Assembly (NCBI GenBank): GCA_020720815.1
Contig: DYNY01000003.1
Location: forward strand, 1,002-65,001
Reading direction: 5' to 3'
DNA length: 64,000 bases
Source of the DNA: Candidatus Elulimicrobium sp.
GTDB taxonomy: Bacteria; Patescibacteriota; Minisyncoccia; Phycocordibacterales; UBA918
The notes under the pieces are model-generated. The model was not told the DNA's origin. It did no database searches and saw only the letters and a list, made by a program, of their open reading frames with translations. Position 1 is the first letter of the stretch. Each line of letters begins with the position of its first letter. Made by a program: the position numbers and the translations under genes. This document shows positions 1 to 64,000 of this stretch, in pieces.

Positions 1-2
1 AA

Positions 3-221
3 TACTTTGAAGCTAACTCAGATAGGTTCGTCAGCGATTATGCCACTCTCTCGCCAGATGAAGATTTGGCCGAGACTTTTGTCACCTTTGTGCATGAAGA
101 AAGGGGAAGAGGTACAACGTTGCGCGAAGAAAAAATAAACGCGTTTTATAGCCTGCCCGAGTTTGTATCAATCCGAAATACTTTGCGAAATAATCTTAAA
201 AAGTTGGGTGTATTGGATTAA
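3..221 (+). CDS. 3' part of putative zinc-binding metallopeptidase-like protein (truncated by window edge)
   Basis: Manual translation YFEANSDRFVSDYATLSPDEDLAETF...LGVLD*; FVSxYA...EDxAE motif. Confidence 0.55.
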   Translation, partial: YFEANSDRFVSDYATLSPDEDLAETFVTFVHEERGRGTTLREEKINAFYSLPEFVSIRNTLRNNLKKLGVLD

Positions 222-310
222 GAAGGAGGGTTTTTGCTACGTCTTGACAGCGGGTATATAATATAGTCGTAGCATATTGCCATAACTTATTAGTTAAGTA
301 TAAAAATACT

Positions 311-730
311 ATGTCACTAATAAGATGGGAACCATTTGATGAGTTTGATCGCTTCTTTAGGGAGGTACAACCGCTCGTACCAAATCGCCAGAATTCGATG
401 GGCTTTGATATGGCAGTGGATGTTTATGAGGATGGGAAAGATATTGTGGCGGAAATGAATGTACCAGGACTAAAAGGTGAAGATATCGATGTTGAGGTTG
501 AGGATAGTTATTTAAGGATTTCTGGGCGTCGCGAAGAAGTGCAAGAAAAGAAAGAAAAAAATCATTATGCTAAAGAGATTCGTCGCGGTTCTTTTGAAAG
601 GGTAGTGCAGCTACCCGATGCAGTAGAGCAAGAAGCAGTGAGTGCGCAGTACAAAGACGGTGTACTAAAAGTCGTCATGCCTAAACGAGAAAAGACTGCT
701 GACAAGAAAGTAAAGGTACAAGTGCGGTAG
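311..730 (+). CDS. Small heat-shock protein, Hsp20/alpha-crystallin family
   Basis: VDVYE, PG..EDIDV, EIRRGSFERVVQLP and AQYKDGVLKV motifs. Confidence 0.95.
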   Translation: MSLIRWEPFDEFDRFFREVQPLVPNRQNSMGFDMAVDVYEDGKDIVAEMNVPGLKGEDIDVEVEDSYLRISGRREEVQEKKEKNHYAKEIRRGSFERVVQLPDAVEQEAVSAQYKDGVLKVVMPKREKTADKKVKVQVR

Positions 731-748
731 AGGTAAAATTATATAACC

Positions 749-789
749 TAGAAACAAAGTTGCGCCCTAAAGGCGCAACTTTGTTTCTA
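749..789. terminator. Bidirectional intrinsic terminator
   Basis: 18-bp perfect stem tagaaacaaagttgcgcc/ggcgcaactttgtttcta between convergent genes. Confidence 0.85.
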
Positions 790-1353
790 CTAGTCTAGAC
801 CAAGTATTCCTTTAAATTTACTCCAGGTACTAGCCGAAGCTTTAGTTTTGGCTTGTATTTCTCTATTAGAATAACCAGTATTGGGTCCAACCACCGCTTC
901 TCCTTGTGGCAGGTCTGTATACCCATTTATCATTTTAGCATCATAAATTGATCCAGTAATTTCTCCATGTGGTTGAGGTTTGCCGAGGATTCCTTCTGTT
1001 GGTCTTACACTAGCTAGATTTGAGTCTCGATTACCAGCGTATAACCTTTCAGTTGTTGCCTCTTCATCAAATCTAGTATTTTCCCAACCAGTTTTTGTGT
1101 GGTCTTTTAGTTCTAAACCAGCCGACAACTCATCCAGCATTTCCTCATTTAAAATTACTTCTTTTCTTTCAATGCCCTTGGCTATTACATCGGTTGTACT
1201 GAAAGGCTCGTTAGCAGCTTCGTTTCCACCTGATTTTATTAAGTAGTCTACAAATTTTTTATTTTCAAGTTTTATGTCAGGCAAAGAATCATTACCATGT
1301 TCGTCCCAGTTATAAACGGGCCCATCTTTTTTTGCCCTACCTTCAATGCTCAT
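790..1353 (-). CDS. Hypothetical protein
   Basis: 187-aa ORF with AT-rich upstream region, ends at terminator; no family recognised. Confidence 0.7.
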   Translation of the reverse strand: MSIEGRAKKDGPVYNWDEHGNDSLPDIKLENKKFVDYLIKSGGNEAANEPFSTTDVIAKGIERKEVILNEEMLDELSAGLELKDHTKTGWENTRFDEEATTERLYAGNRDSNLASVRPTEGILGKPQPHGEITGSIYDAKMINGYTDLPQGEAVVGPNTGYSNREIQAKTKASASTWSKFKGILGLD

Positions 1354-1456
1354 GATTTATTGGCTTATATTTTAATTTAATTACATTTTACACGATTTTG
1401 ACAAAAATTGAACAATGAATTACAGCTAACGCACCAAGGCGTGCTAAAATCTAGCA

Positions 1457-1618
1457 ATGGAAAGAAAACTCATTTGGCTTGGCCTGGCCGTCGGATCTGC
1501 TGTCGGCGGATATATACCGATGTTATGGGGGGACCCTGCCTTCTCAATGTCTTCTGTGTTGTTAAGTGCTGTTGGTGGAATATTAGGGATTTGGCTTGGT
1601 TACCGTCTGGGTAGATAA
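1457..1618 (+). CDS. Small two-TM membrane protein (53 aa)
   Basis: Manual translation MERKLIWLGLAVGSAVGGYIPMLWGDPAFSMSSVLLSAVGGILGIWLGYRLGR; Gly-rich hydrophobic helices; below the ORF-track cutoff. Confidence 0.75.
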   Translation: MERKLIWLGLAVGSAVGGYIPMLWGDPAFSMSSVLLSAVGGILGIWLGYRLGR

Positions 1619-1712
1619 AGACGAAAACTTTTATTTTAAATAAATAAAGGCCCAGGTCTTAGCGTGCTAAACGCTAGTTTCCTGGACCCTTGTGACCAAC
1701 CTGGTCAATGAA

Positions 1713-3212
1713 TCACTTCTTCCGCATCAGCTCCGTGACCGGCTCGATCTTACCGGCGGTGAGGCTGAATACGGAATAGCGGTCCTCGTCACCGGCCTTG
1801 GGGCACATTGCGAGCGTACCGCTGTTGAGGCCGTGGTCGCGCAATGCACGGATGCCGTCCATGTTGGCCACCACGATGACTTCCTCCATCTCGCCCTTGA
1901 CGGGAACCGTCAGAAACGAAATGGATTGGGGAGCCATTTTTGCCGTGTTGGTGTGGGACAGAGAAGGTTCTCTGGTCACCGCGGTGACCGCTTGGCGAAC
2001 CTTCCTCGCGCCATCCTTCTTCACCATGAAGGATTCAATCAGTTCCCCGACCTCACCCGTCTTGGTGTTGTAGGAAGTGACGGAGATGCAGAAGGCGCCG
2101 TGTCCGAGCATCAGCCACTCATCGCCGACGACCGGATAGCCGTGACGGCGATCGCCCGAGAGGGTGTGTGCGAAGATGCGCTTGCGACCGGCGATTTCCG
2201 CCCGCTTGGCATCCCGCTCCGCTCGGCGCTTGGCACGCTCTTTTTCAGCGACAGCTTCTTCTTCCATCTTGGCCGCTTGACGTGCTGCGGTCAAGGTTTT
2301 GTTGATGGCTGTGCGAAGTGTTGCCTCGCGTTGCGACCAAATTGGCTCGAGGCCCTCGGCCTGCGCGATCAGTTCCTTCAGTGCGACGAGGTCCTTCAAC
2401 TTGCGACCGCCGATGGATTCACCACCGATGCGTTGACGATGGGAGAGATCCCGTACAGGCACCACTTCGCAGAGGCTCTGCTTGGTCGAGATCATGATGA
2501 CGAGTTCGTCACCGACCTCGCGCAGAAACGCCATCCCGGCAAAACCGTAGTTCTTGTACTCCTTTCCAAAGGACCACATTTCCTGGCCGTCAAAGACGAC
2601 TTGGGCAGGGAGGAACTCGGCATGAGGAGCGGCACGCGGAGATCTCAACTGCTCGATCCTGAAACCCTCGAAGAGGGTGGTTTGCAACTGAAAACCCTTG
2701 CTGTCGGTCTTCTCATCGATGATTCGTTTGTTCAAAAGTGGTGAGAAATGCCCTGCGTAAGAGATTTGTAATTCAGGTAGTGCCCAATCTGTACCTCTTA
2801 CTTTTCCTCGGCAGTTTTTAGCACCACAATGACAATCCCAACTTGATATGTAGTCTTCTCGTGCTTCCCAGAGGGCATAGTCAGCTAAAAGCTCTTCACC
2901 AATAGAAATGTTTCTCCGTGCAATAAGGGTGAAGGCGTCGTCCATCCACACATTTGGGTCGCATGAGTGATTGATAAAGTATGTATCATCTTCACCTCTA
3001 TCCTCTACACTGTATAAGTCATTGTCCCATTGCAGTATGAGTTTTTCTTCTTGCACTGCACGCTCAGCTTCTTCCTTATGTACATATTTACCACCCCACA
3101 CAAGCACTTTCTCACCTAAACAGATTGGACTTGTTGCAAACATTCCCTTACCACCAATCTCGGAGGCTTTGATTTCAATGTTTGGATGTATCCAAGACTG
3201 CGTAGGTATCAT
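1713..3212 (-). CDS. SET-domain methyltransferase (with post-SET CxCx4C) fused to an uncharacterised GC-rich-encoded domain
   Basis: GKGMFA, FINHSCDPN, GEELLADY and CHCGAKNCRG in the first ~160 aa; remainder unrelated. Confidence 0.8.
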   Translation of the reverse strand: MIPTQSWIHPNIEIKASEIGGKGMFATSPICLGEKVLVWGGKYVHKEEAERAVQEEKLILQWDNDLYSVEDRGEDDTYFINHSCDPNVWMDDAFTLIARRNISIGEELLADYALWEAREDYISSWDCHCGAKNCRGKVRGTDWALPELQISYAGHFSPLLNKRIIDEKTDSKGFQLQTTLFEGFRIEQLRSPRAAPHAEFLPAQVVFDGQEMWSFGKEYKNYGFAGMAFLREVGDELVIMISTKQSLCEVVPVRDLSHRQRIGGESIGGRKLKDLVALKELIAQAEGLEPIWSQREATLRTAINKTLTAARQAAKMEEEAVAEKERAKRRAERDAKRAEIAGRKRIFAHTLSGDRRHGYPVVGDEWLMLGHGAFCISVTSYNTKTGEVGELIESFMVKKDGARKVRQAVTAVTREPSLSHTNTAKMAPQSISFLTVPVKGEMEEVIVVANMDGIRALRDHGLNSGTLAMCPKAGDEDRYSVFSLTAGKIEPVTELMRKK

Positions 3213-3250
3213 AAAAACTACTTAGAATACACACTTTGGGGTACCTTCCA

Positions 3251-3421
3251 ATAGGTTACTTTGCAGTCTCAGTCGGGAATGTATCAGAGCAGGTGGTCAA
3301 AGAATACCTGGAACATCATTTCAGCGACGAGGATGAAGCTGATGATGCGTTCAAGATACAACCCTAACGTTTGACTTCAGTCAGCGAAGCACTCTGTGCG
3401 CTTCAGCGCACAGAGGTTGAA
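3251..3421 (+). mobile_element. IS200-family remnant: tnpA 3' end plus right-end hairpin
   Basis: 3251-3367 translates IGYFAVSVGNVSEQVVKEYLEHHF...* (TnpA helix carrying the catalytic Tyr); hairpin ctctgtgcgc-ttca-gcgcacagag at 3392-3415. Confidence 0.75.
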
Positions 3422-3448
3422 ATTTTTAATAGTATGTACTTAGATACA

Positions 3449-5062
3449 TTATGAGTTCATAAGTGGAAAGAGGTAAGCATACCCTTCTTTTTCCATATTA
3501 CTTTGTGAAATAAAACGGAGTGATGCAGAATTCATACAATATCGCTTACCACCCCTATCTGCTGGCCCATCATCGAACACATGCCCGAGATGTGAGTCAG
3601 CAAAGCGCGATCGGACTTCAGTTCGCTTTGTAAAGAGTGTACTGTCTTTGTGTAGCACAACTGCGTCATCCGTAATCGGTTTTACAAATGACGGCCACCC
3701 GGTGCCAGAGTCATATTTATCCTTTGAGAAATACAACGGTTCCCCCGATACAATGTCTACATAGATTCCCTCAACATCATTCTTATCATACTCGTTCTTA
3801 AATGGCGTTTCGGTTCCATCCTCTTGTGTCACCTCATACTGAATTGATGTGAGGCGAGCACGAAGAACTTCAGGGGAAGGCTTCATAAAACTTTGCCAAG
3901 AGTTTTCTTTGGAAGTTATAGTACTTGATCCTGGTTCAGTCCATATACTCGGAGTAACAAACGTATTTGCGGAATCGCCCCAATATTTTTTAATAAATGT
4001 ATCTCTTCCTGAGGCAGTGCGATATAAGTTGTACCGAACTGGATTCTTCTCAGAATAATCTTGATGATATTCTTCAGCTGCCCAAAATGGTACTCGCGGA
4101 GTGACCAGAAGCGGCAATGGATTAGGAAATGTACGAAGTGCATCAACCGTGTCAATGATCCGACGTGCTTCAATCTTTTCGATATCATTTTCGTAGAATA
4201 TTGCTGGTGCATATTCTTTTCCTCGATCACCGAAGGATCCTTCCGCGTCCGTTGGGTCACCGTGTTTAATGATATGTTCGACGAGGTTCCCAAATGTTAG
4301 GGTATTTGCATCATATGTTACCAACACTACTTCACGATGACCACCTTCCTCATAATTCTTATAGGTAGGATTCTCGGTAGACCCGCCCGCGTATCCCGAC
4401 ACTACATCAATAACCCCTGTAACTTCTTCAAGATCATGCTCCACGCACCAGAAACATCCGTTTGCAAGTAGAGCAGTCTTTTTCGACATCTCGTAATTTT
4501 GTTGTCCTGTGGTGGTGCTAGGAATTGGTATTTCGGCGGACTTGCTCATGTCATCACCGTCTTGCATAGAATCTTCAACACTCAATTCGTTTGAAGTTAA
4601 TCCACTAATACTAATGTCCGCGTAGTTAAACAAAACACCAAACTGTTTACACCACGTCATCACGTATTTATAATCAGAAATATCTACCTCTGCAGGAATA
4701 ATGTAGTTGATATTACCCTCTGTGCCACGTAGCTCCCCAAGACTCACAAACTCCTTACCTTCAAGATCTTTGCTTAAATATACAAATAAATCTGGGCCAT
4801 TGATTGTCTTGAAATTTTCATAACAAATAGTTTTTCCTTCCGGAGAATCAATGAGTCTTACGGTTCCTTCAGCTGGATGCCCAACTGTACCCATAACAGG
4901 ATAGCTCTCAACAATCATGACCTCGTCTTTACTACTAGAAACACTTAGCATTACTGGGGCTTCTTCGTTAAGTGTAACTGTTTTAAAGGTTGGAGAGATG
5001 GTGTAATAACCAAAACCGATGAGCACCGTGGCGACGACTGCAATAATTATTTTATTTAACAT
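3449..5062 (-). CDS. msrAB: Membrane-anchored DM13-MsrA-MsrB fusion peptide methionine sulfoxide reductase
   Basis: N-terminal TM; DM13 (GPDLFVYLS...GNINY..WCKQF); MsrA GCFWC and AEEYHQDY; MsrB GTGWPSF, HLGHVF, RYCMNS. Confidence 0.9.
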
Positions 5063-5093
5063 ATACTAATAAGTATATACAAAACAAGGAGAA

Positions 5094-5111
5094 TGTAAAG
5101 TTAACTTTACA
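5094..5111. promoter_or_regulatory. Operator TGTAAAG-N4-CTTTACA upstream of msrAB
   Basis: Palindrome that extends to 34 bp (5086-5119); the same motif occurs at 5731 and 5825; may also act as a terminator. Confidence 0.65.
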
Positions 5112-5134
5112 TTCTCCTTAGAGGATAACTCTTT

Positions 5135-5497
5135 TTATCGATTTTTGTCGCTCCAGATGCGCGTAGCAATCTTTGCAACAATCATCACGACCAGCGAAAC
5201 AACGAGCCACGGGTCGACGGTATGTGTATACCCCTCTACAACAATACCCAGAATGAGAAGAGCAGAACCTGCAAGAAATGCGTTTCTCCCCGCAAGGGTC
5301 TCATGCACAGCATCTCGTTCGTCAACAGTCTTCTCACGTAAAATAAAACTTGCAAATATTCCAAAGAGTACTAGTGTGAGAACAAGCATACCCACAACCA
5401 TCATGTCGGGCATCCAAAAGTCAAAAGGATTGAGAAGTAGCACAGCAATAAGTATCAGAAGTAGGGTAGTAAATATTTCAGAAAGATTATTTTTCAT
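5135..5497 (-). CDS. DUF2178-like membrane protein
   Basis: Four TM segments, DERD motif, overlaps the stop of the XRE gene. Confidence 0.7.
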
Positions 5498-5699
5498 ACG
5501 ATATGGTAAATAGTTTCTCAACAGACACTTTGAAAAAGTGCGCTATCTTGAGTGCTAATAAAATTGACGGCGTGTAGTTACCTTTTTCAAGCGCAATGAT
5601 AGTCTGACGACTTACGCCCACTGCGCGCGCAAGATCTTCTTGGGTGATTCCTAAATTCACCCGGTAATCAGGTACTTTATTTTTTATACTCTCCTGCAT
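5487..5699 (-). CDS. XRE-family HTH transcriptional regulator
   Basis: [27 protein letters not shown]. Confidence 0.92.
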
Positions 5700-5730
5700 A
5701 GTAATATATGTTATAGAGTTTTGATGAGTA

Positions 5731-5748
5731 TGTAAAGTTTTCTTTACA
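5731..5748. promoter_or_regulatory. Operator TGTAAAG-N4-CTTTACA upstream of XRE gene
   Basis: tgtaaagttttctttaca. Confidence 0.7.
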
Positions 5749-5824
5749 CGGGATCACTTGCTTATTGAACTACGTCGTTTACTTACGACAGGGTAGTTCA
5801 ATTGGTCGTTGCAAAAGTTTTAAA

Positions 5825-5842
5825 AGTAAAGTAGACTTTACA
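5825..5842. promoter_or_regulatory. Operator GTAAAG-N4-CTTTACA upstream of msrB
   Basis: agtaaagtagactttaca. Confidence 0.65.
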
Positions 5843-5955
5843 TCGGGAAGTGTGAAATTGTAACAATAGTAAAGAAGTAAAAAATAATTAGTATAACCAA
5901 AGTTTCAAAATTATCTTTGACTTGATTGTGTTTATCTATATTAAATCCCACCCGT

Positions 5956-6360
5956 ATGATATCTGACGAACAATTGAAGAAAGTTAACCCCGAATTGTAT
6001 AAAATTGCTCGAGAGGGTGGTACCGAAGCCCCACACTCCAGCGATCTGTTGTATGTTGACGATAATGGAACTTTCCACTGCGCAGTTTGCAACGCGCTGC
6101 TATTTGACTCGGAAACTAAGTTTGATTCCGGATCAGGTTGGCCCTCTTTTACAGATCCAATAAATAAAGAGGCCGTCACCCTCATCCATGATCATAGTCA
6201 TGGGATGCGAAGAACAGAAGTCCGTTGCAGTAATTGCAAGGCGCACTTAGGGCATGTCTTCCCTGATGGTCCAGAACGAACCGGTGGTGGAGAAAGAGAC
6301 TTTGGGCGTCACAATCGATATTGTATCAATGGCATTTCGCTTGAAATGCATAATAAATAA
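5956..6360 (+). CDS. msrB: Peptide-methionine (R)-S-oxide reductase, Zn-binding type
   Basis: CAVC and CSNC Zn motifs, GSGWPSF, HLGHVFPDGP, RYCIN. Confidence 0.93.
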   Translation: MISDEQLKKVNPELYKIAREGGTEAPHSSDLLYVDDNGTFHCAVCNALLFDSETKFDSGSGWPSFTDPINKEAVTLIHDHSHGMRRTEVRCSNCKAHLGHVFPDGPERTGGGERDFGRHNRYCINGISLEMHNK

Positions 6361-6363
6361 TTT

Positions 6364-6861
6364 ATGTCACAAAATTACAAAAAGGCTGTGGTGGCAGGGG
6401 GTTGTTTTTGGGGACTTGAAGACTTACTTCGAACACAGCCTGGCATTGTCGAGACTGAGACAGGTTATGCTGGCGGAAAAAATGCTAATCCGACATACGA
6501 ATCTCACCCAGGTCATGCTGAAGCCGTGGAAATTACTTACGACCCTTCAGTTACCGCCTACAAAAATATTCTTGACTTCTTTTTTCAAATCCATAACCCA
6601 ACAACTCTAAATCAGCAAGGAAATGATAAGGGTACTTCATACCGTTCTACAATCTTTTTCGCCACTAAGGAAGAAAAAGATACGGCGGAAGAGATGATAG
6701 GTATTGTAAATGAGTCTGGTCGATGGAATGAGCCTGTTGTCACAACACTTGAGCCGCTGACACGTTTTTGGCCAGCTGTAGATTATCACCAAGATTATCT
6801 ACAGAAGAGTCCTGGTGGTTATACGTGCCATGCCATATATTTTGATAGCTATCTGCAGTAG
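6364..6861 (+). CDS. msrA: Peptide-methionine (S)-S-oxide reductase
   Basis: AGGCFWG, GHAEAV, YHQDYL, GYTCH. Confidence 0.95.
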   Translation: MSQNYKKAVVAGGCFWGLEDLLRTQPGIVETETGYAGGKNANPTYESHPGHAEAVEITYDPSVTAYKNILDFFFQIHNPTTLNQQGNDKGTSYRSTIFFATKEEKDTAEEMIGIVNESGRWNEPVVTTLEPLTRFWPAVDYHQDYLQKSPGGYTCHAIYFDSYLQ

Positions 6862-6943
6862 TAACTACACACTATATTTTTACCCTAAAATAAGATTCTA
6901 AAAAACAAACCCAAAATCCTCACTAGGGAAACGTTTGACTAGA

Positions 6944-6977
6944 ACCAAAATGTCCCCTGTTTAGGGGACATTTTGGT
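6944..6977. terminator. Intrinsic terminator
   Basis: accaaaatgtcccct/aggggacattttggt stem followed by a T-run. Confidence 0.75.
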
Positions 6978-7185
6978 GTTTTTATATTCTGGGCGACGTC
7001 GTAGAGAAAGTTAGAGTGTGTTTGATTGTTTGAGTGATTTGAGTGTCTATATTCCAGTGTTTAGTACAATACTGAATAGATTACCCTTGGCAATCCGCAT
7101 GGACTATCTTTTGTTGAGAGAAGCAACAAAATCATCTACTGTTTCAAAAACCTCTAGCTCTCCATCCTCAAAAGACTATTCAGCG

Positions 7186-7767
7186 TCACTTCATTTTAAA
7201 TGAAGTGAGCATTCTATCGTATATTTTTGTTGGTAATGTCCATGTTTCATCTCCTCCAAACTTTTCAAAACTGAGTCTATATATAGTATTTCCGTACCCA
7301 ATGAAATAATCATAGTTTAAGTCGGTCGTGATAATTTTGTACGCCGTGTACCCATTTACCTCGGTTTCCTCTGCACTCGCAACAATCGTGTTTGGGTATG
7401 GATAGATACCGTCGCTTTGGACTCGCGACTCTCTCAGATACCAATCCTTCGGGCTGAGTTTTTTTAGGTTCTCATACACGTGCACTGTCATTGAGGTCAT
7501 CTGTTCTTCTCCTCTTGAACTTTTTCCGTTTGTGAAAAAAGTCATTTCTATGCTCTCTGAAATTTCTTTACCGGTTCCTTCTGCTTTCCATCCGCTGGGA
7601 TATTCAATTTGATACGCATATTTGTAATTTTGATAGACTTTGAAGTCATCTTTTTCTTGGCTACAATTAAAACAGGTTTGAGTAAGTACGTACGCAAGGA
7701 CGATGAAAATCCCCATGACTAATACACCCACGTTCAAGTATCGGAATATTTTTTGACTGTTGCTCAT
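7186..7767 (-). CDS. Membrane-anchored PsbP-like exported protein
   Basis: N-terminal TM; YQNYKYAYQIEYPSGW and terminal MLTSFK pattern. Confidence 0.6.
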   Translation of the reverse strand: MSNSQKIFRYLNVGVLVMGIFIVLAYVLTQTCFNCSQEKDDFKVYQNYKYAYQIEYPSGWKAEGTGKEISESIEMTFFTNGKSSRGEEQMTSMTVHVYENLKKLSPKDWYLRESRVQSDGIYPYPNTIVASAEETEVNGYTAYKIITTDLNYDYFIGYGNTIYRLSFEKFGGDETWTLPTKIYDRMLTSFKMK

Positions 7768-7934
7768 CGATTTATTATCACATATCTCTGATTGAACAAT
7801 CAATGTGCTACGGGCAGTGAAAGTGTGCTAGAAAATTGTGTCAGCCATCATTTCCATATAAGTCACTTTTTAATTTTACCTAGTGGAACCAGAAGTCCTT
7901 ATTTAGATTTCTTTCTTGCAGGGTAGAGACAGTG

Positions 7935-8103
7935 GGGCGGCTATCGGGAATATCTTTCATTACATGAACGGTACACCTTTCGTATCGTACTTCGCTAGCG
8001 CTCGTGCGATACACTCAAGGTCTTCGATTCCCGAGCGGAAGCAAAGCAGTTTGCTTCCTTAGCCGCCCAAAACACAAAAGACCCTAAAGGGGTCCTTGTG
8101 TTT
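7935..8103. repeat. tRNA-His-linked repeat element (direct and inverted copies of the tRNA 3' end)
   Basis: gggcggctatcgggaat at 7935-7951 equals 8105-8121; interrupted inverted copy at 8023-8077. Confidence 0.75.
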
Positions 8104-8178
8104 TGGGCGGCTATCGGGAATCGAACCCGAATCGAAGGCTCCACAAACCTCAGTGTTAACCGTTACACCATAGCCGCC
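8104..8178 (-). tRNA. tRNA-His(GTG)
   Basis: Reverse complement GGCGGCTATGGTGTAACGGTTAACACTGAGGTTTGTGGAGCCTTCGATTCGGGTTCGATTCCCGATAGCCGCCCA; GTG anticodon; G-1 present. Confidence 0.93.
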
Positions 8179-8300
8179 AGAAGTGTTGTTAGGATTCCGT
8201 TCTTGGAGTCCGTAACGCGCTATTTATACCTATTTTTTGCTAAAAAGTCGAGCCTTTTGTTTGCCCTGACATCTTTGTAGTGCTACACTTGTTCTTGATT

Positions 8301-8390
8301 ATGGACCACGAAGCTTTACTGGTCACTTTATTTTTTACCTTCATGCTTGGAGCAGGGGTTGGTTTTTATCTCACCAAATTTTTATTGTAG
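8301..8390 (+). CDS. Putative 29-aa single-TM peptide
   Basis: MDHEALLVTLFFTFMLGAGVGFYLTKFLL; extended -10-like tgctacact just upstream. Confidence 0.45.
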   Translation: MDHEALLVTLFFTFMLGAGVGFYLTKFLL

Positions 8391-8419
8391 TTAGTCATTA
8401 TTCACTAAGACCAAAATAA

Positions 8420-9601
8420 ATGCCTAGAATTAAGACGGTAGTAACTAAATTAGTTGCCTTGTTCCTTCTAGGTTCCGTGGTGACACCTCTTTTTGCTCAA
8501 GAGCTACACCAAGATGTTCAGGAGTTACTAAAGGCTGAAGTGTTTGAGGTAGTAGATGAATATGAGCGGGATATTATGGGGACGCAGGCTTCGACAACTG
8601 TTCAAGAACTACGAATCATAATTAAGGAAGGAGAAAGAGAAGGGGAGGTGGTTAGGTTAGAGAATGATTTAATTAAGTTAGCTAAAGGGGACGATATCTT
8701 TGTTACTCGAATGGTGATGATAGATGGAACCGAATATTTCACTTTTAAGGATATTGAGCGGCGACCACCCTTAATTTTTCTCGTGTTTATATTTATCGGC
8801 TTAATAATTTGGCTTTCTGGGATGCAGGGAGTAAGAGCTATTTTGAGTCTTGGGCTTAGTGTTGCGGCTATATTGTTTGTATTGATTCCGGCCTTAAAGC
8901 TCGGCTATTCACCAGCCCTAGTTAGTCTTGGGATTGCTGGAGTAATTTTGGCGGTTACGCTCTTTTTTACCCACGGCTTCAAGCCACGAGTGGTGGTGAC
9001 ATTTCTTGGGACCTTTGGTGCGGTTTTTATTACCTGTATTGTTGCATGGGTTTGGGTAGAGTGGATGCGTTTTACTGGCTTTGGGGATGATGCTTCAGTT
9101 TATTTAAATTTTGCTACCGGTGGAAAGATTGATTTAGCCGGCCTACTTCTAGGGGGAATTATTATTGGTCTTCTCGGAGTATTGGATGATGTCTCTATTA
9201 CGCAAGCTTCGGTGGTGCAGGAACTTAAGGGGGCCAATCCCGGACTTGGTTTCAAGGCACTATACACAAAAGCACTGCGGGTCGGGAAAGACCATGTTGG
9301 TTCCTTGGTAAACACTTTGGCCTTGGCCTACGCCGGTGCCTCATTACCACTGTTGCTTCTTTATGCCTACTCGGAGTCATCAATGTGGGTAATTTTAAAC
9401 CAGGAGGTAATAGCGGCTGAAGTATTAAGAATAGTAGTGGGTAGTATCGGATTGATTTTAGCTGTACCGTTAACGACCGCTCTGGCAGCTTGGTATTTTA
9501 AGGATCAGGTGGTGGAGGAAGAGGATGATCATGGGCATTCGCATAGTCATGGACATAGTTACAATAGTGAAAACAAGCCAAAACATTATGACTACCATTA
9601 A
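8420..9601 (+). CDS. YibE/F family membrane protein with His-rich tail
   Basis: GIIIGLLGVLDDVSITQAS, GKDHVGSLVNTLALAYAG, IGLILAVPLTT; C-terminal HGHSHSHGH. Confidence 0.9.
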   Translation: MPRIKTVVTKLVALFLLGSVVTPLFAQELHQDVQELLKAEVFEVVDEYERDIMGTQASTTVQELRIIIKEGEREGEVVRLENDLIKLAKGDDIFVTRMVMIDGTEYFTFKDIERRPPLIFLVFIFIGLIIWLSGMQGVRAILSLGLSVAAILFVLIPALKLGYSPALVSLGIAGVILAVTLFFTHGFKPRVVVTFLGTFGAVFITCIVAWVWVEWMRFTGFGDDASVYLNFATGGKIDLAGLLLGGIIIGLLGVLDDVSITQASVVQELKGANPGLGFKALYTKALRVGKDHVGSLVNTLALAYAGASLPLLLLYAYSESSMWVILNQEVIAAEVLRIVVGSIGLILAVPLTTALAAWYFKDQVVEEEDDHGHSHSHGHSYNSENKPKHYDYH

Positions 9602-9659
9602 TTTTTAAGCTATAATTTAAGTAAGGTTAACTTTAGCACTATTAATTAATAAAATAAAC

Positions 9660-10046
9660 ATGAAAAATTTTGGTCAAGAATTTAAAGCTTTTGTTATGCG
9701 GGGTAACGTGGTCGATCTGGCTGTGGCGGTCGTGATTGGTGCCGCTTTTGGTAAGATTGTTACTTCATTAGTAGAAAACATTATTACTCCACTTATTGGG
9801 GTACTTTTGGGCGGAGTAAATTTTACTGGTTTTTCGTTTACGATCGGTAAGGCGGTTGTAAACTATGGTGTATTCATTCAAAGTATTTTTGATTTTGTCG
9901 TTATTGCGCTAGCTATCTTTGTAGCCATCAAAGCTTTAAGTAAGCTACAAAAGAAAGAAGAAATAGCACCCTCAGCGGAAAAGATAGTAGAACCAACGGA
10001 AGAAATTAAGTTGCTACGAGAGATTCGCGATAGCTTGAGGCGGTAG
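9660..10046 (+). CDS. mscL: Large-conductance mechanosensitive channel
   Basis: EFKAFVMRGNVVDLAVAVVIGAAFGKIV...LLREIRDSL. Confidence 0.97.
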   Translation: MKNFGQEFKAFVMRGNVVDLAVAVVIGAAFGKIVTSLVENIITPLIGVLLGGVNFTGFSFTIGKAVVNYGVFIQSIFDFVVIALAIFVAIKALSKLQKKEEIAPSAEKIVEPTEEIKLLREIRDSLRR

Positions 10047-10154
10047 GTAGAGATTAAGAATAAACACAAAAACCAGTGGGTCTTTTTTGTTCGGAAGGCT
10101 CTTTTTTCTTGACCAACTAGTCAGATTTATAGTAGAGGTTTACGGGACTCACAG

Positions 10155-10163
10155 TTATCCACA
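10155..10163 (+). promoter_or_regulatory. Consensus DnaA box upstream of nrd operon
   Basis: Exact TTATCCACA. Confidence 0.5.
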
Positions 10164-10462
10164 TTAGTGTTTACCGAACATGGCAATAAGGACTTTATTT
10201 TCAGCCGTTTAACGAAAAATAAGCTTTCTTTAAAAGATGGTATTATTTAATAACGCACGAGTTTCTCCACCGTGTGTTGGGGGTATCTTAGGCACAAGCG
10301 GACATGTACCATGACACAACAACATGGAGGCTGTTCCTGTCATATTTATATCTTTCTTAAACCTAACTGCGGACATTGACTATACAACAATGTATCCACC
10401 ACCAATTATGTTTGTGAGAGATTCCTTGAGAATTTATTGTTAATAGTTTTAGTAGTTGAAGT

Positions 10463-11776
10463 ATGGACATTAAAAATATTCGTAAGCGCGATGGTTCGAT
10501 TCAGTCATTCAATATCGATAAAGTGCAAAGTGCTATTTTGAAAGCACTCTACGAGACACAAGAAGGCGAAGTCACTGACGCCAAAAAAGTGGCTGACCTT
10601 ACTTTGCAAAAAACTATTGCCATGTGTACGCAGGCGGTTAATGCTTTGCCAGATGAGCCAGCGGCATTGAAGTGTGTGGATGGGTATCCGGCGGTAGAAG
10701 AAGTACAAGACTTAGTGGAGCAGTCTTTGATGGAACTTAATTACTTTGAGACCGCCAAGGCATATATAATTTATCGTAATAATAGAAAGAAGCTACGTGA
10801 GAGAGATATTTTTAAGGCTCGAGTAAATCTTAAACCATATGAATACCCAGAGCTTTATGAGTATACTAATTCGATTCGACATTCCTACTGGATTCATACG
10901 GAGTTTAATTACACTAGTGACATCAATGATTTTCATGTAAACGTAACAGAGGGTGAACGAGTGGCGATAAAAAATGCCATGCTTGCGATTGCCCAGATAG
11001 AGGTGTCCGTCAAAACTTTCTGGGGTGATATCTACAAAAAAATGCCGAAACCAGAAATTGGTTCAGTGGGGGCTACTTTTTCTGAAAGTGAAGTAAGACA
11101 CGCCGATGCTTACTCCCACTTGTTAGAAATCCTTGGACTTAATCAGGAATTTGAGCGAGTAAAAGATATTCCTGTGATTCAAGAGCGCATCAAGTACCTT
11201 GAGAAAACTATCAAGTTGTCACAAACTGATGAAAATCGTCAATACATGCACTCAGTGCTATTATTTTCATTATTTATTGAGCACGTCTCACTTTTCTCTC
11301 AGTTTTTGATTATTATGTCTTTCAACAAGCACCGTAATATTTTCAAGGGTATTAGTAATGCGGTTGAGGCTACCTCAAAAGAAGAACAAATTCATGGTTT
11401 GTTCGGTATTGATGTGATCAACATTATTAAGAAAGAACATCCTGAATGGTTTGATGAAGCTTGCAAGGATATGATAATTAAAGCTTGTGAAGAAGCTTAT
11501 GAAGCTGAAAGCAAGATCATTGATTGGATTTATGAAGCAGGGGAATTAGACTTTTTACCATCCACAAATGTAAAGGAGTTTGTCAAAAATCGCTTAAATA
11601 ATTCACTAGCATCAATTGGTTTACCGCGTATCTTTGAGGTAAGTGAAGCATTACTTGAAGAAACGGATTGGTTTGATAACGAAGTGATAGCTACCAAGCA
11701 TGTCGATTTCTTTCATAAGCGCTCAATTAATTACAATAAACGCAGTGCGAGTGTGACGAGTGAGGATTTATTTTAA
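10463..11776 (+). CDS. nrdB: Ribonucleotide reductase beta subunit with N-terminal ATP-cone (NrdBi, class Id-like)
   Basis: IRKRDG...VEEVQDLVE..AKAYIIYR cone; ESEVRHADAY, IEHVSLFSQF, SKEEQIH, DFFHKR. Confidence 0.92.
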   Translation: MDIKNIRKRDGSIQSFNIDKVQSAILKALYETQEGEVTDAKKVADLTLQKTIAMCTQAVNALPDEPAALKCVDGYPAVEEVQDLVEQSLMELNYFETAKAYIIYRNNRKKLRERDIFKARVNLKPYEYPELYEYTNSIRHSYWIHTEFNYTSDINDFHVNVTEGERVAIKNAMLAIAQIEVSVKTFWGDIYKKMPKPEIGSVGATFSESEVRHADAYSHLLEILGLNQEFERVKDIPVIQERIKYLEKTIKLSQTDENRQYMHSVLLFSLFIEHVSLFSQFLIIMSFNKHRNIFKGISNAVEATSKEEQIHGLFGIDVINIIKKEHPEWFDEACKDMIIKACEEAYEAESKIIDWIYEAGELDFLPSTNVKEFVKNRLNNSLASIGLPRIFEVSEALLEETDWFDNEVIATKHVDFFHKRSINYNKRSASVTSEDLF

Positions 11777-11808
11777 ATTTACTAAATTAAATAGCAGATA
11801 AGTTAGAT

Positions 11809-13497
11809 ATGGACTCATGGTACTGGTTGAATGAAAATAGTCTCGGTTTTCTTGCTCGGGGTTATTTAGGGGAAGGACAGACGCCAGAGGAAAGAATTAG
11901 AGTGATTGCTGATACGGCCGAGAAATATCTTGGACGCAAAGGTTTTGCTGACAAGTTTTATAAGTACATGGGTAAGGGATGGATATCTCTAGCTTCACCA
12001 GTTTGGTCAAACTTTGGTAGTACCAAGGGCCTGCCAATTAGTTGTTTTGGTTCTTACATAGCAGACAACATGGGTAGCATTCTTTATTCTAACGCAGAAG
12101 TTGGTATGATGAGTAAGTTTGGTGGTGGCTGTTCTGGATACATGGGGGCACTGCGCGGGCGTGGGTCTAGTATTTCTGATAACGGACAATCTTCCGGCGC
12201 CGTGCATTTTATGCAACTATTTGAAACCTTGGTGGACGTGGTGAGTCAAGGTTCAGTCCGTCGCGGACACTTCTCGCCATACTTACCAGTTGAACACCCA
12301 GATATTTTAGAATTTTTAGACATTGGAACCGAAGGTAACCCAATTCAAAAGTTGACACACGCTGTGACGGTAACTGATAAATGGATGGAAGAGATGGTGG
12401 CTGGTGATAATGAAAAGCGAGCTATTTGGGCACGGGTAATTCAGCGTCGTGGTGAGATGGGTTATCCATATATTATGTTTACCGATACGGCCAACAAAAA
12501 TACCGTTGATGTATACAAAGAAAAAGGCCTCACTATTTATGCTAGTAACATGTGCAGTGAGATTATGTTACCGTCAAACGATGATTGGTCATTTGTCTGT
12601 TGTCTTTCTTCAATTAACCTTCTTCATTATGACGATTGGAAAGATACAGATTTAGTGGAGACTATGATTGCTTTTTTGGATGCTGTGATGGAGGACTTTA
12701 TTGTAAAGCTCGAAGCGATGCGTGATCATAAGGACCCAGAAAAGCGTTTAGGTTTTAGTTTTATGGAGCGAGCTTATAACTTTGCTAAGGCTAACCGAGC
12801 TTTAGGTCTTGGTGTCCTTGGTTGGCATTCACTGTTGCAGGCTAAACAACTAGCTTTTCAAAGCGAAGAAGCGGAAAAGATGAATATCGCAGTTTTCAAA
12901 AACATCAAAGAGCGAGCCACCAAGGCTAGTAAAGATTTAGCGGAAGAGTTGGGTGAACCAGCTGTACTTAATGGTTATGGTCGCCGTAACACCACATTGC
13001 TAGCAATTGCTCCGACCACTTCCTCAGCTTTTATATTGGGGCAGGTATCACAAGGAATTGAGCCAATCTGGTCCAACTGCTACGTTAAGGATGTGGCCAA
13101 GATGAAAGTGACAATCAAAAACCCAACTCTCCAGACTTTGTTGTCGGAAAAAGGAAAAGATACTAAAGTGATCTGGGATAGTATTCGCGATACTGATGGT
13201 TCGGTCCAACACCTCGATTTTTTGACTGACCAAGAGCGAGCGGTTTTTCGTACTTTTTCAGAAATTGATCAAGGAGCGGTGATTAAGCAGGCGGCCGATA
13301 GACAAGTTTATATCGACCAAGGTCAATCATTAAATATTATGGTTGAACCAGATACACCAGTCAAAGATATCAATCAGCTCTATATTCAGGCTTGGAGACA
13401 GGGTATAAAATCCCTTTACTACCAGCACTCGATGAACGCAGCTCAGCAGATGGTGCGCAAGAAGTTGGCCGCTAACGCAAAAGAGGCAGGCAAATAG
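11809..13497 (+). CDS. nrdA: Ribonucleotide reductase alpha subunit, cone-less (NrdAi)
   Basis: PISCF, SNMCSE, VCCL, APTTSS, IDQGQSLN, KSLYY. Confidence 0.93.
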   Translation: MDSWYWLNENSLGFLARGYLGEGQTPEERIRVIADTAEKYLGRKGFADKFYKYMGKGWISLASPVWSNFGSTKGLPISCFGSYIADNMGSILYSNAEVGMMSKFGGGCSGYMGALRGRGSSISDNGQSSGAVHFMQLFETLVDVVSQGSVRRGHFSPYLPVEHPDILEFLDIGTEGNPIQKLTHAVTVTDKWMEEMVAGDNEKRAIWARVIQRRGEMGYPYIMFTDTANKNTVDVYKEKGLTIYASNMCSEIMLPSNDDWSFVCCLSSINLLHYDDWKDTDLVETMIAFLDAVMEDFIVKLEAMRDHKDPEKRLGFSFMERAYNFAKANRALGLGVLGWHSLLQAKQLAFQSEEAEKMNIAVFKNIKERATKASKDLAEELGEPAVLNGYGRRNTTLLAIAPTTSSAFILGQVSQGIEPIWSNCYVKDVAKMKVTIKNPTLQTLLSEKGKDTKVIWDSIRDTDGSVQHLDFLTDQERAVFRTFSEIDQGAVIKQAADRQVYIDQGQSLNIMVEPDTPVKDINQLYIQAWRQGIKSLYYQHSMNAAQQMVRKKLAANAKEAGK

Positions 13498-13653
13498 AAA
13501 TAAAACAGCCGAACCGCTAATCTAGATGAGGAATTGCTCGGCTGTTTTTATATACCAACCAGTACTTGCCATCTTTTTCTGGTCGGAGTACGATATTTAG
13601 TACCTTAAGCCACAGAGGCAAATGAGGGGAAATAAGTACATAATGGAGTGAGT

Positions 13654-13860
13654 ATGGGGAATAAGAATCAGACTGGTGGTGATTTTTGCGGTGGTCTCCC
13701 ACACGCTGAAAGGTGCGCTATCCAGCAGTACAGAATGAGGTTTGGTTGCACCAGTGTAACTGGTGCAAAAACCGCTTCCTTATCTGTAAATGCGCAGAGT
13801 ATTTCGAATGCTGAGCCTGTCCAACAGGGCGATGTCAGCGTTACCGACAAGAAGACCTGA
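13654..13860 (+). CDS. Putative small orphan protein
   Basis: GGAG SD before ATG; hairpins downstream; no family recognised. Confidence 0.35.
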   Translation: MGNKNQTGGDFCGGLPHAERCAIQQYRMRFGCTSVTGAKTASLSVNAQSISNAEPVQQGDVSVTDKKT

Positions 13861-14006
13861 GGACTAGTCACCAACTAGTTCGATTAAGAGGCCTCCGGCA
13901 ACCCCGGCGGCTTTTCGTTTCTGGTTGACTTAGTTATGGTCTGGGCGTACTATTTTTTTGGTCAAGTTTTTAAAGTGTTATTTCGTCAACCAAAAGAGGA
14001 GTTTTG

Positions 14007-14216
14007 ATGCCTTGTATTACAAATGGACGAGCCGGATCAAGGGGGAAGTTGGCTCGAAAGGAGGAAAAGAAATGTGGCAAAGAAGTGGTGCGCCGCAGGG
14101 AATTCCGAAGGAAACTTGCGAAACTTTGCCTGCGTTGGCATAACGCATGGCGAGGGAAGCAGCGAATTCCGAAAGGTCTCATTGAGTCCCTCAAGAAAGA
14201 GGCAAACATCATCTGA
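14007..14216 (+). CDS. Putative small, highly basic orphan protein
   Basis: GAGGAG SD 5 nt before ATG; K/R-rich; terminator aaggtggtccttcggaccacctttt follows. Confidence 0.45.
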   Translation: MPCITNGRAGSRGKLARKEEKKCGKEVVRRREFRRKLAKLCLRWHNAWRGKQRIPKGLIESLKKEANII

Positions 14217-14413
14217 TGTTTTGACAAAATGATTGGAAGTAAGATTAAGGTGGTCCTTCGGACCACCTTTTAAATTGTCTTGGAAAAACGCCTTTTTATA
14301 CCTTTGTAAAGTCTACTAAGTATTTTTGATGAACAAGTAATACACAGGACTGTTGAAAGCTTGGTGGTATGAAAGTGTATACAGTGTATGATAGGGGAAG
14401 TTGAGTATTGGTT

Positions 14414-14472
14414 AAAAAACAGCGAGCAGGGACTACGTATCGCGACTACGCAGTCCCCGCTCGCTGTTTTTT
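14414..14472. terminator. Long GC-rich hairpin flanked by A/T runs
   Basis: aaaaaacagcgagcaggggact...agtccccgctcgctgttttttt. Confidence 0.6.
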
Positions 14473-14508
14473 GTTTTTCTTTTAATAAATTTGTTATAGT
14501 TTAGGTTC

Positions 14509-15453
14509 ATGCGAGCCATTTTTATTTTTGCTTTTATTTTTGCCGTCGTTTTTGCTACCAGTAATTGGTACGTTAATACCGCATCTGTTTGCCCTACACC
14601 TATTACTTATAGTGTTGGTAATCTTGATCCACGTTTTCCTATTTCGGATGATGAAATAAAAGCTGTTGCAACTAAAGCAGAAGCGGTTTGGGAAACTGCG
14701 TCTTTGCGTGATTTATTTGTTTATGACGAACAGTCAGATTTTACAATTAATTTAATTTATGATGAGCGTCAACAGCGGACGGTGACGGAAGAAGAATGGC
14801 GAATAAGGTTAGATGAGATGCAAAAAGAACACCAGGCGTTAATTACTCAAATTGAAGGATTGGGTGTTCGTTACCAAAGTGACGTTGCTTCGTATGATAA
14901 TAAGCGGGAGGAATATGAAGCGAAATTAGTTGCTTACAACGCACAAGTAGAAAAATATAACAAGGCAGGAGGAGCACCACCGGACGTTTTTTCGGCTTTA
15001 CAAGAAGAAGCTGAAAATCTAAATAAAATGCAACGAGAAATGTTGGAATTAGAGAAGAAGCTAAACCAACAAGTCGATATAGTTAATAAGTTAGGAGAAG
15101 AGGGGAATGCCAAAATTGCAGTCTACAACTCTGAAGTCGTAGAGTACAACGAAGTGTTTGGTGCTCTGGAAACCTTTACTCAAGGAGATTACGAACGAGA
15201 ACGAATTAATATCTATAAATTTTCAAGTATTGATGAGTTGACTCGGGTAATAATTCATGAGTTTGGTCACGCCCTTGGTGTTGGTCATGTTGAGGGAGAA
15301 GATTCAGTCATGTATTATTTAATGACAGAGAAAAGTTCCTCGGTTTTATCAGCTGAAGACATCTCTGCTTTAACTGCTATCTGTGGAAGTACTGATACTG
15401 CACAAGCGAAACTACGTCAACTAATAAGAAAACTATTAAAAAACTTTAATTAA
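14509..15453 (+). CDS. Matrixin-family (M10) metalloprotease with coiled-coil insert
   Basis: HEFGHALGVGH plus SVM Met-turn; signal/TM segment. Confidence 0.85.
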   Translation: MRAIFIFAFIFAVVFATSNWYVNTASVCPTPITYSVGNLDPRFPISDDEIKAVATKAEAVWETASLRDLFVYDEQSDFTINLIYDERQQRTVTEEEWRIRLDEMQKEHQALITQIEGLGVRYQSDVASYDNKREEYEAKLVAYNAQVEKYNKAGGAPPDVFSALQEEAENLNKMQREMLELEKKLNQQVDIVNKLGEEGNAKIAVYNSEVVEYNEVFGALETFTQGDYERERINIYKFSSIDELTRVIIHEFGHALGVGHVEGEDSVMYYLMTEKSSSVLSAEDISALTAICGSTDTAQAKLRQLIRKLLKNFN

Positions 15454-15458
15454 TTTAT

Positions 15459-16253
15459 ATGGAAACAACCTTTTTTAGTAACAAGAATAATCGATTGCTG
15501 GGGGCATTAGCTTTGCTAATGTTTATTATCGCCTTAGGTGCTTATACCCAATATACTTTTAAGCAGTCAGAGTATCTATATTCAGGACCAACAACTATTT
15601 CTGTTATTGGTGAGGGCGAAGTCAGTGCTATTCCAGATATTGGCAAGTTTAGTTTTTCGGTTATGGCAGAAGGTGTTGACGCAATAAAAGCACGTGAAGT
15701 GTCAAATACCAAAACAAATGATGTCCTCGCTTTCCTAAAAGAAAAGGGAGTGGAAGAAAAAGATATTAAAACTGAGTCCTACAGTCTTTATCCAAAGTAT
15801 AAATATGAGCAAAGGCCTTGCCCAGTTGGTTCATATTGTCCTGGTGATCAAGTCCAAGATGGATTTGAGGTAATGCAGACTATTTCCGTTAAGGTGCGCA
15901 ATATTGATTTGGCTGGGGATCTAGTTGCTGGAGTAGGCGATAAGGGAGCGACTAACCTCAGTGGTTTAGAATTTACGATTGATGATACGAGTGTACTAAA
16001 AGAGGAAGCCAGAAAAGAAGCGATTGCCGATGCCAAAGCTAAGGCTGAGGTATTAGCTAAGGAGCTAAATGTAAGACTTGAAAGGATGGTTGGTTACTAT
16101 GAAGATGAGAATGGTGGACCGGTGCCATATTATGGTATGGGAGAGGATATGATGGTAAAAACAGCTATGGAGACAGCTCCGGCGTCACCAGACCTACCAG
16201 TCGGAGAGAATGTGACTAAAAGTAGAGTAACAATTACTTACCAAATAAAATAG
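15459..16253 (+). CDS. SIMPL domain (DUF541) protein
   Basis: ISVIGEGEV.AIPD, AIADAKAKAEVLA, VTITYQI. Confidence 0.88.
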   Translation: METTFFSNKNNRLLGALALLMFIIALGAYTQYTFKQSEYLYSGPTTISVIGEGEVSAIPDIGKFSFSVMAEGVDAIKAREVSNTKTNDVLAFLKEKGVEEKDIKTESYSLYPKYKYEQRPCPVGSYCPGDQVQDGFEVMQTISVKVRNIDLAGDLVAGVGDKGATNLSGLEFTIDDTSVLKEEARKEAIADAKAKAEVLAKELNVRLERMVGYYEDENGGPVPYYGMGEDMMVKTAMETAPASPDLPVGENVTKSRVTITYQIK

Positions 16254-16306
16254 GGTAACAGAACACTAAAACAAAAAAGCCCTAAGGGGCTTTTTTGTTA
16301 AAAATT

Positions 16307-16334
16307 TTGACATTATTCAAAATATCTGTATAAT
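16307..16334 (+). promoter_or_regulatory. Sigma70 promoter for secE-nusG
   Basis: TTGACA-16nt-TATAAT directly after a terminator hairpin. Confidence 0.75.
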
Positions 16335-16383
16335 AGTAGTTAATTCGCCCCAGAGGCGTTTTTATTTTGGTAAACTAATTCGT

Positions 16384-16572
16384 ATGAGTAAATTAAGTAA
16401 TTATCTAAGGGACACAATGGTAGAACTTAAGCAGGTATCTTGGCCGACGCAAAGACAAGCTTTTACGTATACAGCATTGGTGATTGTTATTTCAGTGTTC
16501 GTCTCTTTCTTTTTAGGGGCTTTCGATTTCCTATTTACTAAAGTGGTGGAGTTTATTGTTGGAACGGTTTAA
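16384..16572 (+). CDS. secE: Preprotein translocase subunit SecE
   Basis: ELKQVSWPT motif plus TM; upstream of nusG. Confidence 0.93.
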   Translation: MSKLSNYLRDTMVELKQVSWPTQRQAFTYTALVIVISVFVSFFLGAFDFLFTKVVEFIVGTV

Positions 16573-16591
16573 TTAGTATTAATAATTTATT

Positions 16592-17137
16592 ATGGCTAAA
16601 CAACAAGGCACAGGCGAACGGCATTGGTATGCAATACACACTTACTCCGGCTATGAAAACGCTGTAACCAGAAATCTAAAACAACGTATTGATTCACTTG
16701 GTATGAATGATAAGATTTTCAGTGTGGTAGTACCAACTGAAAAAAAGATTCGCGTGAAGGGAGGGAAGCGGGTAATGGAAGAAGAAAGAATTTATCCGGG
16801 TTATGTATTGGTAGAAATGATCGTCGATGATGAGTCATGGTATGTGGTACGTAATACACCTAGAGTCACCGGCTTTGTTGGTAGTGGTACTCAACCAGTC
16901 CCACTTACTCCAGCCGAATACAATGCTCTAATGGAACGAATGTCGACCGATACGGTAAAGCATAAACTTGATATTGCTCCCGGAGACATTGTTACGATTG
17001 TGGATGGGCCATTCAAAGACCTAGAAGGACACGTCGGTGAGGTTGATGAAAAGAGCGGTAAGGTTAAGGTTTTGGTGTCGATGTTTGGACGCGAGACCCC
17101 GGTCGAGCTAGATTTTTTGCAGTTAAAGCGTGTGTAA
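16592..17137 (+). CDS. nusG: Transcription termination/antitermination factor NusG
   Basis: WYAIHTYSGYE, PGYVLVEM, VRNTPRVTGFVG, FGRETPVEL. Confidence 0.97.
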   Translation: MAKQQGTGERHWYAIHTYSGYENAVTRNLKQRIDSLGMNDKIFSVVVPTEKKIRVKGGKRVMEEERIYPGYVLVEMIVDDESWYVVRNTPRVTGFVGSGTQPVPLTPAEYNALMERMSTDTVKHKLDIAPGDIVTIVDGPFKDLEGHVGEVDEKSGKVKVLVSMFGRETPVELDFLQLKRV

Positions 17138-17157
17138 AAGATTCTAATTTTGCATAT

Positions 17158-17245
17158 TGGCTTTGTTGGTCGTCAGAAAATTTTGTTCAATGTACGATAA
17201 AGTACACCTCACAAATTTTCTTTAACCGTCTCGCCATTGCATCAA
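17158..17245. repeat. Imperfect palindromic intergenic element
   Basis: cgtcagaaaattttg...gtac..gtac...caaattttct; same architecture as 42955-43055. Confidence 0.45.
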
Positions 17246-17494
17246 AACTAAACCTTTTAGAAAAAAGCCCCTCGGGGCTTTTTTCTTGTTTTCCAAGCCC
17301 AGCCCCCCAGCTATTTGCGGAGGGCGAATATTGGGGTGGTGGGCGGAGCAAATAGCTGGGGGACTGGGCGTAGGGGAATAAGACAGGCCTATTTCTATTG
17401 CAAAATAACCCTTTTTCTTGTAGGATACGCAAGCTTCTAAGTAGGAATCTGTAATGGAACAGGGACTGAAAATAATTTAAATTTAATCAACCAC

Positions 17495-17917
17495 ATGGCA
17501 AAAAAATTAGTAAAGAAAATCAAAGTTCAAGCCACAGGTGGAAAAGCTACACCAGCTCCACCTTTAGGACCAGTACTAGGACAAGCCGGTATTAATATCG
17601 GTGAGTTCGTTAATCAATTTAACGAACAAACACGTGACCGTATGGGTCAGGTAGTACCGGTAGAACTTTCGGTTTACGATGATCGTACTTTTACTTTCAT
17701 TACCAAAGTATCACCAATGTCTCGTCTTATTCTAAAGGCACTCGGTAAAGACAAGGGTTCAAGTAAGAATGCTGTATCAAAAGTCGGTACCCTTACACAG
17801 GCTCAAGTCAAAGCCATTGCTGAAGAAAAGATGGCTGATCTCAACGCTGCTTCACTCGAAGCTGCGATGAAAACAGTGGCCGGTACTGCGCGCTCAATGG
17901 GCGTAAACGTGGAATAA
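17495..17917 (+). CDS. rplK: 50S ribosomal protein L11
   Basis: ATPAPPLGPVLGQAGINIGEF...GTARSMG. Confidence 0.97.
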   Translation: MAKKLVKKIKVQATGGKATPAPPLGPVLGQAGINIGEFVNQFNEQTRDRMGQVVPVELSVYDDRTFTFITKVSPMSRLILKALGKDKGSSKNAVSKVGTLTQAQVKAIAEEKMADLNAASLEAAMKTVAGTARSMGVNVE

Positions 17918-18113
17918 ATCCACGTTTACGAAGCTTTTGAGCTCTTTTATGAGCGATAGCGATGTAAAAGAGCCAAAAGGTATACAGTTTCTGTTAAGAA
18001 ATAAACGTGGAATAAATCCACGTTTACGAAGCTTTTGAGCTCTTTTATGAGCGATAGCGATGTAAAAGAGCCAAAAGGTATACAGTTTCTGTTAAGAAAT
18101 AAACGTGGAATAA
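17904..18113 (+). repeat. 98-bp tandem repeat (2 copies plus 14 bp) starting in the last codons of rplK
   Basis: Units start at 17904, 18002 and 18100 with taaacgtggaataa. Confidence 0.9.
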
Positions 18114-18128
18114 TAGACAAAATCAAGT

Positions 18129-18165
18129 AAAAAACCAGCGGTCTCTTAGAGACCGCTGGTTTTTT
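18129..18165. terminator. Bidirectional terminator between rplK and folA
   Basis: aaaaaaccagcggtctc-tta-gagaccgctggtttttt. Confidence 0.85.
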
Positions 18166-18200
18166 GGTATTATAAAACTTACTTAAACATTAAGAAAACA

Positions 18201-18722
18201 TTAAGAATTTCGTCTTTTATAATCAACCCATTGAAATTCAAAGTTGCCACTTTGTACTGGTATGTGCTCTTTGGTAGGAACAAAATCATTTTCATATTCT
18301 GGGAAGAAAGAATCAGCTAATGGTTCGCTATCGACAATGGTTAGGTGTAAGCGATCAACATACGGCATGGTTGTTGCGTAAAGTTCGGCTCCACCGCCAA
18401 TGTGTATCTCTTTGGGATTTCCTCTCTCTGCAATAGCAAAGGCAGCCTCTAGTGAACCGGCGGTAATAGCGCCCGGGACTTTGTAGTCAGGGTTACGGGT
18501 GACAATGATATTGGTCCTACCTGGTAGTGGCTTGCCCAGCATAGCGACGATAGATTCAAAGGTCTTTCGCCCCATAATAATAGGATGACCAAGGGTCAGC
18601 TCCTTAAATCGCTTTAAGTCCGCTGGAATATGCCAGAGAAGCTTATTTTTATAACCAATAGCTCGTTTCTTTCGGCTCATCGCCGCCACGATTACGATCG
18701 GTGTGGTTGGAAAGTGCATCAT
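18201..18722 (-). CDS. folA: Dihydrofolate reductase
   Basis: AIG..NKLLWHIPADLKRFK, IMGRKTFESI, PLPGRTNI, IGGGAELY, ADSFFP. Confidence 0.95.
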   Translation of the reverse strand: MMHFPTTPIVIVAAMSRKKRAIGYKNKLLWHIPADLKRFKELTLGHPIIMGRKTFESIVAMLGKPLPGRTNIIVTRNPDYKVPGAITAGSLEAAFAIAERGNPKEIHIGGGAELYATTMPYVDRLHLTIVDSEPLADSFFPEYENDFVPTKEHIPVQSGNFEFQWVDYKRRNS

Positions 18723-18793
18723 GGTCACATTATGCCACAAGCCAGAGTGGATGTCTTTTGGCAGACCGCTTCGGGCTCACGTATAATAGAGTC

Positions 18794-19468
18794 ATGTCAC
18801 ACTTTGAAATTGAGATCAAAAGTCTATTAGGTGAAAAAAAGAACGCAGAAGCTTTAATCGAGGCGATGAAAAGCCACGATGGAGAGTGTGCTCTTTTATC
18901 TAAAAACACCCAGTTAAATCATTACTTCACCGGCGGTTCGATTCATGAGTTATACAAAAAAGTTGAACATCTTTTTACCGGGGTTGAGCATGAAAAAATA
19001 AAAACCATTACCGAGCGAGGAAAGGATTTTTCGATTCGTACCCGACAGAGAGATGACGAAGTCTTGTTGGTTATAAAAGCGGCGATTGATGGTGGCACTA
19101 GTGCTAACGCTGTCTCACGCCTTGAGTTTGAAGAACCGGTGGCAATCACCCTAACGGGACTTGATGATTTACTGATGACGGCTGGATATACTTACGAGGC
19201 CAAATGGTCACGCAGGCGTGAGGAGTATGTTTACAAAGGAGTGGCAGTCTGTATTGATAAAAATGCCGGCTATGGTTACTTGGCTGAATTTGAGACGGTG
19301 ACAGAGGATGAAAGTAGTTTGCCAGCAGTGCGGGAGAAATTAAAAGAATTGATGGATGAGCTTGGAGTGGCCGAATTACCGCAAGAACGTCTAGCGCGCA
19401 TGTTCGCACACTACAATTCCAACTGGAAGGAGTATTATGGTACTGAAAAGACTTTTGTTATTGAATAA
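18794..19468 (+). CDS. CYTH / triphosphate tunnel metalloenzyme family protein
   Basis: N-terminal EIEIK, IRTRQR, K..R.EFE, RRREEY, CIDKN..YG.LAEFE. Confidence 0.8.
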   Translation: MSHFEIEIKSLLGEKKNAEALIEAMKSHDGECALLSKNTQLNHYFTGGSIHELYKKVEHLFTGVEHEKIKTITERGKDFSIRTRQRDDEVLLVIKAAIDGGTSANAVSRLEFEEPVAITLTGLDDLLMTAGYTYEAKWSRRREEYVYKGVAVCIDKNAGYGYLAEFETVTEDESSLPAVREKLKELMDELGVAELPQERLARMFAHYNSNWKEYYGTEKTFVIE

Positions 19469-19478
19469 TTATCACAAT

Positions 19479-20033
19479 ATGTTTCTATCTGATGTCGATA
19501 TCATGAAGGGGGTGCACGATGGCAAGATTGTTATTAGGCCGTTTAATGAGTCTCAACTTCAGCTAGCTAGTTATGATGTTACACTTGGGAATGAGTTTGA
19601 AGTAGTAGACAGACATTTACTTGAAGCTTCCGACCCGGCCCATAAAATTTATCCAGCTACTCGCAAAGTAATGATTCCCGATGATGGCGAATTCGTTCTT
19701 CATCCAGGTGAAAATGTTCTCGGTAAGCAACGTGAGTTTATTGGAGTCGATAATGAACACCTGATTCTGCTTTCCGGTAAAAGTAGTTTGGCTCGTATTG
19801 GACTGGTGGTTCATAACACCGCTATGCTTTTTAATCCCGGGCATCATTTCTACCCCACCTTTGAGCTAGTGAATAGTAGTAATATTCCAATTATTCTTCG
19901 TCCGGGTATGCAGGTGGCTCAGTTACTTTTTGCTAGACTGACTTCACCGACCAGTAAAGACTATATGGGTGAGTCCGGAGTTGGGCGTTTTGATAGTGAG
20001 AACTCAGACCATTTTGCTGAACCAAAAAAATAA
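19479..20033 (+). CDS. dcd: dCTP deaminase
   Basis: LSDVDI, QLASYDVTLG, FVLHPGE, GKSSLARIG, catalytic E in PTFEL, GMQVAQL. Confidence 0.9.
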   Translation: MFLSDVDIMKGVHDGKIVIRPFNESQLQLASYDVTLGNEFEVVDRHLLEASDPAHKIYPATRKVMIPDDGEFVLHPGENVLGKQREFIGVDNEHLILLSGKSSLARIGLVVHNTAMLFNPGHHFYPTFELVNSSNIPIILRPGMQVAQLLFARLTSPTSKDYMGESGVGRFDSENSDHFAEPKK

Positions 20034-20049
20034 TTTAATTATAATTATT

Positions 20050-21060
20050 ATGTCCCAAAAACACCCCGAGTACCAATACTTAGATTTGATGCAGGATATT
20101 CTTGATAATGGTTTTAATAAGCCACTTTTCTTCAACCAAGTAGTGCTCGATGAGTACGCTAGCAAAGGAGAAGAGCCACCATTTATTCGGTCAGTTTTTG
20201 GACGACAAATTCGGTTTGATTTAAGTGACGGTTTCCCATTGTTGACCACCAAGAAAACCTTTTGGCGAGGCATCACCACTGAACTATTGTGGTTTCTCTC
20301 TGGTAGCTCAAATATTAAACCACTAATTGATGCCAATAATCATATTTGGGATGAATGGGCTTGGAAGCATTACCATATGTGGGCAGTAGAAAATGCACCA
20401 AAAGAGGACATGGAGCAGGATGCTTTTATTGCCAAGCTCTTAGAGTTACCAGAGACTGATCCTTTTGTGCAAAAGTGGGGTGACATTATTACTATTTATG
20501 GTCGAATGTGGCGACGTTGGCCAGCTAAAGATGGTCGTGAGATAGACCAACTAGCCTGGGCGATTGAAGGATTGAAGAATCGACCAGAAAGGAAGTCGTA
20601 TGTGGTGAGTGCCTGGAATCCTGATTTTATTTATGAGATGGCCTCGGAAGGACAACACTCCCAAGTACCACCTTTTTGTCATACTATGTTCCAGTTTCAG
20701 GTAGCCAACGGTAAATTAAATCTTGGTCTCTATCAACGTTCGGGGGATTTGTTTCTCGGTGTGCCATTTAATATCGCAAGTTACGCGCTATTACTCCAAA
20801 TGGTTTCTCAAATAGTTGGCATCCCGCCAGGTGAGTTCGTTCATACTTTTGGTGATGTTCACCTTTACTCCAATCATATGGAGCAAGTAAATGAACAACT
20901 AACTCGTGGGCCACTGCCTTTTCCAACGGTGAAACTTAATCCTGAAATCAAAAATATTGATGATTTCAAAATAGAAGATATAACGCTTGAAAACTACGAA
21001 TCGCATGGAGCCCTGCGGGCCCCAATAGCCAACATTGGTGGTTTTATCAAGAAGAAATAG
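20050..21060 (+). CDS. thyA: Thymidylate synthase (divergent)
   Basis: FPLLTTKK, ELLWFL, PPFCH, YQRSGD, VPFNIASY, GDVHLYSNH. Confidence 0.92.
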   Translation: MSQKHPEYQYLDLMQDILDNGFNKPLFFNQVVLDEYASKGEEPPFIRSVFGRQIRFDLSDGFPLLTTKKTFWRGITTELLWFLSGSSNIKPLIDANNHIWDEWAWKHYHMWAVENAPKEDMEQDAFIAKLLELPETDPFVQKWGDIITIYGRMWRRWPAKDGREIDQLAWAIEGLKNRPERKSYVVSAWNPDFIYEMASEGQHSQVPPFCHTMFQFQVANGKLNLGLYQRSGDLFLGVPFNIASYALLLQMVSQIVGIPPGEFVHTFGDVHLYSNHMEQVNEQLTRGPLPFPTVKLNPEIKNIDDFKIEDITLENYESHGALRAPIANIGGFIKKK

Positions 21061-21272
21061 ATATACTATTAAAATAATTTTGTAACATGATTTAATACCA
21101 CTCGTTCAATTACAGAAAGACGGTCACTTCATTTTTTGAGTCGTTTGTTCCAGGAATTTTTGCTGGGAAGGGCAAAAATTTGGAACTAAATTAAGTAAGT
21201 AAAGGAGCCATTGAGCGACTATTATGAACTTATGCAAGGCTCAAAATATTCATTACATTCATTTTTTCATTT

Positions 21273-22541
21273 ATGAACGAGTATCAATTTATTAAAGATC
21301 AAGATCCAGAAATTTACGCCACTTTAGTTGGTGAGGAGGAGCGAGAGCGTAAAGGCGTAGAGCTAATTCCCAGTGAGAACTATGTATCGAAGGCTGTACG
21401 TGAAGCCAATGGCTCAGTCTTTACCAACAAATATTCCGAAGGTTACCCTGGTCGACGCTACTATGGCGGACAAGAGTTTACTGACATTATGGAGACAATT
21501 ACTATTGAGCGGGCGAAGAAACTTTTCAACGCCAAGTATGCCAATGTGCAACCGCTCGGTGGGGCAGCGGCTAACGTGGCGATGTACTTTGCTCTGATGG
21601 AGCCGGGTGATACTGTGCTCGGAATGGACTTAAGTCACGGCGGACACTTAACCCATGGACATCCAACGACCGCCATCAACAAAGTTTTTAACTTTGTGCG
21701 GTACAAGATGAAGGATGTTGATACTGGCGAGATAGATTACGAGGCTCTTCGCCAGGTGGCACTCGAACATAAGCCAAAGATTATTCTAGCCGGTTTCTCA
21801 GCTTATAGTCGCGAGCTTGATTATGAGAAGTTTGTGGCGATTGCTAAAGAAGTGGGAGCTTACACTGTTGCTGACATGGCGCATATTGCTGGACTCATTG
21901 CTGGAGGGGTAGCGAAAAATCCTTTTGACGCTGGCTTTGATGTTATTACGACTACTACTCACAAAACCTTGCGTGGGCCACGCGGGGGAATGATTTTGAT
22001 TCGTGAGAATGAAGATATCGCCAAACGTATTAACAAAGCAGTTTTTCCAGGTATGCAAGGCGGTCCACACATGAATACAATTGCCGGTAAAGGGGTGGCT
22101 TTTGGGGAAGCGTTGACGCCAGCTTTTAAGGTCTATGTCGCACAAATTCTCAAAAACACTAAGGCGATGGAGGTAGTCTTTAAAGCACACGATGTTAGAT
22201 TACTTTGTGGGGGAACTGACAACCACTTGTTGTTGGCTGATGTCTTTGGTTCACTAGGCATCACCGGTCAAGAAGCTGAGACAGTCCTAGATGAAGTTGG
22301 AATTACGCTCAATAAAAACATGATTGCTGATGAGACTCGCACTGCTATGGACCCTTCTGGCATACGTTTTGGTACACCAGCCATGACCACTCGGGGCATG
22401 AAGGAAAGGGAGGCTACTAAACTCGCAGAGATTATGATTACTACCATGCAAGCCAAAGATGATTCAGCTAAAAAAGTTGAATTACAAAGAGAAGTACAGA
22501 CTCTCTGCGAGGCTTTCCCTGTACCAGAAAAGTTTGTTTAA
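21273..22541 (+). CDS. glyA: Serine hydroxymethyltransferase
   Basis: LIPSEN, NKYSEGYPGRRYYGG, HGGHLTHG, TTTHKTLRGPRGG. Confidence 0.97.
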   Translation: MNEYQFIKDQDPEIYATLVGEEERERKGVELIPSENYVSKAVREANGSVFTNKYSEGYPGRRYYGGQEFTDIMETITIERAKKLFNAKYANVQPLGGAAANVAMYFALMEPGDTVLGMDLSHGGHLTHGHPTTAINKVFNFVRYKMKDVDTGEIDYEALRQVALEHKPKIILAGFSAYSRELDYEKFVAIAKEVGAYTVADMAHIAGLIAGGVAKNPFDAGFDVITTTTHKTLRGPRGGMILIRENEDIAKRINKAVFPGMQGGPHMNTIAGKGVAFGEALTPAFKVYVAQILKNTKAMEVVFKAHDVRLLCGGTDNHLLLADVFGSLGITGQEAETVLDEVGITLNKNMIADETRTAMDPSGIRFGTPAMTTRGMKEREATKLAEIMITTMQAKDDSAKKVELQREVQTLCEAFPVPEKFV

Positions 22542-22607
22542 AACCTTGCTTCCTAGCGATAATTGTGTTGCTATTGTAAAATAGCCAGTTTTATATTACT
22601 ATCAATA

Positions 22608-22707
22608 TAGGTTGTTCATGTCTCCTCCTGGCGCATCTCGTGGCTTCTTTGCAGTTGCCTATGATCTCTGCGCTTTTCAGCGGGTCCTTCGGGACCCGCT
22701 TTTTTTT
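22608..22707 (+). ncRNA. Candidate small RNA with anti-SD motif
   Basis: TTGTAA-17-TACTAT promoter at 22574-22602; no ORF; UUCG-capped terminator at 22679-22707; contains catgtctcctcct. Confidence 0.45.
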
Positions 22708-22735
22708 ATTTCATTTTGCCTGTTACAATACAAAC

Positions 22736-23830
22736 GTGAATTTAGAATCCCTACGTTCCTCTTTTTTGTATTCGTTTATTAAACATCATTGGTTAACGAT
22801 AGCTTTTCTTTTTGGTTTTGTTACTGATTTTATTTTGCTTAATCGGATTGATGATAAGTTTGATAATGCGGTTTTATTTCTCTATGTTGTCCTGGCTAGT
22901 GCTTCTTTGGTTTTATTTTATTCAAGTGTGGCGGAGAAAGGTCCGTTGTGGTGGGTACGATTATTGACTAGGTTTACACCGATCACCATGCAGTATGCCT
23001 TTGGAGGCCTACTCTCGGGAATGTTGATTTTTTATGGTCGGAGTGGCGATCTGGTTGCTAGTGCACCATTTTTAGTGTTGATTATAGGTGTCATCATTGC
23101 TAATGAAGTGGTTAAGAAACGTTCTGATCGTCTACTGTATAACGTTTCAATTTATTTCATTGGGGTATTTTCGTATTGCGTTTTGATTGTGCCAGTTTTG
23201 CTAGGGTATACCGGTAATTGGATTTTTTATAGTAGTGGTCTTTTGGCTGTGGCAATAACAATGTTTTTAATCAAACTATTAAAGTGGGTTATTCCAAATT
23301 TCTTAACCATGCAGAAAAGGCTACTGGTTTTTTATGTGGGGTGCTTGTATGTCTTATTTAATACTTTCTATTTTTTTAATTTCATTCCACCTATTCCACT
23401 TTCATTGACCGAATTAAGTATTTTTCAATCAGTTGAAAAAAATCAAATTACTGGTATGTACACGATCATGAAAACAGAACCAGCTTGGTATCAAAAATTA
23501 CCTGGTTGGCCACTGACTTTTAGTCCGATGTCTGGTGGTGGGGTGTCTTGCTTTGCACGAGTTTATGCGCCAACTGCATTTAAGACTAATGTTGTACAAC
23601 GTTGGGAATATAAAGATTCTAATGGAGATTGGCAAGAAAGATATAAGCAGACCTACCCAGTCTCTGGGGAGAATAAAAATGGTTATCGTGGGTTCACAAC
23701 TCTTAGTAATGTAACTTCAGGGGTTTGGCGTTGTAGTGTAGAAAATGAACACGGACAAGTCTTAGGCCGCCAGGTGTTTACTGTCGATACTAGCTTGGTA
23801 CCTCAGAACCTCGTGACAGTCACTGAATAA
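22736..23830 (+). CDS. DUF2914-domain membrane protein
   Basis: ~7 TM followed by VYAP...V.QRW...GYRGFT...G.WRCSVE; GTG start inferred. Confidence 0.75.
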   Translation: MNLESLRSSFLYSFIKHHWLTIAFLFGFVTDFILLNRIDDKFDNAVLFLYVVLASASLVLFYSSVAEKGPLWWVRLLTRFTPITMQYAFGGLLSGMLIFYGRSGDLVASAPFLVLIIGVIIANEVVKKRSDRLLYNVSIYFIGVFSYCVLIVPVLLGYTGNWIFYSSGLLAVAITMFLIKLLKWVIPNFLTMQKRLLVFYVGCLYVLFNTFYFFNFIPPIPLSLTELSIFQSVEKNQITGMYTIMKTEPAWYQKLPGWPLTFSPMSGGGVSCFARVYAPTAFKTNVVQRWEYKDSNGDWQERYKQTYPVSGENKNGYRGFTTLSNVTSGVWRCSVENEHGQVLGRQVFTVDTSLVPQNLVTVTE

Positions 23831-23850
23831 TTGGGTATTGTACAGAAGTC

Positions 23851-25536
23851 ATGAAAGATGTAATTACGATTGCGATTCAGGAAACTCTAGTTAATTTGGG
23901 AATGCCCAGAGTGGCTTTTGCGGTGGATCACCCAGAAGAGGTGGCTCATGGTGACTATGCTTGTAATGTAGCGATGGTGTTAGGTAGAAAAGTGGGAAAA
24001 ACACCGAAAGTGGTGGCCGAAGAAATAATGGTCGCTCTGGAAGGACAGATCGAATATGTTGAGCGGATCGCCATCGCTGGTCCGGGCTTTTTAAATTTCT
24101 ATCTTAGTCGAGACTTTTTTGCGACTGAGATAGAACGTGCTAATACTTTAGGTGAGAGTTGGGGTAAAAATAATGATTGGGCCGATAAAAAAGTAATCGT
24201 TGAGTACACTGACCCTAACCCCTTCAAGGAATTTCATATTGGACATCTTTTCACCAATGTCGTGGGAGAAAGTATTGCTCGTTTGTTTATGATGCAAGGG
24301 GCTGATACTAGACGGGTTAATTACCAGGGTGATGTTGGTCTTCATGTAGCCCATGCGGTCTGGGGAATGCAAAAACTCGGCATTGATGTGGCGGGAGATT
24401 TTAGTGCGCGCGAACTTGGTAAGGCTTATGCGCTTGGTGCCACTGCCTACAAAACCGACGAGACAGCTCAAGCTGAGATAAGAGCCATCAACAAAAAGAT
24501 TTATGATCGCTCTGACGAAGATATAAATACTATCTATGATGCCGGGCGTGCGGTCTCACTAGCCTACTTTGAAACGATTTATGCTAGCATAGGTACTCAA
24601 TTCTCATCGTATTTTTTTGAAAGTGAGACGGGGCCTTTGGGTAAAAAATTGGTTTTGGCTAACCCAGAGGTTTTTACGCTAAGTGACGGAGCAAGGATTT
24701 TTAAAGGGGAAGACTATGGTCTCCACACTCGGGTGTTTATAAACAAAGAAGATTTACCGACTTACGAAGCCAAAGAGTTGGCACTAGCTAAACTAAAAGA
24801 AGATAGGTTAGGTAAATATGATTGGTCCGTTATTAGTACCGCCAATGAGGTTTCTGAGTACTTCAAGGTGCTAAAGCAGGCGATGAGTTTTGTTTACCCA
24901 GAATTAGCAGCCAAGACGGAACACATCGGGCACGGCATGGTGCGCTTAGCTACCGGTAAGATGTCCTCTCGAACAGGGGAAGTGATTGCTGCGATAGATT
25001 TTATTGATGAAGTGATACAAGCCGCTGTGGCTAAAATGGGGCAGAGTGGTCATAGCGAACCAGATCCTGAGCTAGCCCGTAGCGTGGCTATGGCGGCCAT
25101 TAAGTACGAGATTTTACGGGGTTCAATTTTGCAGAATTCTATTTTTGACAAAGAAAAAGCTCTTTCTTTTGAAGGCGACTCCGGGCCATATTTGCAGTAT
25201 ACCCATGCTCGAATTTGCAGTGTTTTAGAAAAAACTAGAGTAGCTGGCTTATCTTCGAGTGTGATGCTATTTCCGGAGACACCTTACAAAGTAGAGCGAA
25301 TTATCTATCAATTTGAAGAAGTAGTGAGGGAGGCATTTTGTGAAAGAGCACCACATAAAGTTACTACCTATTTGACTGAACTGGCTGGGGCCTTTAATTC
25401 TTTCTACGCCCAAGAAAAAATTGCTGACCCGACTGATACGTATGCTCCGTATAAGATAGCCGTGGCTGAAGTAGTGTGTACTACGCTCAAGAACGGTTTA
25501 TGGGTTTTGGGTATCAAGGCGCCTGAAAAGATGTAG
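23851..25536 (+). CDS. argS: Arginine--tRNA ligase
   Basis: HGDYACN, AGPGFLNF, NPFKEFHIGH, KMSSRTG, GDSGPYLQY, GIKAPEKM. Confidence 0.97.
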   Translation: MKDVITIAIQETLVNLGMPRVAFAVDHPEEVAHGDYACNVAMVLGRKVGKTPKVVAEEIMVALEGQIEYVERIAIAGPGFLNFYLSRDFFATEIERANTLGESWGKNNDWADKKVIVEYTDPNPFKEFHIGHLFTNVVGESIARLFMMQGADTRRVNYQGDVGLHVAHAVWGMQKLGIDVAGDFSARELGKAYALGATAYKTDETAQAEIRAINKKIYDRSDEDINTIYDAGRAVSLAYFETIYASIGTQFSSYFFESETGPLGKKLVLANPEVFTLSDGARIFKGEDYGLHTRVFINKEDLPTYEAKELALAKLKEDRLGKYDWSVISTANEVSEYFKVLKQAMSFVYPELAAKTEHIGHGMVRLATGKMSSRTGEVIAAIDFIDEVIQAAVAKMGQSGHSEPDPELARSVAMAAIKYEILRGSILQNSIFDKEKALSFEGDSGPYLQYTHARICSVLEKTRVAGLSSSVMLFPETPYKVERIIYQFEEVVREAFCERAPHKVTTYLTELAGAFNSFYAQEKIADPTDTYAPYKIAVAEVVCTTLKNGLWVLGIKAPEKM

Positions 25537-25548
25537 TTAACTTTCAAT

Positions 25549-25588
25549 AGTAAACGACCACCGGCCCTAAGGCCGGTGGTCGTTTACT
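25549..25588. terminator. Bidirectional terminator
   Basis: agtaaacgaccaccggcc-ctaa-ggccggtggtcgtttact. Confidence 0.8.
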
Positions 25589-25962
25589 TATATGTTGCAT
25601 AGTTTTATTTGTCGTGTAATATTTCTTCTCAGAACCCTGGCGCCGTCGGGGATGTTGATGGAGAAATAAACATGTCTGGATGCTTCAAACCGGAAGTGAC
25701 GGAAGTTACCCCGGCCCATTTTTCGGGCGATGCTCGGCAGTCTTTCATCTTGGGACTTGTTCCCAAGCAAACCTGCATCGAAGTCTCTGGGACCATACTG
25801 TTGGAGCAGGTTGTGGTCGAGTTTCCTCGGCATGACCCACAACTTTTGGCCGAGAGGCTGATTTCGGAGCTTTTGAATCTTCAGGTCAGTCATGGTTTCA
25901 AGATTCGGGGGAGCAAGACGTCCCTGAGGGATATGTTCATTAGTCGACCTCTCGCCTGACAT
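25588..25962 (-). CDS. Orphan hypothetical protein
   Basis: GC-richer ORF bracketed by hairpins between argS and ileS; strand not certain. Confidence 0.45.
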   Translation of the reverse strand: MSGERSTNEHIPQGRLAPPNLETMTDLKIQKLRNQPLGQKLWVMPRKLDHNLLQQYGPRDFDAGLLGNKSQDERLPSIARKMGRGNFRHFRFEASRHVYFSINIPDGARVLRRNITRQIKLCNI

Positions 25963-26093
25963 CACGATGCCTGGTCTACACAAGCCGCACCTGTAAGGTG
26001 CGGCTTTAACGTTTTCGCTAGGCTAAATTAGTGCTATTATGCCGATATATGCCTGATATGCATATTTATTATTATGTCTGATTTACATAACTT

Positions 26094-29000
26094 ATGAGCA
26101 AATTACATGGACGAGAGAATGATTCAGTTAAGGTTGAAGAAGTTTTTAATAAAAGTGAAGTGGCACTACGCGAAGAGGCCATCCAAGCTTTTTGGGTAGA
26201 GCATGATATTTTTAATAAAAGTTTAGAGAAGCCAGCTGGGGTAGAGCCAAAGGGAGATTTTGTGTTTTATGATGGTCCACCGTTTGCCACTGGACTACCG
26301 CACTACGGACATATTCTAGCGGGGACTATTAAGGATGCCATTCCTCGTTTTTGGACGATGCAGGGCTTTCATGTGCGTCGCCAGTGGGGTTGGGATTGTC
26401 ATGGTTTGCCACTAGAGAATTTGATTGAGAAGAAACTAGGTCTTTCTAATAAGCGGGATATTGAGGCGTATGGGGTCAAGAATTTTAATGAGCAAGCGCG
26501 CGAGGCGGTTTTGGAGTATCGTGACGATTGGAAAAAGGTCGTACCACGAATGGGACGATGGGCTGATATGGAGAACGATTATAAAACGATGGATAGCACC
26601 TACACTGAGAGTGTCTGGTGGGTTTTCAAGCAACTGCATGAAAAAGGTCTGGTGTATGAAGGCTTTAAAAGTATGCACCTGTGTCCGCGTTGTGGGACGA
26701 CCCTAAGTAATTTTGAGGTCAATCAGGGTTATAAGGATATTAAAGACATTGCGGTATTTGTTGAATTACCCTTTACTGAGCCACTGCTTGAGGTTGGAGA
26801 ACCAGTCACTTCACTTATCGTTTGGACCACTACCCCTTGGACACTACCGGGTAACATGGCAGCGGCGGTACATAAGGATTTTGATTATGTAGTAGTAGAG
26901 AAAAAAGATGAAGGTAGAGGCGCTTTAGTGCGGTTTGTGGTGGCTAAGGCGCGTGCAGTTTCCGTCTTTGGTAACGATGAGTACATCATTGTTAAAGAAC
27001 TGAAAGGCTCTGATCTCGTTGGTCGTTCTTATGAGCCACCATTTTCGTATTTACAAAATCAGGATTTTAAAGGCAAGGACAAGGTTTGGAAAATTTATCA
27101 CGCCGATTATGTCGAACTTGGTGTAGAGGGTACGGGAGCAGTGCACCTAGCGCCAGCGTATGGTGAAGAAGACATGGTCTTGGCTAAAGCTGAAGGTGTT
27201 CCAATTGTGCACCATGTCGATTATGAAGGACGATTTATGCCATTTGTGACTGACTTTGCCGGAGAATTAGTGAAGCCAAAAGACGACGATGCGTCGGGTA
27301 TTGATCACAAAGACGCTGACATCAAGATACTAAAGGCGCTCCAAGCTAGTGGTAAGATTTTCAAAAAGGAAAATATTACCCATAGCTACCCACATTGTTG
27401 GCGTGACGATACACCGCTTTTGAATTACGCTACCACTTCTTGGTTTGTGAAAGTGACGGATATCAAAGATGACTTGGTAGAAGCTAATAATAAAGTGCAT
27501 TGGGTACCTGAGCATGTTGGTAGTAATCGTTTCGGTCGTTGGCTAGAGGGGGCTCGTGACTGGGCAGTTTCTCGTCAACGTTACTGGGGAGCACCAATAC
27601 CAATTTGGCGTAATCCAAAGACTGGCACATATAAAGTGTTTGGTTCCAAAGGGGAACTGTTGGATCATGTACCAAAGTCTGGTAATACAATTTTTTTGAC
27701 TCGTCATGGTGAATCAGTCTTTAACACCCAAAATCGTCTTAATGGAAAAATTGGTGTAGAGAATGATTTGACTGAATTAGGTCAAAAGCAGTCGGCTGAA
27801 TCGGCCAGGAAATTGAAAACGGCAGGAATTGATTATATTTATTATTCACCACTTCTTCGTACTGAAAAAACTGCTAAAATAATGGCTGAAGTGCTTGGCG
27901 TACCTGAGCAAAATGTACTGGCAGATGAAAGGCTCCTAGAAATGCAGTTTGGTCAGTTTGAAGACAAGACGGTAGAGGAATATCATGCTTTTTTTGGTAC
28001 TGGTTCTGGAAGACTGACTAAAAGACCAGATGGGGGGGAAAGTTGGACCGATGTAAAGAAAAGAATGGGAGTTTTTCTGTTTGAACTTGAGCAAAAACAT
28101 CAAGGAAAAAAGATTTTGGTGGTCTCGCATAATGGCCCGCTACAGATGGTGCAAGCAGCTGCGAGAGGAGATGATTTTGTCACTACCGCTAAGCATATTG
28201 ATAACAATGGTTACGATCTAACAAATGCTGAGCTACGCCAGTTGAATTTTATCTCGTATCCGCATAATGACAATTTCGAACTTGATTACCACCGACCATA
28301 TATTGATGAGGTGACTGTGCTCGATATCGATGCTGTAAAACTTGAACGAGTACCGGATGTATTTGATTGTTGGTTCGAAAGTGGGGCGATGCCATATGGA
28401 CAACACCATTACCCGTTTTCGTGCCCGGTTGATAAATTTGCTAAGGAATATTTCCCGGCCCAATTTATTGCTGAGGGGCTCGATCAAACGCGGGGCTGGT
28501 TTTATTCACTCATTGTGCTTGGTACAGCCTTGTTTGGTAAATCACCGTATGAGAATGTGATTGTAAATGGTCTAGTCTTGGCGGAAGACGGCAAGAAGAT
28601 GAGTAAATCGCTTCGTAACTATCCAGACCCGATGGAATTAGCCGATCGAGTGGGAGTTGATGCGATGCGTTACTATCTACTTTCGGCACCGATTATGAGG
28701 TCAGAAGATCTGGCTTTTTCGGAAAAGGAAGTGCTTGAGTTACAACGAAAAAACATTGGCCGTTTACATAACGTACTAGCAATGTATGAGATGTTCGCTG
28801 ATGGTACCAAAGCTACGGCTGATTCTACCCAGGTGCTTGACCGTTGGATAATTGCACGACTGAATCAGCTAATAGCTGAATCAACACAGTGGTATAAAGC
28901 CTATGAGTTAGATAAAGCTACTCGGCCACTGGCAGATTTTATTGATGATTTGTCGGTGTGGTACTTACGTCGTAGTCGTGACCGTTTCAAGGGGGCTGAA

Positions 29001-29666
29001 GAAGAAGATAAAAAAGTGGCACTGAGTACGCTTCGGTTTGTGCTTCGAGAATTGGCTAAAATAATGGCACCAGCTATGCCGTTTTATGCAGAGTACCTGT
29101 ATCTCGCGGTACGTGAAGAAGTTGAAGCAGAAAGTGTCCATCTTACAGCCTGGCCAGAGGGGGGAGAAGTACATGAATCATTAATAGTCGATATGGTCGA
29201 AGTCCGCCGACTGACCACTGTGGCTCTGGAAGCTAGGACCAAAGCAAAAATTAATGTCAAACAACCACTCGCTCTACTTAAGGTAAAAATATCTGAGCCA
29301 GCAGTTAAGCTTTTGTTTGGACTTCTGGCTTCAGAATTAAACGTAAAAACTGTAGTGGAGGATCCTTTCCTGGAAGGTGAGGGTGTGTGGCTTGATACTA
29401 ATATTACCCCTGAATTAAAAATTGAAGGTGATGCCCGGGAGTTTATTCGTGGTGTTCAGGAGCGTCGCAAAGCCGAAGGCTTTGCGACGCAAGACCGTAT
29501 CGAACTTATTGTTTTTACCGAAAGCGGTGGAGAAGCAGTATTAAATAGTTTCAAAGAAATGATTACCAAAACTGTTGGTGCTAATGAAATTATTTTTGAT
29601 GCTAACTCAGGGACAGAAATCAAAGCTGGAGATTATTTCTTTAGAATTTTGTTGAAAAAAATCTAA
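26094..29666 (+). CDS. ileS: Isoleucine--tRNA ligase (type 2-like) with inserted histidine-phosphatase domain
   Basis: DGPPFATGLPHYGH, GWDCHGLP, WTTTPWTLPGN, KMSKS; internal TRHGES...SPLLR...E...VVSHNG. Confidence 0.95.
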   Translation: MSKLHGRENDSVKVEEVFNKSEVALREEAIQAFWVEHDIFNKSLEKPAGVEPKGDFVFYDGPPFATGLPHYGHILAGTIKDAIPRFWTMQGFHVRRQWGWDCHGLPLENLIEKKLGLSNKRDIEAYGVKNFNEQAREAVLEYRDDWKKVVPRMGRWADMENDYKTMDSTYTESVWWVFKQLHEKGLVYEGFKSMHLCPRCGTTLSNFEVNQGYKDIKDIAVFVELPFTEPLLEVGEPVTSLIVWTTTPWTLPGNMAAAVHKDFDYVVVEKKDEGRGALVRFVVAKARAVSVFGNDEYIIVKELKGSDLVGRSYEPPFSYLQNQDFKGKDKVWKIYHADYVELGVEGTGAVHLAPAYGEEDMVLAKAEGVPIVHHVDYEGRFMPFVTDFAGELVKPKDDDASGIDHKDADIKILKALQASGKIFKKENITHSYPHCWRDDTPLLNYATTSWFVKVTDIKDDLVEANNKVHWVPEHVGSNRFGRWLEGARDWAVSRQRYWGAPIPIWRNPKTGTYKVFGSKGELLDHVPKSGNTIFLTRHGESVFNTQNRLNGKIGVENDLTELGQKQSAESARKLKTAGIDYIYYSPLLRTEKTAKIMAEVLGVPEQNVLADERLLEMQFGQFEDKTVEEYHAFFGTGSGRLTKRPDGGESWTDVKKRMGVFLFELEQKHQGKKILVVSHNGPLQMVQAAARGDDFVTTAKHIDNNGYDLTNAELRQLNFISYPHNDNFELDYHRPYIDEVTVLDIDAVKLERVPDVFDCWFESGAMPYGQHHYPFSCPVDKFAKEYFPAQFIAEGLDQTRGWFYSLIVLGTALFGKSPYENVIVNGLVLAEDGKKMSKSLRNYPDPMELADRVGVDAMRYYLLSAPIMRSEDLAFSEKEVLELQRKNIGRLHNVLAMYEMFADGTKATADSTQVLDRWIIARLNQLIAESTQWYKAYELDKATRPLADFIDDLSVWYLRRSRDRFKGAEEEDKKVALSTLRFVLRELAKIMAPAMPFYAEYLYLAVREEVEAESVHLTAWPEGGEVHESLIVDMVEVRRLTTVALEARTKAKINVKQPLALLKVKISEPAVKLLFGLLASELNVKTVVEDPFLEGEGVWLDTNITPELKIEGDAREFIRGVQERRKAEGFATQDRIELIVFTESGGEAVLNSFKEMITKTVGANEIIFDANSGTEIKAGDYFFRILLKKI

Positions 29667-30245
29667 ATGTCTTACACGACATATATCACGCAGGCGTTGG
29701 TATGCGGTACCTTTAACCGCAATACCACTGATCGTACTTATCTACTTTTTACTAGAGAAGCCGGGATGTTGTTTGCTGAGGCGCGTAGTGTACGAGAGGA
29801 GAGAAGTCGCCAGCGTTATGCCCTGCAAGATTTTTCGCGTATCCGTGTCTCCCTGGTAAAGGGTAAGCAAAGTTGGAAAATTGGTAGTGTGGAAGCAGTA
29901 GCTAGTGATTTTTCTGTTGCTACTTCACGCGAGGCACGTGGTGGTGTAGTTTCTTTTTATCGTTTACTACGGCGTTTCATTCGAGGTGAAGAGGCCTCAC
30001 CTGAATTATTTGATTTTTGTCAGCAAGCACTAAATATTTTGATTTTACCCTCTACCCATAGAACTTTTATGGAAATGTGTATCAAGGTCAGATTGCTGTC
30101 TGCTTTGGGTTACGTCGATAATGAAGCGGTGCCAAAAATAATCAGGGATTGCCCGCTTGAGGAAGTAATAACACACCAAACGGATAATTTACTAGCCCAG
30201 ATGCAGTTACTGTATGATCAAGCTATTGACCATAGTCAACTCTGA
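29667..30245 (+). CDS. recO: DNA repair protein RecO (short form)
   Basis: DR.YLLFTREAGML.AEARSVR OB-fold; LLSALGY. Confidence 0.8.
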   Translation: MSYTTYITQALVCGTFNRNTTDRTYLLFTREAGMLFAEARSVREERSRQRYALQDFSRIRVSLVKGKQSWKIGSVEAVASDFSVATSREARGGVVSFYRLLRRFIRGEEASPELFDFCQQALNILILPSTHRTFMEMCIKVRLLSALGYVDNEAVPKIIRDCPLEEVITHQTDNLLAQMQLLYDQAIDHSQL

Positions 30246-30280
30246 CTAAACTATTTTGGTGTTATAATAAACCGTATTAT

Positions 30281-32233
30281 ATGGCAGGTATTAAAGATCA
30301 GGAGAATATTGATGAGTTACGTAGGCGTCTTTATGAACGCGGTGATACTTTGGAATCATCGACCAGGCATCAGCTGACACCGTGTCCGGTGGTTAATGTT
30401 TCTCGAGGCTGGGATACACCCTGGTCAACTCCAGCTCAGTCTTTAAGCACAGTAGACACCATTTCACAAGATAACGAAATAGCTAATGAAGTAGTAGAAG
30501 TAGTAAAGACACCTACTAAAAGACGATATCGTAAGTTTGTCTTAATTGTCAGTTTGATTTTCTTCTTCATTACAGCCACATTGTCATCCCTGTATCTATT
30601 CTTTGGGGCTAATCAAATATCTGCTACTAATGTTAGTATTTCGCTTAGTACCGAATTTTCTATTGCGGCTGGAGAAACCTTGCCCATGCAGGTAAGTATT
30701 ACCAATCAAAATTCAGTTGCCATAGAATCAGCTACTTTGATTATTAACTATCCACCAGGCACTAGAGCTAATGAAGAAAACGGAAAAGATTTATATGAAG
30801 AGAGAATTACGCTAGAGACAATTACACCAGGACAAGCTAAAAATATCCCTCTTCGAGTGGTGTTGTATGGTGAGGAAAATGATAGTAAGGAAATTAAGGC
30901 TTCAGTTGAGTATCGTATCGCTGGTTCAAATGGTACCTTCTTTAAGGAAGCGGTACCACAGTCAGTTATCATCAGTTCCTCACCACTGGTGTTACGGGTA
31001 ACTGGAATCGACAAGATATCTTCCGGTCAGGAGTTAGAAGTACGCTTGCAGTTAAAATCAAACTCTTCGCTCGTTCAGCGTAATATTTTAATCAGTGCTT
31101 CATACCCCAATAGTTTTTCTTTTGTTAAGTCCGAACCGGAAGCTGTTTACGGTGATAATAGCTGGTTGGTTAAAGAGTTAAAACCAGAAGAGACGTTCGA
31201 CATCACTTTGCATGGAAAAATTGCAGGACTCTCGAGTGAAATTTCCGAAATACAGCTTAAGGCCGGTAATCCACAATTAGAAAATCAATTTATGATGGGA
31301 GCGGTTTTGGCACAATCAAAATTTAACTATACGATAGAAAACCCTTTCACTAATGTAGTATTTAGTATTAATGGTGACTCTGATGGAGAGGCTGTACTGG
31401 ACCCTAACACAGAGGCCGTAGTGACGGTTAAGGTAACCAATACTTTAACTGAACCAATTTATGATATGCGAGTGGAATTGAAGCCTCGGGGTAATTTAAT
31501 TCGAGAAGGACTGTTGGTGGTGGAACGTGGACTGTATGATTCTGATAGTAAGAATATAAAATTTGATGTTTCAGGAGATGTAACCTTAGCAGAAGTTAAA
31601 CCAAACGAGACCAGGGAATTTTCTTTTAAGGTAAAACCAGACCCTAAACAAACTACTGCTTCGTTTAATGTTTCGGCCGATATCTATGCGAGACGAATAG
31701 ATGAAACCCAGGTTGCAGAAAGTTTAGTTGGTAATGCCCTGACTGAAGTTAAGTACTCTTCGGTTGCTACCCTAGGTAGCCAACTAGGGTATAGCGATGG
31801 TCCGTTTACAGATTCTGGCCCAGTACCACCGGTGGTTGAGACTGCTACCACCTACACAGTTACGCTGGCCGCTTCTTCTGGTGTAAATGATATGGTAAGT
31901 GCGGTGGTAACAACTAGTCTACCCCAGTATATGACTTGGTTAGAAAAGACTGAAGGAGACGGGCAAATCGAATATAATCCAGTCTCTAAACAAATTCGTT
32001 GGAGTGTTGGTGAAGTATTGGCTGGGCAAAATAAAACTATTAAGTTCCAAGTGTCCCTCTTGCCAACCACGACTCAAGTTGGTAGAACTGCACTAGTGAC
32101 TGGTCCACAAGAGTTGCGTGCTAGTGATAGCTTTACTGGGGTTTCTTTAAGGGCTAGTAACCCTGCCTTATCGAATGAACTTTCTACTGAGTTAGGGTTT
32201 GTGAAAAAAAACGGTGAGATTCAATCACGCTAA
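30281..32233 (+). CDS. Membrane-anchored protein with repeated beta-rich (Ig/DUF11-like) extracellular domains
   Basis: Single TM near aa 86-108; repeated beta-strand modules with W..L.PG/W.VG..AG motifs. Confidence 0.7.
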   Translation: MAGIKDQENIDELRRRLYERGDTLESSTRHQLTPCPVVNVSRGWDTPWSTPAQSLSTVDTISQDNEIANEVVEVVKTPTKRRYRKFVLIVSLIFFFITATLSSLYLFFGANQISATNVSISLSTEFSIAAGETLPMQVSITNQNSVAIESATLIINYPPGTRANEENGKDLYEERITLETITPGQAKNIPLRVVLYGEENDSKEIKASVEYRIAGSNGTFFKEAVPQSVIISSSPLVLRVTGIDKISSGQELEVRLQLKSNSSLVQRNILISASYPNSFSFVKSEPEAVYGDNSWLVKELKPEETFDITLHGKIAGLSSEISEIQLKAGNPQLENQFMMGAVLAQSKFNYTIENPFTNVVFSINGDSDGEAVLDPNTEAVVTVKVTNTLTEPIYDMRVELKPRGNLIREGLLVVERGLYDSDSKNIKFDVSGDVTLAEVKPNETREFSFKVKPDPKQTTASFNVSADIYARRIDETQVAESLVGNALTEVKYSSVATLGSQLGYSDGPFTDSGPVPPVVETATTYTVTLAASSGVNDMVSAVVTTSLPQYMTWLEKTEGDGQIEYNPVSKQIRWSVGEVLAGQNKTIKFQVSLLPTTTQVGRTALVTGPQELRASDSFTGVSLRASNPALSNELSTELGFVKKNGEIQSR

Positions 32234-32269
32234 GGGTATGGGTACTATTAAGTAAAGAAAGAAATTTAT

Positions 32270-33664
32270 ATGGATAATGACAAAATGGAAAAAGTAGTAT
32301 CACTCTGCAAAAGACGCGGTTTTGTATTTCAGGGTAGTGAGATATATGGCGGTTTGGCCGGAGTATTTGACTTTGGACCTAATGGAGTAGAACTCTTAAA
32401 TAATTTAAAGCGAGCTTGGTGGAAATCCAATGTTTACGATAAAGAAAGTCATTACGGTATAGATTCCGGTATGTTTAAACACCCAAAGGTTTGGGATGCT
32501 AGCGGCCATACATCGGGCTTCTCTGATCCATTAGCTGAGTGTCGTGAGTGTAATACACGTATTCGAGTGGATAAGGAACTGGGTAAGGTTGGTGTGGTGG
32601 CGGATGAAAAAATGTCAGAAGAAGACATCAATAAGCTTTTTGATGAAAACCGAGATAAGATTGTCTGCCCAAAGTGTGGGCAGAAGAACTTTACCCCTGC
32701 TAGAGCTTTTAACCTCTTAGTAAAATCAAACCTAGGTGACTTTACTGGAGATGGTAGTGACCCAGTTTATTTACCTGGAGAAGCCTGTCAGGGTATTTAC
32801 CTCGACTACAAGAACATTCTTGATTCTATGTCGCCGAAGTTACCGTTTGGTATTGTGCAGATAGGTAAAGCCTTCCGCAATGAAATCTCTCCCCGAAACT
32901 TTCTCTTTCGTACTCGGGAACTGGAGCAAGCTGACACACAACTATTTGTTAAACCAAATCAGAATAAAGAGGCTTACGAACAGCTGAAACAAGATCGAAT
33001 GAATTGGTATATCTCAATTGGAATCAAACCAGAAAATTTACGCTTTAAACAGCACGATAACTTAGTTTTTTATGCTTCTGATGCTTGGGATATTGAATAT
33101 AATTTTCCTAGTCTTGGTTTTGATGAGCTAGAAGGAATACATGATAGAACGGATTACGATCTTACTCAGCATATGAAGTACTCAGGAGTTGATCTTCGCT
33201 ACACCGACTCTGAAACAGGAGAAAAATATGTTCCCTGGATTTTGGAAACTTCAGTTGGTATGGGAAGAATGTTTTTGGCTGTCATCGCTGATGCTTATTA
33301 CGAAGAGGAGATGGGGGACGGTATTCGTACTGTGCTCAAACTACATCCGAGTTTAGCCCCCTACCGAGCGGCTGTTTCGCCTCTTTTAAAGAATAAACCA
33401 GAGTTAGTAGCTAAAGCTCGCGGGGTGTTTTCACTCTTGAAAAAAGAGTTTGGTAATATTGCCTGGGACGATAATGGCAATATTGGCAAGCGCTATCGTC
33501 GCCAAGATGAAATCGGTACTCCGGCTTGCATCGTCATCGATTTTGAAACTCTCGGCGAGGAGAAGTCAGAACTAAAAGATACTGTAACAGTACGAAATCG
33601 TGATACTGGCGCTCAAGAGCGAGTAGCAATCGGGGATTTGGTGGGCTATTTAGCTAACAAGTAA
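32270..33664 (+). CDS. glyQS: Glycine--tRNA ligase, alpha2 type
   Basis: LCKRRGFVFQGSEIYGG, QIGKAFRNEISPRNF, IGKRYRRQDEIGTP. Confidence 0.95.
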   Translation: MDNDKMEKVVSLCKRRGFVFQGSEIYGGLAGVFDFGPNGVELLNNLKRAWWKSNVYDKESHYGIDSGMFKHPKVWDASGHTSGFSDPLAECRECNTRIRVDKELGKVGVVADEKMSEEDINKLFDENRDKIVCPKCGQKNFTPARAFNLLVKSNLGDFTGDGSDPVYLPGEACQGIYLDYKNILDSMSPKLPFGIVQIGKAFRNEISPRNFLFRTRELEQADTQLFVKPNQNKEAYEQLKQDRMNWYISIGIKPENLRFKQHDNLVFYASDAWDIEYNFPSLGFDELEGIHDRTDYDLTQHMKYSGVDLRYTDSETGEKYVPWILETSVGMGRMFLAVIADAYYEEEMGDGIRTVLKLHPSLAPYRAAVSPLLKNKPELVAKARGVFSLLKKEFGNIAWDDNGNIGKRYRRQDEIGTPACIVIDFETLGEEKSELKDTVTVRNRDTGAQERVAIGDLVGYLANK

Positions 33665-33668
33665 TTAT

Positions 33669-33706
33669 AAAAAAGCCAGGCACCCGAAGGGTGCCTGGCT
33701 TTTTTT
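33669..33706. terminator. Intrinsic terminator
   Basis: aaaaagccaggcacc-cgaag-ggtgcctggctttttt. Confidence 0.8.
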
Positions 33707-33736
33707 ATTTCTACGCTGTGCTACAGTAATTTAATT

Positions 33737-35179
33737 ATGTTAGATAAAAAAGCTCGTTATATTACTACCACCCTACCTTATGTAAACTCCGACCCGCATA
33801 TTGGCTTTGCCTTTGAAATCGTCACAGCTGATGCGCTGGCGCGCTACTGGCGGCTAATGGATTATGAAGTGTTTTTCAATACTGGCACTGATGAACATGG
33901 ACAAAAGATTGCTCAAATGGCAGATAAGGCGGGGCAAGACCGTCAAGCCTATGTTGATCACTATGCTAATGAATTTAAAAAGCTCGGTGAGTCTCTCAAT
34001 CTTTCTTTTGATAATTTCATTCGCACTACGGATGAAAATCATAAGACGGCCGCACAGGAAATCTGGCAACGCTGTGAGGCCAAAGACGATATCTACAAAA
34101 AGAAATACAGTGGTCTATATTGTGTGGGGTGTGAGTCGTTTTATAAAGAGTCTGAACTAGGTACCAATAAGTGTTGTCTGATTCACGGCAAGCCAGCGGA
34201 AGAGATTGAAGAAGAAAATTATTTTTTTAAGCTCTCGAACTACCAAGCTTACTTAGCAGAGTATTTAAATCGGCCAGGTGTAATAGAACCAGAGTGGCGT
34301 CGTCAGGAGGCGATTAATTTCGTGCAGGGTGGCTTGGAAGATTTTAGTATCTCGCGCGAGAAGGCGAGATTAGACTGGGGTATCCCAGTGCCGGGCGATG
34401 ATAATCAAGTGATGTATGTGTGGTTTGATGCCCTAACCAACTACATATCTACCTTAGGCTGGCCGAAAGAGGGTAGTAATTTTGAGAAGTTCTGGATTAA
34501 TGGGGAAGTCATCCAACTGGCGGGTAAAGACCAGGTGCGTTTTCAATCTATCATGTGGCAGGCCATGCTTAAGAGTGCTGACGTAAAAGCGACCGATAAA
34601 CTGGTCTACCATGGCTTTATAAATAGTGGTGGTCAAAAGATGAGCAAGAGTCTCGGTAATGTCATTTCACCTTATGAGCTGATTGCCAAGTATGGTACCG
34701 ACGCCACTCGCTACTTACTTCTACGGCACGTACATCCGTTTGATGACTCAGACATCACTTGGGAGCGTCTCGATGAGTGGTATACCGCCAATCTAGTAAA
34801 TGGTCTAGGAAATCTCGTAGCGCGGGTGATGAAGATGGCCGAGACTCATCTAAGTGAACCTGTTGCGCACCCTGAGGCGGTCGGTTTTGACTCAGCCTAT
34901 AACAATGCCCTCCTGGACAACTTCAACACGCTACAAGCTTGTGATTATATTTGGCAAAAAATTGGTGCTCTAGATGAACGGATAGCTTTGGAACAACCAT
35001 TTAAGGTGGTCAAAGAAGATAAAGCCAGTGCGCAAATGATGATTAAAGAAATGGTCTTAGAACTATATGCTATTGGTCATCTTTTGCATCCAATCATGCC
35101 AGAAACGAATAAAATAATTAAAGAGGCGGTTTTACAAAACAAAAAACCCGCTAATCTTTTCACCCGCCTAGAAAACTAA
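33737..35179 (+). CDS. metG: Methionine--tRNA ligase (no C-terminal tRNA-binding domain)
   Basis: PYVN..PHIG, GTDEHGQKI, YVWFDAL.NY, KMSKSLGN. Confidence 0.96.
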   Translation: MLDKKARYITTTLPYVNSDPHIGFAFEIVTADALARYWRLMDYEVFFNTGTDEHGQKIAQMADKAGQDRQAYVDHYANEFKKLGESLNLSFDNFIRTTDENHKTAAQEIWQRCEAKDDIYKKKYSGLYCVGCESFYKESELGTNKCCLIHGKPAEEIEEENYFFKLSNYQAYLAEYLNRPGVIEPEWRRQEAINFVQGGLEDFSISREKARLDWGIPVPGDDNQVMYVWFDALTNYISTLGWPKEGSNFEKFWINGEVIQLAGKDQVRFQSIMWQAMLKSADVKATDKLVYHGFINSGGQKMSKSLGNVISPYELIAKYGTDATRYLLLRHVHPFDDSDITWERLDEWYTANLVNGLGNLVARVMKMAETHLSEPVAHPEAVGFDSAYNNALLDNFNTLQACDYIWQKIGALDERIALEQPFKVVKEDKASAQMMIKEMVLELYAIGHLLHPIMPETNKIIKEAVLQNKKPANLFTRLEN

Positions 35180-35180
35180 T

Positions 35181-35447
35181 ATGCAAAGTATCGAAGAAAT
35201 CTTAAAGCGAGATAGCCGAGTTGAGCTAGATAAAGCATGGGAAGTCAGTTTTACTAGACGAGCAGTTATTGCTTTCATTACCTACCTCACGGCTACTAGC
35301 TTTTTGTTTTTAATTGATAATAATTTGCCATTTATAAATTCTTTAATACCAACAGGCGGTTATTTACTGTCCACTCTGTCTTTACCTTTTATTAAAAATT
35401 GGTGGTTAAAAAGACAAGTAAATCAAAGTTTACCCGGTGCCGAATAA
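35181..35447 (+). CDS. Small conserved-looking membrane protein
   Basis: RVELDKAWEVS.TRR plus two TM segments; follows metG immediately. Confidence 0.7.
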   Translation: MQSIEEILKRDSRVELDKAWEVSFTRRAVIAFITYLTATSFLFLIDNNLPFINSLIPTGGYLLSTLSLPFIKNWWLKRQVNQSLPGAE

Positions 35448-35482
35448 AAGTTTTAGCTAGGTTCTACAATACAGACTGCCTT

Positions 35483-35512
35483 CTAAATAGTACGATCGAT
35501 CGTACTATTTAG
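35483..35512. repeat. 30-bp perfect palindrome next to the TrpR-like stop codon
   Basis: ctaaatagtacgatc|gatcgtactatttag. Confidence 0.9.
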
Positions 35513-35513
35513 T

Positions 35514-35927
35514 CTAGTGATTTAATTTTTCCAAGGTGCTTTTCCAACGACCACGACCTCGCGGCGGTAGTCCAGCTTGAAGAATAGTCTCTAGTATATT
35601 CAAAATACGAGCGTGCTCGGTTTTATTTTCGGTGATAAATTTTTGAATATTACCGTATTGTCCTATTTGGTAGTTTAGACGTATACGGTCGGCGGTTGAA
35701 GGACTTATTTTTAGGAGTGTCCAGACTCTATATGAGGAATGACCTTCTATGAAAAGAATGATTGCCGCCAAACGCTTTGAGAGCATCAATTTTTCTTCCT
35801 CACCCAAAAGCTCTTCTAGAAACTTTGGGCTTTGAGTTTTGTCCAAGCGAGCGATTATGTCGCTTAGTTGTTTGAAAAGCTCCGTTTGTTTTTCTTCCGT
35901 CATTAGTTGTTTTGAGAGGTGAGCCAT
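35514..35927 (-). CDS. TrpR-like (YerC/YecD-type) HTH protein
   Basis: FLEELLGEEEKLMLSKRL..I.......S..V...LKISPSTADR; ATG at 35927. Confidence 0.8.
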   Translation of the reverse strand: MAHLSKQLMTEEKQTELFKQLSDIIARLDKTQSPKFLEELLGEEEKLMLSKRLAAIILFIEGHSSYRVWTLLKISPSTADRIRLNYQIGQYGNIQKFITENKTEHARILNILETILQAGLPPRGRGRWKSTLEKLNH

Positions 35928-35963
35928 ACCCAAATAGTACGATCGATCGTACTATTTGGGTAT
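35926..35963. repeat. 38-bp perfect palindrome overlapping the TrpR-like start codon
   Basis: atacccaaatagtacgatc|gatcgtactatttgggtat. Confidence 0.9.
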
Positions 35964-36100
35964 TAGGAGTTGTGGATTGGGTATGTGAGATATGGAACGG
36001 CGGTGAGATTGTGTGCGAATGGATTAGGTATTTTCTGTATAGATTGCAGGAAAGGTGTAAAATTTGGACATCAGACTAGGCGGGCTGGTATAGTATCGTT

Positions 36101-36385
36101 ATGAAACACTTGATAGTTTTGCCTGGTAATAGCCTACAAAATCAGTCCTGGGGGATTCGAATGGCTTCACATTATGGAGAGTATTTTGATTCCATACATA
36201 CAGTCGAATATGATCATTGGAAGACTGGTGAAGCGGATATAAATTTAGCCCTGGAAGAGGAGCGATTGCGGGAGCATGTGGCGACCTTACCCAAAGGGAC
36301 ACAGATTATTGTTTTGGCCAAATCAGCTGGTAGTATTCTGACCTTCTTGGCGGTACAATCCGGGGCGATTAATCCTATCTACTAG
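36101..36385 (+). pseudogene. Truncated alpha/beta-hydrolase-fold protein
   Basis: LPGNS...AKSAGS nucleophile elbow; ORF stops ~15 aa later without the acid/His part. Confidence 0.5.
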
Positions 36386-36429
36386 ACATGTTCAAGAAAG
36401 ATACTATTTAGCCTAAGCATGAATAGACT

Positions 36430-37281
36430 ATGAAATACATTGATACTCATTCCCATTTGAACCTGTCAGCTTTTGCTGACGATTTAGCTGAAGTAGTAAA
36501 TCGCTGTGTAGATAAAGGAATGGCGGTCATTAACGTTGGTACCAAAGAAAGTACAAGCGTTCGAGCTGTTAAGTTGGCGCTTTTACATCAGAGTCTGTAT
36601 GCCATCATTGGGCTACACCCGACCCAAACAGTCCCCAGTCGGCCAGATATGGTCGATGATGGAAAGGGTGGTACACCGCTACCTGAAGCGGGGGAGATTT
36701 TCAATCAGGCTTTTTATCGTCAGTTGGCGGGTAGTAGCGACGGCAAGGTGGTCGGGATTGGTGAATGTGGTTTTGATTATTATCATACAAAGCAGGGTAG
36801 CTATGCCGTACAAGAGGCGGCTTTTATTGCGCAAATTGAGTTAGCCAACGAACTCAATTTACCACTGATGATTCATACCCGTGGCCCGAGGCCAGGAGAG
36901 GAAAGTCCAACTGGACGAAGTGTTTATACTGACGTTTATGAGGTGCTCAAGCAATACGCTAAAGTACCTTTTAATGTTCACTTTTACGCTGGCTCTCTAG
37001 CGGAAGCTCGGCGATTTTTCGAGTTAGGTGGAACAATCTCTTTTACCGGCGTGATAACCTTTGCGAAAGCCTATGAAGAAATCGTTAAAGCTGTCCCACT
37101 AGAATTAATTCACGCTGAAACGGATTGTCCTTACGTGGCGCCTGTGCCGTATCGTGGACAGCGCTGCGAGCCTTGGATGGTAGAGGAAGTGTATAAAAAA
37201 ATCGCCAGTATTCGTGGAGAAGATGAGGAAAGTGTTCGATTAGCTTTACTTGAAAACTCTAGAAGGTTTTATAAGATCTAA
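36430..37281 (+). CDS. tatD: TatD-family DNase
   Basis: IDTHSHL, GLHP, GECGFDY, IHTR, HFY, ETDCPY. Confidence 0.93.
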   Translation: MKYIDTHSHLNLSAFADDLAEVVNRCVDKGMAVINVGTKESTSVRAVKLALLHQSLYAIIGLHPTQTVPSRPDMVDDGKGGTPLPEAGEIFNQAFYRQLAGSSDGKVVGIGECGFDYYHTKQGSYAVQEAAFIAQIELANELNLPLMIHTRGPRPGEESPTGRSVYTDVYEVLKQYAKVPFNVHFYAGSLAEARRFFELGGTISFTGVITFAKAYEEIVKAVPLELIHAETDCPYVAPVPYRGQRCEPWMVEEVYKKIASIRGEDEESVRLALLENSRRFYKI

Positions 37282-37302
37282 ATTAGAGTATGATGGAATG
37301 AC

Positions 37303-37345
37303 AGAAACCAAGAGCCATGCCCTTAGGCATGGCTCTTGGTTTCTG
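37303..37345. terminator. Intrinsic terminator
   Basis: cagaaaccaagagccatgcc-ctta-ggcatggctcttggtttctg. Confidence 0.75.
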
Positions 37346-37391
37346 TGTATAACGCTAAATATTACTTTTTTCCATTCTACAATTAAACTGT

Positions 37392-39194
37392 ATGTTTTAT
37401 TACTATGATTTCTTCGCACTATTATTTTTATTAATTATTCCAGTAGTATTGTGGATGATATTTGCCCCGATTTACTTAATTTATAAAACACGCCGGCTTG
37501 AGCGAGAGATAATTTCTTTACGTCAACATTTAGAAAATAACCCACCGGTACCAACTGAGTTAGGTAATGGGGAAGTATTTAATGAACCATTAAACAAGAC
37601 GAAACCGGTTTCGATGTATTCAGATTCTGGCCAGCTCATCCCTAAGCCTAGGGAATTAACCCCAATTCCAGCACCGGAGCCAGAATCAGAATTTTGGCTT
37701 TGGCTAAAACAAGATTTTTTGGTCAAGATTGGAGCCTTCCTACTTATTTTAGCTTTCGCTTGGTTTGTCACTTATGCTTTTGCCAATAATTGGATTGGTC
37801 CGGTTGGACGAATTACTCTGGGAATAATCTTTGGTACAGCGGTGCTTGTATTTGGCACCCAAAGAATGATGAAGAGTCTCAGTCAGGGTTCAATTTTTAG
37901 TATTGTTGGCTCACTTATTATTATAATAACTATTTCCGCCGGTCAGTTTGTTTATGAAATGTTTCCACCACAGGTGGCTCTAGGGCTAATCTTTTTGGTA
38001 TCTGTTTACGTGGCGTTTGTAAGTCTAAGCTATGAACGTAATCAGTTAGCTTATGCCAGCTTGATATCAGCTCTAATGGCACCGTTTCTAATTAACAGCA
38101 ACACCGGTGATTCATTGTCACTGATGTTTTATTTACTACTAATAATAATTGGTACTCTTTGGGTAGTGTGGCGTCTGCGTGCAGAAAAAATCACCCTAGT
38201 CGCCCTTCTAGGTGTAATAGTTTATACCGAAGTGGCTTATAGTCTGGATACCGGGGTAGCTCTATTATTTTCTTTTGTCTTTACCGGTATCTTTTTTGTG
38301 ACCAACATTATTTCGCTGATTCGTCGTTATACAAAATGGGTATCACCGGTTCACGTTATGACAGCCCTTCTGACTGGTGTCTATCTTATTAGCTCAATAA
38401 TTGGCGCATCGCCAGAAGAGTGGCGGAGTACCTACTTACTCTTTTGGGCTTTGGTATTTGCTTATGGCTCATTTCAGGTCTTTATACGTACTCTAAATCG
38501 AACCCCTTTCTATATTTATACCTCGGTTAGTCTGATTATGATGGGTACCGCCACGGTAATTGAACTTTCTGGCCCATGGCTCACCATTGTCCTTACTCTA
38601 GAAGTACTAGCAACTGTTATCTTGCTCAAGCAACTGACTAAAGATAAGAGAGCATCTAATTTGTCCTTGGCACTATTTGTCGTTCCTGGTTTATATACGT
38701 TTGGACATATTAGTACTTATGCTTGGCAGAGTGGTATACCAAATGGGGATTTGTTAGCGCTACTCATTTTTACTGGATCTATCATATTGGCTGGTTTGGT
38801 GAAGAGTGGTTTGTTGCCGGAAACAAACGCTAGTGAAAGCTTAGCTCAAAACGATGGTCAAGTGCTCTTTACGATAGCCGGTATTTATATAGGCATCATC
38901 ATCTGGCTTATCCTGCACGCTTTGTTTACCAATATGGTAGGAACAATGTTAGCGATGATTATTTACAGTATCATCGGCCTTGTTCTTTATATTAAAGGTA
39001 AGTTTGAAAATAACAAAACGATTAAAACTATCGGTATCGTAATCTTATCGTTTGTGGTTATTAGACTAATTTTGGTTGATGTTTGGGCTATGGAAACAGC
39101 CGGCCGCATAATTACCTTCCTAATTATCGGGTTATTATTTATGTCGACTGCCTTTCTACCTAGACTTAAAAAAAATTATCATCAGCCAAACTAA
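37392..39194 (+). CDS. DUF2339-like polytopic membrane protein
   Basis: KIGAFLLIL..W...YA..N.WIGP.GRI; terminal RII.FL.IGLL. Confidence 0.8.
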   Translation: MFYYYDFFALLFLLIIPVVLWMIFAPIYLIYKTRRLEREIISLRQHLENNPPVPTELGNGEVFNEPLNKTKPVSMYSDSGQLIPKPRELTPIPAPEPESEFWLWLKQDFLVKIGAFLLILAFAWFVTYAFANNWIGPVGRITLGIIFGTAVLVFGTQRMMKSLSQGSIFSIVGSLIIIITISAGQFVYEMFPPQVALGLIFLVSVYVAFVSLSYERNQLAYASLISALMAPFLINSNTGDSLSLMFYLLLIIIGTLWVVWRLRAEKITLVALLGVIVYTEVAYSLDTGVALLFSFVFTGIFFVTNIISLIRRYTKWVSPVHVMTALLTGVYLISSIIGASPEEWRSTYLLFWALVFAYGSFQVFIRTLNRTPFYIYTSVSLIMMGTATVIELSGPWLTIVLTLEVLATVILLKQLTKDKRASNLSLALFVVPGLYTFGHISTYAWQSGIPNGDLLALLIFTGSIILAGLVKSGLLPETNASESLAQNDGQVLFTIAGIYIGIIIWLILHALFTNMVGTMLAMIIYSIIGLVLYIKGKFENNKTIKTIGIVILSFVVIRLILVDVWAMETAGRIITFLIIGLLFMSTAFLPRLKKNYHQPN

Positions 39195-39203
39195 ACAATC
39201 ACT

Positions 39204-40385
39204 ATGACTAAAAATTATATTTTTCGCGCCGCACTATTTTTGGCGATGATAATAGTGGCGCCACTCTTAAGTTATGGTAATGAGGATCCGCGGAATAATT
39301 ATAAAAGTGTAATAGACGTAGTACCGGCTATTTCTACCTTACCGACTGTGGTAGAGGTACCGTTACCAGTAGATGCTGATTATGTACTCGTACAAGAAAT
39401 TACCACTGGAGATTATTTGTCATCGATTATCGGTAGGCGTCAGGTTACTTCGGCCGCAACCTATCAAGCTGATTTACAGACCAGTACTGATGGTGTAAGG
39501 GGAAGTTTAAGTAGTCTACTTGATAAAAATTGGGACACTCAAATAGATTTATTGGTTGAGGGGCAAAATAGAGAAGCCACTACCAATATTAATTTCAACG
39601 CTAGTTTTAGTGAAGTTGTCTCAGAACTACAGATTGACTATGCCTCAAATTCCGCTTTACCTTCGACGGTTGCACTTTTTAGCCTTGTAAATGGACGAGA
39701 GGAGTTGGTGGTAAAGAAGTCTGGTTATGAGTCGATGAGAATGGTTTTTCCTGAACGCTACGGCCAATCTTGGCGAGTAGTATTTACTTATGAAGAGCCG
39801 GTGAGAATTTCTGGTATAAAGTTTGGACCTGAAAAAACTTCCAGTGTGGTTAATTCCGTTCGTTTATTAGCTCAACCAGAACAAAAATATACGATTTACT
39901 TATATCCAGAAAATTTTGTTAGTGTAACACTGCGGGATAGTGGGGTTATGTACGGTGTGGAAGCCATAGCTCCACACTATTCAAGTGCTGTAAAAAACAA
40001 TCCGCTATTTGTTGAATCTGATCGTGACAAGGATACTATTCCCGATGTTAGAGATAATTGCCCAGCTGATTATAACCCCGACCAATTAAGTAGCCGTGGT
40101 GGTATATGGGGTGATGTCTGTGATGATTTTGATAATGATAGTATCCTTAACCCAAAAGATAATTGTCCCTATCTTCCCAATTATAATCAACGTGATACCG
40201 ACAGTGATGGTATTGGAGATGAATGTGATGAAGGGGAGAGCCGATTGACTGAACAGTATCCATGGTTGCCTTGGCTTGGTATAGGTGTCACTTTACTGGT
40301 TATCCTGATGCTATTTATCTTCGTCGCTAGACGTCCACTACCTGTACCAGAAGGAGAAAATGAAAATAGTAATTCGACTGAATAA
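39204..40385 (+). CDS. Exported protein with thrombospondin type 3 repeats and C-terminal TM anchor
   Basis: DRDKDTIPDVRDNCP..YNPDQ and DNCP..PN.NQRDTDSDGIGDECD. Confidence 0.85.
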   Translation: MTKNYIFRAALFLAMIIVAPLLSYGNEDPRNNYKSVIDVVPAISTLPTVVEVPLPVDADYVLVQEITTGDYLSSIIGRRQVTSAATYQADLQTSTDGVRGSLSSLLDKNWDTQIDLLVEGQNREATTNINFNASFSEVVSELQIDYASNSALPSTVALFSLVNGREELVVKKSGYESMRMVFPERYGQSWRVVFTYEEPVRISGIKFGPEKTSSVVNSVRLLAQPEQKYTIYLYPENFVSVTLRDSGVMYGVEAIAPHYSSAVKNNPLFVESDRDKDTIPDVRDNCPADYNPDQLSSRGGIWGDVCDDFDNDSILNPKDNCPYLPNYNQRDTDSDGIGDECDEGESRLTEQYPWLPWLGIGVTLLVILMLFIFVARRPLPVPEGENENSNSTE

Positions 40386-40492
40386 TTAAATTTCACTAAA
40401 GTGAAAGAAAAAGCCACACCTTTAAAGGGTGTGGCAGGGTTCGTGCGACCAATCCGGTAAACAGCCATCAGTAATTCATGAGGTTCGTCCGG

Positions 40493-40825
40493 CTAAATGC
40501 TGTTTTGCCGGTGTTCGTCCTCATCTAGCACTGGAATTTTATCCAGGTCCCCAAAAGTCTTCTTGGACCAGGGTCGTGCCTTTTGACGCAGGAATCGCTT
40601 GACGCTGTCCTTGCCGGCAAAGCCAAAGAAATAGGACGTTGCTACGGTCAGACTGGCCATTAACCAGTGATCGTATAGGGTCAAATAATTGATAAAACCG
40701 AGAGCCGAAAGGATGAACAGGGAACCTGAGAGCTGGATATTTCTTTCCTTGTTGCTCACCATCAAACGACCTGTGGCGAAAGTCAAGAAACATAGTGCAA
40801 TTAAGTAAAGAACTTCTTTATCCAT
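40493..40825 (-). CDS. Orphan small membrane protein
   Basis: GGAGG SD; three hydrophobic segments. Confidence 0.6.
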   Translation of the reverse strand: MDKEVLYLIALCFLTFATGRLMVSNKERNIQLSGSLFILSALGFINYLTLYDHWLMASLTVATSYFFGFAGKDSVKRFLRQKARPWSKKTFGDLDKIPVLDEDEHRQNSI

Positions 40826-40877
40826 TTCCCCTCCAGGGAAGTTATGAGCAACTTACATTATAGCACAAAATCAGTAT

Positions 40878-41828
40878 TTAATCAAATATTTTAACTAAAT
40901 AAGCATCTAGTTCGCGTTGATCTAAGTCGTAAAAAGTTTTATCACTATTATATAAGTCATTAGCTAAATCTCGCCCAACAAACCGCCAGTGCCAAGGTTC
41001 AAAGATATAAAACTGGTTACCTTCTGGATAAGAGAGAATAAAGCCATATTTATGAGCGTTCTTTTGAAGCCATGCGTAAGCTTCGGTGGTAGCAAAACTA
41101 GTATTTGTGCCACCAGTTAAGATGTCAGTGATATCTACCGTGGTCCCGAGTTGGTGCTCAGAGTAGCCCTGGTCGGCTGAAAAGGCATTGGAACCACTGC
41201 CATAAACTAGGGTGTGTTGGCTTTTAATTGCAATCTGTTCTTCAAACGAACGAAATGCCGAAATAACTCTAATATCATGACCAGCTTTTTTAGCATCATC
41301 AAGCATGTCTTCAAGGAATTCGATAGCATCGCCATGGAAATACATTTCCTTTCCTGACGACATGTGATATTTTTCAGGAATCAAGGAAAGTTTAAGTGGT
41401 ATGAAGTTCTCATTGAGGAAATAAGTACGGGAATACTTCTGGAGAAGTTCTTTGTCAGTCTTGGATAGTTTATCGAGGACGCCGACTGTGCCGGCAATTT
41501 CCTTAATTTGATCTTCAAACTCATCATTTTTATTTTTCTCCCGCTTGAGGTCGCGCTCGATGTCATCTAACTCCTCATTTGATAGGGAAAGTCTATTGGC
41601 TAGGTCTTGAATAGTTGAGCTAGCCAGCTCTCTTTCCTCGGCTAAAAGCTTGGTTGTGGAAGCCTTTTCTAGGAGAAAATAATCATGCTCTAGGAGAAGT
41701 GTAGTGATTTTTTCTTGATGGCTTTGATTTTGTTGATAAAGGTAAATAGCAACGACACTTAATCCAATTAAGGAGATAAAGATAGTAGCTCGAAAGATAA
41801 CAGTTTTTGTAGAAGGTGTATTGTTCAC
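40878..41828 (-). CDS. M15B (VanY-like) D-Ala-D-Ala carboxypeptidase with TM anchor and coiled coil
   Basis: SAFRS, SA..GYSEHQLG..VD, EPWHWRFVG. Confidence 0.9.
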   Translation of the reverse strand: MNNTPSTKTVIFRATIFISLIGLSVVAIYLYQQNQSHQEKITTLLLEHDYFLLEKASTTKLLAEERELASSTIQDLANRLSLSNEELDDIERDLKREKNKNDEFEDQIKEIAGTVGVLDKLSKTDKELLQKYSRTYFLNENFIPLKLSLIPEKYHMSSGKEMYFHGDAIEFLEDMLDDAKKAGHDIRVISAFRSFEEQIAIKSQHTLVYGSGSNAFSADQGYSEHQLGTTVDITDILTGGTNTSFATTEAYAWLQKNAHKYGFILSYPEGNQFYIFEPWHWRFVGRDLANDLYNSDKTFYDLDQRELDAYLVKIFD

Positions 41829-41914
41829 CGGTCTATTCTAGCATGCTTAGGCCTCTTGAATAGGCTTTATTTTCATGGTAGGGTTATGCCGTTATTAAGT
41901 TAAGTTCTGGACAC

Positions 41915-42463
41915 ATGTCAGAAACACAAATGCCAGCAGTCGAAGCGACTAATAGTGCGGAGCAAGAGTTCCAAAGCTATGAGTTCGCTTTCCACATTCT
42001 TCCAACGATTGCTGAAGGGGAAGTCGGAGGAGTCTTTGATTTACTCAAAGCTCGCATTACTAAGGCCGGAGGCGTAATCACCGGTGAAGAAGTACCACAA
42101 CGGTTCGATTTGGCATACGAGATAGTAAAATATCTTGAAGGTAAGAATCGAAAGTTTAGCAGTGCTTACTTTGGTTGGGTACGTTTTAAGCTTGATTCCG
42201 CATCATTGACTGCCCTAACTGAAGAAATTGACTCTATTAAAGAATTACTTCGTTATCTACTCATTAAGCTCACTCGAGTTGAAGAAGAGCATGAGTTTAG
42301 CTTCCATGATTCAATAATAAACAAGAAAATTTACACCATAGCTGACGATGAAATCATAGCTGAGGAAGAGGTGATTGAAGATGTAGTAGGCGAGGAGGCG
42401 GTAGTTGTGGTTGCCGATATTGTAGAATCTACTGATAGCGAAGAGACAAAGGAGGCGGTATAA
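41915..42463 (+). CDS. rpsF: 30S ribosomal protein S6 with acidic tail
   Basis: YEFAFHILP, LAYEI, LLRYLLIK; rpsF-ssb-rpsR order. Confidence 0.9.
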   Translation: MSETQMPAVEATNSAEQEFQSYEFAFHILPTIAEGEVGGVFDLLKARITKAGGVITGEEVPQRFDLAYEIVKYLEGKNRKFSSAYFGWVRFKLDSASLTALTEEIDSIKELLRYLLIKLTRVEEEHEFSFHDSIINKKIYTIADDEIIAEEEVIEDVVGEEAVVVVADIVESTDSEETKEAV

Positions 42464-42493
42464 TTGAGTTCTATTTAAGTAACCACAATACCT

Positions 42494-42946
42494 ATGTATC
42501 TCAACAAAGCAATGATCTATGGAAACCTTACCCGTGACCCAGAGATGAAGGCATTGCCAAGTGGCATGCAAGTTTGTTCATTTTCTCTAGCTACTAACCG
42601 TATTTACAACGATCGTGATGGCAAGCGACAAGAGTCGGTTGACTATCACAACGTAGCTGTCTTTGGTAAGCAGGCCGAAAATTGCGCTAAGTACCTGACC
42701 AAAGGTAGCCCTACCTACGTTGAGGGAAGAATGCAGACTCGTAGTTGGGAGAAAGATGGTGTAAAACAGTACCGTACCGAAATTATTGCCGATCGAGTAC
42801 AATTTGGTCCTAAAGGAGGTAGTACTACTGTAGTACCACAACCGGGAGGAGACGGAGGTAAGTCTAGTAGTGGGAACGATAATCGTGAGTCAGCTTTACC
42901 TGATTATCCTGAGGAGGAGATTAATCCTGAGGATATTCCTTTTTAA
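42494..42946 (+). CDS. ssb: Single-stranded DNA-binding protein
   Basis: NKAMIYGNLTRDPE...EDIPF. Confidence 0.97.
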   Translation: MYLNKAMIYGNLTRDPEMKALPSGMQVCSFSLATNRIYNDRDGKRQESVDYHNVAVFGKQAENCAKYLTKGSPTYVEGRMQTRSWEKDGVKQYRTEIIADRVQFGPKGGSTTVVPQPGGDGGKSSSGNDNRESALPDYPEEEINPEDIPF

Positions 42947-42954
42947 AAGCTTTG

Positions 42955-43055
42955 TTATCTTAGTTACGTCGTTGCCCGATGGCGAAAATAAGTTTCACCG
43001 TAGTCTAGTATGACTCAACTTATTTTCCTGGGGTGCCTCGTATCTAAGCGACAAA
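42955..43055. repeat. Imperfect palindromic element between ssb and rpsR
   Basis: cttag..acgtcg...gaaaataagtt...aacttattttc...ctaag. Confidence 0.45.
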
Positions 43056-43110
43056 TTACTTAAAACATTAAATTTGAAAAATTGGCTACTTTAATAGTTA
43101 AAAACACAAC

Positions 43111-43317
43111 ATGGAACAACAACACAACCTACACAAGAAAGCCGCTCTAGAACATATTGATTACAAAGATATTACTCGTCTTAGTGCTCATGTAAATCCA
43201 CACGCACGTATGATGAGTCGCCGCCGCACTGGTTTTTCTGCCAAGGCTCAGCGAGATTTTGCCCGCTCAATCAAACGTGCCCGGTTTATGGCTTTGATGC
43301 CGTACATTCAGCACTAG
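43111..43317 (+). CDS. rpsR: 30S ribosomal protein S18
   Basis: IDYKD, RRRTG.SAKAQR...IKRARFMALMPY. Confidence 0.95.
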   Translation: MEQQHNLHKKAALEHIDYKDITRLSAHVNPHARMMSRRRTGFSAKAQRDFARSIKRARFMALMPYIQH

Positions 43318-43435
43318 ACACTGCTGGATTCAAACAAAAGCACCGAGGGACTTCATCTCTCGGGGCTTTTGTTTTATACAATTTCCAGTTATAATAAAAT
43401 AGGTTTATGGTCTTTCAACTGAGGAGGTATTTCTC

Positions 43436-43654
43436 ATGGATGATCTTTTTTGGTCTAACCTGATTTTGTTTGCTGTCTGGGCGGCTTTCTTCATTGCTCT
43501 GGTCTTTTTTTTGTGGGCAGAATATGGGGCAGAATCTCTACCACCCAATGCGGCAGAGTTGGCAGAGGATTGTCTTCGGTCCGAAGGTGTTGGCCAGTAC
43601 TTTTGGGCGAAACGGTGGAAGGCTCTACAAGATACAGGCCAATGGGGTCGGTGA
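43436..43654 (+). CDS. Orphan small single-TM protein
   Basis: GAGGAGG SD; TM helix. Confidence 0.55.
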   Translation: MDDLFWSNLILFAVWAAFFIALVFFLWAEYGAESLPPNAAELAEDCLRSEGVGQYFWAKRWKALQDTGQWGR

Positions 43655-43743
43655 GATAAATTCTTTAAAGAAAGGAAGAGATGCTATCATTCTTATCAAG
43701 AAAAAAGCCACAGCACGAGTGCTGTGGCTTCTCTCGTCTCCTC

Positions 43744-44319
43744 TTAGGCCTTTTCTACTCGTTCTGAATAGTCACCACTTTCAGTATTGATAGCGATAAC
43801 ATCTCCCTGATTAATAAACATTGGCACCATTACCTTAGCCCCAGTTTCCAGAACTGCTTCCTTTAGGGCACCAGAGGAAGTGTTACCCTTGACCGCGTCT
43901 ACTGTTTCGGTCACCTTAAGCTCAATTTTGACTGGTACAGTAACACCAATAACTTCTTCATCATAGATTAAGGCTTTCAGCTCTGAGCGCTCCTTAATAA
44001 ACTTGCCTTGATCACCAATTAAGTCTTCCGCTAAAGTAAAGCGCTCGCCTGGTTTACCAGAAATATGGAACCAATACTCGGACCCTTTGCGGTAAATAAA
44101 GATAATGTTCTGATTTTCTAGGTCAGCTTCTTCAGCTACTTCATTTACATGGAAGGTATTTTCAATCACACGCCCTGATTTTAGGTTCTTTAGCTTAGTA
44201 ATATTTACCGGTTTACGTTGTTGTTTACGAAACACGTGATAAGACAATACCAAATAAGGTTCGTCATTAAAAATGATGACTTTTTTCGGAGTTATTTCGT
44301 TATAAGAGAGGACTGCCAT
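43744..44319 (-). CDS. efp: Elongation factor P (atypical loop)
   Basis: KLKNLKSG, KGNT..G..K.A.LETG..V.VP.FI..GD.I.INT..G.Y.ER. Confidence 0.93.
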   Translation of the reverse strand: MAVLSYNEITPKKVIIFNDEPYLVLSYHVFRKQQRKPVNITKLKNLKSGRVIENTFHVNEVAEEADLENQNIIFIYRKGSEYWFHISGKPGERFTLAEDLIGDQGKFIKERSELKALIYDEEVIGVTVPVKIELKVTETVDAVKGNTSSGALKEAVLETGAKVMVPMFINQGDVIAINTESGDYSERVEKA

Positions 44320-44627
44320 TAAATGAATAGACGAGCGTAGCGACTACTATGAATTTAAGTATAAATAAGGAGTACGAAGTACGACTATATTTTACTTATG
44401 CAGGCGCTTAGTTGAGCCGCGACCCCAAAAGGAGCGGTCAACTGTAGCGCGTTTCTAGGCCCAGCAAATTGCTTGCCCAAGGCAAATCGCTGGAACCACG
44501 ACTCTAAGTGTCATTAACGCTCTGTTAAAAATGAATAATACGCCCACAGTTATACCAAACCCGCACATTAAAAGCAAAGCGTGTATAGTCAGATTTGTAA
44601 AAATTCAATGTTATTATATAAACACAT

Positions 44628-45218
44628 ATGGAAAAACTGACGACCACTGAAGGCACCATTGCGCTCAGAGATGAAGACCTGTTGCGTCGCTCAACGAATG
44701 AGCCATGGCTTTTTTCTTTTCTGGTTGGTCGTTATGAAGCCCCTTTTCTACGCAAGGTTAGAGCGATTTTGCGCGATCCTCGTGATTGTGAGGAGGTAGT
44801 ATTAGATGCTTTTACTAAGATTTACATACACGCTGATTCATTTACACCTCAAAGTGGGGCCCAGTTTTCATCTTGGGCTTATCGTATCCTGCTCAACACT
44901 GCTTTTACCAGGTACCAGAAGCTAGTTAAGGAAGGACAGCGGTTTATTGTCTTTGACCCGGAATTTGAACAGTTAGTCGGTGAGCGGGCTGGGCATACTG
45001 GCTTTGAGGAAAAAAGAGACGGTATTGAACGTGTCTTAGCTAGGTTGCCGGGACACTTTGCTAGTGTGCTTAGGCTGCATTATTTGGAACGATGGTCACA
45101 TGAAGATATCGCAAAAGCTACTGATGAAAATGTCGGCACCATCAAGGCTCGCATCCATAGGGCCAAGGCGGCTTTTAGGCAGGAGAGTAAGGATGGGGAG
45201 GTTGAAGCTTTATTGTAA
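44628..45218 (+). CDS. ECF RNA polymerase sigma factor
   Basis: EEVVLDAF.K, FSSWAYRI..N, region 4 S.EDIA......GTIKARIHRAK. Confidence 0.9.
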   Translation: MEKLTTTEGTIALRDEDLLRRSTNEPWLFSFLVGRYEAPFLRKVRAILRDPRDCEEVVLDAFTKIYIHADSFTPQSGAQFSSWAYRILLNTAFTRYQKLVKEGQRFIVFDPEFEQLVGERAGHTGFEEKRDGIERVLARLPGHFASVLRLHYLERWSHEDIAKATDENVGTIKARIHRAKAAFRQESKDGEVEALL

Positions 45219-45264
45219 CCAGATGAGAGATTAAGTAGTTATATCTATTACATTACAAATACTT

Positions 45265-45618
45265 ATGAAAAACTTTTTATTACCACAAAATAGCTTGCAA
45301 AGACGCATTATGCGTCGGGTTTGGTATAGCTATAGTCTAAGTATTTTAGTCAGTAATGCTATGGCTAGGGGCTTTATTCTTGGTTTCAGTGCGGTACTTT
45401 TTCTAGAATTAGTTTCGGTACCGAGTGTCTTAGCCAACTTACTATCCGTTGAGGTGAAGGCTGTTCCGGAGTATGTTTGGCAGTCGGTATTGCAATCTAT
45501 AGTAACCGGCGAGGTTTTGCAACTCATTATGTTGGGTATCATGTTTCTCTCTCTCTTATCTTTTCGTTTTAACTTACGGTCAACTTTGCCAAAGGGGCAA
45601 GCGATGCAACACGTTTAA
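45265..45618 (+). CDS. Membrane protein downstream of ECF sigma
   Basis: Hydrophobic segments; adjacent to ECF gene. Confidence 0.65.
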   Translation: MKNFLLPQNSLQRRIMRRVWYSYSLSILVSNAMARGFILGFSAVLFLELVSVPSVLANLLSVEVKAVPEYVWQSVLQSIVTGEVLQLIMLGIMFLSLLSFRFNLRSTLPKGQAMQHV

Positions 45619-45695
45619 TTGGGTGACGATGAAAAAGCCAGTGGAAAGCTTTGCTTTCCACTGGCTTTTTCTAATTTACTAGTTACCTCTAAACT

Positions 45696-46841
45696 TTATT
45701 CCGGTTGAGCTTCTTCAGTTGCTTCTGGACCACTACTACTTTCTACGCCACTATGTCGGGCACTATTTCCTGCTACCTCATCTTTCAGTGCCCTACGAAT
45801 ATGTCCCAAAAGTACTTTCTCTACTTTAGGATTCTCGCGTAGGAAAGTGCGGGCTGCATCATAACCTCGTCCAAGCTTCACTTCAGTACTCTCATCGCCA
45901 CCTGGTGGAAGGAAAGTGTATGAAGCGCCTGACTTACGAACCAGCTTATATTTCTCACCAAGGGCTAGAAGTTCACCTTGTGTACTGATACCCTCACCGT
46001 AGATAAGGTCAAATTCAGTGGTACGGAAAGGAGAGGCGACTTTGTTTTTCACTACCTTTACTCGGTGTCGTCCACCCACCACTTCTTCACCTTTCTTGAT
46101 TTGGGCGATGCGGCGGATATCGAGACGCACTGAAGTATAAAACTTAAGTGCCTTACCGCCTGGGGTAGTTTCTGGATTACCAAACATCACTCCGACCTGC
46201 ATACGGATCTGGTTAATAAAGATAACTACCGTTTTGCTCTTGGCGACGATACCAGTTAGCTTACGCAAAGCCTGACTCATGAGACGAGCTTGTTTGCCAA
46301 CGTGATGTGCTCCCATTTCACCCTCGATTTCATCACGTGGTGTAAGGGCAGCCACGGAGTCGATAACGATGATATCAATTTTTCCGGATCGAACTAGTGA
46401 CTCAACGATTTCCAAAGCCTGCTCACCATTATCAGGTTGAGAAATAAGTAACTGATCAAGTTTGACACCGATGTTGCGAGCGTATTCAGGGTCCATGGCG
46501 TGTTCTGCATCAATAAAAGCACAAATACCGCCAAGCTTTTGTGCTTCTGCTACTGCATGTAGTGCTAGCGTAGTTTTACCGGATGATTCTGGTCCAAATA
46601 TTTCCAATATACGACCACGTGGGTAGCCACCTATACCGAGAGCATCATCTAGTCCGATTGAGCCACTTGGAACGGCGTCCACATCAACTCGTTTGCTCTC
46701 ATTAAGTGTCATTATTGAATCGTCACCAAATTTGGTTTTGATGGCTCGCAGGGTTTCCGCGATACTAGAAATATCACCACCTTTTTTGTCATTGGCTTCG
46801 CCTAGGGTCTTAGCCACCTTAGCTACTTTTTTCTTTACCAT
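45696..46841 (-). CDS. recA: Recombinase RecA
   Basis: [38 protein letters not shown]. Confidence 0.98.
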
Positions 46842-46850
46842 AGAGATTTA

Positions 46851-47237
46851 TTAGTTTTTAGTAAATGAGGCTGGAGTGTACACAAACGATCTTTCTATTC
46901 GTGTCTCTCGGCCGTACCTATCTTTTGCTCGCAGGGTAGCTACAGTATACCCGTTTTCCAAGACAAGTGCTTCTGTAAAATGCCCGGCTTCATTGGTATA
47001 AATTGGTCGCTCATTGAGCCAGAGGTGGGTAATATTGTAGGCGGTTCCACTGAGTTCTACTAGACGAGTATTATTGTGAATGAGTGGTTCATTTACAAGT
47101 ACTATTTGTGGTCCTGCAATCATAAATCTAGCCTGAAATAGCACATAAACACCAACCACCACTAATAAAATAATCAAACCAACAAAAATCAGAATTGATC
47201 GAAATTCAAAGCGGGGTAAAGAAGTACGAGGTATCAT
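46851..47237 (-). CDS. Small TM-anchored Ig-like protein
   Basis: TM plus G.F...L.L..GY....L.AKDRYG. Confidence 0.7.
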   Translation of the reverse strand: MIPRTSLPRFEFRSILIFVGLIILLVVVGVYVLFQARFMIAGPQIVLVNEPLIHNNTRLVELSGTAYNITHLWLNERPIYTNEAGHFTEALVLENGYTVATLRAKDRYGRETRIERSFVYTPASFTKN

Positions 47238-47243
47238 AGCTGG

Positions 47244-49469
47244 CTAATTTTCTTGCTCATTTTGACTTACTTCACCGTCATTACCGTCATTATTTTTTCC
47301 TATCAAAATCTCGCGTGGTCTAGCGCCGTCGGCTGGCCCAATCACACCTTGTTCTTCTAGTAGGTCTATTAGACGAGCCGCTCTGGAATAACCAATACGT
47401 AGTTTGCGTTGTAAGTATGAAGTTGAAGCTTTACCAGCTTCCATGACTGCGTATTTAGCATCATCAAGTAATTCATCATCACTGTCCACATCATCACCAT
47501 TAAGAGATACCATGAAAGAGTTGGCGTTACCAACACCGTCCTTTTGTTCATCTAAGTCGATAGTGTCAAGCGTGTGATCGCTCTGATCTTTTAGATAAGC
47601 GACCACTTTTTTAATCTCATCACCGGAGATATAGGCTGATTGGATACGAATCAGCCTAGAACCTTCAGAAGAAAATAGCATGTCTCCCTGACCTAGTAGT
47701 TTTTCAGCTCCCATCTGGTCGATAATTGTGCGGGAGTCTATTTGTGAAGCGACGTTTAGGGCAATACGAGTCGGAATATTGGCCTTGATTGTGCCAGTTA
47801 TAACATTTACCGATGGTCTTTGTGTAGCTAATAGGAGGTGTATACCGACGGCGCGACTCATCTGGGCTAAACGGACGATCAAGGCTTCTAGTTCTCGTGG
47901 ATACGCTTGCATTAAGTCATTAAGCTCATCGAGGATAATAACAATATATGGTAGGGGTTCGGGCAGGCTTCCTTTTTCTTCTTCCAGACTCCCTCTTTCT
48001 TCCCAGGCTTTTTTAGCTGGATGGTAAACTTTACTATGATATAACTCTAAACCTTGCACACCTTCGGTCTGTAGTATGTCGTAACGACGAGCCATTTCTT
48101 TCACCGCCCAAGCCAAAGATCGAATCGCTTTTTTTGGTTCAGTAATGACTGGAGTCAAAAGATGGGGAATACCGTTATAGAGGGTAAGTTCTACACGCTT
48201 GGGGTCTACTAAAATAAAACGTAATTGTTCTGGTGAATTTCTGAAGAGTAGGGAAACAATCATATTATGAATTGTGACAGACTTACCCGATCCGGTTGTA
48301 CCAGCAATAAGTGCGTGGGGCATACGGGCGATGTTGGCAAAATGTACGCCACCAGCCACGTCCTTACCAAGGGCTATTAAGAGTGGACGAGGTGAGTCAG
48401 TGTACTCGGGACTTTTCAGGATTGAAGCTAGGCCAACGATAGAACGAACGGCATTTGGTACCTCAATACCAACGAGCGACTTTCCTGGTATTGGGGCTTC
48501 GATACGGATGGTACTAGCCTTAAGTGCTAGTTGTAGTTCTTGTTGGAGAGCGACAATACGGGAGATGCGTACACCTTGGGCTGGTTTCAGTGAGTAGCGG
48601 GTGATAGCTGGTCCACTTTCAACGGCATCCATTTCGACATTAATACCAAACTCCTTGAGGGTACGTTTGATGATGAGTGAGTTGGCTTTTACATCACCTG
48701 CTACCGCCTTACCTTTATCTTTATTGAGTAGCGATAAAGAAGGAGGGATATAGAGACCACTAAAGTTTTTGACCACTATATCATTTAAGTTTCTGTTGGC
48801 ATCTACCATCTCAGTCATCTTACTAGTGACTGCCTCGAGACCCTTTTTTGCTTCCTCACTTGGATTTTTGTTATCCTCGGAAGTTACAGTTTCATGAGGA
48901 GTCTGTTCCAGCCCAGATAAGTCTAAATCAGCTAATCCTAAATCATCTTCTTCGACATTAAGATTTTTATCTTCACGCTTTCCAAGACGAGGCAAAGTTA
49001 GTCCAGTATTGAAGCTAAGGAAAATGGCAATAAGAATAAAACCAATTAGCAAAACCCCGGTTACCATTTCACCTACCAAAAAAGATAAAGGGTAGGTGAG
49101 TGATAGACCAGCTATGCCACCTAGGTCACTTTGGTACAGTTCAAAGAGAGCTAAAACAGAGATAAAGAAAAGTGATATACCAAGTACCTTAGAAATACTG
49201 ATCCGTTCATCTTCACGTGGATTCATTAAGACAAAAACATAAAATACACAAGCCAGTGGAGCAAGCCATGCTCCGGTACCAAAGAGCCAAGTCAAGCCCA
49301 TACTAGTGTAGTCTCCTGCTCGTCCAGCATAGCCTAGAAGCGAGAAGAAGAAGAATATACCAAGTACCCCTACAACTACCGCGCCGATGGCTTGTTTGGT
49401 TTGAGGAGATAGGTCATCAAAGATGGGCGTTCTCTCTTTTATTTCGACGGGTCTTTTCTTTCGTGCCAT
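47244..49469 (-). CDS. ftsK: DNA translocase FtsK
   Basis: N-terminal TMs, IAGTTGSGKS, DPKRVEL, ATQRPSV, gamma domain LQRKLRIGYSRAARL. Confidence 0.97.
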   Translation of the reverse strand: MARKKRPVEIKERTPIFDDLSPQTKQAIGAVVVGVLGIFFFFSLLGYAGRAGDYTSMGLTWLFGTGAWLAPLACVFYVFVLMNPREDERISISKVLGISLFFISVLALFELYQSDLGGIAGLSLTYPLSFLVGEMVTGVLLIGFILIAIFLSFNTGLTLPRLGKREDKNLNVEEDDLGLADLDLSGLEQTPHETVTSEDNKNPSEEAKKGLEAVTSKMTEMVDANRNLNDIVVKNFSGLYIPPSLSLLNKDKGKAVAGDVKANSLIIKRTLKEFGINVEMDAVESGPAITRYSLKPAQGVRISRIVALQQELQLALKASTIRIEAPIPGKSLVGIEVPNAVRSIVGLASILKSPEYTDSPRPLLIALGKDVAGGVHFANIARMPHALIAGTTGSGKSVTIHNMIVSLLFRNSPEQLRFILVDPKRVELTLYNGIPHLLTPVITEPKKAIRSLAWAVKEMARRYDILQTEGVQGLELYHSKVYHPAKKAWEERGSLEEEKGSLPEPLPYIVIILDELNDLMQAYPRELEALIVRLAQMSRAVGIHLLLATQRPSVNVITGTIKANIPTRIALNVASQIDSRTIIDQMGAEKLLGQGDMLFSSEGSRLIRIQSAYISGDEIKKVVAYLKDQSDHTLDTIDLDEQKDGVGNANSFMVSLNGDDVDSDDELLDDAKYAVMEAGKASTSYLQRKLRIGYSRAARLIDLLEEQGVIGPADGARPREILIGKNNDGNDGEVSQNEQEN

Positions 49470-49753
49470 AGGTAAAATGTTCAGTATTTCTTAAGTGATT
49501 ACGCCAATAATACCATGAAGTATGGCTATAGGGTTGGGGAAAGTGTCACTATCACTACAAGTTTTGTGCCTTGCACAGGGCCTTTTGGCTGGCCTACATT
49601 GGTACCCCACAAAAAATTAGGTTTCACTAAAAGACAATTAAACAGCCTTGCAAATAAAGCAAAATGTCCTTATAGTAGTACTTAGACCTTTAGCTCAAAA
49701 AGACAGATTTATCAAAGACACACAAGCCAAATAAAAGACTATTAAAGACAGAT

Positions 49754-50488
49754 ATGGATAAAGATAACCCGTTTGCAGTTAAAAGACTTTCCGCCAATAA
49801 TGAGTACTATAGTAATGTTTTCAAAAAGACAGAAAGAACTGTCTCGGTAGTCTTTTACATATTGTCTTACATTGAACGAAACGAACAGACAGAATTCCAT
49901 ATAAAAGTCATGAGTGAAAAAGCCATGCAAGTGCATGAAGCCTCACTGGCTTCTTTGTCCTTATATGAATATGAGGCGCGCGAAAAAATATTTCCTTTCC
50001 AGCAAGCCTTAGTCGCACTTGAGGGTGCTTTTCGGATCGGCAACGCCGCCCGGGTCCTTAATGATGAGGTGCTTGTTTTACTCCTTACGGAAGTAGATTT
50101 GGTTCAGCGTTATCTCCGCAATCACTTCGCCATTCAGCTCCCACAGTCTGTGCGCGAGTACAATTCCCTCATTGCCTCCCCGAGTGAGCCATCTCGTCCC
50201 AATCGTCTTTATCGTGAGAATATTGCACCGAGAGCTTCGCGGGTAAACATTCCGAAAGGGGACATTAGCTCTGATGCCCATATGGTCTATAGTCAACTAG
50301 TAGATCGCTCCGCCCGCATAAAGACAGTCCTTGAAGCTAAACCTGAAGCGACGATAAAAGACATTGCGGAAGTAATAACTGATGTTAGTGAAAAGACAAT
50401 TCAGCGCGAGCTAAATAGTCTCATAGAAAAAGGACAAGTGATAAGACAAGGAGAAAGGCGTTGGTCTAAATACTCAATTGCGAAGTAG
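49754..50488 (+). CDS. Protein with helical N-domain and C-terminal DeoR-type winged HTH
   Basis: IKDIAEVITDVSEKTIQRELNSLIEKG.V...GERRWS.Y. Confidence 0.8.
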   Translation: MDKDNPFAVKRLSANNEYYSNVFKKTERTVSVVFYILSYIERNEQTEFHIKVMSEKAMQVHEASLASLSLYEYEAREKIFPFQQALVALEGAFRIGNAARVLNDEVLVLLLTEVDLVQRYLRNHFAIQLPQSVREYNSLIASPSEPSRPNRLYRENIAPRASRVNIPKGDISSDAHMVYSQLVDRSARIKTVLEAKPEATIKDIAEVITDVSEKTIQRELNSLIEKGQVIRQGERRWSKYSIAK

Positions 50489-50771
50489 TGAATATTTGTC
50501 TCTTATTTATAAAGAACATTGAACAACTGGAGAACTGGGACAGAGTATAGGGTTCATAGACATGAAACAGGGATGATTCCTCGGTTGGAGCGAAATTCAA
50601 GAGATACGAAACGCAGGAGATTTCTCGGTTGTAGCGAAGCGGAAAACGAGGAATTTCCTGAGTGAGTGTCTCTCTTGCACACCCTCTTTTTCCGTGTCGT
50701 GATGCAATTATGGTCGTAAGAAGTGACTACCTAGTGCGTCATAAGAGAAAGGAAGATAGTGTTGTTTTTAT

Positions 50772-50800
50772 TGACGTTTGTTCTACTTTCACGTAATGTG
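50772..50800 (+). promoter_or_regulatory. Sigma70-like promoter ~625 nt upstream of S-layer-like gene
   Basis: TTGACG-17-TAATGT. Confidence 0.5.
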
Positions 50801-51425
50801 GCAGCAGAAATCTGTCCATATCACCTAGGCTATATGGTTGTTTGGCCCCTTGTGTTACTTAGCTTAGTGCTTAGTTAGTTTCGTATCACATCCTGGACTA
50901 AGCAATCCACATCTAGCTTGGATAAATGCGGTTGGAGTTTGTCAGTCTTCTGCTATACTTCCGAGTGATGCGCTTATGCGCTTTTTTCTAAAGTCGGTCT
51001 GTGTTTTCCTCTGGGAGAGGAAAACCACCCGAAGCTTTACGACAGGAGAAAGCCGTAAGAGTCGTTATGTTCTTTAACAAACATGTTGCTTTGCAACATG
51101 GGTAGCCGGGAAACCAAACTACTTTCATATCTATAACCACCACCCTGTGCGCAACCTAATATTATATTCATATAATATATAATTATGAAGCACGGACTAC
51201 CGCCTCACTTTTTCCTGCCTTGGTTGCCTATGACAGACACGCAGTCCTTCCTTACAGCTAATCTTTACGTCGCGAGATGTAGAGTTAGTGATATTTCGTA
51301 AGGTGGCGTGATAAACCACTTTATGAATATGAATTAATTCATATTATCAGCCGTTATCAAACTAATTAGCTCGCGCAAGTGAGCACACGCATTAATCCTG
51401 CGTAAAAAAACAAATTACTTAATAT

Positions 51426-53444
51426 ATGACTATTGCAAAAGATTTTGCAGCAAAGGCTTCTGTAGCTTTCGTTGCAGCCGCAATGATCTTCTCAATGATT
51501 GCTCCTGCTGCGCAGGCACAGTCAACAGAGGACTTGCAAACGATGATTAACACACTACTTGCTCAAATTGCGTCTCTACAGGCACAAGTTGGACAGGGAG
51601 GTACATCAGTAGCTTCAGGTGTTTGCCCATACACATGGACACGTGACCTTTCAACCGGTTCAACCGGAGCTGACGTTATGAAACTACAACAGTTCCTAAA
51701 CGCTGACGCTGATACACGAGTAGCAGCTGAAGGTGCAGGTTCAGTAGGTATGGAGACTGAGACTTTTGGTCCAGCTACTGCCGCTGCTGTTTCTAAGTTC
51801 CAGGTTAAGTACCGAGCAGAGACCCTATCACCAGCCGGATTAGTAAATCCAACTGGCTACTTTGGTCCAGCTTCACGTGCTAAGGCTAACTCACTTTGTT
51901 CAGCTCCGGTGGTAACACCAGTAGATGAGACAGATGAGGATATGACTGACGATGAAGATACAGAATCATCTGATCTTTCAGGTGAGGCTTCACTTGATTC
52001 ATTTGAAATAAATGACGGAGATTCAACTATTGAGGAAGGAGATTCAGATGTTGTTATCGGTGAAATCACAGTTGAATTCACAGATGGTGACGCTTCAATT
52101 TCACGACTTGATGTGACTCTAGACGGTCTTGCTTCAGGAGCAAAGCCATGGGACGCCTTTGACACTCTATCACTTTGGGTAGATGGCGAAATGGTGGCTG
52201 AAGTAAATGCTTCTGATAAGGATGACTACACCACTGAAAGTACAGGTATGATTCGTTTCTCAGGTCTAGACATTGTTGCTATGGAGGATGAGGCACTAGA
52301 CATTACTGTTGGTGCTTCAATTCAAAACAATCTTGATACTGAAGAACTTACATCTTGGGATCTTAAGGCTGTAGCAATGCGTTACTTTGACGCAGATGGT
52401 GTAGCAACAACTGAAGATGCAACTCCAGTTACAGATGATACTGCAACATTCGAAATTCAAACAGCTGGAACTGACGAAGAATTGAAATTATCTCTCGCTT
52501 CATCAAATCCAGATTCAACTGACATTGTTGTAGACACAGATGTTGACACTAATGATGTAACCATCATGGTGGCAGATCTAGAAGCTGTTGACAATGACAT
52601 TGAAATGACTACAGTTGTTGTAAAGGTAACTACAGTTGCTACAACTACAACTAACGTTGTTGATGATGTTCGAGTTGTTATTGATGGACAAGAGTTTGAT
52701 GCGGAACCACTAGGATTGCTTTCAGCTGGAAAGTCACAAGCAAGTACTACTGGTAATTTCGTACAATACCTCTTCGATATCGATGGTGATGTAATTATCG
52801 ATGAAGATGATACTGTCGAAATGGAAGTGGTGGTTGATCTTAACGATACCAATGATGGTCTACGTTATGTTAACGGCACAACTATCAAGGCTGAAGTTAC
52901 TTCAACAGAACGAAATCTATGGGTAGCTGAAGGTGCTGATGATCTTGGTACTTCACAGTTCAATGGAACGGCAGTTGGTGATGCTCATACACTAGTAGCT
53001 GAGGGTATCATCGTACCAGTAGACGGCTTCGAATCAGAAGTTGATACTCTAGGTACAAATGACACTATCGGTGAATTCACACTTACATTTGATGTAACAG
53101 CTGTAGAAGGAGACTTCTATGTTACTGAATTTGCAAGTACAAGTGCTACAACTAATGGTGTTCAATTCACAGTTGATGGAACTCTAGGAACAGGAACTAT
53201 TTCTGCTTCAATGACTTCAACTGGTGATGAGGATACTTCGGGAGTATTCACAGTACGTGAAGGTGAGACTGAGACATTCACTTTGACTGTTACAGTTGAC
53301 CCACAAGCTACTGGTACTTTCCGAGTTGAACTTAACGAAGTATGGTACTCTGCAGAAGTAGATGGAACAACTACTTCAGAGATGTATATACCAACCCCAG
53401 TTTCTGACTTCCGAACTGCTTCACAAGCTATCCAAGGTGCTTAA
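51426..53444 (+). CDS. Secreted acidic S-layer-like protein with peptidoglycan-binding-like domain
   Basis: Signal peptide AQA; DLSTGSTGADVMKLQQFLN...FGPAT.AAV.KFQ...TGYFGP; D/E/T-rich; strongly biased codons. Confidence 0.8.
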   Translation: MTIAKDFAAKASVAFVAAAMIFSMIAPAAQAQSTEDLQTMINTLLAQIASLQAQVGQGGTSVASGVCPYTWTRDLSTGSTGADVMKLQQFLNADADTRVAAEGAGSVGMETETFGPATAAAVSKFQVKYRAETLSPAGLVNPTGYFGPASRAKANSLCSAPVVTPVDETDEDMTDDEDTESSDLSGEASLDSFEINDGDSTIEEGDSDVVIGEITVEFTDGDASISRLDVTLDGLASGAKPWDAFDTLSLWVDGEMVAEVNASDKDDYTTESTGMIRFSGLDIVAMEDEALDITVGASIQNNLDTEELTSWDLKAVAMRYFDADGVATTEDATPVTDDTATFEIQTAGTDEELKLSLASSNPDSTDIVVDTDVDTNDVTIMVADLEAVDNDIEMTTVVVKVTTVATTTTNVVDDVRVVIDGQEFDAEPLGLLSAGKSQASTTGNFVQYLFDIDGDVIIDEDDTVEMEVVVDLNDTNDGLRYVNGTTIKAEVTSTERNLWVAEGADDLGTSQFNGTAVGDAHTLVAEGIIVPVDGFESEVDTLGTNDTIGEFTLTFDVTAVEGDFYVTEFASTSATTNGVQFTVDGTLGTGTISASMTSTGDEDTSGVFTVREGETETFTLTVTVDPQATGTFRVELNEVWYSAEVDGTTTSEMYIPTPVSDFRTASQAIQGA

Positions 53445-53495
53445 TCTCTGATTAAGACCGCGGACTGCTAAGAACAGTACGTAGTTAAGAAAAGG

Positions 53496-53523
53496 AAAAA
53501 CCCCTTGCGGGGTTTTTCTTTTG
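53496..53523 (+). terminator. Intrinsic terminator
   Basis: aaaaacccc-ttgc-ggggtttttctttt. Confidence 0.8.
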
Positions 53524-53600
53524 TCCAAATTTTACCTATAGCTACCCGAAGATAGGTGGCAGGCACCTCCGGAAGGCAAAATCTGTTGTATAATATTTCC

Positions 53601-54245
53601 ATGGCCCGTGCTCCTCGCATTGATATAGCAGATTATCAATATCACGTTCTAAACCGAGCTAATGCCCGTACGCAGATTTTTAATACTACTGAAGATTATC
53701 GACTGTTTATGGAGATACTCACAGATACGGTAGAATTTTTGGACATGCGTCTGCTGGCTTTTTGTTTAATGCCAAATCATTGGCATTTGATTTTGGAACC
53801 AAGAGTTGATGGAGATTTGTCTCGCTTCATGGCTCGCCTTACCAACACTCATGTTAAGCAGTATCAAGCGAAGCATGAGTCAGTGGGGATGGGACATCTC
53901 TATCAGGGTAGGTATAAATCTTTTACGATTGAAGAAGGTCAATACTTCTATACTGTCTTGCGTTATGTTGAACATAACGCTTTAAAGGCAAAACTATGTC
54001 CGCGGGCTGAGGATTGGCCGTGGGGAAGTGCCTACCTGCGAGCAAGGGGCACTACTAAATTACTCTCACCTTTGCCGATAGATTTGTCGGCAAATTATCT
54101 AATAGATTTAAATGCACCACTTTTTGCGTCTGAAGAAGAGGCAGTAGAATTGAGTGAAAACTGCAGCGTTCCATACGCTAGTGCTGTTTGGCAGGATAAT
54201 TTGAATGTTATTGTAGAACAAAAGACGACGGGTAAAATATTGTAA
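53601..54245 (+). mobile_element. REP-associated tyrosine transposase (RAYT; IS200-like HUH Y1)
   Basis: MARAPR, YHVLNR, AFCLMPNHWHL (HUH), GHLYQGRYKS, RYVEHN, WPWGS. Confidence 0.85.
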
Positions 54246-54262
54246 AACAAAGTTTATATAGT

Positions 54263-54424
54263 ATGAGACACGTTTTTAACCTCACAGAAGAAGAACTTGA
54301 AATTGAAGCTGAATTTGAGCGTGGAGAATACGAGTCTGTGCCGTGTTTGATCGAAGAAAGGCTTCGTCTTAAGCAGACTGCTAGAAATACTATAGCTCGA
54401 AAAAGAGGCAGGTTCAAATTTTAA
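54263..54424 (+). pseudogene. Probable truncated antitoxin-like ORF
   Basis: LTEEELEIEAEFERGEYESV...ARNT resembles N-termini of BrnA/CopG-type antitoxins; DNA-binding part absent. Confidence 0.4.
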
Positions 54425-54443
54425 GGACCCAACCCATTTACTT

Positions 54444-54465
54444 AGTGTACATATAAGTGTACACT
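54444..54465. promoter_or_regulatory. Putative TA autoregulatory operator
   Basis: agtgtaca-tataag-tgtacact, 6 nt before the antitoxin ATG. Confidence 0.6.
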
Positions 54466-54471
54466 TGATAC

Positions 54472-54720
54472 ATGAATACAAAATTTATTGGTATTAAAGA
54501 TTTTCGTCAGAATATGGCGCAGTACGCCAAAGAAGCTCGTGCCAAGAGGAGTCGTCTTGTTGTTACTAGTCGCAATACTCCTCTCTTTGCAATTGAGCCT
54601 TTTGAAGAGAGCGAGAATTATGAATCTCTCTATAATAAATTAGTAAAGGCTAAGTCTGATTTGGCGGCCGGACGTACCTACACTGAAGAGGAGATAATGA
54701 AAGAATTCGGGGTGCGTTAG
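54472..54720 (+). CDS. Phd/YefM-like antitoxin
   Basis: IGIKDFRQNM, VVTSRNTP, D..AGRTYT.EE; upstream of RelE. Confidence 0.8.
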   Translation: MNTKFIGIKDFRQNMAQYAKEARAKRSRLVVTSRNTPLFAIEPFEESENYESLYNKLVKAKSDLAAGRTYTEEEIMKEFGVR

Positions 54721-54729
54721 TCTTTTAGT

Positions 54730-54993
54730 ATGCGTGTCGAATATTCAGCTGAGACACGTAAAGATTTAAAAGCTCTTGATAAGGCCATAGCAGCCAGGAT
54801 TATTAAAAAAGTATCCATCTATGCTTCAGCTAGTGACCATCGAAAGCATGCTAAGTCTCTAACGGGTAGTTTTAGAGGCTTTTACAGATTTCGTGTAGGT
54901 GATTATCGGGTAGTCTTCTCAATCTCTGAAGAAGGAACAGTCTCCATTATTATTGTTATCTTAATCGCTCACCGAAAAGATGTGTATTGGTAA
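54730..54993 (+). CDS. RelE/ParE family toxin
   Basis: KDLKALDK, YRFRVGDYRVVF, IAHRKDVY. Confidence 0.9.
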   Translation: MRVEYSAETRKDLKALDKAIAARIIKKVSIYASASDHRKHAKSLTGSFRGFYRFRVGDYRVVFSISEEGTVSIIIVILIAHRKDVYW

Positions 54994-55049
54994 GTTTATA
55001 AAAGATTAGGGGATTTTGTATAAAGCTGGATTTAAGCTAATATAGTCAT

Positions 55050-55580
55050 ATGCTTAAAATAAAAAAAATATTCCTATTAGTTATTATTGCTTTTGTGTCT
55101 TTGCCACAAATTTCTTCGGCTTACCTTACCACTGAACAAACTGCTACTAAGCTAGATGCCAATACCTTCTTATTTACGGTTACTTACAAATTTGGTTTTC
55201 TCAACCGCGAACTGCGGATGCCGATTGGGGCGGTGCGCGGAGTTTCGTTTGGTGCCACTTCACCTTTTGCCGGATACGTAATCCAAAATGATGGAAAGAT
55301 GGTGGTGACTAAAGGGGAAGCTCATTCGATTGTCTTAAGTGGTGCCAAAGTGATAGATAATGAATATTATCTACCACCTGGTAAGGCCAGTAACTTTACC
55401 TTGATCACAGTCCTGAATCTCACACCAGAGATGATAGCGGTAGCCGATGAAGAATCGCGTCTGTCTCTCCTTATAACTTCGTTACCTTTCACTATGATTG
55501 ATAAAGGGAAGGATATTCCGGCTAGACTGAATCCTTCAGAGTTGCAGTACTATGTTACACCGGAATTAAGTATCAAATAA
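55050..55580 (+). CDS. Secreted hypothetical protein
   Basis: Signal peptide ending SSA; beta-rich. Confidence 0.7.
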   Translation: MLKIKKIFLLVIIAFVSLPQISSAYLTTEQTATKLDANTFLFTVTYKFGFLNRELRMPIGAVRGVSFGATSPFAGYVIQNDGKMVVTKGEAHSIVLSGAKVIDNEYYLPPGKASNFTLITVLNLTPEMIAVADEESRLSLLITSLPFTMIDKGKDIPARLNPSELQYYVTPELSIK

Positions 55581-55673
55581 TACTCTTCTCCCTTGGGTCC
55601 TTTCTAATAAAAAGTGACAAGTAAAAACCCCGCGCCTACTATGGCGCGGGGTTTTTACTTTATTTACTCTGTA

Positions 55674-56188
55674 TTAGAGAGTGATTGCTCCGCTAGCGTC
55701 TTTTGGTTCCGCATCTTCCTTTGGTAGACGAGTCTCGCGACATTCAGTCTTCATGGTTTGTTTAAATTCAGCCCAAGCAGCTTTTCGATCTGTTTTAAGT
55801 GCCACATGTGCTTTCTTGCTAGCATCCTTCCAATTTTTCCATGAATTCTTTAGAGCAGTAGCTCTTTCTTTTACGTTAGTAATTTTCCAAGACTCTACCA
55901 GGGCATCTTTACGTAAGGTCAAGGTAGCGGTAATTGAAGTATTGAACTCTGCCCAAGACTCGATAATAGCCGTCTCACGGTCTAGAACAGCTCCTTGAAC
56001 ACAACTCAAGTCTGTTGTTGGTCGAGAGAAATGGCAGTGGTTGAAGCCATAGCTCGGTTTTTCATTATACTTATATCACTAATACTCACTTTAGCTTCTG
56101 CTTGAGCCTGTGGCATAGCCAATAAGATACTAAACAGAGTGGCCACGAACGCTACAACAACAATATTTTTAGTAATAGTTTGTGTCAT
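55674..56188 (-). pseudogene. Secreted helical protein split by a frameshift near 56025
   Basis: Signal-peptide ORF 56006-56188 continues in another frame as RPTTDLSCVQGAV...; TCTCTC at the junction. Confidence 0.65.
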
Positions 56189-56321
56189 TTTCTTTAATTA
56201 ATTTTGGTTTAATGTACCTATTAAACCAAGTCTGGCAGGTAATCGCAACCATAAAATTATGAACAAGTGGTCACTATTTGGTTTCCTTGGTGTTAGTATA
56301 GGTAAATAAGACAAAATACTC

Positions 56322-59102
56322 ATGTCACACAATATTACGACCAAAGGCAACAGGAACCAAGGCCAACAAACAGTTGGCCTGACTAAGTTGATTATAATGA
56401 GCAGTCTGGCACTGCTCATTTCCTTTTCACCAGAGACGGCTTTGGCTTGTGGGAATATCATCTCTTGGGATGGTGAAAGTGAGGTGATAGAACCGATTGT
56501 AGATTGCGCTGACCCTTTTAAGGTTACAAATGATCCGCCTTCTCCCTATTCTCTTAGAATAAACGGCACGGTCGTGGCCGATGGCGGTTCGGTGGCCGTG
56601 TCTGAGGTCAAGACAAGTGATATTTTAGTAGAAGGAGAACCATACTTAAATCAGCAAGATTTTTATCTCTATCGTTACGAGGCGGGTAATTATCAGTATG
56701 TACGACAAGAGGCGCCAGTACCGACCTTGAATGATTATCGTGAATTTGCAGTTGGTTATTTCACACTCGCATCTGAAGTGGACTTTTATATAAATATTTT
56801 AAGAGAGGCACAAGAAACGGGGAATACTGATCAGTACTTTTATGACGAATATTTTGTTGAGCTAATAGATGAACAGACAGGAGAGACAATTTATAGTCGT
56901 TATAACAACTTTGTCGCGGCGGCCGATTCATATTTATATTCACTGGTACCGACAATTGGGGTAGGTACTTATACCATGGTGATTGAAGATTCTGAATTGA
57001 TATTTAGTAAGCGGTCAATCTTGCAATACTTTAAAGACCTTATTTTACCAACCACTTTTGCTCAAACTTTTCGTGGTCCCTATATCTATACAATAACTTT
57101 TACCCTGACAGAGCCAATTGAAGAACCACCAACTGGCGCTTCCAGTGTCCTATTTTTACCGGGGATTATGGGTTCAAGACTTTATGAAGATGGGAATTTT
57201 TGTGATAAAGGAGAGGCCCAGTACCAGCTATGGTTCTCGTCTAATGAATGTTATCAGATGCGCCTAACAACAAAGTTTACCGGCCAAAGTAATAATCCTA
57301 TTTATACCAAGCCAGGAGCCGCGGGTATTCTTGATGAAACATTTGGCCTAAACATTTACAAATCATTTATTTCTGATTTAAAAGATTGGAAAGACGAAGA
57401 TATTATTGATGATTACACTGTTGTACCCTATGACTGGCGAGCTGAGTTAGATAATGTACTAAAATCAGGTACCAGGGACGAGACAGGTAACATCTTTGCT
57501 GGGGAAAAGACAACTATCTATGAAGGTAACTTGTATAACCTTATTAAGGAGTTAGCAGACAACTCAAAAAATGGGAAGGTCACGGTTGTGGCTCACTCCA
57601 ATGGTGGTTTAGTCATTAAGCAACTGATAAGTAACCTAAAAAATACTAATGACCCGCTTTTGGATGTAATAGATAATGTAATTTTAGTCGCCGTGCCCCA
57701 ACTGGGGGCACCAAACGCCGCTATTGGCATTCTCCACGGGGAAGATTTGGACCCAGTGATGTCCCAGGCGGTCACTCGTAAACTGATGAACACCATGCCA
57801 TTCTCACACCACTTACTTCCGGTGACTGGTTATTTTGACACGGTGGATACCCCAGTTATTGCGATTGAGCCTGGTGAAGCGACGGATTTGTGGATTAATA
57901 CTTATGGTGGAAGTATTTCTACTCAAGATGACCTACAGAATTTTTTGAGTTTTGACAGTGGAAGAGATAAACCAGAGTTTAATGATCTGGAAAAACCAGA
58001 CGTGGTAGATATTTATTTACTTAACTACGCCAAAACAACAGAAGTGGTTCAAGGTAACTTTGTCCCAACAGCCGGGATGAAAGTGTATCAAATCGCTGGA
58101 GTCGGTTTAGAGACACCGACCAGCCTGGTCTATTTCTCAGATAAAGAGTGCACAAAAAGAAGTTTCTTTTTGTGCACCGAATACAGTCCTAAAATAAGCT
58201 ATCGGGTAGAGATGACAATTGATGGTGATGATACCGTTCCGGTTCCTAGTGCACTGGCTTTGGCAGAAGACTTGAAAGTGAACAGGATGTGGTTAGATTT
58301 TCTTACTTATAATAATGAGTCATTTATAAATCGCCAGCATAAAGATTTTTTCGAAGTGCCAGACGTTAGTAATTTTGTGTCAAATATAATCCAAGCCACT
58401 AATACTAAAACCTACGACTATCTGTCAGATTCTGTGCCAGAGTTAGATGAGGGAGAAAGATTAGTTTTTCAGCTACATTCACCATTAGATATGCTGATAG
58501 AAAGTAGTGATGGAAAGACAGTGAGTAGTTCGACCAATGAGATAGAAGGTTCAGTTTATCGAAGATTTGGCGAATTGCAGTACATTTCTATCCCCGCTGA
58601 TGAAAATGCGACGTTAGTCTTAAACGGTCTGGCCGAAGGTTCCTTCACTCTAGATATAGAGGAGGTGGCTGGGGAAGAAAGGACGCGTCATACATATAGC
58701 GCTATTCCGTCTAGCACTAGTACTCAAGTGACATTAGAAATTGATAGTAGTATCGTGATAGAAAATTCTATTTTGGAAATTGACTACGACGGAGATGGGG
58801 AGGAAGACGTTTTATATAATACTTCTGGTGTAGTAAAAGAAGAAGTCACCTATAAAGATTTATATGAAACTATTAATAACCTAGGACTGAAGAGAGCTCC
58901 TAGGATGGTTCTGCTTGAATTAGCAAAAATAGCCGAAAAGTTTCACGACAAAGCAGTCAAGAATAAAAGATATCTTAAGTTAGAAAAAGTGAGCCTGGGT
59001 TTGTTGGTGAAGCAAGTTATTCTATTTGAGAGAATTAAGTTAATCAGTCTGGATCAAAGAAGAGAGGTTGAAGGTGTTATTACTAAGTTATTAAATAAAT
59101 AG
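56322..59102 (+). CDS. Large secreted lipase/LCAT-like alpha/beta hydrolase
   Basis: FLPGIMGS, PYDWR, VAHSNGG, VP.LGAP, DGDDTVP, H in QHKD. Confidence 0.82.
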   Translation: MSHNITTKGNRNQGQQTVGLTKLIIMSSLALLISFSPETALACGNIISWDGESEVIEPIVDCADPFKVTNDPPSPYSLRINGTVVADGGSVAVSEVKTSDILVEGEPYLNQQDFYLYRYEAGNYQYVRQEAPVPTLNDYREFAVGYFTLASEVDFYINILREAQETGNTDQYFYDEYFVELIDEQTGETIYSRYNNFVAAADSYLYSLVPTIGVGTYTMVIEDSELIFSKRSILQYFKDLILPTTFAQTFRGPYIYTITFTLTEPIEEPPTGASSVLFLPGIMGSRLYEDGNFCDKGEAQYQLWFSSNECYQMRLTTKFTGQSNNPIYTKPGAAGILDETFGLNIYKSFISDLKDWKDEDIIDDYTVVPYDWRAELDNVLKSGTRDETGNIFAGEKTTIYEGNLYNLIKELADNSKNGKVTVVAHSNGGLVIKQLISNLKNTNDPLLDVIDNVILVAVPQLGAPNAAIGILHGEDLDPVMSQAVTRKLMNTMPFSHHLLPVTGYFDTVDTPVIAIEPGEATDLWINTYGGSISTQDDLQNFLSFDSGRDKPEFNDLEKPDVVDIYLLNYAKTTEVVQGNFVPTAGMKVYQIAGVGLETPTSLVYFSDKECTKRSFFLCTEYSPKISYRVEMTIDGDDTVPVPSALALAEDLKVNRMWLDFLTYNNESFINRQHKDFFEVPDVSNFVSNIIQATNTKTYDYLSDSVPELDEGERLVFQLHSPLDMLIESSDGKTVSSSTNEIEGSVYRRFGELQYISIPADENATLVLNGLAEGSFTLDIEEVAGEERTRHTYSAIPSSTSTQVTLEIDSSIVIENSILEIDYDGDGEEDVLYNTSGVVKEEVTYKDLYETINNLGLKRAPRMVLLELAKIAEKFHDKAVKNKRYLKLEKVSLGLLVKQVILFERIKLISLDQRREVEGVITKLLNK

Positions 59103-59104
59103 GT

Positions 59105-59500
59105 ATGAATTTAAAAAAAGTAATTTTGTTACCATCATTAGTAGGGACTTTGTTGCTATACTTTCTATTTAATACTCGTGAATTAGGTTTGTGTAACATA
59201 TACTGCGGTTCTGGAATTAATAATTATCAAGATATCTTTATTTTCTTCCCAGTCATTCTCTTTTTCTCTTTGGTTACCTATAAGCTCAAACCCGAAGTAT
59301 TTATTGCTTGGTGGAGATTTGCTCGATTAGCTATACCAGCTGTCTTTGTTGGTTTATTTATCATTAGCTTAGAATTGCATCATAACCCGGGAGGTTGGTT
59401 TAATTTTGATGAAGCAAAAGACATGTTTATGTATTTTGTTATCTATGGAATTTTCGTCATAGGATCTTTCATCCAAATCTACCGGGGGTATAAAAAATAA
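59105..59500 (+). CDS. Four-TM membrane protein coupled to the lipase gene
   Basis: Starts 2 nt after the lipase stop; hydrophobic. Confidence 0.7.
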   Translation: MNLKKVILLPSLVGTLLLYFLFNTRELGLCNIYCGSGINNYQDIFIFFPVILFFSLVTYKLKPEVFIAWWRFARLAIPAVFVGLFIISLELHHNPGGWFNFDEAKDMFMYFVIYGIFVIGSFIQIYRGYKK

Positions 59501-59529
59501 ATGATGGGGATGTTATACTACTGGCGTGC

Positions 59530-59631
59530 ATGTTCAACAAAACCTTTTATAAGTTTCTGATGAATTTTGTCGCGGTGGTGGCGGCTGTCCTATTTTTTAT
59601 TTTGATAGTGGGGCTCGGGGTGGGGAGTTAA
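59530..59631 (+). CDS. Putative 33-aa single-TM peptide
   Basis: MFNKTFYKFLMNFVAVVAAVLFFILIVGLGVGS; tgttatact -10 upstream. Confidence 0.5.
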   Translation: MFNKTFYKFLMNFVAVVAAVLFFILIVGLGVGS

Positions 59632-59637
59632 TAACGT

Positions 59638-60099
59638 ATGATAAAGATAACGGATCAATATTTTTGGAATTTTGTTTTTCTATCCTTCTTTGGGTTTCTT
59701 TTAATCATGGCCACGATTATCCTTGATACCGAAAGCCGAATTCCGCTCTCTGAATTATCTAAATTTGATCTCGCTGTTATAATTTTGGCGTCGTGGCGAC
59801 TAACCCGACTATTTACTTCCGATATTACTACCAAATTTTTCCGTGAACAATTCTATGACCTGAAGAAAACCGCTCGCACTATTACCTTAGAAAAACCCCC
59901 AACCGGACCAAGACGCACCATCCTTGACATCATTCTTTCTCCGTGGAGCTTTGGGATTGGGATGACGGCCCTCGTTACTTTTTGTTACTTGATTTCTGCC
60001 TATACAGTCTACGTATTATTACTCTTGGCTTTGTCCGGCTTGGTGGCCCTCCTTGAGGTGTGTACACAATATTTGACGGCCAAAGGGAAGGAGGAGTAG
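59638..60099 (+). CDS. DUF1360-like membrane protein
   Basis: LASWRLTRLF..D.....FR; SPWS at the usual CPWC position. Confidence 0.7.
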   Translation: MIKITDQYFWNFVFLSFFGFLLIMATIILDTESRIPLSELSKFDLAVIILASWRLTRLFTSDITTKFFREQFYDLKKTARTITLEKPPTGPRRTILDIILSPWSFGIGMTALVTFCYLISAYTVYVLLLLALSGLVALLEVCTQYLTAKGKEE

Positions 60100-60110
60100 G
60101 CTTCTAGGAT

Positions 60111-60506
60111 ATGAAAATATCCGAAAATTGTCACGAGATGTTACTAAATGCCGAAGGTAAAGCTTTAGCTACGTATAGTCAAGAGACTGGCGTGCACGTC
60201 GTGCCGATTTCTAGTATTAAGGTGGATGGAGATAATATTATTTTGGTCAACTATTTTTTTGGTGCTACCCTACGCAATATTAATAATGACCCACATGTCG
60301 CTTTAGCTGCATGGATTGGACTTAAAGGGTATCAAATAAAAGCGACGGCCATAGAAGAGAAGGAAGGGGAACGATTTGAAGCGGTCGTGAAATGGATTGC
60401 GGAAACTATTCCTGGTTGGGTGGTAAAAAGTATTTTGGTTTTGACCCCAACGCGAATATTTGATGTGAGCGCTGGAGCCGAGGCAGGGAAGGAAGTGTTT
60501 GAGTAA
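60111..60506 (+). CDS. Pyridoxamine 5'-phosphate oxidase-like FMN-binding protein
   Basis: LAT....G.HVVPI, T..NI..P.VAL, GYQIK. Confidence 0.8.
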   Translation: MKISENCHEMLLNAEGKALATYSQETGVHVVPISSIKVDGDNIILVNYFFGATLRNINNDPHVALAAWIGLKGYQIKATAIEEKEGERFEAVVKWIAETIPGWVVKSILVLTPTRIFDVSAGAEAGKEVFE

Positions 60507-60575
60507 GTGTCCAAGGTAAAAGCCGGTCGAGGCGTCTGCCTCGACCGGCTTTTATAGCATTTGGTCAATTTTTTG

Positions 60576-60646
60576 TCGGGCTAGGCGGAATCGAACCACC
60601 ACCACACACACCCCATGCGTGCACACTACCACTATGCTATAGCCCG
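60576..60646 (-). tRNA. tRNA-Pro(GGG), CCA not encoded
   Basis: Reverse complement CGGGCTATAGCATAGTGGTAGTGTGCACGCATGGGGTGTGTGTGGTGGTGGTTCGATTCCGCCTAGCCCGA. Confidence 0.9.
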
Positions 60647-60794
60647 AAATCAGTCTAGAAGACTGATTTAGTTGAGTACAATACAGTACTCAAATATTAT
60701 GTTATTCGAAAACAATCTACACACTGAAACCTTATTCGGAAAATCGATTATACAGCCTATTTACATTACATTCCAATCTGGTATAGTGCAAAGC

Positions 60795-60925
60795 GACAGG
60801 CTCATGACAGCTGGTCGCACGAAAGTGCGGTAATGACTATAAAATAGTCGCCCGCCGAGGTCCAATCTCTTATGTATTGGGGTCGAAGCCTATGACACAA
60901 CATTTTGTTGTGTCCGTGGCCTGTA
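60795..60925 (+). ncRNA. Ribosomal protein L10 leader
   Basis: gacagctggtcg...taa...cccgccgagg core upstream of rplJ, closed by acaggc/gcctgt. Confidence 0.65.
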
Positions 60926-60954
60926 TTTATTAGCACTTTTACACTATAGACATC

Positions 60955-61437
60955 ATGGCCATTAATAAAGCCAAGAAGCAAGACATTCTCGTTAAACTGG
61001 AAACTGTTCGCGAGAGTGCAGATTCAATTGTGTTTGTGCACTACAAGGGTCTTTCCGTAGCCAACACGACTGCTATGCGTAAGGAATTACGTGAGAAGGG
61101 AGTAGGTTACTTTGTTGCCAAGAAGACCCTTATGGAACGAGCATTTGGTTCTACCTTTACCGGTACAATGCCAACTCTCGATGGTGAAATTGCTATCGCT
61201 TATAGTGAAGATGCAATTGCTCCAGCTCAGAACATCAAAGAATTCAGTACCAAATTCAAGGATAATATATCTATCGTTGGAGGAGTGTTCCAAGGAGTAT
61301 TCAAGAATCAGGATGAGATGACAGCTATCGCTTCAATCCCACCACTACAGACTCTGCGAGGTATGTTTGCTCAACTTCTAAATTCACCACGACAGCGTTT
61401 TGCGGTGGTACTTAGCGCAGTTGCTGAGACTAAGTAG
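60955..61437 (+). CDS. rplJ: 50S ribosomal protein L10
   Basis: YKGLSVA....RKELR, VAKKTL, IASIP. Confidence 0.95.
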   Translation: MAINKAKKQDILVKLETVRESADSIVFVHYKGLSVANTTAMRKELREKGVGYFVAKKTLMERAFGSTFTGTMPTLDGEIAIAYSEDAIAPAQNIKEFSTKFKDNISIVGGVFQGVFKNQDEMTAIASIPPLQTLRGMFAQLLNSPRQRFAVVLSAVAETK

Positions 61438-61488
61438 AAATTGCAGGACGTCTCCAACATTTCCATTATCTAAATTTAATTAATCAAC

Positions 61489-61848
61489 ATGACACACGAA
61501 CAAATTATCGAAGCGGTTGAGAAGATGACTGTACTTGAGCTAAACGACTTAGTAAAGACGATTGAGGAAAAGTGGGGAGTTTCTGCTACAGCCGTAGCAG
61601 TAGCTGGTCCAGTGGCTGCTGGCGCTGCTGAAGAGCAATCAGAATTCACTGTAGAGCTTACCGAAGCTGGTGCTCAGAAGATTGCTGTTATCAAGGTAGT
61701 TAAGGAAGTACTTGGTCTAGGACTTAAGGAAGCTAAGGATCTCGTTGATGCTGCCCCCTCAGTTGTTAAGGAAGGTATGAAGAAGGAAGACGCTGAAACC
61801 CTAAAGGCCAAGCTTGAAGAAGCTGGAGCAAAAATAACATTGAAATAA
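61489..61848 (+). CDS. rplL: 50S ribosomal protein L7/L12
   Basis: [35 protein letters not shown]. Confidence 0.97.
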
Positions 61849-61954
61849 TACAAAGTAATTTTAAACAAACCGGCAACAACTTTAGTGTTGCCGGTTTTGT
61901 GTTGTATAAAAAAGCAACTGCCCTGCTAGGGCAGGGCAGTAAGGCGTAACTAGT

Positions 61955-62176
61955 TCAAGTCTCATCGGCCGTCATGGTGTACCAGACGTCGTCTGGAGGT
62001 ATCCGGGCTTGCACCCGACCTTCCCCGATGACTGTAGGTCCACCATCTTCTCCAAGTGAGGTCACCCCTGGAAGTGAAAAGCTACCATGTTCCGGTGATC
62101 TGGTCACATACTTGGGAGTGTCTCCGACACACTTGTGTGTCGGGGAATTAACTATTTCTTTCCTCTTTATTGGCAT
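61955..62176 (-). CDS. Putative orphan protein
   Basis: AGGAG SD; GC-richer; hairpin downstream. Confidence 0.4.
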   Translation of the reverse strand: MPIKRKEIVNSPTHKCVGDTPKYVTRSPEHGSFSLPGVTSLGEDGGPTVIGEGRVQARIPPDDVWYTMTADET

Positions 62177-62358
62177 TCTGTTCTCCTGATCCCATCAATT
62201 TAATCGGTTGATGATTTACCGTGTACTAACAGCCTATAATATATAACCTTTTTTGCTAAAATAAAAACCACTTATTCTTTTTTGCTATCAAATCATGGTA
62301 AAAAGCAAATCCTGCGAATGGGGATTCGCAGGATGGGTTGGGGTGTACTGGTGTCAGT

Positions 62359-62733
62359 TTAGGAAGGCATCGCCTGTTTGATTGCTTGGGCGATGTCGAC
62401 GCTGGTGAAAGGCTTCGTGATGAAACCCGCTACTGTAAGTTCACTGGCTTCTAGCTTGGTCTTTTCGTCATTCAAGCTTGTAACCATGAAGACAGGAAAT
62501 GACCAGCGTCCAAGACCGGTACGGATCTCCCTCAACAATTCTAGACCAGTCATCTCTGGCATTTCGACGTCGGTGAAGACTGCTTGAAAGTCTTGCTCAT
62601 GCAAAAGAAGCAGTGCTTCGTGGCCATTGTTGACCATGCTTACTTCATACCCGAGTTTGTACAGGACTTGGTAAAGAATTATTCGGCATACCTCATCGTC
62701 ATCGACGATGAGAACTCTAGATAGTGGTTCCAT
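62359..62733 (-). CDS. Stand-alone response regulator receiver (CheY-like)
   Basis: VLIVDDD, TDVEMPEMTG, MVTS, FITKPF; AGGAG SD. Confidence 0.92.
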   Translation of the reverse strand: MEPLSRVLIVDDDEVCRIILYQVLYKLGYEVSMVNNGHEALLLLHEQDFQAVFTDVEMPEMTGLELLREIRTGLGRWSFPVFMVTSLNDEKTKLEASELTVAGFITKPFTSVDIAQAIKQAMPS

Positions 62734-62911
62734 TGTGTAGTCTCCTGGTGGTTGGGTGGTGAAGAACTATGTTTCCTATTTAACTTACATTAAGCAACGA
62801 AAATGTCAATCTGTATAGGCAAATAAAATCAAAGTTTACTTTACGACACACCCCGTTTTTCTGTCCAGATTTGTGGATAAGTGGATTATGTTATACTCAG
62901 CGAAATTCAGT

Positions 62912-63547
62912 ATGTCAGACCCGCTTTCGATTCTTTTTGGTAGTACGGCTCGTGTTAAACTCCTGCGGTTTTTTCTATTTAATCCCTCTAAAGAATTTAC
63001 CTTTGATGAAATAAGTAAGCGGGCAAGGTTGGTTCGTCGCACTGCTCGCACTGAAATTTCTGCTCTGGAAAAGGCAGAGGTAATAGTGAAGAGAACAGTC
63101 TATGTTGATCAGCCAGGCAAAGATAAGAAACTAAAAGCACTGGGCTTTGCGGTAAATAAAAAGTTTCCCGAGCTACAAGCCTTGCAAACATTTCTGTTTG
63201 AAACAGCTCCGATTGATGGCAAGAATCTACTTAGTCATTTGCGTAAAGCGGGGACGATTGATTTCTTGGTGGTGGCTGGAGTGTTTGTGCGCGAGTTTGA
63301 ACAACAACTTGATGTCTTGATTGCGATGAAGAAAGTCTCGCAAGCAAAAATTGAAAGTGCTATACGATCGCTCGAAGCTGAGATTGGAATTGAGATTCGT
63401 TTTGCAGTGATGACTTCTGATGATCTCTTATACCGAGTAGGGATGAATGATAAGCTAGCGCGTGATTTATTTGATTACAAGCATCAAATACTAGTAGATA
63501 AAATTGGTGTACGGGATGAACGGCACAATGGTTCGTATCCGGGGTAG
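62912..63547 (+). CDS. Winged-HTH protein with degenerate nucleotidyltransferase-like C-domain
   Basis: LFGSTARVKLLRFF, EISALEK; AGVF...LDVLI, E.EIG.EIRF. Confidence 0.7.
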   Translation: MSDPLSILFGSTARVKLLRFFLFNPSKEFTFDEISKRARLVRRTARTEISALEKAEVIVKRTVYVDQPGKDKKLKALGFAVNKKFPELQALQTFLFETAPIDGKNLLSHLRKAGTIDFLVVAGVFVREFEQQLDVLIAMKKVSQAKIESAIRSLEAEIGIEIRFAVMTSDDLLYRVGMNDKLARDLFDYKHQILVDKIGVRDERHNGSYPG

Positions 63548-63707
63548 TTAAGACAGCTATATACAGAAGCGTTTTATTATGTACTCTAAAGTTAATAAAT
63601 GCTTATAAATTAATACTAATTGGCTTAGGTAAACACTATTGTTTACCTGGGTATAAACCTGTGGATAGAACTGTAGACAAAAGGACTAGTTTGACCACAG
63701 TAAATAC

Positions 63708-63735
63708 TTGACTTTATTTTTTGATTGTATACAAT
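63708..63735 (+). promoter_or_regulatory. Sigma70 promoter with GC-rich discriminator, followed by a structured leader running off the window
   Basis: TTGACT-16-TACAAT-ggcgcc. Confidence 0.55.
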
Positions 63736-64000
63736 GGCGCCTACGTATTTATGAGATTTGGAAATCAAGCAAGCTAACCCGGTAAGAACTTCGCTTTGCG
63801 AGTTTCCTGCCGCGGTAACGCGGTCTTTTTTATCCAGAAATCAAGGGGGTACGCGATCATCGACAGATCCCACGATTAAGCGAAAAGCATTTTAAGTTTA
63901 CTTGAAATGACAAGTACTTTAGTCACACGTGGGAGTTGTATGGTAAAACATACAATCGCATATTCTAGGGGTCAGATTTGATAAGGTCTGACCCTGAAAA

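Follow-up and report, generated by a model that had tools for sequence, protein, structure and literature searches.

A CYTH protein linked to a rebuilt thymidylate synthase in Candidatus Elulimicrobium: a possible route to thymine nucleotides at the diphosphate level

Organisation of the thymidylate locus

The window, the whole 64,000-nucleotide stretch of Candidatus Elulimicrobium DNA that was analysed, contains a thymidylate module at 18201..22541. The folA gene for dihydrofolate reductase (18201..18722, minus strand; PF00186, E 9.6e-47) is divergent from a run of three plus-strand genes. These encode a 224-aa CYTH protein, or triphosphate tunnel metalloenzyme (TTM) (18794..19468; PF01928, E 1e-9), the dCTP deaminase Dcd (19479..20033; TIGR02274, 130.2 bits, over the cut-off of 92.8) and a ThyA (20050..21060; TIGR03284, 342.6 bits, over the cut-off of 108), which we call ThyA*. 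The serine hydroxymethyltransferase gene glyA follows on the same strand (21273..22541; NF000586, 547 bits). The gaps are 10 nt between CYTH and dcd, 16 nt between dcd and thyA, and 212 nt between thyA and glyA. Gene calls and profile matches thus confirmed the layout given in the preliminary description. Throughout the family, glyA is the fixed right border and flanks every form of the island. The folA gene adjoins ThyA* loci and was absent from the ThyX-type loci seen.

Back-to-back promoter-like sites, which are consensus matches only, lie between folA and the CYTH-dcd-thyA run (18729..18787). The plus-strand site (18758-18787) is TTGGCA-18-TATAAT, with 11 of 12 consensus bases, and the minus-strand site on the folA side (18757-18729) has an extended -10. 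Since the promoter scan gave 11 sites against 9.3 expected, these sites are argued for only by their position and the 11/12 score. They would favour ATG at 18794 over GTG at 18701 as the CYTH start. Outside the module, the small- and large-subunit genes of a class I ribonucleotide reductase (10463..13497, plus strand; PF02867 matches and ORFs, the small-subunit label being read from the sequence and not from a family search) provide context for the supply of dCDP/dUDP.

In the textbook route, Dcd makes dUTP, ThyA needs dUMP, and FolA and GlyA recycle methylene-THF. Relatives carry the E. coli-type dCTP route (Dcd, Dut, ThyA, FolA, GlyA, Tmk and Ndk) in the same island, from rplK to glyA. The genome examined here (856 kb, 98.36% complete) has Dcd, the ThyA fold, FolA, GlyA and NDK. 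It differs in that no Dut or Tmk was found, a CYTH gene lies in the module, and the phosphate site and C-terminus of ThyA are altered. The PF00692 search of the whole genome matched only dcd itself; dut, whose lack had been noted for the window, was not found elsewhere in the genome either. No true match was obtained with the PF08761, MazG and dCMP deaminase profiles, and in family searches neither the CYTH protein nor any other gene product was homologous to trimeric Dut, dimeric dUTPase or MazG. Three Nudix genes are present. Neither thymidylate kinase (Tmk) nor thymidine kinase was found in the genome. It had been supposed that conversion of dUTP to dUMP was the only missing step; this does not hold, because Tmk is absent too and ThyA is non-canonical. 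The genome also possesses class I RNR, UDG, two adenylate-kinase paralogues and one cytidylate-kinase-like gene. NDK is present in 118 of the 121 family genomes, and UDG was kept in all five genomes looked at.

Sequence features of the CYTH protein, Dcd and ThyA*

The PF01928 score of 38.8 bits (threshold 23.2) places the protein in the CYTH / TTM superfamily. It possesses E5-x-E7-x-K9, S80-x-R82-x-R84, K95, R140/R142 and E165-x-E167, along with an insert of two helices (50-75) and, towards the C-terminus, a plug region rich in aromatic residues. E5, E7 and K9 are invariant among relatives, as are many aromatic and polar positions away from the metal site. The predicted structure (pLDDT 93) ranked SaTTM (Saci_0718; PDB 7ns8-7nsf) and PH1819 (2een) first in the fold search (Foldseek E 6e-10), and these are also the top sequence matches. 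R82/R84 correspond to R56/R58 of SaTTM, and E165/E167 to E135/E137; ExExK, A/S-x-R-x-R, the K69/K110/R112 equivalents and ExE are common to both proteins. In contrast to SaTTM and PH1819 (13-21% identity, ~177 aa), the CYTH protein is longer by the insert and a long conserved C-terminal region, and is linked to thymidylate genes. Judged by strand position, its invariant N42-H43-Y44 lies where the D-x-Y of those proteins would be expected. NxF occurs in place of DxY in AtTTM3 (PMC8233210).

The xRxR arginines and ExE glutamates are tied to attack on the gamma-phosphate, and SaTTM, which has no base specificity, converts ATP to ADP and Pi but prefers inorganic triphosphate (PPPi) ~19-fold over NTPs (PMC8233210). 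Both arginines and both glutamates are present in the CYTH protein and invariant in A1 and A3, with one family member (G611) lacking R84. From these motifs, the CYTH protein is predicted to be a gamma-phosphatase, and the product would then be dUDP, not dUMP and not a cyclic nucleotide. The preliminary description had proposed a dUTP pyrophosphatase or triphosphatase: the triphosphatase fits the motifs, and the pyrophosphatase does not.

CyaB (Y. pestis 3n0y; TIGR00318) has the same fold, and proteins of this clade are labelled 'adenylate cyclase class IV' in databases. However, the CYTH protein scored 22.9 bits against the TIGR00318 cut-off of 57.95. The cyclase determinants are HFxxxxExExK, a small residue for the first Arg of xRxR, and ExA instead of ExE (PMC8233210). 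All three are absent: H3-F4 directly precedes E5, with H3 unconserved, and R82 and E167 are kept. A thiamine triphosphatase (W/YxRxR) was also rejected, position 80 being S here and S, A or T in relatives.

The TIGR02274 score and the Ser, Arg and Glu residues of the GKSSLAR and FEL motifs identify Dcd as a dCTP deaminase. Its closest solved relative is M. tuberculosis Dcd:dut (2qxx, E 2e-29), with which it shares the substrate-site Ala, Ser, Arg and Glu. The deaminase Glu is kept, whereas Asn119 (19833-19835; FNPGH) replaces the motif-3 Asp found in the alignment in 2qxx (Asp119) and E. coli Dcd (1xs1); the residue that a bifunctional Dcd:dut would need for hydrolysis is thus missing. This Asp is required in Dut, as shown by D83N (PMC5519681), and we infer that the requirement carries over to Dcd:dut. 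Asn is present in all family Dcd copies read, always with CYTH or dut. Since dut is present in 7/7 genomes with an Asn-type Dcd and no CYTH, Dcd probably releases dUTP. FNPGH in place of IDPG had earlier been taken to argue against a bifunctional enzyme. The Asn is indeed present, but the general argument fails: E. coli Dcd, which is monofunctional, also has IDPG, and the Asp is kept in the Dcd of all 16 CYTH loci in five other families.

ThyA* has the fold, catalytic Cys, R166/S167/D169, uracil-specific Asn and H207/Y209 of the ThyA family. Its model matched L. casei TS with Z 37.8 and rmsd 1.8 over 298 residues. It shares 49% identity with the L. casei / E. faecalis-type long ThyA, and the catalytic Cys, R166, S167, D169, N177, H207 and Y209 are common to both; C210, R230, S231, D233, N241, H271 and Y273 are kept in ThyA*. 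Of the four-arginine phosphate site (R21, R126', R127' and R166), only R166 is retained. The R21 loop is replaced, and K182/S183 (20593-20598) stand at R126/R127. R21, R126 and R127 are present in 23/23 canonical Patescibacteria ThyAs and in 0/58 ThyA*, whereas 42 ThyA* show no variation at the residues for uracil, sugar and catalysis. Thus, as judged from these residues, it is the 5'-phosphate end that is altered. The chain extends beyond the usual C-terminal APIAV into a Gly-Gly-aromatic sequence (G330-G331). Residues invariant in ThyA* and specific to it are W170, P191, Y195, G330 and G331, none of them basic. ThyA* forms one clade (SH-aLRT 100). In the VAAP-clade ThyA only Arg127 is replaced, and a natural TS without R127 can still use dUMP as its substrate, although its Km is higher (PMC6005164).

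Co-occurrence across Patescibacteria

The family sample comprised 121 genomes, 61 with this CYTH and 60 without. ThyA* was detected in 59/61 CYTH genomes and in 0/60 others. Full-length dut was found in 1/61 and 32/60, respectively, and in none of the 59 ThyA* genomes; the anticorrelation with dut that had earlier been put forward for testing is thus supported. At each of the 60 other strong CYTH loci in the family, dcd lies within ~1.3 kb, a linkage far above chance. Tmk was kept in 19/59 ThyA* genomes, as against 35/35 in which ThyA was canonical or not detected (ThyX where seen), the latter count being complete partly because tmk shares one cassette with those synthases. Tmk was also missing from 14 of the 24 CYTH-free genomes whose ThyA is of a third type.

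A glyA tree of 83 genomes shows 20 changes of CYTH status. ThyA* tracks CYTH in 9.6 of 10 independent pairs (p ~0.002). For Tmk loss with ThyA*, five of six pairs agree and none is opposite (p 0.06). CYTH against lack of dut alone gave 4.4 pairs in the same direction and 0 opposite, which is not significant (p 0.125).

In five other families, ThyA* follows CYTH directly or across one HIT gene at 16/16 loci. Of the ThyA* genomes in other families, 7/16 keep Tmk. Among 80 metagenome loci, 57 had a readable ThyA site, and the Arg-Arg pair was seen in none of them. The link persists across gene orders, deaminases, several ThyA* subtypes and seven families. Thus, the constant partner of CYTH is ThyA*, not the Asn-type Dcd, and the two genes travel together as a unit. 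In G230, G307 and G107, where CYTH accompanies a canonical-site synthase or ThyX, tmk is kept; in G307, which has CYTH and canonical ThyA, Dcd is of the Asn type and the only dut is divergent. In family f12, the two genomes that lack tmk encode a TS of archaeal type in which F stands at R126.

In alternative islands of the family, the module includes a dut or MazG gene. In other parts of the phylum, a 179-aa dUTPase-fold gene adjoins ThyA* in 13 of 16 ThyA* genomes without CYTH. The water-activating Asp, whose loss lowers Dut activity about 5000-fold (PMC5519681), is missing in 11 of these 13 partners and kept in G505 and G562. G420, G325 and G575 (contig edge) have ThyA* with no visible partner in the stretch read.

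Possible routes to dTTP

De novo synthesis of dTTP is described as necessarily passing through dUMP (PMC5519681). Here, thymine nucleotides may be made at the diphosphate level. Dcd would likely convert dCTP to dUTP, from which the CYTH protein is predicted to cleave the gamma-phosphate, leaving dUDP. Methylation of dUDP by ThyA* would yield dTDP, and NDK would convert dTDP to dTTP. FolA and GlyA would serve the usual folate recycling, FolA regenerating the THF consumed by the reductive methylase. A single enzyme pair would remove dUTP and make Tmk unnecessary, and Dut and Tmk would both be bypassed. We put this route at somewhat short of an even chance. It is nevertheless our best explanation of the observed linkage, co-occurrence, dut and tmk loss, motif class and replaced arginines; every substrate and product in it is a prediction. 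For the wider proposal the balance is even: in many Patescibacteria, a rebuilt synthase would act on dUDP (or dUTP) supplied by either of two unrelated feeders, one a triphosphatase of the TTM fold and the other a dUTPase-fold protein lacking the Asp; dUMP and dTMP would be skipped, and dUTPase and thymidylate kinase would thereby leave the pathway. Against the diphosphate route, such a substrate might be expected to call for additional basic residues, and none is found among the ThyA*-specific invariants; TS without R127 still accepts dUMP; NDK would turn dUDP back into dUTP in a futile cycle; the adenylate-kinase paralogues or cytidylate-kinase-like gene could replace Tmk. Moreover, Tmk is kept in part of the ThyA* genomes of this and other families and lost in many third-type genomes without CYTH, two dUTPase-fold partners keep the Asp, G307 has its canonical ThyA, and SaTTM favours PPPi.

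A plainer reading, doubtful but with a substantial share of the probability, is that the CYTH protein is a non-orthologous dUTPase giving dUMP, either directly or with dUDP trimmed by a kinase run backwards, that ThyA* is an ordinary dUMP methylase whose phosphate site has been weakened, and that a general NMP kinase acts on dTMP. The anticorrelation with dut, the dut or MazG gene of alternative islands, the dUTPase fold of the other ThyA* partner (Asp kept in 2/13), the spare kinases and the tolerated loss of a single arginine (PMC6005164) are all consistent with it, as is the pairing of CYTH with canonical-site synthases in G307 and G107, which have no full-length dut. However, the motifs predict beta-gamma cleavage and the pair test for dut was not significant. 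It also leaves unexplained why CYTH is almost never found with canonical ThyA or ThyX (2/61), why three arginines were replaced, and why Tmk can be dispensed with here when all 35 canonical/ThyX-type genomes keep it. The joint loss of dut and tmk would also follow if the CYTH protein were a phosphotransferase standing in for both Dut and Tmk, with dUTP as donor of its gamma-phosphate or pyrophosphate and with dTMP or dTDP, rather than water, as acceptor. Vtc4, a polyphosphate polymerase of the TTM fold, transfers gamma-phosphate, and a second nucleotide pocket could be built from the invariant residues off the metal site. This is unlikely: on its own it calls for no rebuilt ThyA, although ThyA* is the partner most tightly tied to CYTH; the dUTPase-fold replacement would have to carry out equal transfer chemistry; and NDK is nearly always present.

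Dut and Tmk would likewise be unneeded if ThyA* methylated dUTP to dTTP, with the CYTH or Asp-less dUTPase-fold protein binding, presenting or limiting dUTP. The open phosphate site, the Asp-less partners and the three genomes without a visible partner suit this idea. We regard it as improbable, since the hydrolase active site of the CYTH protein is complete, a lasting pool of dUTP is dangerous where UDG is kept, and ThyA* has no new basic residues. A cyclase would also account for the two losses: dUTP would become 3',5'-cyclic dUMP, ThyA* would methylate this monoanion, and PPi reversal would give dTTP. Fewer arginines fit a singly charged phosphodiester, and the fold is that of class IV adenylate cyclases. 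This is highly improbable, given the failure of all three determinants of PMC8233210 and the invariance of the 3'-OH-binding H271 and Y273. Finally, there is little likelihood that the CYTH protein is a housekeeping inorganic triphosphatase or general NTPase hitch-hiking in a mobile cassette. PPPi is the preferred substrate of most characterised TTMs (PMC8233210), cassettes move blockwise, and a shorter generic CYTH lies 3' of rplK in G154. Yet the ThyA* link outlasts changes of gene order, deaminase, subtype and family, the slot is filled by another dUTP-binding fold where CYTH is absent, and 12 generic CYTH loci have no thymidylate genes within 1.5 kb.

To our knowledge, Dut and Tmk are treated as near-universal. 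If the proposal is correct, thymine would have a new entry point in a synthase acting on dUDP or dUTP. This would account for the dut and tmk genes missing from many CPR genomes, and a large CYTH family mislabelled as adenylate cyclase would gain a function. Under the dUMP reading, a TTM-fold enzyme would be a new non-orthologous dUTPase replacement. In the literature we found no thymidylate synthase acting on dUDP and no description of a CYTH-thyA link with a rebuilt ThyA. For jumbo-phage CYTH triphosphatases, as for MazG enzymes, degradation of NTPs in a role like that of dUTPase has been suggested as a possibility (PMC7824862); in the passage concerned, this is a one-line speculation on phage DNA modification with no link to ThyA. 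A search of 50,697 annotated phages gave no match to this CYTH clade. Among GTDB genomes, 464 stretches matched the CYTH family, and 3857 clusters were obtained at E up to 0.001, more distant CYTHs being counted among them.

The locus and the gene content of its genome

The five genes of the preliminary description, namely folA, the divergent CYTH-dcd-thyA run and glyA, were confirmed at their positions in the window. The gaps in the CYTH-dcd-thyA run are 10 and 16 nt, and divergent promoter-like sites lie between folA and CYTH, as judged by consensus match. At window positions 17904-18113, a 98-nt unit with internal hairpins, which begins at the rplK stop codon, is present as an exact tandem duplicate. 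The duplication may be an assembly artefact or a repeat anchored at the stop codon. A bidirectional terminator-like hairpin (18129-18165) follows it.

With 856 kb and a completeness of 98.36%, this Patescibacteria assembly is small, and homologues carry the labels Paceibacterota, Nomurabacteria and Kaiserbacteria. The absence of dut from the window was noticed earlier; in the whole genome, too, the only PF00692 match is dcd. Dimeric dUTPase, MazG and dCMP deaminase were not found in the genome, and three Nudix genes were detected. Thymidylate kinase (Tmk) was found neither by Pfam nor by a profile made from the Tmk of relatives, and no thymidine kinase exceeded the cut-off. The genome does encode NDK, class I RNR and UDG. 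The ThyA search gave a single match, which belongs to the clade called ThyA* here.

Several other genes were observed. The Pfam match of NDK (201 aa) is interrupted by about 28 inserted residues, and this form of NDK occurs family-wide. After secY, at L534:889-4305 (contig C8 of the genome), there are a cytidylate-kinase-like gene, so labelled from reading its sequence, two tandem adenylate-kinase paralogues, map and NDK. The RNR large subunit in the window is short (562 aa), and the small-subunit gene (10463-11776) has an apparent N-terminal domain that we take to be an ATP-cone. The isoleucyl-tRNA synthetase (26094-29666, 1190 aa) contains an inserted segment bearing an RHG motif, which is presumably histidine-phosphatase-like.

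ThyA*, CYTH and the loss of dut and Tmk within the family

When the window ThyA was compared with solved structures, the R21 loop was absent and K182-S183 occupied the place of R126-R127 (numbering as in the available part of PMC6005164). Its C-terminus is a Gly-Gly-aromatic extension. ThyA* does not possess the set of four arginines.

Each gene was searched in the same 121 family genomes. CYTH matched in 63, of which 61 with a full-length match of at least 218 bits were counted; a fragment (G245) and a weak match (G216) were left out. ThyA* was detected in 59/61 CYTH genomes and in 0/60 others, the ThyA classes being assigned by bit score and checked in the sequence for 56 of the 59. The two exceptions are G230, which has ThyX, tmk and dut, and G307, which has a canonical ThyA, tmk and a divergent dut. 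Since glyA borders the island, the glyA tree made for 83 genomes is an imperfect species tree; it shows 20 changes of CYTH status, and ThyA* tracks CYTH in 9.6 out of 10 independent pairs (p ~0.002). A fully supported branch splits ThyA* (58 sequences) from canonical ThyA (23 sequences); R21, R126 and R127 are present in 23/23 of the latter and in 0/58 of the former. The association of CYTH with ThyA* is real and widespread, and we judge it to be functional. Participation of ThyA* in modified-base synthesis is disfavoured by the invariant uracil-specific Asn, the adjacent folA and the lack of a second ThyA match in the window genome.

The anticorrelation of CYTH with dut, for which a test had been proposed, was borne out: full-length dut (at least 88 bits) was found in 1/61 CYTH genomes versus 32/60 others. 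When weaker dut-like matches were included, the counts were 7/61 and 36/60. Six CYTH genomes have such a weaker copy. All but the G287 copy were read; these five lack motifs II and V, and four also lack the motif-III Asp. A possible dut in G203 came up in one search only. A dut-like subfamily of 128-132 aa without motifs II and V was observed at L069:3304-3696, L072:3472-3870, L081:3841-4236, L101:7548-7937, L062:2992-3378 and L131:7551-7949. Its motif-III Asp is present beside canonical ThyA (G307, G301) and gone beside ThyA* (G258, G310, G293, G263).

Reading of 60 CYTH loci and 37 others revealed that the stretch from rplK to glyA exists in alternative forms. One is folA divergent from CYTH-dcd-thyA; another has a deaminase and an inverted thyA or thyX, followed by tmk and by either dut or MazG; in a further form, HIT genes accompany a third ThyA type. 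A HAD hydrolase gene separates CYTH from dcd, or lies close by, in L054, L065, L072, L093, L100 and L104, and a HinT-like HIT gene lies immediately upstream of ThyA* in L057, L070, L078, L087, L263 and L266.

Tmk was counted from 50 bits upward, and one gene cut off by the end of its contig was also accepted; on this basis, Tmk was found in 19/59 ThyA* genomes. Elsewhere it was present in 12/12 genomes with canonical ThyA, 2/2 with another ThyA type and 21/24 without a ThyA match, that is, in 35/35 when three Tmk-less genomes that also have no ThyA, Dcd or Dut match are left out. Among the 24 genomes without a ThyA match, all 11 in which the island was read carry ThyX. Three of the Tmk matches in ThyA* genomes (G224, G289, G244) sit outside the island, amid apparently accessory genes. 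The third ThyA type is accompanied by Tmk in 10/24 genomes. When this type is left out, five of six independent pairs agree with Tmk loss alongside ThyA*, and there is no opposing pair (p 0.06); inclusion of the type gives a non-significant result (p 0.375).

Occurrence outside the family

A class sample of 201 genomes contained three others with the CYTH clade, all of family f12. In two of them, CYTH is accompanied by a CDA-fold deaminase and an archaeal-type synthase in which F replaces R126, and there is neither tmk nor dut; the third has a synthase with both arginines, and tmk. The f12 synthase (L132:576-1979, L133:5044-6447, L134:4659-6107), directly downstream of CYTH and the deaminase, is a fusion with additional domains at both ends, of which the N-terminal one is MtrA-like.

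Strong CYTH matches were obtained in 17 others of a phylum sample (351 genomes), and 16 loci were read; the remaining genome, G464, which is unpublished, enters only the tallies of 18 and 34 below. In all 16 loci, ThyA* comes after CYTH, and folA is near. Intact dut was found in 0/16 of these genomes, and a Tmk match above 60 bits in 7/16. The motif-3 Asp of Dcd is retained in 16/16, and seven CYTH-less genomes carry Asn; the Asp-to-Asn replacement in Dcd was thus ruled out as a hallmark of the system. Among 80 metagenome CYTH loci, the synthase was reached in 65 and the site was readable in 57, none of which has Arg-Arg.

The reverse search of the phylum sample gave 34 ThyA* genomes, 18 with CYTH and 16 without, which rules out that ThyA* requires this CYTH. 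In 13 of the 16 CYTH-less genomes, a gene for a dUTPase-fold protein of 179-186 aa adjoins ThyA* or lies in its vicinity, in most cases next to a separate deaminase. The protein lacks the deaminase Glu, and the dUTPase Asp is missing in 11/13. The 179-aa proteins at L413-L428 (for example, L413:6097-6636) have a conserved tail of the YRGQWQGGRV type. Tmk was searched in 10 of the 16 genomes (six without a match, two weak, two strong); four others have tmk within the locus. The slot upstream of ThyA* is thus occupied by CYTH or by the dUTPase-fold protein, two unrelated triphosphate-binding folds. Judged from sequence, neither occupant has the usual dUMP-making machinery.

In viral scans with exact peptide words, which distant viral members could escape, CYTH set A1 gave no match, and set A3 gave a single degenerate CYTH with no thyA in the stretch examined. 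This clade member lies on a phage-like contig (L453:663-1337), of which 6.3 kb were covered and contain no thymidylate genes; its RxR, KWSR and second ExE residues have been lost. All 80 viral ThyA loci are canonical (78 Arg-Arg, two unreadable), and none has this CYTH. No match to the clade was obtained in annotated phages.

Predicted chemistry and pathway

The structure model of CYTH (pLDDT 93) had the archaeal triphosphatases SaTTM and PH1819 as top-ranked matches. According to the available part of PMC8233210, three sequence determinants distinguish cyclases from gamma-phosphatases, and SaTTM converts ATP to ADP and Pi, with the base adjoining the C-terminal plug helix. Since the window CYTH has the gamma-phosphatase state at all three determinants, dUDP would be expected from dUTP. 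The many invariant aromatic residues of the plug region suggest a specific nucleoside pocket. The diagnostic motifs of class IV cyclases and thiamine triphosphatases were not found in CYTH, and a cyclase model was ruled out on the motifs. A role as NDK substitute is unneeded, NDK being present in 118/121 genomes, and a uracil-tolerant genome is not favoured, with UDG in 5/5.

The simplest scheme that uses all the facts, which we put forward tentatively, operates at the dUDP level. Dcd would convert dCTP to dUTP, CYTH would convert dUTP to dUDP, ThyA* with FolA and GlyA would convert dUDP to dTDP, and NDK would yield dTTP; dUDP made by RNR could feed in directly. The linkage, the gene losses and the motifs are observed, and from them we infer the substrates. 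Several points weigh against the scheme: no precedent was found, ThyA* gained no invariant basic residue, a natural synthase without R127 still acts on dUMP, NDK would recycle dUDP, the spare adenylate and cytidylate kinases could substitute for Tmk, and two of the dUTPase-fold partners retain the Asp. Furthermore, G307 is most simply explained by a CYTH that supplies a dUMP enzyme. This genome speaks for the earlier proposal that CYTH replaces dUTPase and gives dUMP, which we regard as a doubtful but serious alternative.

That CYTH acts as a phosphotransferase seems unlikely, and we give a similarly low weight to direct methylation of dUTP by ThyA*. Mere hitch-hiking of CYTH in the cassette is improbable, and a cyclic nucleotide intermediate, against which the missing cyclase motifs of CYTH argue, is very improbable.

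Neither the CYTH-ThyA* pairing nor a dUDP-level synthase was found in the full-text literature, where most subscription journals lie outside the scope, and the available parts of PMC12697855, PMC12455944, PMC1524935 and PMC10733785 do not mention the pairing. The nearest statement, in the available part of PMC7824862, is that phage CYTH enzymes could degrade NTPs; the CYTH proteins listed in the supplements of PMC7824862 and PMC8233210 may bear on novelty. ESM Atlas contributed only 'CYTH domain' clusters from Minisyncoccota. The components belong to known families, and the module is a new variant of thymidylate synthesis with predicted activities. It is possibly a new entry point to thymine nucleotides.

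The third ThyA type (L135-L151; for example, L135:5411-8302) has R127 replaced by T, and R or K at 126. Its loci contain two HIT-like genes, a HIGH-type nucleotidyltransferase-like gene and a fused dCMP-deaminase-like gene; Tmk is missing in 14/24 of these genomes, and none has CYTH. Possibly, this type represents another Tmk bypass, through a nucleotidylated intermediate.
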